Of a DNA stretch of 64,000 nucleotides, positions 1 through 64,000 are shown one piece after another (position 1 is the first letter of the stretch; each line of letters opens with the position of its first letter). A program made the translations under genes and the position numbers. Under the pieces are notes generated by a model. That model had not been told where the DNA came from. It did not search any database and was given only the letters and a program-made list of their open reading frames with translations. The stretch comes from Eledone cirrhosa. Taxonomy: Eukaryota. Location of the stretch: NCBI GenBank assembly GCA_964016885.1, contig OZ024762.1, forward strand, positions 1,302,001-1,366,000, in the 5' to 3' direction.

Positions 1-304
1 TATATATGTGTGTGTGTGTATATATATATACATACATATAAGTTTATCCCGGGTTCAATCGGGGGTAACCACAGTAAGTAAGGTACTCAATACATAGCAG
101 AGTGTAAATATTTAATATAAAAATGGCTTCTACAGAACTTTCCTGATGATTTCTTCCGAATGAAACAGTTCTAGTCCTGTAGAAACCATGTCTATATTAT
201 ATATATATATAGTGACGAGGGATATTATATTACTGGTATGGACTTATATCTTTGCTAAAATGTCTTCTTTCCATGTTGTCATATTGTCTTCCATTCTGTT
301 CCAG

Positions 305-3300
305 AGAAATTCAGTTAATTGAAGAAACAGTTAAGTTATTTGAGGAGAGAAAGTCACAGTCTGAGGAATTGGTGAGTAAAGTTGGTGTTTTGTAGTAATT
401 ACTAGTGTCAACTGAGTAGTTGATAGGTTAGTAAGATACTCTCATGGAATGACCAAATGAGGTTTATTTTTCAACATACGAGGGTTGGCTGAAAAGTTGA
501 TAGTCTGACCAAGATACTCTCATGGAATGGCCTAATGAGGTTGTGGTGGTGGTGGTGGGGAAAGGTGTGATTATTCGAGACCCGAGATTAGATAGAAGAA
601 GGTTTAGGAGATGTAGAAGGGTAACTTGTGTTACTGGAACAACTCAGGACCATTTCTTCATCTTTTTCTTATTATTTTTGTTCCCTACAGAAAAATAAGT
701 TGACTGAAGACGTGAAAAAATTGGAGACTAATTTTAACTGTAAGTTGTTTAGTGTTGTTTTTAGTGTGTGTATATATGTGTGTGTGTGAGTGTATTATTG
801 TTGTGTATGTATGTAAATCTGTTGTGTGTGTCAGTGTATTAATACATATATGTGTATGTATGTTTATATCTGTTATATGTAAATATGTGTGTGTCTGTTG
901 TATGTGTGTGTATCAGTGAATCTGTTGTGTATGTGTGTGGTTGTTAGTGTATTATTATGTATGTATGTGTATATCTGTTGTTTGTATCTATGTGTGTGTG
1001 TGTATTATTACATCTGTTATGTATGCATGTGTATATGTGTAAGATTCAGTTTATGTAACCAATGTTGACTTGTTCCATCTTCAGCTGCTATTGAGATGTT
1101 CAACAACACCGAAGAAATACATGGCAGCATCTTAAATGTTATCAACACCATAAACAATGCCAAGTATATCCCCTCTTGTCTGAGATTGTCTGATAATAAC
1201 AAACCTCTCCAGTAAGTCTCATATAAATGTCTCTCTCTTGTGTAAAACACCTTCACACATATCTCTTCTTGTCTCACATTGTCTCAAAATAACAAATCTC
1301 TCCAGTAAGTCTCATATAAATGTCTTCTCTCTTGTGTAAAACACAACCTGATGAGTCTCTGGGCTCGATACAGACTTTAGACTTCAGATAAGTCTCCTTA
1401 AAGTCACACAGTCCTCCCTTTCCTCTATCTATAGCCCTGTATTTTTGTTCTCAGTACTGTGGCCTTCAAAGTTTTTGGGGATCGTAATTTCTCCAGAGAG
1501 TGTCATTTGAATGTCTGTCTTGTGTAAAACACCATCACAAATATCTCCTATTCTCTGATATTGTCTGAGAACTACAAATCTCTGTAGCGTCATTTAACCC
1601 TTTAGTTACCAACCCGGCCAAAACCAGCTCTGGTTCAATGAAATAAAACAACCCATTTTAAAGGTTTCCAATTTAAATAAAAAGCTTCCAACATAATTTT
1701 ATGGGCTCAAGACAGACTTTAGAGAAGTGATCCTAAAGGCACAAATTCCTCCTCTTGCTTTAAGTGGAGCCCTGTATTTTTGTTCTCAGTAAAGCAGCCC
1801 CTTAAAGTTGTTAAGGGGCCTCAGTTGTAATGTTTTGGGGTTTTTTTTTGTTGTTGTTTTTTTCCACTATCTCTTTTTCTTCATCTTCTTCCTCTACTTA
1901 AAGATTTCACCCCGATGAAGACATTTCTCAACTTATTGAAACCTTGGGACATATTCAGCTTGAGGAAGGCGACGGGTAAGTGCTAGTGTGTCTGTGTGAG
2001 AGTCTGTTTGGGTGTGTATGCACACCATCATCATCATCACCATTTTACCTTCCATTTTCCCTCTCTAGCATGGGTTAGACGAGTTGTCCTGTTGTGAGCA
2101 ATGCAAGGTCAGGTGACCATGTCTTGCTCTCATACAGAACTGATCCTGGGTCGGTTTCTACAGCGGTTTCACAACACCAACCACATTTACAGAGAGTACT
2201 GGGTGCTGTTTGTCATGACACCAGCGCTACCACTACAGAGTGTACTGGGTGTATTTTATCATGACACCAACACTACCACTTTACAGAGTGTACTGGGTGT
2301 ATTTTATCATGACACCAACACTACCACTTTACAGAGTGTACTGGGTGTATTTTATCATGACACCAACACTACCACTTTACAGAGTGTACTGGGTGTATTA
2401 TATCATGACACCAGCACTACCACCTTACAGAGTGTACTGGGTGTATTATATCATGACACCAGCACTACCACCTTACAGAGTGTACTGGGTGTATTATATC
2501 ATGACACCAGCACTACCACCTTACAGAGTGTACTGGGTGTATTATATCATGACACCAGCACTACCACCTTACAGAGTGTACTGGGTGTATTATATCATGA
2601 CACCAGCACTACCACCTTACAGAGTGTACTGGGTGTATTATATCATGACACCAGCACTACCACATTACAGAGTGTACTGGGTGTATTATATCATGACACC
2701 AACACTAGAGAGATTGTGTCCTTTCCCTTCTAACTCCCTCATCAACACGGCCCCTCTCCTCCTCTAACAAAACCACTGACTATGAGAAAGGGTAACTTCA
2801 GTTTCGGTGTTTCCAATCTCACCACAGGCACACATTATCCTCACTGGAAGAGTTCCCGGAGGCCATAACCGAGGAAGACCTGGAGAGTAGCAAAGATCTC
2901 ACTCTCAGCTTTGTGTCGTTTTCATATCCTAAAGTCTATGGTAAGTAAATATTATCATCATCATCACCACCACTACCATCATCATCGTCACCATGATCAC
3001 CACCATCACAACCTTCACCATCACCATCATACACCACCAACACCACCACCATCACCACCACCACCACCACCCTCACCATCACCACCACTACCACCCTCAC
3101 CATCACCACCACTACTACCATCACCACCACCACCACCACCCTCACCATCACCACCACTACCACTATCACCATCACCACCACCACCACCACCACCATCACC
3201 ACCACCACCACCACCACCCTCACCATCACCGCCACCATCATCATAATCAATCTAACCACAAGTCCATAGTATCAGTTGTTCAATCTCATTGTTTAACCAT

Positions 3301-6300
3301 CTTCATTAACCATCTTGATTTTAAAAAAACGACTTTAATTTGAATAATTTCATTTCATCGTTTAATTATCTTAATTTTTGTTCCTCCATACAGAGAAAGA
3401 ACCGGAACGAAATCCCTGTGAAAAGCAGACACTGAGAAGACCCCATCTTCTACAGAGATCAATATCTGGTAGGGACCATTTTGACTTGAACTCAGTTTAT
3501 ATTTAGGACGTAAATACTGCAAGGTATCATTTCCCAAACTTTTTCAAATGTGGAACCCCAAAGTCTAATACTGTTATATGGTCGTAATATATAAATATAC
3601 TCCTCTACCTTTTGTCACGGAACCCTAGACACTCGTTAGTATGAACGGCCAGTTTAAACAGAAAGAGGTGAGATAATTCTGGTCAGATACGGCCGGTTTA
3701 AATGCTAAAGGGTTAATAAATAAACATTTATAATATAGAAGACTGATGGCAGCGCCATCTAGCTGAGTCCAGCAGAAACAAGGGGGGATAATTGTCTATG
3801 TATTTCGAACTTAAATGGTTCTCATCAGAACTGCTTCCTACTTCCTACTGCGGTAGTGGTTAGGGTTAGAAAGGGCATCTAGCTGTAGAAACTAAGCCAG
3901 AAATATTTCTGTATGAACAAGACTTGGTCATCTCACCTGGTTTGTTTCACAGGACAACTTGTCTAAACCGTGCTAGCATAGAAAATAGATGTTAAATGAT
4001 GTTAAACGATGATCATAATGATTTTATTCCAGGTCAAGTTGAACAGGTCTTGGTGACCCATTTGAAAAACCCTTCTAACTTCATGGTCCAGAAATGTTCA
4101 GACATTCCCAAACTAAAGACTCTGATGAAACAAATAGAAAACTGGTCTTTATCTACGGGCTCACACTCTCCAGCTAATGTGTTGCTTGATGTGAATCTCG
4201 GTAAGTCAGACTTTTATATTTTATATTGACAAGATGGGGGCAACGTCATAACTTTCTGTCTATCTACCTCTCTTTTCTCTCTCTCTCGCTATCTATCTAT
4301 CTAAGTAAATGAAGGAGACAAGAAGGTAGAGAGAGAAAGACTGAGATAGAGAGAGAGAAAGAGAGACAATGTCCTGTTTTTGGTAGTGCCTATTGCTTCT
4401 ATTTCAGTTTGTATTTCTTTTATTCTCAGACGACTTTGTTTTGGCCCAGTACTCCTTTGATAATAACTGGTATCGAGCTCGTGTGAAGAAGGTGGAATCA
4501 GTCTTTAGTGAAATACATAATACTCACATTAAAGTTGTTGAGGTCTTCTATGTTGACTATGGAAATTCTGAGATGTTGCCTATAGACAAGTAAGTTGTAG
4601 TATGTTGCCTATTGTTGCCTATAGACAAGTAAGTTGTAGTATGTTGCCTATTGACAAGTAAGTTGTACGTTGCCTATTGTTGCCTATAGACAAGTAAGTT
4701 GTAGTACATTGCCTATAGATGTTGCTTGTTGTTGCCTATAGACAAGTAAATAGAATATTGCCTATACATGTTGCCCATTTGCCTAAACAAGAAAGCATTA
4801 TTATTATTATTATTTGTAGGTTATTACTGCCACCAATGAAGTTTTTCAAAGAACCAGAATATGCCATCAAATCCTGTTTATCAAACATCACATCAGTTTC
4901 CCAGGTCTGTCTGTCTGTCAGTCTGTCTGTTTGTCCCAGCATCTTATTTTTTTGACAGGCCTTTATTTCACTACCTACACCTGTTCACTGTATCGTACTA
5001 ATCACCTTTGTGTTTGGATGTTTATTATTGTTGTTTAACCCTGGGTCAATCCTGACCACACAGACCTATGAAAAAAAGTCATCTCAGTCACGGTCAGCCA
5101 ATGTCTACCAACGACTACATTTCCTAATGTGTTTTTCAGTTAACTCTTAACATCCTATAATAATTTAGCAGAGAATATGTAAAAACAGGTTTGTTAATCC
5201 AAATGTTTATAGTATCTTTACTGCTGGAATATATTATTTATTCGTCACTTTATGGTCTGGGTCGATAAAATAAAGTACCAGTAATACACTGGGTAATTGC
5301 TGGCCTTGTGCCAAAAGTAGAAACAATTATTTACTGCTGGACAGATTGTTGTTAAAATTTGTAGTATTGTCTCTTAACATCCTGTAACCTCTCCCCGCTC
5401 TCTCACTTTCTCTCTTTATCCCTGTAACCTCTCCCTGCTCTCTCACTCTCTCTCTTTATCCCTGCTACCTCCCCCTTCTCTCTCTAACCTCTCTCTCTTT
5501 CTCTCCATCTCAGGATGACGTTTGGTCAGCTGATGCAGTGAAGGTGTTTGCTGCAATTGTCCACTCCAAGATATTGACCATGACAGTAAGTCACATTCAT
5601 TATTATCACCATCATCATCACCACCATCATTGGTCTTACTTTCCCTGCTTGCAAGGGTGGGACAGGTCCTATTCAGCACAGCATCTCTCCACTTGTCACG
5701 GTCCTTCGTCATCTCCTCCGTGAGCTTCAGTGATCTGAGGTCTGCTCTCACCACCTCCGCCCATGATTTTTATGGTCTTCTTCTACTGCATCTTCCTTCC
5801 ACCGGGATTTCTTGGCACTTCTTTACCCAGCGGTCATCCTCCATGCACATCACATGTCCATACCATCGCAGTCTTCTCTCCCGCACACTACAACTTATCC
5901 CTCTTATACCCAGTTTCTCTCTCAACTGGTCCATGCTTGGTCGTTCACACACATTGACATTGCACATCTATCGGAGCATGCCTGCTTCATTTCTCTCTAG
6001 CCTTTACATATCCTCCACAGTTGCTGCTCATGTCTCACTACCGTGCAGTTTCACACAGGCATCATACAACCCACCCAACACTTATTATTATAATCCGGTG
6101 TAAGTTTGCTGTATCTTTGTTCAATATTCAACAGGTACTTAAAGAACAGAATGGCGTATGGTACTGTAATCTGTGTACTCCACCAAACAGTCTTATTCGC
6201 GATGACATTCCTACATCATTACAAGATGCCCTCGTTTTCCTTGGACATGCAAAATATGAAACCAGTGAAACTTCCAGGCTTCGTAAAGGTCAGTTTTGGG

Positions 6301-7241
6301 TGTGTATACACCCTGTATTTATACACCTTGTATTTATACACCCTGTATTTATACACCTTGTATTTATACACCCTGTATTTATACACCCTGTATTTATACC
6401 CCTTGTATTTATACACCCTGTATTTATACACCTTGTATTTATACACCCTGTATTTATACACCCTGTATTTATACCTCTTGTATTTATGCACCTTGTATTT
6501 ATACACATTGTATTTATACACCCTGTATTTGTACCTCTTGTATTTATACCCCCTGTATTTATACACCATGTATTTATACACCCTGTATTTATACACCCTG
6601 TATTTATACCCCTTGTATTTATACACCCTGTATTTATACACCTTGTATTTATACACCCTGTATTTATACCCCCTGTATTTATACACCCTGTATTTATACC
6701 CCTTGTATTTATGCACCTTGTATTTATACACCTTGTATTTATACACCTTGTAATTATACCCCCTGTATTTATACACCTTGTAATTATACACCCTGTAATT
6801 ATACACCTTGTATTTATACACCCTGTATTTATACACCTTGTAATTATACACCCATCTAAGCATTAATTAGGCTTGATGCTGCTTAACTGTTGTTTTCAGC
6901 CCTGATACGGCTGTAACTATGGATAATGTTGGTAAATAGTTAACCCTCTCTGTTTAGGTTTCCCAGAGGTAACAAGTCGTAATTACCCATCAGCCGAAAG
7001 AAGGTACGTCTCGGAAACCCTAGAAGTAATGATCACCCACGCAGAAAGTCCCCTCGATTTCTGTGTCCAGAAAGTAAGTAAAAAGTCTTGTTTCATTGCA
7101 TTAAAGTGACGACAGATCGAATGGAGGCGAGTCTGGGGTGGGACTTCAGTTTGGCTTCATCATCATCATTATCATCATTAACATCATCACCATCATCATA
7201 ATCATCATCATCATCATCATCATTAACATTATCATCATTAA

Positions 7242-7280
<39 letters not shown>

Positions 7281-10200
7281 TATCATCATTAACATCATCA
7301 TCATCATCATCATCATCATTAACATTATCATCATTAACATCAGAACCATCATCATCATCATGAACATCAGGATCCTCATAATTATCTTCATCATCATCAT
7401 CATCATCATCACGTTAGGGTTTATATTCCAAGTACACAATCTCTTACACTGAGTTAGGTTAGCAAAATTTAAGGGTGGGGTGGAATAAGAGCGGTGGGGT
7501 TTGAAAAAAACTTGGAAAATTAACAAGCTGGGGTGGGGGACGATTATTCAAACCTGAGAGTACCCAAAGTCTTACCCTGTCAATATCTTTTATCCTTGCC
7601 ATGAGTCAATATGAACCAGGAAAAATTCTGAAAAATTAGTAATTTGTGGGGTGGGTGAGGGCAGGGCAGTTAATCGAGACCACAGAGTATGTAAGAAATC
7701 CTTATTATGTTCCTTCTTTATTTCAGATGGGTATTGAACACCAGTATTTGGCCATGTCTATGAAAGATATGCAGACAGTCTACCAAGCTGACACCAAAGA
7801 TCTCTGGGTCATTTATTGTCCAGTTAAAGGTAACCTTTCTTTTTAATCACACTAACTTTAACCCTAACCCTGTGTAAGAGGGTCAAACAAAATAAATCAA
7901 ACAGCATTTCAACTTTTATATATATATATATATCATCATCATCATTTTACGTCCGCTTTTCCCTGCTTGCAAGGGTAAGACGGAACTGATTCTGGCTTGA
8001 TTTCTACAGCTGGATGCCCTTCCTAACACCAACCTCATTTACAGTGAGTGCTGGGTGCTTTTTTGCAGTGGAATGATAGGGACCCCAGTCCCTATCATCT
8101 CATTTCTACAGCTGAGTAAACTGGAACAATGTGAAATAAAGTGTCTTGCTCAAGGAAACAACACATCACCCGGTCTGAGAATTGAACTCAGGTGCAATAC
8201 AACTCATCAAAGGTGCATGTATTGTACATAGAATAATTGTTTCTACTTTTGGCACAAGGCCAGCAATTACCCAGTACATTACTGGTACTTTATTTTATCA
8301 ACCCCGTAAGGGTGAAAGGCAAAGTTAACCTCGATGGGATTTGAACTCAGACCGTTAATGTACAAATATCAGGAAAGTGAACAGTGTGTGAGTCGTGATA
8401 TACATGTGTGCGTGTGTACGGAGGGGGAATATCAGGTGTAGTGTTGACGAATTTCGGGAAGCATGGAAGTTTTAAAGGATGCAGTGTCCCGACAGCTAAC
8501 AACTGATGTATATTTCTTTAGAAATACAATTATTAAAGGGTTAACCTTCTATTTCAGATATGGTGTGTGCCTGCCACTGTCCTAGTGATAATATGTGGTA
8601 CCGAGCCAAAGTTATTGACGTACCAGGAGAACAAATGGTCAGTGTTTGTTACGTAGACTATGGAAACACAGAAATAGTCTACTACAAGAATCTCCGCAAA
8701 TTGCTTGATAAGTTCATTGTGTTACCAATTCAGGTAAGAGATTTATTGTAAAAAATTCAGGTGTCTTTTGTGGTTAAGAAAACGGGAAAGACAAAAGCTC
8801 TAGATCAGGCGTGGGGTTAGGGTGGTGTGTGAGGTGGGGAAAATCACTTCATAGTGGGACAGGAAATAGTTAGAAATATATTAAGAGTGTGTAACTCTCC
8901 ACAAGAGGCTATAAACCTCTACCTTCTTCCCCTGGATCATCATGTCTCACATTGTCTTCCATTTTCTCTTTTTTCATTTGAAGGCAAAACCTTGTAAACT
9001 GGCATATGTTGAACCCCTGGATTCCGAGGAAGACTTGACTGAGGTAAAGTATTTGTTGCTTTTATTGTTAATATATATACACACACACACACACATATAT
9101 ACACAAAAGCATACACACACACACATATATACACAAAAGCATACACACACATATATATATATATATACATCAATTTATTGTGTTTATTTCTATATTTAAG
9201 GGGACAGCTTGGTTGGTGGAAAATTTTCTCCTGAAAGAATGTCTTATAGATGTTGTTGGTAAGTTGACTTTTGATGTTTCTTAAAACTTCAAATATTATA
9301 TATACTATATATACAATAGTATATACACCAAATATTATATATGCTATATATTATATATACTATATATTATATACACTATATATTATATATTACATACACT
9401 ATATATTATATATACTAAACCTTATATACACTAAATATTATATATACTATATATTGTATTACTATATATGGTCACTCGTGTAGGACACCTCGTTTTTTTT
9501 TCATTTTGTAAAAAGACCTCACTTTCTAATATATATATACTGTAAATATTATATATACTAAATAGTATATGCACTAAACATTATATATATTAAATATTAT
9601 ATATATTATATATATTGTATATACTGTGTTATACTAAATATTATATACACTAAATATTTTTACCAAATATTATAAACACTAAGTATTATATATATTAAAT
9701 ATTTTTACTAAGTATTATACACACTGAATTTATATACTAAATATTATATACACTAAACCTCTCTCAAATCTTGATAGTTTTCAAAATGATTTAAAAATGA
9801 CAAGCTTTGTCTTCCATTAAAAAATACCGTAATATTTCAAATAACATAAATAAAGTATTTTTCTCTTTCTACACGACCAGCTGTACATGATACCTACACA
9901 GAAGTGATTCTACAACATACAGAGTCAGGTTTGGTTATCAATGATTCCATCGTTGAGTTGGGCTATGCTAAGAAATCACCAACAGCGTATGTACTTCTTA
10001 GACTTATTGTCTTGGTTTTTTCATTTTTTTATATCAACCCTTTAGCATTTAAACTGGTTGTATCTGGCCAGAATTCTCTCTCCTCTTTCTGTTCTAACTA
10101 GCTGTAACTGGCCACTCATACTGATGTTAACACTTTACCATTTACATTACTCTATATATACTATTGTATTTTCACAGTAAAGGCTTTACCTCACATAATG

Positions 10201-10612
10201 TTATGTGAGGTAAAGCCTTTACTGTGACAATACAATAGTATATATAGAGTAATGTAAATGCTATGTGAAATATTTATGTGAGGTAAAGCCTTTACCGTGA
10301 AAATACAATAGTATATATAGAGTAATGTAAAGGGTAAAGGGTTAACCTTTGTGGGAGAAAAACAATTGATGTATATTCTAACGAAGAATCATGTTATTGA
10401 TTTTGGTGTTTGTCTTGTACAGGCCAAGCTGTATTCCTCAAATTATCCTCAGAAGTTGTGAAAGTCCCAGTATTAATGATTCCAGCGGTTCTTTATCTCC
10501 TGAACCTCCAACACATCAGGTAACAACACTTCCTATTGCATAGCAAGGTGAATCATCTATCTGTCTGTCTGTCTATTTATCTATCTATCAACGGCTCTAT
10601 CTACCTATTTAG

Positions 10613-10698
<86 letters not shown>

Positions 10699-11192
10699 AG
10701 GCACATGGCTTAGTGGTTAGAGCATTGGCCTTGCAATCGAAAGGTTGTGAGTTCAATTCTCAGACCGGGTGATGTGTTGTTTCCTTGAGCAAGACACTTT
10801 ATTTCACATTGCTCCAGTTTACTCAGCTGTAGAAATGAGATGATAGGGACTGGGGTCCTTATCATTGCCCTGCAAAGTGGTCGTGTAGGTGCCACGGCAA
10901 AAAAGCACCCAGCACTCACTGTAAATGAGGTTGGTGTTAGGAAGGGCATCCAGCTGTAGAAATCAAGCCAGAATCAGTTCCCGTCCCACCCTTGCAAGCA
11001 GGGAAAAGTGGACGTAAAATGAAATGAATGAATGAATGAATATATATATATATATATATATTAGAAAGAGTCGGGACCCGACAGCTAAGTTCTTGCCATT
11101 TCAACAGCTAGCTTAAAACTAGTTCAATCCATATATATATATATAATATTATATTATATATATATATATCATCATCATTGTTTTAACATCCA

Positions 11193-11255
<63 letters not shown>

Positions 11256-12009
11256 TATACACATATATATATACACATATATATATATTTCCCCTCTTCG
11301 CAACCATCTGTAATGCCACATTTAACTATCAGCAGCAGGCCAACAGTGTGTCGGGGTTTGTCCCAGTCCAACCAACAGTTGACAAGTCCAGTGTTGTCAC
11401 CCTGACTGAATCTCAGATTGAAGTGACTGTTAGTATATTCCACAGCCTGTCCGAGTTTTATCTCCACACAACAGAGAACAGTATGAAGCTAAACAAGTAA
11501 GCCTCACAACTATTGCTCCCTATTTCCACATAACAGGGGCCTTTCATAACTAATGAAGAGTTAAATTAAATATACAGACATACAGACACATACATATATA
11601 CATATACAGACATATACATATACATATATACATATACAGACATATACATATACATATATACATATACATACATATCAAAATGTACATACATATATATATA
11701 TATATATCCAGACATACACGCACACACAGACATACACTCACAACATATCCAGATGTATGTGCATACATACATACATATATATATATATATTCAGATGTAT
11801 ATACATACATACACACATATATACATACATACATATATATATATATTCAGATGTATATACATACATACATACATATATTCATATCCAGACATATATATAT
11901 ATATATACAGACCTATATATATATATAAATACATATAGACATACATACATATATAAATACAGATGTACATACATAAATTCATATATAGATATATACATAT
12001 ACATATATC

Positions 12010-12040
<31 letters not shown>

Positions 12041-15000
12041 CTATATATATACATATATCTATATATACATATACATACACATACATATATATATATACAT
12101 ACATATACATATATCTATATATATACACATACATATACATATATATATACACATGCATATATCCATACATGTGTATATTTATACATACATGCCTGCACCA
12201 TACTCAGGTACATACATACATCTCTCTCCCCTTCTACCCCCCCCCTCTCTACTCTCCCCCACTCCCCTACCCCCCATTCACCATATTTATATTTCTCTGG
12301 TCAAGTTTAATGCAGTCCCTGGAGGAGGATTACAAGGACTCAGCCCCAGAACCAGGACTTACCGGTACAATTGGTGGAGATTATGCCGTTTATTTTCCAA
12401 TAGAAGACCAAGTATATGACTGGTATCGAGTGAGAGTACACGACATGCTTCACAGCAACCTACTACAGGTAAATATCATCAAGGTACCCTTGGGTCCCAA
12501 ATAATTGGGGGGGGGGGTAATTTTATATAAGAACCCTACATTAAGTTACTATCTTAGTAATGATATAATTAATAATTTTAGTAAATATTTCCAAATTGTT
12601 CATTAATTAATTAAAATAGAATATAATTCATTAGAAATGCAGCCATGAAAGGGTTAAAACGACGCCATTGCTTGAATTTTTCAGGTTTTCTTCGTAGACT
12701 TCGGTAATACGGAAATAGTTCAGGTTTCCAACATACGTATGTTAAATACAAAGTTTCTGATGTATTCTTCATACGCTATGAAGTGTCACCTCTTTGGTTA
12801 TATCTCAGCTGGGGACAAGAAGGAATGGTCCCAGACTGCCTGCGAGTTTGCTTTGGAAGAACTGAAGGGAAAAAGGTATTATGTTGTGAAAAAGGTAAGA
12901 CATTTTTACGTTAAGGGTTGTATATATACTATATAGTGTTGTATATACTCTATATACAGTGTTATATATATATATATTATAGACTTTGTATAGTGTTGTA
13001 TATATATATATAGTGCTGTATATACTATATATACAGTATATATACAGTGTTGTATACTATATATACATTGTTGCATATATACTATGTATAGTGTTGTAAG
13101 ATAGATTGAGGGGACGGGCGGGGAGGAATTGGAATAAAATGTCTTTAGACAAAAATGACAGGTCCATTCATGTTGACATCTGTATTATATATATATATAT
13201 GTGTGTGTGTGTGTATAAAAATATACGTTAGGAAGGCGAGGCTGTGTGGTTACTGAAAACAAAGTGTTAGAAGATAAGGTGACACAAACAAGAGATGAAA
13301 AGTTTCCCTTCATCAGCTGTTTACTACGGATCATGGATGTTTTGGCACATTATATATATATCTGTCTCTATCTCTCTCTTTCCAGGAAGAGATTGTCAAC
13401 AGTTCTCTACCTGTAGATCTCCTCATTGAAAACTTCACAGCAGAAACGGCCCTGGAACCTGCATCTCGAAAATATTACAGCCTTGGCAAAAGCTTACAAG
13501 AAAACGGACTGGCCATACCTACAAGAAGGTAAAAATATTTTTAATAAGACACTTATTGCACTCTTTAACCCTTTCAAAACTATATTTCTAATGAAAGACA
13601 CTGTCTATCTCATTAACCCTTCCATTACCATATTTCTAATGAAAGACTGTCTATGTCATTAACCCTTCCATTACCATATTTCTAATGAAAGACACTGTCT
13701 ATGTCATTAACCCTTCCATTACCATATTTCTAATGAAAGACACTGTCTATGTCATTAACCCTTCCATTACCATATTTCTCCATTTCAACTATATATTCTT
13801 TCATTTTTAGATCACAATCCAACCGAAGTCTCTCCATTGCTACAGAGATGAGTTGTTTGAAACGACCACCCGACATGCACTTCAAACCTTATCCTTTGCC
13901 CTCAGAGAACTTAATATATGTGGTACCCACCTACATTGATGATGATGGGACTATTTTTGCTCATGAATGTCATAAAGGTAACTTGATACTTGTTCAGTAC
14001 TCTTTGTGTATTTGACTTCAAACTGCACTAAACTGCACCTATTTTAAGCCGCACCTCTCACCCATGCTACATGTCCTACCCCCCCTCTCAATCTACATCT
14101 ATTACTACACTTCCCCTCACATTACACTTGCCTCATACTACACCTCCCTCTTTATTACCTCCTTTCTACTTCTCGTTGGTTTACTTAAGTGAGGGAGGAA
14201 GAGGAGACATTAAAGTTAAACCAGTATTCTCTCCAACCACTATTCTCTCTATTTCAGATGACACGTCCCCATTGGAAGAACTAAACAAACTAATTTATTC
14301 CCACTATCCTAACTGTATCATTGAAGATTTGAAACAGTTTCAGTGGGAAGTGTCTGATTCTTGCCTGTGTTTCTATGAAACCGAGAAAGTCTGGGCCCGA
14401 GCGAAGATCATTGCTGTGCAAGAACTGATCATGGTGAGGAATAGAGATGTAATGACTATCAAAGAGGTCCTCAGTGTTTTTTTATTTTTCTTTTGAAATA
14501 TTTGGTGGGGGATTTTGTTTGTGGTGGACTGGATGTTGTTTTATTGTTTTAGAAGTTTGTGTTTTGTGACCGAGAAATTGTATTTGTTATAGGTAGTAAA
14601 TCACGGTGAAGGAAGGAGATGTGAAGGTTATCAAAGAGTGGTTGTGTAGGTGCCATGACAAAAAGCACCCAGTCTACACTGTAAAGTGGTCATGTAGGTA
14701 TCATGACAAAAAGCACCCAGTCCACTCTGTAAAGTGGTCGTGTAAGCGACACAACAAAAAGCACCCAGTACAGACTCGGTAAAGTGGTTGACATTAGAAG
14801 GCCCTACAGTATGGTCCCTACCACCAATGGTAGACCACACTGAAATATATATATATATATATGCTGTCTGTATGTGATGTTGTCCAAGCGAAAGGCTAAG
14901 GCCGATACAGCTTGGCACCACTGACATTGCAACTGATTTCTAGAGCTGAGTAAACTGGAGCAACATAAAATAAAGTGTCTTGCTCAAGGACACAACACAT

Positions 15001-15376
15001 CACTCAGTCCGAGAACCGAACTCACAACCTCTCAATTGCAAGCCCAACACTCTAACCACTGAGCCATGCTACCTTCACCATACCTAACCACCCAATATTC
15101 TACCTTTAATTACAGACATTTCTCTTGTTTAATTATTCAGGTACGCTACATTGATTTTGGTAACCGGGACAGCGTGACACCGAGCAAACTACGAGCTGAT
15201 ATTGAACCTGTCATGCATATACCCCCTCTTTGTCTTCACATTGCTCTTCATGGAATAGTTCCTGTAAGTTTTTTTGTGGGCCACGAGTGACCCTCGGAAG
15301 TCTCTCCTATTAGGGAATTTTTTCCTTGTTTCTTTTTTTTTTTTTTGTTACATCCTTTGTTTCTGTTTTATATATA

Positions 15377-15424
<48 letters not shown>

Positions 15425-17751
15425 TATATATATATATTTATATATATAGGGAAATAGTCAGGACCCCGACGGCTGAGCTCCGGCCATTTCAACAGCTAGA
15501 TCTGAACTAAACTAGTAGTGTTAGGATGGCCACTAATACTACTGGTTTAGTTCGGATCTAGTTGTCGAAATGGCCGGAGTTCGGCCATCCTGACTCTTTT
15601 CCTATTACCCACTCTACTACCCTAAGTATTGAGTACTCTGGTGGGTTATCTTACCACACCCTCTTTGTTATATATATATATATATATAGATTTTCGTCAA
15701 ATTTGATGAGAGTCGATCGGCTGTCTTTATATATATATTTATATATATATACCGATCCAGACGTATATTATTATCGTCTGGGATCCAGAAACCTTTAGTA
15801 ATGGAGTAGTTATATTTTGTGTTGTTCACTTTCTAATTAAATAGCTCTGTTCTGTACATAGAGCACTCTTTTTTCTTTTGCTTTTCCTAACACATATATA
15901 TATATAAATGTCTGTGTGTTTCCTGTAGATGATGTCTGGTAAATGGACCTCAAATATCTTGGACTTCATGCATGATGCCATTGTTGGGAAACTGTGTGGT
16001 ATTCAACAAATGGTAAGTGGCGGCAGTTTAAATTCTTTCTTCTTTTAAAATATTCAACTTTGCTAAACCTTGTTGGATGCCCCATCTCAATCTTTCTATT
16101 TCTTCTTTAATTCCTCATTCTATTTTCTGATGAAGGACGAGCGTCCGAAACGTTAAGACTCTTTTCCTACTACATCAAGCATAAAACTAATATATCTCTT
16201 CATTGTACTGTCATTTGCTTTGTTATTTCTGTCTGCCTTTTACATACATATATACATACATATATATTTATATATATGCCGTACACACATATACATATAT
16301 ACATACATATATATTTATATATATGCCGTACACACATATACCTATGTATCTGTATGTATCTCATTACTGTATTGTCCCAAACTGCCATATCGCTGAGTTA
16401 ACCAAATGGGTGCTAACTGCTCTTTATAAGCCTTATAACCACACAACGATTGTGCACTTCTATAGTGCAGGATTGCTTGCAAAGCAATTTGGTGAAACTG
16501 CAGTCGGGGCTTTGAAGAAAAAATAGGTATATTTTTGTCTATTGTTTCTTCACATTTTTAATTCGATATATATATATATATATATTTTTTTTTCAATTAT
16601 TTTTCCTTGCCATTAGTCGATGAGAGAAAACGAAATCTGTGAGGTGAGGTTGATAGATTCCGATGGTCAGGAACTGGGGGAGCTTCTATGTGAAAAAAAG
16701 TACACCTACCAAAAATATGGACTGGCTTTCTTGGAAGAACAGAGTAAAAAGATTGCCCAGATGTTGAAGGTTTGTTTCAAAATATTTCTTTCTTTAATAA
16801 TTCTTCGAGTGTTTTATTTGAATCTCACACACTACCAATAACACTAACATAACACTAACATTGGTGACCTTGTCAAGTCCTTAACCCTTTAGTATTCGCA
16901 TTACTCTATACTTACTCTAGTATTGTAGTAAAAGCTTTATCTCACATAATATCGAATCTATGAGATTTTGATGAGAACAATACCTTAACATCAGTATGAG
17001 CAGCCAGTTACAGTCGGTTTGAACAGAATGAGGTGAGAGAATTCTGTTCTACTGGCTAGTTTAAATGCTAAAGGGTTAACACAGATGAAGGGTCCTCCTG
17101 ATATTATGACTAGTGGAGGACATGTACTAACATTGACACACACCACTTGTGGTGGTGGTAGGGATTGTGTTGGTGGTAGTGGTGGTGGTGGTAGGGATTG
17201 TGTTGGTGGTGGTGGTGGTGGTAGGGATTGTGTTGTTGGTAGTGTGGGTGGTGGTGGTAGGGATTGTGGTGGTGGTGGTGGTGGTAGGGATTGTGTTGTT
17301 GGTAGTGTGGGTGGTGGTGGTGGTAGGGATTGTGTTGTTGGTAGTGTGGGTGGTGGTGGTGGTGTGGGTGGTAGGGATTGTGGTGGTGGTGGTGTGGGTG
17401 GTGGTGGTAGGGATTGTGTTGTTGGTAGTGTGGGTGGTGGTGGTAGTAGGGATTGTGTTGTTGGTGGTGGTGGTGGTAGTGGATATGATGATGATATTGG
17501 CAGTGGTGATTATAGTGATGATGATGATGGTAGTGATTGTGTTGTTGTTGGTGTTGGTGGCAGTGGTGGTGGTGTTTGTGATAGTGATGATGATGATATG
17601 TAAAATAAATTTTCTATTTTCTATATTTCAGTCATCCAATCCATACAAAAACATGAAGTTGACTTTTTCTAAATCCATTCCAGTCTTAGTGACACAAGTT
17701 GAACTACCAAATGTGGTAAGTAGTAGTAGTAGTAGTAGTGGTGGCAGCAGC

Positions 17752-17798
<47 letters not shown>

Positions 17799-19752
17799 TA
17801 GCAGTAGTAGTAGTAGTAGGTTGTGTAGGTGTCAGACAAAAAGCACCCAGTCCACGCTGTAAATGAGGTTTGTGCTAGGAAGGGCATCCAGCCATAGGAA
17901 CCAAGCCAGAATAAGTTCTGTATGAGCAAGACAAGGTCACCTGACCTGGCATTGCCCCACAACAGGACAACCCATCTAACCCATGCTAGAGTGGAAAGAT
18001 GGACGTAAAATGGTGATGATGATGATGATGATGATATGTGTTTATATTTTTCATTCTGAAAGAATTATGAATAATTTGTAAAGTTATTTATACAACAGTG
18101 AATAACATTTTCAGTATATATAGCTTAAAGATTGCCTCAAAATGTTTCATCTAACTCATACCACCATTGAAAGGGTTACGTAAAAATGATGATGTGAGGT
18201 GATATATGATATCATTTTTTAAAAAAATCTTTTTTTAAATGTTGTTTTTTTTTATTTGTCTAATTCTTTCCTTTCCAGATATATTTCCAAAATTGTCAGA
18301 GGCCCAGCAATAACGAAGAAAGCCATCGAATTAACAAACAACTTCTCCAGTTAGAAGAGTTATCTGTGGAACTCCACAAGTACGCAGAGACTGCTCCTCC
18401 ATTACACAAACCAGTCATTGGTGAGTGAACCTTACCTCGTACTTTGTTTTAACCCTTTCGGAGGGGGGGGGGCATATTTATGTATGTTTTGTATTTCATT
18501 TATTTGACCATATATGGTAATGTTTGCATCTCTCATTTCCTTCACCATATATGGTAACGTCTGTAGGTAAAGCCTGTTGCTGTCAGTTCACCGTGGATGA
18601 CTGTTGGTACCGCTGTGTTATTGCTGATGTTAAACAGAACGATGTGTTAGTTCTCTACGTTGATTATGGCACCTCGGAATATATTGATATGTCAAGGTAA
18701 GGAGGAAACTTTCTAGAATGTTCTCTTTTATTGGCTGTGAGGGTGGTGGTGGCGGCAGTAGTAGTGGTGGTGTGTTGGTGGTGGTGGTGACAATGGTAGG
18801 ATAGGGCCTATTCAGCACAGCATCTCTCCATTTGTCATGTTCCTTCGTCATCTCCTCCGTGAGCTTCAGCGATCTGAAATCACCACCTCTGCCCATGTTT
18901 TTCGTGGTCTTCCTTCCACCGAGATTTCTTGGCATTTCTTTACCCAGCGGTTATCCTCCATGCGCATCACATGTCCATACCATCTCAGTCTTCTCTCCTG
19001 CACACCACAACTTATCCCTCTTATACACAGTTTCTCTATCAACTTGTCCATGCTTGGTCATTCACGTACGTTGACATTGCACATCCATCCGAACATGCTC
19101 GCTTCATCGCTCTCCAGCCTTCGCATATCCTCCGCAGTTGCTGCCCATTAAATATTATAGTTAATATTGTTACACATCTCACAATATTAACAGCAGCAGA
19201 ACCACCCTTAGGGTAGTTTTCTGCTACCATGTGTAATTGTTACATATCTCACAATGCTTCGTATTAACTAAACTAGTTTATTGTTGTGATATGAAATTAT
19301 TTCAGAGTTCGAGAGATCTCTTCCAAGTACCTAAAGTTGCCATCACAAGCAGTGCGCTGTGTTGTGAAGGACATGAAGGCCCCAACAACATCAATTTGTC
19401 TGTGGACCGAAGAAGCTATGAAAGGTGTAATTGATTGTGTTGTTAACAAAGAATTAAAAGCAGTTTTAAAGGTAAGGCTGGTGTAATAAATGGTGGGGGG
19501 GAGGCATATATATATGAATGGACCTGTTATTTTTATCTAAAGACATTTTTCCCAATTCCACCCCGCCCGTCCTCCTCAATCTATTTTATTTCTCATTCTT
19601 TCTTCTGATGAAGGACTAGCGTCCGAAACGTTAAGACCCTCTTCCTGCTATATCAAGTGTTAACCAAATATATTCCTTCCATATACTGTAGCGATTGTGT
19701 TGTTATTTCTGTTTACATTTTACATATATATATATATCTTTAGTTCTGTGAG

Positions 19753-19784
<32 letters not shown>

Positions 19785-20638
19785 CCTTTAGCTGTTTGTG
19801 TGTGTGTCTCTTTATCTGTGTATGTATGTAAAACAATAATGATTACATAGCGAAACCTGCAATCAGTAGGCACCTCTAACAAAATACACCCCCATCCCAC
19901 TACCCCCACCCCATCCACACCACCCCGTTCTATGTAAAGTTATGTTGGTACCACAACATCCAGTCCGAAACAAATGAGGTCGTGTAAGTGTCACGACAAA
20001 AACACACACAGTCCATGCTGTAATGTGGCCGTGTAGGTAACACGGTAAAAACCTCCCAGCCCCACACTGTAAATGTGGTTGGTGTTAGGAAGGGCATCCA
20101 GCCGTAGAAAACCCGTCAGACAGTCCTATACGAGCACGACAACCACTCTTGCCTCAAGTGGGAAAACTCCCGTCCAAACCCATGCTAGCGTGGAGGATGG
20201 ACGTTAAACGATGATGATGATGATGATGATGATATATATATATAGTACCAGTCTAGTACTGGTGTCAATTCTGCCTCTAAATCTCTTTCTCACTTCCTCT
20301 CTCTCCATATATATATATATATATATATAGTACCAGTCTAGTACTGGGGTCAATTCTGCCTCTAAATCTCTTTCTCACTTCCTCTCTCTCCATATATATA
20401 TATATATATAGTACCAGTCTAGTACTGGGGTCAATTCTGCCTCTAAATCTCTTTCTTACTTCCTCTCTCTCCATATATATATATATATATAGTACCAGTC
20501 TAGTACTGGTGTCAATTCTGCCTCTAAATCTCTTTCTCACTTCCTCTCTCTCCATATATATATATATATATATATATAGTACCAGTCTAGTACTGGGGTC
20601 AATTCTGCCTCTAAATCTCTTTCTCACTTCCTCTCTCT

Positions 20639-20677
<39 letters not shown>

Positions 20678-20996
20678 CAGTCTAGTACTGGGGTCAATTC
20701 TGCCTCTAAATCTCTTTCTCACTTCCTCTCTCTCCATATATATATATATATATATATATAGTACCAGTCTAGTACTGGGGTCAATTCTGCCTCTAAATCT
20801 CTTTCTCACTTCCTCTCTCTCCATATATATATATATATATATATATAGTACCAGTCTAGTACTGGGGTCAATTCTGCCTCTAAATCTCTTTCTCACTTCC
20901 TCTCTCTCCATATATATATATATATATATATATAGTACCAGTCTAGTACTGGGGTCAATTCTGCCTCTAAATCTCTTTCTCACTTCCTCTCTCTCC

Positions 20997-21027
<31 letters not shown>

Positions 21028-21322
21028 CAGTCTAGTACTGGGGTCAATTCTGCCTCTAAATCTCTTTCTCACTTCCTCTCTCTCCATATATATATATATA
21101 TATATATATAGTACCAGTCTAGTACTGGGGTCAATTCTGCCTCTAAATCTCTTTCTCACTTCCTCTCTCTCCATATATATATAAGTAATGCTGTCTTCTG
21201 TTCTGTTCCAGTTTGATCCAGCGTGGCCTAAAGTTGAACTGTTTGATCCAAAAGCCAACTCAGCTCTTGTTTACCAAAGTATTATAGATTCCGGACTTGT
21301 CGGCTTTGAACGGGAGCCCTGA
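305..21322 (+). CDS. RNF17: RNF17/TDRD4 (Qin/Kumo)-like multi-Tudor piRNA-pathway protein, 5' partial (RING/B-box would lie upstream of the window)
   Basis: 32 phase-consistent GT-AG exons: 305-371, 691-739, 1085-1211, 1904-1975, 2828-2940, 3394-3468, 4033-4200, 4430-4589, 4820-4904, 5514-5585, 6135-6288, 6958-7073, 7727-7829, 8558-8733, 8984-9043, 9201-9258, 9881-9986, 10423-10519, 11333-11496, 12306-12468, 12685-12894, 13386-13528, 13811-13977, 14258-14433, 15141-15263, 15929-16012, 16617-16769, 17632-17715, 18279-18420, 18567-18696, 19306-19471, 21212-21322 (TGA). Coiled-coil-like start, then five extended Tudor units ([12 protein letters not shown]; [12 protein letters not shown]; [12 protein letters not shown]; [12 protein letters not shown]; [12 protein letters not shown]). 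[18 protein letters not shown] resembles the vertebrate RNF17 segment as I recall it (DMPVSLRDALVFMELAKF). Tudor call is secure; orthology is from memory. Confidence 0.82.
2215..2705. repeat. 48-bp minisatellite (~10 units)
   Basis: Unit TTACAGAGTGTACTGGGTGTATTATATCATGACACCAGCACTACCACC. Confidence 0.92.
5630..6065 (-). mobile_element. RTE-clade LINE 3' fragment
   Basis: Degenerate translation [52 protein letters not shown] is typical of an RTE ORF C-terminus. Confidence 0.8.
6305..6853. repeat. 15-bp minisatellite
   Basis: (ATACACCCTGTATTT)n, ~36 units. Confidence 0.95.
7935..8190 (-). mobile_element. SINE family A, 5'-truncated
   Basis: Tail and centre match family A. Related partial or sub-family copies at ~14930-15075 (-), ~32190-32450 (-), ~55078-55390 (+), ~56510-56795 (-). 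Confidence 0.7.
10697..11040 (+). mobile_element. tRNA-derived SINE family A (CORE-like centre, RTE-type tail), full length
   Basis: A box TGGCTTAGTGG, B box GAGTTCAATTC, centre TCCTTGAGCAAGACACTT, tail CCTTGCAAGCAGGGAAAAGTGGACGTAAAATG plus short repeat; flanked by (TA)n. Confidence 0.85.
13565..13780. repeat. 46-48-bp tandem repeat of a TTAACCCTT-terminated unit
   Basis: TTAACCCTTCCATTACCATATTTCTAATGAAAGACACTGTCTATGTCA; reverse copies at 62900-63020 and 63405-63560. Confidence 0.85.
16123..16158 (+). ncRNA. Minimal hammerhead ribozyme motif (same family)
   Basis: TTTT-CTGATGA-A-GGAC-GAGC-GTCC-GAAA-CG-TT-AAGA. Confidence 0.65.
16885..17075. mobile_element. piggyBac-like MITE (TTAA TSD)
   Basis: TTAA|CCCTTTAGTATT...AATGCTAAAGGG|TTAA. 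Related partial copies at ~3640-3716, 10016-10345, 44945-45105, 45360-45760, 48095-48502, 61055-61308, 62695-62835. Confidence 0.75.
17148..17600. repeat. (GGT)n-based compound minisatellite
   Basis: GGT runs punctuated by AGGGATTGTGTTGTTGGTAGTGTG. Other trinucleotide tracts at 2950-3245, 7158-7410, 28185-28365, 39875-40260. Confidence 0.85.
18800..19145 (-). mobile_element. RTE-clade LINE 3' fragment
   Basis: [28 protein letters not shown]; same family as 5630-6065. Confidence 0.8.
19601..19636 (+). ncRNA. Minimal type-I hammerhead ribozyme motif within a dispersed repeat
   Basis: TCTT-CTGATGA-A-GGAC-TAGC-GTCC-GAAA-CG-TT-AAGA: stem I TCTT/AAGA, stem II GGAC/GTCC, palindromic stem III ACGT. 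Confidence 0.7.
20245..21182. repeat. Compound tandem repeat: ~62-bp constant unit plus variable (TA)n, 11 copies
   Basis: GTACCAGTCTAGTACTGGGGTCAATTCTGCCTCTAAATCTCTTTCTCACTTCCTCTCTCTCC followed by TA runs. Confidence 0.93.
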
Positions 21323-21927
21323 GGACACCTGAGTCTAAGGAATTCTCTTTTAGAAGATCCCACCACACCATATTTCATAAGAGGCAATCTAATAAGAAAG
21401 GGTTGGCGTTTGGGAACGACATCCAGTTGTTCCTTCGAAACATACAATCCCATCCAGACCATACCAACCCCATGCCAGCAGGGAAAAGTGGCCCTTAAAA
21501 ACTAACAACAATGATGATGATGGTGGTGGTGATGATGGTGTTGATGATGATGGTGTTGATGATGATGATGATGGTGGTGAAGATGAGGAAGAGGAGGTTG
21601 TCAAGACAGACATCAATGGAACTATTTCAAAAGTCCCCCCCCCCCCACAATAATAATAATAATTGTTTCTACTTTTTAAGCACAAGACCAGCAATTTGAA
21701 GGGGAGGGGAAAGTCGATTGAATCACCCCCAGTGCATTACTGGTACTTTATTTTATCAACCCCGTAAGGATGAAAGGCAAAGTTAACCTCGACAGTATCT
21801 GAGTTCAAATCCCGCCGAGGTTGACTTTGCCTTTCATCCTTACGGGGTTGATAAAATAAAGTACCAGTAATACACTGGAGTAATTGCTGGCCTTGTGCCT
21901 AAAGTAGGAGCTATTATTATTGTGACC

Positions 21928-21933
21928 AATAAA
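21928..21933 (+). terminator. Candidate polyadenylation signal of the RNF17-like gene
   Basis: AATAAA ~600 nt after the stop codon, followed by a U-rich tract; further AATAAA copies nearby. Confidence 0.4.
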
Positions 21934-22156
21934 TGAAATTATTTTTTTTTTTAAATAATTGTTTCTAATAAATAAATTGAAGGATTGGACATTTCTTTAT
22001 TTTTAGATTCCAAAAATATGAAAGTTTTGACTTTTTATTGTTGGATATTTTAGTGAAGGGGGGGGGGGGGGTTAATGAAGAGACATTTGTATTAGTTTTG
22101 TATTTATTTTGGTTAGGTTTTGTTTTATTTGAAACCTGAGTTAAAGGCTTACATAT

Positions 22157-22237
<81 letters not shown>

Positions 22238-22787
22238 GAATAAATGAACAAAGAACAAAGAGGTAGTACAAATGATATGGTTTTTAGTTTCACGCTTGAG
22301 AGTTACTGCAGGTTCACTCGGGTGAGCACTCGATGTTTAGCTTCACTTCAGTGTCGAGGTGTAGAGCTAGACAGAGTGTAGTATAGTGAAATACAATAAC
22401 AAAGACGATTGGTTACTCCTTCATTACATTTATTGGCTGGTGACACGTATTTCACCACTGTGTGTCAGGTCTGTTTTCTAAAGCGCTCATATATTCACCT
22501 GGCTTATGCTAAACAGAATAATTTTGAAGCTTGTTTCTTTCCCCCACGGTTAGCCATACTCTCTGTTGTTCTCCTGTCTCACTCGCTTTACGCGTTTCAA
22601 TTGTCCTAATAACTTATTTTGGTTATTATTGCACCGACGTGAGGTATATGATTTTTAATGCAATGAAATATCTATGATCGTCGGCAAATCACTGATGAGG
22701 GACTCATTTTATTACATGTTATCCATGTGCTACCTGCAGTAATTTTCTCTATATTTATTATATATATATATATCTATCTATCTATCT

Positions 22788-22955
22788 AAGGCGGGTAAAA
22801 TTCCCGAGATCCATGGACGAGTTCTCTCCAGCGGTCTCTGTCCCTCATTATCGCTGCCATGTCCTGCATCTCCAACAGACCAGTGTCTGTCCTTAGGGCA
22901 TCAACATATGTTAACCTTGGTCTTCCTCTTCTAGTGTGTCCATGTAGGGGCTCCC
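22788..22955 (-). mobile_element. RTE-like LINE 3' fragment
   Basis: [34 protein letters not shown]. Other LINE remnants at ~27130-27440 (-), ~52100-52390 (-), ~60500-60680 (-), and a possible 5'/APE start (IKMGTLN) at ~34520-34912 (+). Confidence 0.7.
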
Positions 22956-23103
22956 AATATATATATATATACATATATATATATACATACATATATATAT
23001 ACATACATATATATATATATATATATGTATGTATATATATATATATGTATGTATATATATGTATATATATGTGTATGTATATATGTATGTATATATATGT
23101 ATG

Positions 23104-23146
<43 letters not shown>

Positions 23147-23181
23147 ATGTATATATATATATATATATAATATATATATAT

Positions 23182-23520
23182 GGAGCCACATGGCTTAGTG
23201 GTTAGAGCATTGGCCTTGCAATCGAAAGGTTGTGAGTTCAATTCTCAGACCGGGTGATGTGTTGTTTCCTTGAGCAAGACACTTTATTTCACATTGCTCC
23301 AGTTTACTCAGCTGTAGAAATGAGATGATAGGGACTGGGGTCCCTATCATTCCACTTTTAAGTGGACGTGGAGGTGCCACGGCAAAAAAGCACCTAGCAC
23401 TCACTGTAAATGAGGTTGGTGTTAGGAAGGGCATCCAGCTGTAGAAATCAAGCCAGAATCAGTTCCCGTCCCACCCTTGCAAGCAGGGAAAAAGCGGACG
23501 TAAAATGAAATGATGATGAT
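23182..23520 (+). mobile_element. SINE family A, full length
   Basis: Near-identical to 10697-11040. Confidence 0.85.
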
Positions 23521-23934
23521 GTATATATATATATATATATGTATGTATCTGCATATATATATATGTATGTATCTGCATATATATGTATATATATATATAT
23601 ATATATGTTTAATTCATACCTCTGGCCCTCCTAGAAGTTTGTATCTCTTCCTAAATCACTCACAAACTGTCAACATCTGCAGGGGAAAACATGTAGTAAA
23701 CAAAGGTTTACCATAAACAAATATTTGTCATTGGCTTCAATAAAACCTTGTTCCATTTGTCAACAAGCTCATAACATTTTATGAGCTCATAAAATGTTAT
23801 GGATATAGAATTTATGGGGTTTTCCATTTGAAACACGAGAATAATGGATTTTTTTTTTTGCTTCCTCTCTTGACATTAAAGGATAGGACATGACTTTGAG
23901 GTTAACCTGATATATATATATGTATATCATCATC

Positions 23935-24345
23935 ATCACTGTTTTACCTCCGTTCTTCCACACGCTAGCATGGGTTAGATGGGTTGTCCTGTTGTGGGCA
24001 GTGTCAGGTTGGCTGACCTTGTCTTGCTCATACGGGAACTGATTCTGGCTTGATTTCTACAGCTGGTTGCCCTTCCTAACACCAACCTCATTTACTGTGA
24101 GTGCTGGGTGCCTTTTTTTTCTGTGGCACCTACACGTCCACTTTACAGTGTGGGCTGGGTGCTTTTTTGCAGTGGAATGATAGAGACTCCAGTCCTATCA
24201 TCTCATTTTTACAGCTGAGTAAACTGGAGCAATGTGAAATAAAGTGTCTTGCTCAAGGAAACAACATAGCACCCAGTCTGACAATTGAACTCACAACCTT
24301 GCGGTTGCAAGCCCAATGCTCTAACCACTAAGCCATGCGCCTTCA
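23935..24345 (-). mobile_element. SINE family A copy
   Basis: Reverse-complement tRNA head (CTAACCACTAAGCCATG) and body. Confidence 0.8.
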
Positions 24346-26279
24346 CATATATATATGTATACACAGATATATATACACATAGATATGTATAAGCTAACCT
24401 CAATGGTATTTGAAATCAGAATGTATTTTGATCATTGTAAATACAAATAAAATATGTTATCTATTGCTCCACCAATTCTGCCAAGCCAGTGCTGTAGTAG
24501 AAAAATAAATAAGGAATTAGATAAATATAAGTTTTAAAAATGTCCAACTCTCTTTATTGATTAAATATGCCTAGAGAATCATTAATCAATTTTTATTGTA
24601 AGCTGTAGAAATCTCCTGTGTTTGGGGACAGAAAAAGCAATATACTGGATGCCATGATGGATATTAAAATGTTGCATTCATTAGTTAAGTCTCCCTCAGG
24701 AATATAATATAAATAGAACACAAGTTATCTTCATTTCATGCTTACTTGCGCATTAATGATGTTTCCCTTTGGAATATAATATGTAAGGAGTTCTGATTAA
24801 GGCACAAGGCCAGCAATTTGGAGAAAGACGGGGGAAATCGATTAAATCGACCCCAGTGCATTACTGGTACTTTATTTTATTGACTCCAGTGTATTACTGG
24901 TACTTTATTTTAGCGACTCCGTAAGGATGAAAGGCAAAGTTAATCTCAGCAGCATTTGGACTCAAAATGTTGCAATTAGTTTTAAATAAATACTGCAAAG
25001 CATGTTGACCGGCGCGCTGCCACTACACAGCCCTAATGCATGTTGACCGGCGCGCTGCCATACGCAGCCCTAATAATAATTGTTTCTAACATTGGAAGTT
25101 ATACAAAAGATCCGCCTTCCCTTATGTACGAACTTAAACCTACAACCAGTAGGTACCTCTTAACCCAATATACACCCCACACCCCCTACTCCATCCACCC
25201 ACTTCTGTCCACTGTAAAGTGGTCATGTAGGTGTCACAACAAAAGGTACCCAGTCCACACTGTAAAGTGACCATGTATGTGTCACAACAAAAAGCACCCA
25301 GTCCACACTGTAAAGAGGTTGTGTAGGTGTCACAACAAAAAGCACCCAGTCCACACTGTAAAGTGGTAGTGTAGGAGACAGTAAAAAAGCTCCCAGTCCA
25401 CACTGTAAATGTGGTTGGTGTTATGAAGGGCATCCAACTGTAGAAAACCTGCCAGTTACAGTTTTATATGAGCAAGACACGGACACCCGACCAATCTTGC
25501 CTCAAGTGGTATAAACCTGTTCAACCCGGATTCTGCTGTTCTATGTCCCAAACCTGACACCTCAAATAAAACATTCTATAAACTACACAATTAGAGAACA
25601 TGCTTCAATGAACTTGGAGAATGTCATGCTCTCTCTCTCTATCTCACACCTCTCTCTTACTCCCACACCTCTCTCTCTTTCACCTCTCTCTTACTCCCAC
25701 ACCTCTCTCACTTCTTACTCTCACTCTCTCTCTTACTCTCACACCTCTCTCTTTCTCACATCTCTCTCTTACTCTCACACCTCTCTCTTTCTCTCTGTTG
25801 ATTATGGTGAGGGTGGAGGTAATATTCATGGGTCAGGTGTTCAACAGTTTAATTCTCCTTAACTATATCCTGGAGAAGGAGGAGGGGGTATGAAATTGAG
25901 AGCCGAAGGTGATTGATAGATAGAAATAGGTGAGTATACAGATAGATAGATGTATATATATATATATAAGTACATACATACACTTACACCCACACACACT
26001 ATATATATATATATATATAATGTAGATATTTATACACATATATATGTATATATAAACGTTTGTATATGTATAATAAAGCCAAAACAATGCAGGTATGGAC
26101 ATAGAATAAAGAATGCAAATGCAAAAGATATTGTTGACAATTAGTCTTTTACTTTAGATTTATTTAAATGTCCTTAATTTTCGAGATAATATCTCTTCTT
26201 CGGAGGGAAGTAAAGGGGTTAAACCAGTGTTCTAAATAGCTTGCCAAGTCATGCAGACAGGAATGCTGAATACTTTATA

Positions 26280-26311
<32 letters not shown>

Positions 26312-26407
26312 CCCTTGCAAGCAGGGAAAAAGGGGACATAAAAATGCAATGAAATGAATATATATATATGTGTATATATATATATGTGTAGATATATACG
26401 TGTGTAG

Positions 26408-26438
<31 letters not shown>

Positions 26439-26549
26439 TATATGTGTGTAGATATATATATATGTGTGTAGATAGATATATATGTGTGTAGATAGATATA
26501 TATGTAGATATATATGTGTGTAGATATATATATATATATAGATATACAT

Positions 26550-27085
26550 TCTCTCAGGTCCCAATAACAGGTGGGGTGTTTTAATAAGCCCTGGGGGTGG
26601 GTTGGAAAATCAGTAATTTTTCTAGGTTTAAAAAACCCGAATTAGTTGTTTAGTTTACATACTGAGACCCTCCAACCCATCCTATATATTTTATAAAGTA
26701 AAGGATTTCTAGTAATGTATTTTTGTCAACATTTTTTTTCTTATATCTAAAGAAAATTAATTGTTGCAGGAATGCTACTAATTAAAATAAACCCTCCCCC
26801 ACTTATCAAATTTTATCAATCTGCCTTCTGAAAAATTTTTGTAAGTCATAACATTCCTACATTCCTGTGATAATTAATTTTCTTTAGACATTAAAAAATA
26901 TACATGACAAAAAAAATACATTACTATAAATCCTATATGTTATAAAATAAATAGGATGGGTTGGGGCCTCAATATGTAAACTAAATGACTAATTCTGGTT
27001 TTTAAAAAAAAAAATCAACAAAGAGAACCTCGAAAAATTACTGATTTTCCAACCCTTCCCCCTATTATTTGAGACCTATGAGTAG
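26550..27085. mobile_element. Degenerate long-TIR MITE (~535 bp)
   Basis: Ends CTCTCAGGTCCCAATAA and TATTTGAGACCTATGAGTA; internal inverted matches (GGTTGGAAAATCAGTAATTTTTC vs GAAAAATTACTGATTTTCCAACC; CAACCCATCCTAT vs ATAGGATGGGTTG). Solo ends at ~7550, 12485, 41240-41425, 62880. Confidence 0.7.
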
Positions 27086-28559
27086 GTAGCTAGGAAGATA
27101 GGTAAACAGGTAGATGCATAGATAGGAATGTTCTTCTTTTTCACCCACTTATTCCTGAGAGTGTCGTGGGGTCAGGGTCCTCAAACACTCCTTCCAACAG
27201 GTCCTGTCAGAAGCAACCAACTCCAACTGATCCAGCTAGATCCCCAAGTGAGACCAGCCAAGCTCATGGATGTTATCCAGCCATCTTACTCAGGAGTCTA
27301 CCCCTGGGTCTCCTGTTGGTTGGTTTTGCCTGTGAAATCTGTCCAGTGATTCTCTCTTGAGACATTCTAACCACATGTCCATAGAATCAGAGCTGTGATC
27401 TCTCAATTTGGAGAAGTAGCAGCTCTAACTGGAGTGACTCTGATTTCTGAGCTATAATTCTTGTCTAAATATATACATAATATACACACTATTGGGTATA
27501 TATATTCTTGTCTAAATATACACACTATTGGGTATATATATTCTTGTCTAAATATATACATAATATACACACTATTGGGTATATATATTCTTGTCTAAAT
27601 ATATACATAATATACACACTATTGGGTATATATATTCTTGTCTAAATATATACATAATATACACTCTATTTAGTTTCAATTATTCTCTAGTGGTGGTGGT
27701 GGTGTCAGTGGTAGTTGTGGTGGTAGTCTCGGTGGTGGTGGTGATGGTAGTGGTGGCAGTGGTGGTGGTGGTGGTAGGTGTTGCAGTAGTAACTTCTATG
27801 GAGAGAGAAGACTGGCTGAGTTTAGTAGCAGTAGTTTTGTTAAAAAGACAGGTAAAATGATATGTGAATAAAATAGAGTACACATTGGAGATTGTAGTCC
27901 GAGATACATTATATCTGTGACATAGTTGTCACAGCTGTAATACTGTTACATAGGTGGGTCCTTTCTTACCTGCCTAACTTCGGGACTATAGAACGCCTGC
28001 ACTCCCTAACGACTCAGCCGTAACAGATTTGTGTATATATATATATAGAAAAAAAATATATATATATACACATACATACACACACATATATATATAGTGT
28101 ATATATCTATATATATAATATACATATATACACACACACATATATATGTAGTGTATGTATATATAATATACATATACTACTACTATTACCAGCACCACCA
28201 CTACTACCACCATCACCACCACTACTACCACCATCACCACCACTACTACCACCACCACCACCACCACTACCACCACCACCACCACCACTACCACCACCAC
28301 CACCACCACCACTACCACCACCACCACCACCACCACTACCACCACCACCACCACCACCACCACCGTGCTCGGTTATTCAGTGATAGCACGCAATGAAAAT
28401 ACCATTAATAACGCTTTCTTCCAATAATGATAATAATAAGAAATTAACAAAGGAACTTCAACAATGAAAATTCCCCAATAGGGGTGGGGGAGGTCAAGCA
28501 CCACCCAGGGGTGACTGACCCAACAGATCTTAATCCACAGGTCCTTTACATTCAACTAA

Positions 28560-29060
28560 TAATAATAATATACAGACCGGAGAGATCAAGGCCGATATAA
28601 CTGATGTATCAATCCCCACAGATGACAATATATCTTCCAAGGAAATAGAGAAACTCTCCAAATATAAAGACCTAGAGATAGAAATAACTCGAATGTGGAA
28701 AATGAAAACAGAAACAATATAATAATAGGAGCTCTGGGGATGATTGATAAAAAAACACAGACAAATACATAACCAAACGCCCAGGACTTACAAATATATA
28801 CAACATACAAAAGATAGTACTACTAGGTACTGTATATATATATAGTATATAGAGTACCACAGGACTTACAAATATATACAACATACAAAAGATAGTACTA
28901 CTAGGTACTGTATATATATATAGTATATAGAGTACCACAGGACTTACAAATATATACAACATACAAAAGATAGTACTACTAGGTACTGTATATATAGTAT
29001 ATAGAGTACTACAAGACTTACAAATATATACAGCATACTAAAGATAACACTACTAGACAC
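28560..29060 (+). mobile_element. R4/NeSL-type (restriction-like endonuclease) non-LTR retrotransposon 3' fragment with tandemised 3' end
   Basis: Reads ..KEIEKLSKYKDLEIEITRMWKMKTE..IIGALGMI.., typical of an REL C-terminus. The segment CAGGACTTACAAATATATACAACATACAAAAGATAGTACTACTAGG is repeated ~4x. Confidence 0.65.
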
Positions 29061-29309
29061 TGCACACATGAAAAGTACTATCAATACAATAGAAACATCA
29101 GGTGAAACTACACTGCACATGACCAAGGTACACAGAACTGTGCTCAGTAAAGCAGTAATGATGTGCAATAAAAATAATAATAATGGAAATAATAATAATA
29201 ATAATGTTTTCTTTAATAATAATAATAATAATGGTTTGTATATTGGTGACACACGGCTAACATTAAGAAAAGATAAAAGTAATAATAATAATAATAACAA
29301 CAACAATAG

Positions 29310-39749
<10,440 letters not shown>

Positions 39750-40289
39750 ACTAAAAATTAAAATATGTATATATATATTTTTTTTTAATATAAAAAAGAA
39801 AAAGGACAAGAAAAAAACCCAATAAAATGAAAAAGAAAGAAATATAATAACATGACATCCCTTCATTCTTTAAAGTCATCATCATCATCACCATCATCAC
39901 CATCATCATCACCTCCACCTTCATCACCATCATCATCATCACCACCAACATCATCATCATCATCATCATTGTCATCATCATCATTACCATCATCATGACC
40001 ATGACCATCACCACCACCATCATCATCATCATCACCACCACCATCATCACCACCACCATCATCATCACCACCACCATCATCAGCATCGCCTCCATCATCA
40101 TCATCACCACCATCATCATCACCACCACCATCATCATCACCACCACCATCATCATCATCACCATCAACATCATCACCACCATCATCACCACCACCACCAC
40201 CACCATCATCATCATCACCACCACCACCACCACCACCACCACCATCACCATCATCATCATCCAGTTTTCTATTATGCAGGACACAATCC

Positions 40290-41130
40290 CTAATTAGGGG
40301 TCTGTCCTGTATGACAGCCCTCCTTAGCGTCCCACTCCATGTGTTTCTGTCCACCGGTCTCACTTGGGCCAGGCCAAGCCTAGCTTGATCCCGACAAACA
40401 TCCTCCATCCAAGTCTTTTTGGGTCTTCCTGGGCCTCTACTGCCCCCTGGTGTGACATTCGTCACTTTGCTGATCCAGCCCTCCCTACACTCAACATGGC
40501 TGTACCAGCATCTTCCAGCCCTCCCTACACTCAACATGGCTGTACCAGCATCTTCCAGTCCTCCCTACACTCAACATGGCTGTACCAGCATCTTCCAGCC
40601 CTCCCTACACTCAACATGGCTGTACCAGCATCTTCCAGCCCTCCCTACACTCAACATGGCTGTACCAGCATCTTCCAGCCCTCCCTACACTCAACATGGC
40701 TGTACCAGCATCTTCCAGCCCTCCCTACACTCAACATGGCCCTACCAATGCTTGTATCTCGTGTGAATCACATCCTCGAGGTCGTCCATCAGCAGTTTTA
40801 TCATAATCTCGGTTGAGCTGACACCATCCTCATTGGTCACTCTACACATCCAGCAGATCATAACTCTGTCATTTCTTCGGAGCCAATTCAGAGAGTCGGA
40901 TGACATGGCCGAGGTCTCACTGGCGTGGAGCAACGCACCTCTCATACAGGTGTTGTAAATCCACCCCATGGTGACTAATGGCAGCCAGCATGTCTCGAAG
41001 ATTGGGAGAAGCTGCCTAAATTTGTTCCTTGCGGAGCTGTACCATGCGATGGCAGCGAGCTCAGCTCCATCTCCACCTGACAACATGTTACCCAGGTAAC
41101 AGGAAGATGTCACAATTATTGTCATCATTG
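40290..41130 (-). mobile_element. RTE-clade LINE fragment interrupted by a 40-bp tandem expansion
   Basis: KFRQLLPIF..IYNTCMRGALLHASET..RRNDRVMICWMC and GRPKKTWMEDV; 40-bp unit repeated ~6.5x at 40474-40741. Confidence 0.8.
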
Positions 41131-42076
41131 TCTACACTCATCATTTTATGTTTGTCATGAAATGTCCAGCTAGTTCGTTTCATATTTGACATGGTTTAAA
41201 TATGACTGGATGCCACTCCTAACACCAAGCAAGGTTGAGGGTCTCAATATGTTATAAAATATATACGATGGGTTCAGGTCTCGATATGTAAACTAAACGA
41301 CTAATTCTGTTTTGTTTTTTTAAAAAGTCAATGGACACAACCTAGAAAAATTACCCCCCCCCCATTCTTCCACCCCTCCTCTGTTATTCCCTCCCACCCC
41401 TATTATTTGTTGGGACCCAAGAGCCCATTAATAATGGGTTCTTCTTCTTCTTCTTCTTCTTCTCGTTTTGGGGATCTAGCCAAATTGTTAGGAGTCAATA
41501 GCTTCCGACAGGAATTGTTGGAAGGTGTGTCTGGGTACTCTACCCCAACGACCCCCTCAGGACTAAGTGGGAGTAGGAGAAGAAGAAGAAGAAGCAGAAC
41601 TATTTGACGTGGGTAATGGTGTAATAAATGTTTCTACTTTTGGCACAAGGCCAGCAATTATCCCAGTGTATTACTGGTACTTTATTTTGTTGATCCCGTA
41701 AGGATGAAAAGCAAAGTTAACTCAGAACATAAAGGGCCGTAACTCTCTGTTGTAAAGCATGGCGACCGACCCTCGACCGACACTGCCAATCCACTGCCCT
41801 AAAAATGGTGTAACAAAGGTTTCTGATTTAGACACAAAGCCAACAATTTGGGGGAAGGGGAAAGTCGATTAAATCGACCCCAGTGCATTGCTGGTACTTT
41901 ATTTAATCGACCCTCTAAGGATGAAAGGCAAAGCTAACCCCGGCGGAATTTGAACTCAGAACGTAAAGGGTCGTATATACTTACTGCAAAGCATACTATT
42001 CGACGCTCTACCGATTACTGTCAATCTACCGCATTTACGTAGATAATAATAATAATTTATTCGAAAGGCTGGTATA

Positions 42077-42108
<32 letters not shown>

Positions 42109-42212
42109 CTCCGTCATCTGGCTTTACTTTCCGGACTATTATTTCAACAGGAACTATATTTTATGAACACCGGCTGGACGAAATTCAACAGGAATTCGCA
42201 GTATTATTAAAG

Positions 42213-43004
42213 ATGTCATCAGCAGCAATATCTCGGTGTCGCTTTCTGCTTCATTATGCTAATGAACATTTAGATTTCCGTCTACCAGTATGTAACGACA
42301 TTATTTTATATTCCTATTAGTGGACATTTTAGAAATTATATTTATATAGTCGGGACAGAAGCATGAAAACCACGTGCATCCGGGTTGAAGATCCGCTGAG
42401 TCACACCTTGAACAAATGTCTTCTATTTTATCCTTGGTTTGACCAATGCTTTGTGTAAGCAGTTTGGTTGGCGGAAACTGCAGTACCTCGCCGTATATAT
42501 ATATATAGAGAGAGAGAGAGTTTCAGAAGTTAAGTGTGAAAGCAGCGATTCTTTGCTTAAACTTTAATTTGTTCTTATAATAAATATATATATATACAAA
42601 TAATTGTTTCTACTTTAGGCACAAGTCGTAAAGGGACGTAACTAATCTGGAAAGCATGGCGTCCGACCCTCTACCGATACTTCCAATCCACCCCCCTATA
42701 TATACAAATAATGAATCAAAGCATCAAATGTGTTTAGAATGTTGTATTTCTCAATAAGCAAGCTCAATAAATATTATCTAGAGCTATAATAAACAAAATG
42801 AAAAGGATATATGTTTATTTAGAGAGAGAAATAGTCATGTATCGCATAAGAAACACAGTATATTGTATATATACCAAATACATATTCTATAGTAGATATG
42901 TACACAGGTGGTGGAATATGGTATATATATATACAATATATTGTGTTTCTTATACGATATATATATATATATATATATATATACCCATATCTTTTGCATT
43001 TGGT

Positions 43005-43035
<31 letters not shown>

Positions 43036-44254
43036 AAAATTTGCTTATTTTGGGACAGCTGACAGAGAAGTCCTTGTTATGACTGGCGACTCACCTCACA
43101 GGTGTCAGGCGATGCCTGTGATGGTACCTGGTTATTTCAACACCTTAGCCTCATGGTAAAGCTGCGAGCGTTTTGGCTTGCCTCAAAGTGTGTAGTTAAC
43201 CCCTAAGATGTGAGGTGCGGCCGATTGTTGCACTTGGTGGTGACCCCCCCCCCTTCCTTTTATCAGTATTGTTCAATGAATTATATATACAGTGTGTCCC
43301 CAAAAATGTATACACACTTCAAAAGGATTCTAATAAATATTGCCTGTACAGGTAATCTTTTTTATACAATATTTTGGTGTAGTAATGAAAATTACCCCCA
43401 CCCCTACAAAAATAATAATAATAATTGTTTCTACTTTTGGCACAAGGCCAGCAAACATCCAGTGTATTACTGGTACTTTATTTTATCGACCCCGTAAGGA
43501 TGAAAGGCAAAGTTAACCTTGGCGGGATTTGAAATCAGACCGCAAAGGGCCGTAACTCTATGCTGCAAAGCATGGCGTCCGACCCTTTACTGATACTGCC
43601 AATAATAAAAACGCACAACGGCACAACAAAAGGGTGTTAGAGTTACCCTCAAATAATGTTTGAGGCAAGCCAACACACAAGCAGTATTTATCAGTACTTT
43701 TATATTTTATTATTTTGAGCTAAATCTAATTCTGTGTATTTAACAGGAACTCCTTTCAGTGTCAGAAGTCCTAGGAATAACAATACAAATCAACAAATGT
43801 GAAAAACAACCTCAGGTAAGAACTTCCTCTTTCAGAATTCACTTGTCAACATACCAGATATCTTTAGATATATGAAATTCACATACTTGAGTGTATATAA
43901 TTATGTTGAGCTTAAGTTTTAATATATATATATATATATATATGTAAAAGGTAAACAAATAACAACACATTCAGTACAGTATATGGAAGGGATATATTAG
44001 GTTAACGCTTGATATAGCAGGAAGAGGGTCTTAACGTTTCGGACGCTAGTCCTTCATCAGAAGAAAGAATGAGAAATAAGATAGATTGAGGGGGACGGGC
44101 GGGGTGGAATTGGAAAAAAATGTCTTTAGATAAAAATAACAGGTCCATTCATGTTGACATCTCTTGCAAAACTGTTGGTGGTGGTGTTTTGTGTATGATT
44201 TATTTTTTAGAAAAGTGGATGATGGAGCGCGTCTACATGAAATGAAAAAAATAA

Positions 44255-44285
<31 letters not shown>

Positions 44286-47200
44286 CGTTACCATAGTATT
44301 TTCTTTCAATATTTTTCCAGACTCCATTTTTAATAGTAGAACTGGAATCAGAAAATAATGTGAAACAATTGTTGAAGAGAACCATGTTGATAAAGTAAGA
44401 ACTTCTTGCATCATGTGTCTTGTGTATGGGGGGGGGGGGGTAGTGTAGTGTGTGTGTATGTATACTGCAAGTGTGGTTTGTGATGTGTGTATATAGACTA
44501 TATGTTCATGTGTGTACATTGTAGTATTGTATATTTTTGAAAAACCATTCTTTTTAAAGTTTTCATATTAATTTCTCCTCTCCCTCCACCTCCTGCACCT
44601 CCACTTCCTCTCCCTCCCACCACCTCCCCCTTCTAGGTCAGCCTATGAACTCTGGGCCAAAGGAAATTCTTTATCCAGTCTAAATGAACAGCTAGCCAAG
44701 CTTCCTCCAGAAATTACAGTATGTCTATATATACCTTCTGTTTATCTTTCATCATCGTCATCATCATCATAATCACTGTCATCACAGACGAATGACTTTC
44801 GTCAAATCGGACCGAGGAAACAATGTTTCCGTTGGTCTTTCCAATTGCTAATACTATCTGTCGGTCGCAACTCCAGGTAGAAGGAGCAACGTGAAATAAA
44901 GTGTCTTGCTCAAGGACATAACGCATCGCTTGGTCCACCACTTTCTGTTCTAACCAGCTGTAACCGGCTGCTCATACTTATGTTAAGGTATTGTTCTCAA
45001 AATAAATAATATCAAGATCTTGTAGATTTGATATTATGTGAGATAATTATTTGAAATAAAGTGTTTTCCATGAAAATACAATAGTATATATAGAGTAATG
45101 TAAATGACAATCAGTATTTAGCTGCTATTTCTAGTGGCAATTTTGACTCGTCACTTTTGACCGTTTATGATGATGATTATGATAATGATGAAAGAATCTC
45201 TCTATTTTATTCTATATTTTGTTGCAGACTCCGTACACATCGGCAGACTCCACATTTAAAATTGTAGTCGAGGCATTCAACAAAAAAATCCCACCGAAAG
45301 AAAAGTTGGAAAAAATTGATGTCAGTGAAATCTTTTTATCTTTTGTTAACTGCCTGCTTAATTTAAACCGGTCGTATCTGGCCAGAATTCTCTCACCTCT
45401 TTCTGTTTAAACCGGTCATAAGAGTCTGCTTATACTTACATTCTCAAATTAAATAATATCAAAATCTCATAGATTCGTTATTATGTGAGGTAAAGCGTTT
45501 ACTGTGAAAATACAATAGTATATATAGAGTAATGTAAATGTTATGTGAGATATGTGAGGTAAAGCCTTTACTGTGAAAATACAATAGTATATATAGAGTA
45601 ATGTAAATGTTATGTGAGATATGTGAGGTAAAGCCTTTACTGTGAAAATACAATAGTATATATAGAGTAATGTAAATGTTATGTGAGATATGTGAGGTAA
45701 AGCGTTTACTGTGAAAATACAATAGTATATATAGAGTAATGTAAATGGTAAAGGGTTAAATAATGTGTAACGCCCCAGACTAATTACTTGGATAGTAGAA
45801 TACTCCCAAAATAATTAGTAGTGCAGAAGGCAACCCCCAAATTAAAATCAGGGTGGTAGAATACCCCTGATTACATACTAGGGTGGAAGGACACTAGAAA
45901 CAAAACCACCCATTTTAAAGGTTCCTATTAAAATTAATGTCGGCAGTAAATTGGCAGAGTCGTTAGAGCGTCAGATAGAATACTTTATGGTATTCGTTCC
46001 GGCTCCCTCAACCAAACCTTCAGCAAAACTATTCCCTATTATGAAAGTATTTGCTCAACGGTTCGTATGTATGATTGATCCCTAGGGAAGACCAACCAAG
46101 CTGAGGTCTACCCCTGCGTCTCCTGCCGGTTGGTTTTGCCCGTAAAATCTGTCCTAAACCTGACCACAAATACCATCTTACGAATAAAATATAAAATGAT
46201 TTTAATAAATGTTTTGTTTGTTGTTTTAGTCCCTTCCTTGGACAGAATTAGGGTTCAAGGGAAAGATACAACTGAAGGACCCAGACCATAGCTTTCATCT
46301 GTTTGAATATTACCAAGTTGAGAAAGGAATGCACTCAGCACTTGAACCTTCATCTCTCTACTTTGGACGATTTGTAGGTACTTTATATTTATATATATAT
46401 ATGTACTATATATATATATACTGTATATATATGTGTAGTTCTTTATATTTATATATATATGTGTACTATATATATATACTGTATATATATGTGTAGTTCT
46501 TTATATTTATATATATATGTGTACTATATATATAGTGTATATATATGTATTTCTTTAAATATAAGGTTAAATATATATATGTATATATATATATGTAGGT
46601 ACTTTATATTTATATATGTGTGTGTACTACATATATTGTATATATATATGTGTAGTACATCTTGAGGTCGATAAAGAAAGTACCAGTCAAGTACTGGGGT
46701 CGATTCTTCCTCTATATCTCTTTCTCATTTCCTCTCTCTCTCTTTCTCTGGAAGAAATCTGCTGTACCCAGGCCTGGAGAGGGGTGGGCTCCGCCAGGGA
46801 TATTTAAAAAATGCCCTAGATACGCTGTATGTCAATACTGGGTGTATTATATCATGACACCAACACTACTACTTTACAGAGTGTACTGGGTGTATTATAT
46901 CATGACACCAACACTACTACTTTACAGAGTGTACTGCATGTATTATATCATGACACCAACACTACTACTTTACAGAGTGTACTGGGTGTATTATATCATG
47001 ACACCAACACTACCACTTTACAGAGTATACTGGGTGTATTTTATCATAACACCAACACTACCACTTTACAGAGTGTACTGGGTGTATTATATCATGACAC
47101 CAACACTACTACTTTACAGAGTGTACTGGGTGTATTATATCATGACACCAACACTACTACTTTACAGAGTGTACTGGGTGTATTATATCATGACACCAAC

Positions 47201-49073
47201 ACTACTACTTTACAGAGTGTACTGGGTGTATTATATCATGACACCAACACTACTACTTTACAGAGTGTACTGGGTGTATTATATCATGACAACATTACAT
47301 TACTGAGTGGAAAACTGTTGTTTACTGGAAGTAGAACAAATGACTGAGTTATGGGGACCCACGAGAAGATAAGAAATAAGGGCTGTTTACATGACTTTCT
47401 CCCTTTTAGGGTTTACCAACTGATCCCTATTTTTATCTTTAATTTCAGATTGCTGGGGGAGTTCGAAACCAGATCCAGCACTACCACCTCCAGAAAAGAT
47501 GTTTTATAGGTAAAGACAGTATTTATGAGGGTGGTGTGGTGTGTGTTGGGGTTTTTGTAAGGCATGAGGGTGGTAACACTAGGAGGTGAGGACTAGTCCA
47601 CTATGTTGTGGGTAATGCCAGTATGATGTTGGACTATACCATTCTGTTGTGGGTAATACCAGCATGATGTTGGACTATACCATTCTGTTGTGGGTAATAC
47701 CAGTATGATGTTGGACTATACCATTCTGTTGTAGGTAACACCAGCATGATGTTGGACTATACCATTCTGTTGTAGGTAATATCATCATGATGTGGACTAT
47801 ACCATTCTGTTGTAGGTAACACCAGCATGGATGCTGGCCTATCTTTCATTATGGCCAACATGGGAAAGGCTTCAGAAAACAAGTTGATATTTGATCCTTT
47901 TGTTGGAACAGGTAAGTTGTCTTCTTTTTAGAGAGAGAGAGAGAGAGAAATATAGAGGAACAGTTGACCCTAGTATTTTACTGGTATTTTATTTTATCAA
48001 CCACAAAAGAAGGAAAGACCACAAAAGTAGACCTCAACAGAATCTGAACTGCAACACACACAAGCCTCCCAGCAATAACTAGACAAAGAAGATATTTAAA
48101 CCGGCCGTATCTGGCCTGGATTCTCTCACCCTTTTCTGTTCAAACCAGCTGATCATACTGACATTATGGTCTTATTCTCAAAATAGATAACATCAAAATC
48201 TCATAGATTCGATATTATGTGAAGTAAAGCCTTTACAGTGAAAATACAATAGTATATATAGAGTAATGTAAATGTTATGTGAGGTATTATGTGAGGTAAA
48301 GCCTTTACTGTGAAAATACAATAGTATATATAGAGTAATGTAAATGTTATGTGAGATATTATGTGAGGTAAAGCCTTTACTGTGAAAATACAATAGTATA
48401 TATAGAGTAATGTAAATGTTATGTGAGATATTATGTAAGGTAAAGACTTTACTGTGAAAATACAATAGTATATATAGAGTAATGTAAATGGTAAAGGGTT
48501 AAACATTTCTTTCGAAATTCTTGTGTGTTAAACACATCTCTGTCTAATTTACTGTTGCCCTGTTTCTTTTCAGGAAGTTTACTAGTCTCTGCGGCCCATT
48601 TTGGGAGTTATGTGATGGGGGCAGATTTAGATTATCTACTTTTACATGGAAGAGGTAAGCTATCCACCCTACCCATCCACAACCAAACACACACAATCCC
48701 GCGAGCACACAGTCCACACACACACATTGTTTTCTGTTTTGCCATATTTCTCCGTTAGATGTGCTCTATAAATGTTATTTTCCTCTTTAAATTTTGTTTC
48801 CATTTCCACCCTGCCTATCTCCTCAATCTTTCCATTTCTTCTCTCATTCTATCTTCTGATGAAGGACCAGCGTCTGAAACATTAAGACTCTTTTCCTATT
48901 ATATCCAGCATAAAACAAATAATATATTTCTTCATTGTACTGTGGCGTTTACTTTGTTATTTCTGTTTGCCTTTTGCATACATACATACATACACATATA
49001 TATATATATATATTACCCGTCTAACCCATGCTAGCGTGGAAGGTGGGCGTTAGACGGTGATGATGGTGATATA

Positions 49074-49117
<44 letters not shown>

Positions 49118-49212
49118 GGGTGTCCCAAAAAATATATGCACACTTCAAGAGTATTCTAATAAATATTGCCTGTACAGGTAATCAAAGTCTATATACATTT
49201 TTTGGGACACCC

Positions 49213-49251
<39 letters not shown>

Positions 49252-50212
49252 CTGTAATTTTAACCATTGGTCAATCAATGATAAACATTGATTGCCAAAT
49301 AAATTAACTATGGAGATATAAAAGATACAGAAGCGAAAACCAATCCAAACCAAACAGTGAGTGTGTTTTATTATTTCTGGCAATATTATAACAATATGAC
49401 TCTCTGCAAATATAACTATATATATATATATATATATATGTATGCATGTATGTATAGTATATTTGGCAATTATACCTTATGATTTACAAAAATGTATTAT
49501 ACCTTTATTGATTTACAAAAATGTATTATACCTTTATTGATTTACAAAAATGTATTTTGTGTGTTGTCCAGCTCGACCATCCCGTCATAATCAAAAGAAA
49601 AGGAACTCAAACGAAAACATTCACTCTAATTTGGTCCAATATGGAAATGGCGATTTGTACATCGATGTTGTTGTTGCTGATTCTTCCAAACACCAAATGT
49701 GGCGGCCAAATGAAATGTTTGACGCTATCATCACAGACCGTAAGCATTTAAGAAAACTATTTACATTTTTTTTTTTCCTTTAAATTTCTTGATACCAACC
49801 TGGAGAAAACCAGCTCTGGTTCTGTGAAACAAAACTACTTTGTGCATAAATACAAAGTTATGGTGGTACCACAACATCCAGTCCAAACTAATGAGGTCCT
49901 GTAGGTGTCATGACACTGAAAAATATATATATATATATTATATATAAATTTTTCTCTTTTTTTTCAGCTCCTTATGGTATTAGGGAACCTGCCAAAAAAA
50001 TTTCTGCAAAAAAGAAAAGGAACTCCTCTCCTGATGGGTTTGTTATTTCTTCTTCTCTGGAATATTTTTGTTTTCTATTTTAATATTTATTTAACAAAAA
50101 CAAATAAAAGTTCTTAAGACCTTTTACCTTGCCAAAACAGGAGTTAATCTTTTCAGAGTTTCAATAATTGTGAGTGCATATACATATACGTACATATATA
50201 TATATATATATT

Positions 50213-50311
<99 letters not shown>

Positions 50312-51173
50312 CTATATATATATATATATTATATATATATATATATTATATATATATATATATATTATATATATATATATATATTATATATATATATATA
50401 ATATATATATAATATATAATAACGTGAACGGCAAAGCATAAACGAACTAAGGAATAAATTAGAGATAAGAGGGATCAGATGTTGTTTACTCGAGAGAAGG
50501 CTACGTTGGTATGGACACGTGATGCGCATGAAAGTCGATAGCTGTATAACAAAGTGCAGGGCAATAAAGATAGACGGTAGTCACGGAATAGGCAGACCTA
50601 GAAAAACCTGGGACGAGCTGATAAACTCCGACATCACACACTTACACCTCTCCAAGACAATGTCACTGGACCGAGACCTTTGGCGGTACTCAGTAACAGA
50701 GAAGACCCGCCTTACCTAAATATATAGTAAAACCTACTCCAGCCAGTAGGCATCTCTAACAAATACACCCCGTCCCACCACCCCCACCCGATCCACACCA
50801 CCCCGTTCTATGTAAAGTTATGTTGGTGCCGCGCCATCGAGGCCGAAACAAATGAGATCGTGTAGGTGTCACGACAAAAAACACACAGTCCACGCTGTAA
50901 TGTGGCCGTGTAGGCAACACGGTAAAAACCTCCCAGACCCACACTGTAAATGTGGTTGGTGTTAGGAAGGGCATCCAACTGTAGAAAACCTGCCAGACAG
51001 TCCTATGCGAGCAAGACAATCACTCTTGCCTCAAGTGGGACTACCCCCGTCCAAACCCATGCAAGCGTGGAACACGGACGTTAAACGCTGATGATGATGA
51101 TGATGATGATATATATATATATATTATATTATATATATATATATAATATATATGTATATATATATATATAATA

Positions 51174-51212
<39 letters not shown>

Positions 51213-51620
51213 TGTATATATATATATACATGTATATACATATATATATATGTGTGTGTATATGTATATATCATTTCATCATCATTTCATTTTACGTCCG
51301 CTTTTCCCTGCTTGCAAGGCTGGGACGGGAACTGATTCTGGCTTGATTTCTACAGCTGGATGCCCTTCCTAGCACCAACCTCATTTACAGTGAGTGCTGG
51401 GTGCTTTTTAGTCGTGGCACCTCCACGACCACTTTGCAGTGGAATGATAGGGACCCCAGTCCCTATCATCTCATTTCTACAGCTGAGTAAACTGGAGCAA
51501 TGTGAAATAAAGTGTCTTGCTCAAGGAAACAACATATCACCCGGTCTGAGAATTGAACTCACAACCTTTCGATTGCAAGGCCAATGCTCTAACCACTAAG
51601 CCATGTGCCTCCACATTATG

Positions 51621-51688
<68 letters not shown>

Positions 51689-53112
51689 GTTTAACGTCCA
51701 TGTTCCACGCTTGCATATATATATATATGTATGTATGTATGTATATGTGTGTGTATTTACATATATGTATATGTGTGTGCATATATATATGTGTGTGTGT
51801 GTATACACACACACACACACACAAAGAAAACGACATGCGCATGAACACAGATTATTTTCCATTCACAAATAATTAAATACGGAAGTATGTAGTATAATGT
51901 CTTAAAACATTAAACTGTATTTTGTTCCAGTTGTCAGAATCACCTCCCATCTAAAACACAGTATCAGCTCTCAGACATCTTCAAAGATCTCCTGAATTTT
52001 GCTGCCAAATATCTTGTCTTAAATGGCCGCCTGGTCTACTGGTTGCCTGTTTATCGACCAGAGTAAGTATTTATTGTTAAATATTCTTTTTCTTCTTCCC
52101 TCACTTATTCCGGAGAGGATCATGAGAGCAGAGTCCTCAACACTCCCTCTAGTGGGTCCTGTCAGAAGCAACTGTCTCCAGCTGAATCCCCCAAGCGAGA
52201 CCTGCCAAGTTCAAGGATGTTATCCAACCATCTTTGCTGGGGGTCTACTCCTGGGTCTCCTGTCGGTTGATTTTGCCCATAAAATCTGTCCAGAGATTCT
52301 TTCCTGAGACATTCTAACCACGTGTCCATAGTATCGGAGCTGTGATCTCTCAATTCAGAGAAGTAGCAGCTCTACCTGGGGTGACTCTCTAATCATTTTG
52401 TTACAGGTACCAAGATGAAAATGTCCCTGTACATCCTAACCTCAAACTAGTCGCTAACTGTGAACAACCTCTCTCAACAAAGGTGGCACGGCGCTTGATT
52501 ACAATGGAGAAGTTCAGGTGTTTCCAGGTAAGTCTCCAACAACAACAACAATTGCTATAATACTTTTGACACCAAACTGGCTAGAACCACCCCTGCTTCT
52601 AGGAAACAAAGCTACCCATTTTAAAGGGCTCCCATTTAAATTAAAATCTTCCAAAATAATTTTACAAGGGTCAGCTGAGTAGTTCATAGTCTGACCAAGA
52701 TACTCTCATGGAATGACCAAATGAGGTTTATTTGCAGTTATTAATAAGAGTTGAAATTAATACATGTAAGATTTCACAGTCTCCTTTCTCCCTCTACTCC
52801 TCATCAGATATAAAACTCTCTCCATTTCACCAGGGGAATCTTTTTTGTGTGTTTTTACTCGGGGTCTATATAAACACCCCACCCCCATCTCCACATATTG
52901 CTGTAGTATTGTGCCATCGAAAACTACTAGAAACCATTTTTATATTTCATATTTTTAATGTCATAATTTTCACACACCACCACCAACGCTCCCCCCCTCT
53001 CTCTCTCTCTCTTCAGGAAAGTTCCGGAGATGCCAGTAGTTCCGGAGAAGCTGCCTCTGTGGTGTTGGACCATTATGCCAACGCCACCTTTCGACAGAAA
53101 TATTTTGAATGA
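42213..53112 (+). CDS. TRMT11: tRNA (guanine(10)-N2)-methyltransferase TRMT11, complete (~453 aa)
   Basis: 14 exons: 42213-42287 ([16 protein letters not shown]), 43747-43815, 44321-44394, 44637-44718, 45228-45320, 46230-46373, 47449-47509, 47816-47911 ([23 protein letters not shown]), 48574-48654, 49572-49739 (FDAIITD), 49968-50037 (PPYGIRE), 51931-52062 (GRLVYWLP), 52407-52527 (RRLITMEK), 53017-53112 (FRQKYFE*). SAM-binding motif DPFVGTGS and catalytic DPPY present. Confidence 0.95.
44029..44064 (-). ncRNA. Minimal hammerhead ribozyme motif (same family)
   Basis: Exact reverse complement of the 19601-19636 motif. Confidence 0.68.
46832..47292. repeat. 48-bp minisatellite, same family as 2215-2705
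   Basis: Near-identical unit, ~9.5 copies. Confidence 0.92.
47604..47830. repeat. 40-41-bp tandem repeat overlapping the TRMT11 exon-8 acceptor
   Basis: GTTGT(A/G)GGTAA(C/T)ACCAGCATGATGTTGGACTATACCATTCT x5 plus the true exon start. Confidence 0.88.
49116..49214. mobile_element. Tc1/mariner-type MITE (~100 bp)
   Basis: [38 protein letters not shown]; partial copies at ~38130-38227 and ~43290-43380. Confidence 0.65.
50423..50720 (+). mobile_element. RTE-clade LINE 3' fragment
   Basis: [44 protein letters not shown]. Confidence 0.78.
51275..51613 (-). mobile_element. SINE family A, full length
   Basis: Reverse complement of the 10697 copy. Confidence 0.85.
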
Positions 53113-53134
53113 CTGACTGGACAGCTGAGTCAGG

Positions 53135-53545
53135 GAGAGAGAGAGAGAGAGAGAGAGAGACTGACTCACATATACAGTCAGAGAGAGAGAGAGAGAGAGA
53201 CTGACTAACTCAAATATACAGTCAGAGAGAGAGAGACTGACTGACTGACTCACATATACAGTCAGAGAGAGAGAGAGAGACTGACTCACATATACAGTCA
53301 GAGAGAGAGAGAGACTGACTGACTCACATATACAGTCAGAGAGAGAGAGAGAGACTGACTAACTCACATATACAGTCAGAGAGAGAGAGAGAGAGACTGA
53401 CTGACTCACATATACAGTCAGAGAGAGAGAGAGAGAGAGAGAGACTGACTAACTCACATATACAGTCAGAGAGAGAGAGAGACAGGAGGTATGAGAGAGA
53501 GAGAGAGAAAGAAAGATAGAGAGACTGAGTGACTCACATACAGAG
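53135..53545. repeat. Compound repeat in TRMT11 3' UTR
   Basis: CTGACTCACATATACAGTCA plus (GA)n, ~8 units. Confidence 0.88.
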
Positions 53546-53734
53546 AGAGAGAAGGAGAGAGCATTTTAGACCTGGAAAAATCCATCACCTCTCCAGAGCT
53601 GATTTCTTCCGGAGAAGGAAAGAGAGTGAGAAAATGAAAGAGAGGAAGTGAGAAAGAGATATAGAGGAATAATCGACCCCAGTATTAAACTGGTAATTTT
53701 TTTGCTTGTACATATAGCCCTGTATTTATATGAA

Positions 53735-53740
53735 AATAAA
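53735..53740 (+). terminator. Candidate polyadenylation signal of TRMT11
   Basis: AATAAA ~620 nt after the stop codon, with GU/U-rich sequence downstream. Confidence 0.45.
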
Positions 53741-53991
53741 TTTGTACACTCTATCCACCAGTTTTGAGTACTTTTTCAGTTAATGCTTTTAATACTGTGG
53801 TATTTTAAACACACATCCCACTATATATAAATGTAAGTTTGCATTATATATATATATATATGTATATGTATATATAAATATATGTGTGTGTGTGTGTATG
53901 TATAAAACTTGCTGCCTGTGTTCTCTTTGTTTCATTTATCAACTATATATATATATGTATATGTATGTATATATATGTATATGTATGTATG

Positions 53992-54035
<44 letters not shown>

Positions 54036-54869
54036 TATATATACTGTTGTACATATATATACGTAGTAACTTGCTGATGAGATCATAAAACTAAAACAAA
54101 TACTCTAAGTACCTATATCACCAGACATAACAAAGCCTGTCTAAAAACGAAAAAACTAAACAATGCAGATGAACTGATGGACCAGATGCTGAGGGTAATG
54201 ACAGGCCAGTCAGAAACTAGAACATTCTTGAAGACTAAAATAACTAATCAGAAAACTAATAGAACTTAACATACAGAAGACCCATATACCAATCTACTTC
54301 ACTACTGGGTGGACATGCATGGCCACCGGCATATCACTGATTGCATAACTGCACCAATGATTGTGTAAGCATCTGATGAAGTCACATGCATAACCATGTA
54401 ACAGAAATATGTATAATGTAATAAACAATTGTTATAAAGAATTGAGAAGAAAAAAACCCAGTCCACGCTGTAAAGTGGTTGTGTAGGAGACAGGAAAAAA
54501 GCTCCCAGTCCATACTGTCAAGTGGTCGTGTAGGAGACAGTAAAAAAGCTCCCAGTTCCACACTGTAAATGTGGTTGGTGTTAGGAAGAGCATCCAGCCT
54601 TAGAAAAGCTGCCAGACAGTCCTCCTGTACAAGTGAGACATGGTCTCCCGACCAATCTTGCCTCAAGTGTGACAATTCCTCGTCTAACTCAAGCTAGCGT
54701 TGCAGATGGACATTAATCGATGATGATGACGAGACTGTTTCAAAAGCCAGTTCCAGATATGTATATATAGGTTTAAGAGTCAAACTAATTACTACATGGT
54801 ATATTTATTACTAATAAATTTTAATTTCCTTCTATATTTGAAAGAATCCTTTGTAAATTTATTCAATAA

Positions 54870-55050
54870 TTGTTTCTACTTTAGGCACAAGGCCAGCAAT
54901 AACCCAGTACATTACTGGTACTTTATTTTATCGACTCCATAAAGATGAAAGGCAAAGTTAATCTCGGCGAGATTTGAACTCAGATCGTAAAGGGATGTAA
55001 CTATGCTGCAAAGCATGGGGTCCGACCCTCTATCGATACTGCCAATCATT
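54870..55050 (-). mobile_element. tRNA-derived SINE family B (MetaSINE-like), representative copy
   Basis: On the - strand: B box GAGTTCAAAT, then GCCTTTCATC..GTCGATAAAATAAAGTACCAGT (Meta-domain-like). Many other copies at ~5255, 8235, 21660, 21800, 24790, 36860, 37410, 41630, 41830, 43425, 57570, 57790, 59405. Confidence 0.75.
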
Positions 55051-56251
55051 TAAACCCTGGTTATTTTAGTCTTTGTGAAGGTGCATTGTATTGTGGTTAA
55101 GGAACTTGGCTCACGGTCGTGGATTCAATGCTCCGGTGACGCGTTGTGTCCTTGAGCAAGACATTTTATTTCACGTTGCTCCAGTCCACTCTGCTGGCAA
55201 AAATGAGTTGTACCTGTAAATTCGGAAGGCCAGCCTTGTCACAGTCTGTGTCACGCTGAATCTCCCTGAGAACTACGTCATTGGTGCTCGTGTTTCAGTA
55301 ATGCTCAGTCACTTGCACATTAATTTCACGAGCAGGCTGTTCTGTTTGTCGTATCAATTGGGGGACTCGTCGTCGCAACCGACGGAGTGCCGCTATTTTA
55401 TTCATTGTAATTTTTTTTTTTTTCCGTATCGGAAATAATCAGTTATCAAAATAAAAGTAATATAAATAATGACTATATGTTGGTCTAAATACAATAATTA
55501 ATACCAGAATAACGCTACCATAAAGTTATTTTCATAAAGACATTGTCTAGAAGGATTAACTCCCCTTGATTTCATCAGCCAGTGCAGTTGCTGCTGCGAT
55601 AAACGTCATCAACACGTGCGTGAAACGTTTCTTCTGCTGGTGCTGCATTAAACGACATCAAAATGTGAGTAAATTGTACCCCCTGGCCTCGTGTTTTTTC
55701 TCTGTGTCTGTCTATGTGTGATAAAATACGCTCTACATATGGTGAGAATTACATCTTTAATAAAAATACTTCAGTATAATTAGCAGCCACAACTAACAGA
55801 AAATACAAACATTTATACCCTCAGAAATTAAGCGATTCGAATGAAAAACAATTCGGGTATGTAAATAACCTGGTTATTTTTTACTATTTAATATATATTT
55901 GCGCTTATATATATATGTATATATATATATGTATATATATATATACACACACACACATATAGTCTAGAGTTTCTTTCGACCGAAATAGTTCTAGTCCTGT
56001 AGAAATCATTTCTATATTAAACTTGATGTTTATACTCTACTAATGAATTGAGTACCTTACTGTGGTGACCCCCGATTGACCTGGGACTGACATACACATA
56101 CATACACACACACATATATAGATAGGTGTGTGTGTATACAGATTTTTTAAGTTTTAAATGTATACATAACTAAGATTCCAAATTGTTCACAGTTCTTTTA
56201 GAATGAAAATATATAAACACAACAAATATGATTAATTATTGCTAGGAAATT

Positions 56252-56286
<35 letters not shown>

Positions 56287-56791
56287 GTTTATCCCAGGTT
56301 CAATTAGAGGTAACCACAGTAAGTAAGGTACTCAATACATAGCAGAGTATAAATATTTAATATAGAAATGGCTTCTACAGGACTAGAACTGTTTCATTCA
56401 GGAGAAATCATCAGGAAAGCCTGTATTGAGTACCTTACTTACTGTGGTTACCTCCGATTGAAACCGAGATAAACACACACACATATATAGAGAGAGAGCG
56501 AGGGGCACTCCGTCGGTTACGACGACGAGTGTTCCAGTTGATCCGATCAAGGGAACAATCTGCTACTCGTGAAATTAACGTGTAAGTCGCTGAGCATTTC
56601 ACAAACACGTGTCTCTTCACGTAGTTCTCAGGGCCATTCAAATTACTGGTACAACTTATTTTTTGCCAGCTGAGTGAACTGGGGCAACGTTAAATAAAGT
56701 GTCTTGCTTAAGGACACAACACGTCGCTGGGAATCGAACTCACGACTTTACGATTGTGAGCCGAGAACCCCAACCACAAAGTCACGCGTCT

Positions 56792-56834
<43 letters not shown>

Positions 56835-56912
56835 ATATATATATATGTATTGAAGTTTCCGTTGAAAATTGAAAAAGTCAGAAGAATGAAGAGTGCTCTA
56901 CGTAAGTTACAG

Positions 56913-57311
56913 GGCACTACCATGTTATTAGCTGTCAGAAGTGAAAGTTTCGCCAACATTCTCAATCATAAACATCGTTTATTTCCGTATTACCACGCGT
57001 TATTTTAATAAAGCATATCGATGTAAGTGGAGTTACTTAAATGAAAATATAGGTGGCCCTTAAAAGGGCCAAATTAGAAAATATAAATGATTAAATCCAA
57101 TTTATTTGATAACCATGACCTGTTTCCTAATTAACTTAAATTTGTTTTCTAATTTGGCCCTTTTAAGGGCCACATATTTTCATTTAAGTAACTCCACTTA
57201 CATCGATATGCTTTATTAAAATAACGTGTGGTAATACGGAAATAAACGATGTTTATGATTGAGAATGTTGACGAAACTTTCACTTCTGACAGCTAATAAC
57301 ATGGTAGTGCC
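56913..57311. mobile_element. Foldback MITE, 399 bp, ~170-bp TIRs, 6-bp TSD TTACAG
   Basis: GGCACTACCATGTTATTAGCTGTCAG...CTGACAGCTAATAACATGGTAGTGCC; TTACAG at 56907-56912 and 57312-57317. Confidence 0.88.
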
Positions 57312-57444
57312 TTACAGAGCTAAATAATTAAAGTATAATAAACAATACAATATATATCTATTTATGTGTGTATATATATATATATGTATGTATATATAAA
57401 TGTATATATCTATTTATATATGTGTGTGTATATATGAATATATA

Positions 57445-57478
<34 letters not shown>

Positions 57479-58004
57479 GTAGTAGTAGTAAATACGGAGA
57501 CCAAGCTGTAAGGTGGACTCCTATAAAGGTTATAGCAGGAATTGTTTAAATATTTAATCTCTCCCAATAATAATTGTTTCTACGTTAGGCACAAGGCCAG
57601 CAAATACCCAGTGTATTACTGGTACTTTATTTTATCGACCCTGTAAGGATGAAAGGCAAATCTAACCTCGGCGGGATTAGAACTCAGACCGTGAAGGGCC
57701 GTAACTCTATGCTGCAAAGCATGGCGTCCGACTCTCTTGGTTTCTGATGAAGGTATAACGCCGACAATTTTGGTTGAGGGGCGTGGGAGTCGATTAAATC
57801 GATCGCAGTACATTACTGGTACTTTATTTTATCAACACACGGTCATGAGGATGAAAGGCAAAGCTAACCTCTGAGCTTTGAACTCAGAATGTAAAGGGAC
57901 GTAACTATGACGCTTTACCGACGGACACGGCTACTAATCTACTAATATATGTTTTGTACGTCACGCAAAGGGATGTAACTCATCTATGTTCAGATGTGTA
58001 AGGT

Positions 58005-58950
58005 AAAGAAAGCCTTTACTGTGACAATACAATAGTATATATAGAGTAATGTAAATGTTATGTGAGATATTATGTGAGGTAAAGCCTTTACTGTGACAAT
58101 ATAATAGTATATATAGAGTAATGTAAATGTTATGTGAGATATTATGTGAGGTAAAGCCTTTACTGTGAAAATACAATAGTATATATAGAGTAATGTAAAT
58201 GTTATGTGAGATATTATGTGAGGTAAAGCCTTTACTGTGAAAATACAATAGTATATATAGAGTAATGTAAATGTTATGTGAGATATTATGTGAGGTAAAC
58301 CTTTACTGTGAAAATACAATAGTATATATAGGGTAATGTAAATGTTATGTGAGATATTATGTGAGGTAAAGCCTTTACTGTGACAATACAATAGTATATA
58401 TAGAGTAATGTAAATGTTATGTGAGATATTATGTGAGGTAAAGCCTTTACTGTGAAAATACAATAGTATATATAGAGTAATGTAAATGTTATGTGAGATA
58501 TTATGTGAGGTAAACCTTTACTGTGAAAATACAATAGTATATATAGGGTAATGTAAATGTTATGTGAGGTAAAGCCTTTACTGTGATAATACAATAGTAT
58601 ATATAGAGTAATGTAAATGTTATGTGAGATATTATGTGAGGTAAAGCCTTTACTGTGAAAATACAATAGTATATATAGAGTAATGTAAATGCTATGTGGG
58701 ATATTATGTGAGGTAAAGCCTTTACTGTGAAAATACAATAGTATATATAGAGTAATGTAAATGCTATGTGGGATATTATGTGAGGTAAAGCCTTTACTGT
58801 GAAAATACAATAGTATATATAGGGTAATGTAAATGTTATGTGAGGTAAAGCCTTTACTGTGATAATACAATAGTATATATAGAGTAATGTAAATGTTATG
58901 TGAGGTAAAGCCTTTACCATGAAAACAAATATAGAGTAATGTAAATGTTA
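58005..58950. repeat. 60/72-bp satellite derived from the piggyBac-like MITE interior
   Basis: TGTGAGGTAAAGCCTTTACTGTGAAAATACAATAGTATATATAGAGTAATGTAAATGTTATGTGAGATATTA; smaller arrays at 45480-45750 and 48215-48490. Confidence 0.93.
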
Positions 58951-59019
58951 AAGAGTTAATCTTGTTCAATTTCAGAAGTGAGGCAGATTTAAAGAGAAGC
59001 AGACAAACTGGGAACAGCT

Positions 59020-62000
59020 ATGGACAACACAGCAAGTTCCCAGGGTCCAGTGAACCCGGAGCGGCACACTACTCCGATGAAGGCTGTGAACCCTAACCAA
59101 CACGATAGCAGTCTGAAGAGAAAAGAGAGAAAAAAACAGAAGAAGGGTTTAGAAGGGAAGGTTAACAAAGCCCCTTCTCTCAGTGGCAAAGTCTGTGATA
59201 ATACAGAAGAAAATGTGATTCACAAAACCAACTGCTTGGATGTGAATATTGTGTCCCCAGCCAAGACAGATGACGCAGTACAAGTTCTTCAGGACAAATC
59301 AAATGTTGAGGTAAGACGAAGTTTTATAAGGGCCTCTGATTTGGGGGAAGGGGGAAAGTCAATTAAATCAACCCATTGCGTTACTGGTACTTTATAATAA
59401 TTATGGCACAAGGCCAGCAATTTTGGGGTGGAGGGGGAAGTCAATTAAATTGACCCCAGTGCATTACTGGTACTTTATTTTATCAACCCTGTAAGGATGA
59501 AAGGCAAAATTATCCAACATTGTGTTGAATTCCACCTGAGAAAAATCACCTGATGTTGAGGTGAGGCATAGGGCAGAAAAGTGTGGGAACCACTGGGTTA
59601 GTCCATCTAAAATTCCTTAAAGAACGGCAGCATGTGAGTACCAACACTACCGAGTGTCAACACCACCGAGAGTCAACACCACTGAGAGTCAACAGCCCCG
59701 AGTGTCAAGACCACCGGGAGTCGACACTACCAAGTGTCAATACCGTTGAGTGTCAACACCACCAAGTGTCAACACCACCGAGTGTCAACACCACCAAGTG
59801 TCAACACCACCAAGTGTCAACACCACCAAGTGCCAACACCACCAAGTGCCAACACCACCAAGTGTCAACACCACCAAGTGCCAACACCACCGAGATTCAA
59901 CACCCCCGAGTGTCAACACCACCGAGTGCCAACACTACCGAGTGTCAAGGCCATCGAGAGTCAACACCACCGAGAGTCAACACCACCGAGAGTCAACACC
60001 ACCGGGTGTCAACGCTAGCGAGTGTCAACACCACCGAGTGTCAACACCACCGGGTGTCAACACTGCCGAGTGTCAACACCTCCGGGTGCCAACACCCCCG
60101 AGTGTCAACACCACCGGGTGTCAACACTACCGGGTGTCAACACTACCGAGTGTCAACACCACCGAGTGTCAACACCACCGGGTGTCAACACTACCGAGTG
60201 TCAACACCACCGAGTGCCAACATCATTAAGAGAAGACTCACTATGGCTTCATCGCTGGAATCTGTAGTCCTGTAACTCCTGAGGGAGTTGTGGGGTCGCC
60301 ATATTGTCATACAGTGTTTCTAGGGCATTTTCAAAACCAGGTCTAAATACGGCAGATTTGTTCCAGAGAAGGATAGAGTGAGTGAGGGAATGGAAATGAG
60401 AAAGAACCGGACCCCAGTACTAGACTGGTACTTTTTTATCGACCTCTAATGGATGAAAGGCAATGTTGACCTTGGGACTCTGGAATGACTAGACACTCAT
60501 TCTGTCTGTGCATCAACATGAGATATTCTTCTCCACAAAGTTTGATCAGCAACAGCAGAGTTTAAAGAGGAACAGTCAAGTCCAGTCCATAAGTTGACAT
60601 TATCAAGCCAACGTTTTGGCTGTTGACCCTTGTTTCTCTTACCGGCTAAATTTCCGTCTAGGCATAACTCACACCACGAGTTGATCTTGGGACATTTTAA
60701 TACCAAACATAAAATAAACTGAGTTTTTTTTTTTAGGATTGGTGGGAAGTACCCCTTCCCCTGCCTCTGATGTCCGGCATCCAAATAAATGGTTCTGTAC
60801 CTCTAGCTAATGTTTACCTGTAATTCTTTGTCCTGTCAGGTGAAGCCATCTTCTGATGGTCAGAAAGCTGAAGAGAAATCTGCAAAGAAAGAAAAACAAA
60901 AAGAATACAAAAACACCAACAAAGAAAAAAAATGCCCAGCTGAAGGGGGTTGCACGTCCCCTCTGGGTGAGGGGCAGGTTCCAAAGTCAAAAGCACAAAT
61001 TACTGCCGAAAGACGAATGAAACAGGTAAAAATAAAAATTTAAAAAAAAATCATTTTAGCATTTAAATCGGCCATATTTGGCCAGAAGTCTCTCACCTCT
61101 TTCTGTTCAAACCAGCTGTAACCAGCTGCTCATACTGATGTTAAGGTATTGTTCTCAAAATCTCATAGATTCAATGTTATGTGAGATAAAGACTTTACTG
61201 TGAAAATACAATAGTATATATAGAGTAATGTAAATGTTATGTGAGGTAAAGCCTTTACTGTGAAAATACAATAGTATATATATAGTAATGTAAATGGTAA
61301 AGGGTTAAATCCTTATTTAATGTTACGACGGTAGATTGGTAGAGCATCGGTTGTGCGTTCAAATCCTGTTTAAGGACAGTAAAGTTATATTACCAGGACC
61401 CCACATCTAAACCAGCTAGCTTTGACTTTCTGACAAAGTTATTAGAACATCTGACAATGAAATGTTACCTGTATTAGTTCAGTATCCAGTGAAATGTTAC
61501 CTGTATTATTTCTAGGAGGCTCAGAGGGCTGCAAAGCTGGAGAGACAACAGGCCAAAGGTCAAGGTACAGCTGCAGGTAAGTTGTTTTATGTTGTAATTA
61601 ACGTAATTTTAATGGATTTAATTAACTAATTAACTAGAAGCTTTCTTGACATATAAATATATATATATGAGGTCTGATAGTATACAGTTATATAACTGCT
61701 ATAGATCAGACAATATGGTCAACCCTCTGAAACGATTGTAAAACAATGATATGAATAGGTAAAATAACTTGACTTTGTTGTTATTTTCCTTGTTAAATTA
61801 ATACCTTATATATATATATAAATGAAGAGGGAATAACCAAGTTACACTTAAAACATAAATTTAATTATACATGTTACAGTGTATAACCTTATATATATAT
61901 ATTGTATTTTTTTTTAAATAATAATTTCAGGTAGTAAGAAAGAAGCTCTTCGTGTACCAACACATTTGAGAGCTGATGATGAAGCTAAACAAAGGAAGTT

Positions 62001-64000
62001 GGCCAAGAAACTTGACAAAGAAAACCTCCCACAGCATGGCACCAAAGAACGACACGTGCAGCTGTTTAGTCACCTTTTTGCTCATAAAAGCAGCTTGTCT
62101 CTCATTGAATCTGATGTGTAGGTGGAACTTTCCATATTATTCAACTAAACTAATCCCCACGCACCCATCCCACCAAAGCCCCCAGCCCACACTATAAAGT
62201 GTGGCATCAGCACTCCCACTTTTACAGGATGTACTGGGTGCTTTTTGTTATGACACCAGCACTATCACCTTACTGGGCAGACTGGGTGCGTTTTGTTGTG
62301 GCACCTGCACTACCACATTGCAAGAGGGGCCCCAGCACTGCCACATTACTGGGTGCTTTTGTTGTGGCCCCATCACAACTACATTACTGGGTGCCTTTTG
62401 TTGTGGCCTCAGCACTACCACATTACAAGTGGGGTGGGGGTGGGTGTTTTTTGTCAGTTACAATAATATCGAATCCCTTTCTTCCATCAGGTTCAAGAGC
62501 TGCAATGTTCACCCTTCTATCATCCAGCTTGGGCTTTTATATTCACGAGGTTTAATATGTGGCTCAAACGCCCGTTGTATCAGCTTATTGCGAGCATTTC
62601 AACAGGTAAGTGTTACCTTTGATATTTGTACTCTTGTCTCCATCTCCTGTACTCTCTGGAGGAATTCAGACACCAGATTGTTAGGATAATACATTTAACC
62701 CTTTACCATTTACATTACTCTATATATACTATTGTATTTTCATAGTAAAGGCTTTATCTCACATAATACCTCACATAACATTTACATTACTCTATATATA
62801 CTATTGTATTTTCATAGTAAAGGCTTTACCTCATAGAAAAAATCTGAAAATTAATAAGGGGGTGAGGGTTGATTATTGAAGACCTGAGAGTAGGCCGTGT
62901 CTTTCATTAGAAATATGGTAATGAAAGGGTTAATGACATAGACAGTCTTTCATTAGAAATATGGTAATGAAAGGGTTAATGACATAGACAGTCTTTCATT
63001 AGAAATATGGTAATGAAAAGAGGCACATGGCTTAGTGGTTAGAGCATTGGGCTTGCAATCGAAAGGTTGGGAGTTCAATTCTCACACCAGGTGATGTGTT
63101 GTTTCCTTGAGCAAGACACTTTATTTCACATTGCTCCAGTTTACTCAGCTGTAGAAATGAGATGATAGGGACTGGGGTCCTTATCATTCCACTGCAAAGT
63201 GGTCGTGGAGGTGCCATGGCAAAATAGCACCCAGCCCACACTGTAAAGTGGATGTGTAGGTGCCACAGAAAAAAAAAGCACCCAGCACTCACTGTAAATG
63301 AGGTTGGTGTTAGAAAGGGCATCCAGCTGTAGAAATCAAGCCAGAATCAGTTCCCGTCCCACCCTTGCAAGCAGGGAAAAGCGGACGTAAAATGATGATG
63401 ATGATGATGAAAGGGTTAATGACATAGGCAGTGTCTTTCTTTAGAAATATGGTAATGAAAGGGTTAATGACATAGACAGTCTTTCATTAGAAATATGGTA
63501 ATGAAAGGGTTAATGACATAGACAGTCTTTCATTAGAAATATGGTAATGAAAGGGTTAAAGTTTTTTCCCCTCTACCTTTGCAGATTATTTATGAATATA
63601 CGACGCCACCACAGAAGGAATTAAGTCGAGATCTCGAGTACAAAATCAGACATAGCATCAAGTGAGATATTTTTATGTCCTTTTTTTCCTCTTCTCCCTC
63701 TTTCTCTCTCTCTATACATCACCACCACCACCATTATCATCATCATCTTACGTCTGCTTTCCCCCTTCTCTTCTCTCGCTTTATATATCATCATCATCAC
63801 TGTTTAACATCTATTTTTCCTTGCTTGCATGGGTTAGACAGGCCTAGCCATTTTGGCTGGGAGTTTTACAGCCAGATGCCCTAACACCAACCACATATGT
63901 ATGTATCTTTTTCTATCGTTATAGCTTTTTGAATACCTGCCGCCATCTTTCAGTGAGTATGAGGAACGCCATTCGATCTTTGAAGAGAAATATTTCACTC
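59020..64000 (+). CDS. EIF2B4: Translation initiation factor eIF2B subunit delta, 3' partial
   Basis: Exons 59020-59310, 60840-61025 (KSKAQITAERRMKQ), 61516-61576 (EAQRAAK), 61931-62117 (VQLFSHL), 62491-62605 (VHPSIIQLGLLYSRGLICGSNARCISLLRAFQQ), 63585-63661 (YTTPPQKELSRDL), 63925-64000 (FLNTCRHLSVSMRNAI). An in-frame TAA at 58990 supports ATG 59020 as start. Confidence 0.93.
59638..60222. repeat. 16-bp minisatellite
   Basis: (GAGTGTCAACACCACC)n with variants, ~36 units, in EIF2B4 intron. Confidence 0.93.
63021..63410 (+). mobile_element. SINE family A inserted within a minisatellite
   Basis: Full head, body and tail; the same 46-48-bp array continues on both sides. Confidence 0.85.

Follow-up and report, generated by a model that had tools for sequence, protein, structure and literature searches.

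Dispersed hammerhead-bearing repeats of Eledone cirrhosa are very probably truncated ends of a Neptune-type Penelope-like element

A repeat of about 200 bp carrying a minimal hammerhead ribozyme (HHR) recurs through a TA-rich, 64,000-nucleotide stretch of Eledone cirrhosa contig OZ024762.1 (here, the window), and raises the questions of what element it belongs to, how so many short copies arise and whether the ribozyme is put to any use. The initial annotation of this DNA had listed six dispersed copies and interpreted them as a distinct non-autonomous element or retrozyme. We recovered all six with blastn, nhmmer and alignment and refined their limits, which were broadly as first given except that the minus-strand copy near 44 kb extends beyond its claimed end (Table 1).

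Table 1. Copies of the repeat, and features within them, in the 64-kb window; offsets are counted from the predicted cut.
Feature	Position	Strand	Remarks
Solo 5'-truncated pLTR, young subfamily	19514..19725	+	-118 to +93 relative to predicted cut; 94% to reference pLTR
Minimal type I hammerhead of the 19514..19725 copy	19601..19636	+	Predicted cut after U17 (19632)
Solo pLTR, older subfamily	about 16086..16245	+	Intact core 16123-16158
Solo pLTR, young subfamily	31174..31337	+	Intact core 31213-31248
Longest window copy, reaching -217	43942..44251	-	Intact core 44029-44064
Decayed solo pLTR, older subfamily	48773..48979	+	Core broken: ACAT, GTCT
pLTR fragment without hammerhead, -128 to -44	13097..13181	-	Ends before motif
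Putative internal Pol II promoter of pLTR	44142..44175	-	Inr-like ACAGTT plus DPE-like GGACC; presumed function

The hammerhead is of the minimal form without loop 3, with a conserved core, an extra base after A9, a G10.1-C11.1 pair and a palindromic stem III. In the 19.5-kb copy it is made up of stem I (TCTT/AAGA), CUGAUGA, the extra A, stem II (GGAC/GUCC), GAAA and the palindrome ACGU. All five motif-bearing copies had been credited with the full set of motif elements; four of them (16127+, 19605+, 31217+ and 44060-) pass a strict minimal-HHR descriptor that gave 0 matches in genome samples totalling 600 kb with the sequence reversed, whereas in the copy at 48.8 kb the palindrome is broken because ACAT replaces ACGT, and stem II carries GTCT, with the loss of one pair. 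Stem I was likewise said to be TCTT/AAGA in every copy but is TTTT/AAGA, with a U-G wobble, in the 16-kb copy, while the stem-II loops (GAGC, TAGC, TAGT and CAGC) are as originally read. The 16-kb and 48.8-kb copies show 80-84% identity to the young subfamily. The Rfam models did not detect the motif: hammerheads were absent among the 150 window matches listed of 234, and three loci searched separately gave no match at gathering score. A window-wide ARAGORN search found no tRNA gene, consistent with the reported lack of a tRNA head.

The window also holds other repeated or structured sequences. A tRNA-related, SINE-like repeat is present at 10693-11027 and 51282-51616, the two copies being 97% alike and in opposite orientation, and tRNA-like Rfam matches fall at 10706, 23191, 51546 and 63028 among the window matches listed. 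Long near-perfect hairpins of fold-back or MITE-like appearance lie at 21749-21858, 10148-10251 and 56299-56462, with weak miRNA-model scores. Histone 3' stem-loop matches occur at 57031-57075 (-), at gathering score, and at 57151-57195 (+). Minisatellite arrays with a 48-bp period, all of one family and in both orientations, occupy 2099-2830, 35304-36419, 46692-47423, 14589-14824 and 25073-25516.

A genome-wide search with consensus patterns showed how common the repeat is. In the 3.0-Gb genome a 32-nt exact core pattern has 3,371 matches and a 22-nt exact 3' anchor has 8,891, with 0 for either in reversed controls. A sample of sixty 10-kb stretches, placed at round coordinates, contained 4 copies, which would correspond to some 20,000 in the whole genome (about 5,000-50,000 as a Poisson range); copy density in the window is about 14 times that of this sample. 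To obtain an unselected set we turned to the 3' anchor, whose sequence does not overlap the motif, and took the first 100 matches in its listing. All were on contig 1, and eight were dropped (six flank duplicates, one with an N flank and one anchor-only). The remaining 92 copies diverge by about 4% from their majority sequence, and a TA/CA run follows the 3' end in 90 of them, which bears out the claim that copies end in (TA)n. Thirty loci taken from the 40 best matches similarly end at one fixed 3' position next to TA/CA runs, and their 5' ends are staggered.

The initial annotation had suggested looking for an autonomous PLE with RT and GIY-YIG that shares the terminus of the repeat, and an ORF-bearing family with this terminus was found. 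Long copies extend upstream into a common sequence that translates to a PLE-type RT, a CX4CxxC linker and a GIY-YIG domain (EN) with CCHH. Pfam matched RVT_1 with an E value of 9.6e-9 and GIY-YIG with an E value of 0.0014, the latter under the curated cut-off and in one of two EN pieces; PF01541 is present in some close homologues, and the linker was read between RT and EN in the translations of two loci (L013 and L052). The absence of an ORF, as first noted, is therefore limited to short copies such as those in the window, since in longer members the repeat is continuous with sequence that encodes RT and GIY-YIG. Among 20 RT loci drawn from 40 matches, 15 (one of them partial) have the pLTR 165-510 nt downstream of EN on the same strand; the remaining five comprise one with a pLTR upstream, one with it upstream and inverted, and three with none.

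The other end of the element gave a matching picture. The body begins directly after a short (TA)n, and a pLTR stands directly upstream in 61 of 70 and in 41 of 50 body starts, where 14 of the 41 have one flank in common and represent one captured piece. The unit is thus pLTR-(TA)n-ORF(RT, CxxC linker, GIY-YIG)-3'UTR-pLTR, and two loci (L263 and L269) are complete from pLTR to pLTR, with HHRs 3.63 and 3.68 kb apart. In a hand count, 61 of 95 RT residues are identical to the Neptune1_Ap row in the supplement of PMC8557442, a comparison that did not extend to Nematis. In the older subfamily, 2 of 30 loci are joined to EN/RT. Inversion of the 5' copy is common, partial tandems with pLTRs and an optional tail are present, and copies are strongly polar: the exact 3' anchor is matched 8,891 times and the exact body start 119 times. 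None of 30 long loci, a small part of the family, has an intact ORF, the longest stop-free stretch being 561 aa, and so no active source was found.

Because the repeat is colinear with the RT/EN ORF, occurs in complete units and is similar to Neptune1_Ap, we conclude that the repeats are very probably the 5'-truncated 3' ends (pLTRs) of a 3.6-kb Neptune-type PLE with RT, CxxC linker and GIY-YIG, which were likely inserted into TA microsatellites by the element's own EN/RT and whose HHR is predicted to act only as a dimer. The description of a high-copy, TA-targeting, Penelope-related end with a dimer-type minimal hammerhead is supported, while the proposed distinct non-autonomous element or retrozyme is instead the pLTR of an ORF-bearing PLE, and no tandem arrays were seen.

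The unit of near 200 bp and the type I HHR are also what would be expected of a metazoan non-LTR retrozyme, in which tandem 150-450-bp repeats carry HHRs that release circular RNA, and adjacent solo pLTRs do occur at two loci (L277 and L278). These two isolated pairs are nevertheless the only ones, and none of the 92 unselected copies (0/92) is in an array; the copies are scattered single units whose 5' ends vary, and they are colinear with the PLE. Their HHR belongs to the minimal PLE class, distinguished in PMC7229834 from the canonical retrozyme type, the canonical helix III with a loop is absent, and the lineage is tied to an ORF-bearing element. We therefore consider a retrozyme extremely unlikely.

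A fragment of the element has been dispersed in another way. The pLTR tail together with about 150 nt of the body is embedded in a larger repeat, with common flanks over 1 kb, on several chromosomes (loci L391, L392, L394, L396, L399, L401, L402, L411-L413, L416, L417, L419, L420 [around 1250-1890] and L364). Here a PLE fragment has been picked up by another mobile unit or a duplication and multiplied with it.

We then considered whether the hammerhead is maintained. The initial annotation had argued for this from the window copies, in which stem II appeared to be kept while its loop varied. That argument fails because, across the 92 copies of the young set, stem II shows no conservation excess (42 changes versus 33-41 expected) and the loop no variation excess (11 versus 14-18), so that the pattern amounts to chance decay; the core, by comparison, has 21 changes versus 33-43 expected by base class. 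An intact HHR is found in 28 of the 65 unselected copies that span the motif. Between subfamilies, the majority base is different in 1 of 36 HHR columns and in 28 of 130 columns of the flanks (P 0.006); the one HHR difference, C to T, leaves stem I paired as U-G. The older-subfamily loci were, however, chosen by similarity to an HHR-containing query, which may inflate the apparent conservation. Excess conservation is thus seen between subfamilies and in the young-set core but not in young-set stem II. On these sequence comparisons the HHR appears conserved in the source lineage, and the evidence for selection lies between subfamilies and not in covariation of loop and stem in the window.

Variant hammerheads were seen beside the main form. 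One locus (L197) has a short duplication within the hammerhead, with a longer stem II and loop and the core kept, and several unrelated hammerhead-like motifs with a different stem II occur in the flanks of L057, L058, L061, L065, L231 and L268, pointing to further PLE families in the genome.

Folding predictions place the HHR conformer (stems I and II) of the main variant 2.3 kcal/mol above the predicted minimum, a competing hairpin; stem II has a predicted pairing probability of 0.03-0.18. This modelled hairpin would fit the published findings that minimal HHRs are weakly active or are assisted by protein, and the HHR likely works solely in pairs; dimer cleavage was described by Lunse, Weinberg and Breaker, as cited in PMC6765202.

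Two intact sense copies lie close together in the window, which had led to the suggestion that they could act on the gene that contains them. This gene, on the + strand, is a multi-Tudor gene with Pfam matches at six exons between 4387 and 18697 and with TDRD1 as the best PDB match for one exon; the 19.5-kb copy lies in one of its introns, in sense orientation to the + strand Tudor exons, and the 16-kb copy in the inferred intron 16013-16465 (about 450 nt). The copy at 43942..44251 (-) is antisense to the surrounding + strand exons. The hosts had been named as RNF17, an IL-17R-like gene and TRMT11: sense copies do lie in the multi-Tudor gene, but none of the three names was confirmed by Pfam, PDB or Atlas. 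The IL-17R-like candidate is backed weakly by a TIR/SEFIR indication from Atlas (scores, 0.81-0.87), and the TRMT11 candidate may be that gene, to judge by its motifs.

Pairing in cis of the two Tudor-gene copies (cores 16127 and 19605), with cutting of the pre-mRNA as a host regulatory switch, is geometrically possible. Both cores are intact with ACGU and both are sense to Pfam-confirmed Tudor exons, and their spacing of 3,478 nt is near the 3.63 kb of full elements. However, minimal HHRs are reported to have low activity as dimers and none as monomers (PMC4209133), and a published one needs the element's protein (PMC11167929). The upstream copy, moreover, sits in a short inferred intron and may be spliced out early, the motif decays in solo copies, and six copies in a TA-rich window make such a pair unremarkable. 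Cutting of host pre-mRNA by paired copies seems unlikely from this analysis, and a regulatory switch of this kind very doubtful.

If the solo copies are ends of a PLE, their own ends may indicate how they were made. The main 3' end is about 90 nt past the predicted cut; a second, minor 3' end lies about 135 nt into the body in 10 of 30 body-start loci, in a similar T-rich context. The 5' ends are staggered but pile up in one zone: 25 of the 92 unselected solos end in -139..-124 versus 2.1 expected, this window and the one-mismatch Inr tolerance used below having been picked post hoc. Six of 30 older-subfamily 5' ends fall in the same zone, as does that of the 13097..13181 (-) fragment. At its upstream edge stands a composite of Inr-like ACAGTT, with A+1 at 44173 in the longest window copy, and DPE-like GGACC at +28 to +32 (44146-44142). 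It departs by one mismatch from the Inr consensus TCAKTY and was judged also against the DPE consensus. The composite occurs once in the 590-nt reference pLTR, only 1 of 400 shuffles placed one in the pile-up zone, and 2 of 37 promoter-zone columns differ between subfamilies (P 0.03). This coincidence suggests that cDNAs run off at a transcription start, and the spot likely marks the element's own putative promoter.

The pile-up is found mainly in solos. Among copies at risk it takes 25 of 42 solos and 3 of 22 body-linked pLTRs (P 0.0005), with 3 of 6 in a replicate body-linked set; pooled, the body-linked sets have 6 ends in the zone versus 2.3-2.5 expected (P 0.03-0.04). Since 19 of the 22 at-risk body-linked pLTRs extend far upstream of the putative start, longer templates must exist too.

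The pile-up could also reflect either RT stopping on long RNA or a hot spot for junctions there, with the Inr/DPE match due to chance, which would leave the PLE identity unaffected. The ends are scattered across 16 nt and not at a single base, predicted folding pairs -133..-127 with +6..+15, and the many body-linked copies that extend beyond the zone fit such an explanation as well. A general block, however, should hit body-linked copies equally, whereas their pile-up is far weaker, and the composite motif is unique and sits at the upstream edge of the zone. We consider a stop or hot spot possible but rather unlikely. Target microhomology does not explain the pile-up, because the zone is not TA-like.

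The excess in solos would equally suit body-less templates, that is, a class of 210-225 nt forming a non-autonomous, SINE-like family of promoter-bearing solos that are transcribed and re-mobilized in trans by PLE protein; in rotifers, pLTR sequences are reported to suffice for trans mobilization (PMC3846280). Such a family might be expected to have its own sequence variants. We compared 28 solos with ends at -145..-124 with 74 ORF- or body-linked pLTRs and found no diagnostic column and equal divergence of about 4%, and solo-specific sites were likewise absent among about 180 columns (best P 0.016). A separate solo lineage is not evident, because the solos match the linked pLTRs in variants and divergence. 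Most pile-up ends, furthermore, are a few bases downstream of the Inr, so that the copies would lack it, and PAc activity needs about 60 nt past the RT start that solos do not have (PMC11167929). A SINE-like family is thus quite improbable.

We also examined whether copies end at the cut itself, as a sign of cleavage in vivo. Solo 5' ends do not: 0 fall in -2..+2, and 4 in -3..+7 versus 3.4 expected. The first body-linked set had 6 ends in -2..+4 versus 1.1-1.4 expected (P 0.001-0.003), a window chosen post hoc and matched by an equally full 7-nt window at +13. In a replicate with -2..+4 fixed beforehand there was 1 end versus 0.8 expected (16 at risk), so that the first excess did not replicate; the two sets pooled give 7 versus 1.9-2.3. 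A gap in upstream-pLTR ends from -149 to 0, seen in 18 loci, vanished in a larger set. Small shares of one RNA run and one presumed RNA run gave 1 and 135 contigs, mostly of a CA-rich stretch, with no informative joints among them.

Further upstream, at 44229-44245 (-), about 200 nt upstream of the cut, there is a polypyrimidine tract plus CAG that resembles a splice acceptor and is found in most long copies. No accompanying donor was located; PLEs often retain an intron near the position of this acceptor-like tract.

Taken together, these observations lead us to a tentative reading, to which we give slightly less than even weight: solo pLTRs would be the Penelope equivalent of retroviral strong-stop DNA, in which cDNA priming takes place within the upstream pLTR and synthesis runs off at a capped 5' RNA end fixed by an Inr/DPE promoter, so that the thousands of short copies mark the transcription start, and a minority of body-linked copies ending at the cut site would be relics of intracellular cleavage. 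The mechanism that goes with our preferred explanation as a whole is the following. Transcription would begin at an Inr/DPE-type promoter within the pLTR. The element's protein would nick (TA)n DNA and begin reverse transcription inside the RNA at the pLTR 3' end, as in PAc of Anolis; priming on the upstream pLTR would yield cDNA that stops early or runs off the 5' end of the RNA, producing the 210-225-nt class. Most solo copies would then likely be dead-end products of uncut RNA. The HHR appears to be kept by selection in source elements and decays in solos, and in source elements two HHRs 3.6 kb apart can pair via ACGU and probably process the transcript with the help of protein.

If the pile-up marks the transcription start, histograms of solo 5' ends could locate PLE promoters with nothing more than a genome sequence, and they would support the view, as with PAc in vitro, that the template is mainly uncut RNA. 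Hammerhead-bearing pLTR fragments are themselves already a published and abundant class (PMC4209133), and the value of the present data is mechanistic, for the origin of PLE partial tandems, the floods of solo pLTRs and the role of the hammerhead. In the literature we covered, which leaves out most subscription papers, a clustering of the 5' ends of solo pLTRs at a promoter is not described.

Minimal hammerheads in the pLTRs of metazoan PLEs were described by Cervera and de la Pena in 2014 (PMC4209133). The Eledone motif agrees with theirs in having no loop 3, a palindromic 15.2-16.2, a short stem I, an extra base between 9 and 10.1 and G10.1-C11.1; in both cases most motifs are single and dispersed, from truncated PLEs, with a few pairs about 3 kb apart flanking an ORF. 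Stem II is 4 bp in Eledone versus 7-8 bp in the schistosome motifs, and the available part of that paper has no mapping of copy 5' ends and no discussion of promoters. The portion of the main text of PMC13282606 available to us does not mention hammerheads.

With the Neptune clade of Craig et al. 2021 (PMC8557442) the element has in common the C-terminal GIY-YIG with CCHH, the CX2-5CxxC linker, partial tandems, inverted 5' copies, a microsatellite bias and an RT near Neptune1_Ap, while its optional tail is about 150 nt versus 30-40 in the clade. The octopus entries in the part of the supplement available are of Naiad and Hydra families only; the Eledone family may be present in Repbase/Dfam.

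PAc, a Poseidon element of Anolis carolinensis (Frangieh et al. 2024, PMC11167929), starts reverse transcription 85-92 nt past the HHR cut on uncut RNA, and resembles the Eledone element in its internal start, two start sites and AT-rich targets. It belongs to another clade, however; in Eledone the HHR is well upstream of the ORF with (TA)n between pLTR and body, and about 150 nt separates its two 3' ends, unlike the PAc start sites. Penelope of D. virilis also carries within its pLTR a TATA-less internal Inr/DPE promoter, which lies upstream of the HHR and has a downstream promoter element; there it was demonstrated with reporters (Schostak et al. 2008, PMC2377424), whereas in Eledone we solely infer it, and the available text of that study does not link the promoter to the 5' ends of solo copies. 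Non-LTR retrozymes (PMC7229834; bioRxiv 10.64898/2026.07.22.740005), finally, resemble the Eledone repeat in their type I HHR, their size of about 200 bp and their relation to PLE pLTRs, but they are tandem, with at least two HHR units and circular RNAs, whereas the Eledone copies are dispersed, truncated pLTRs.
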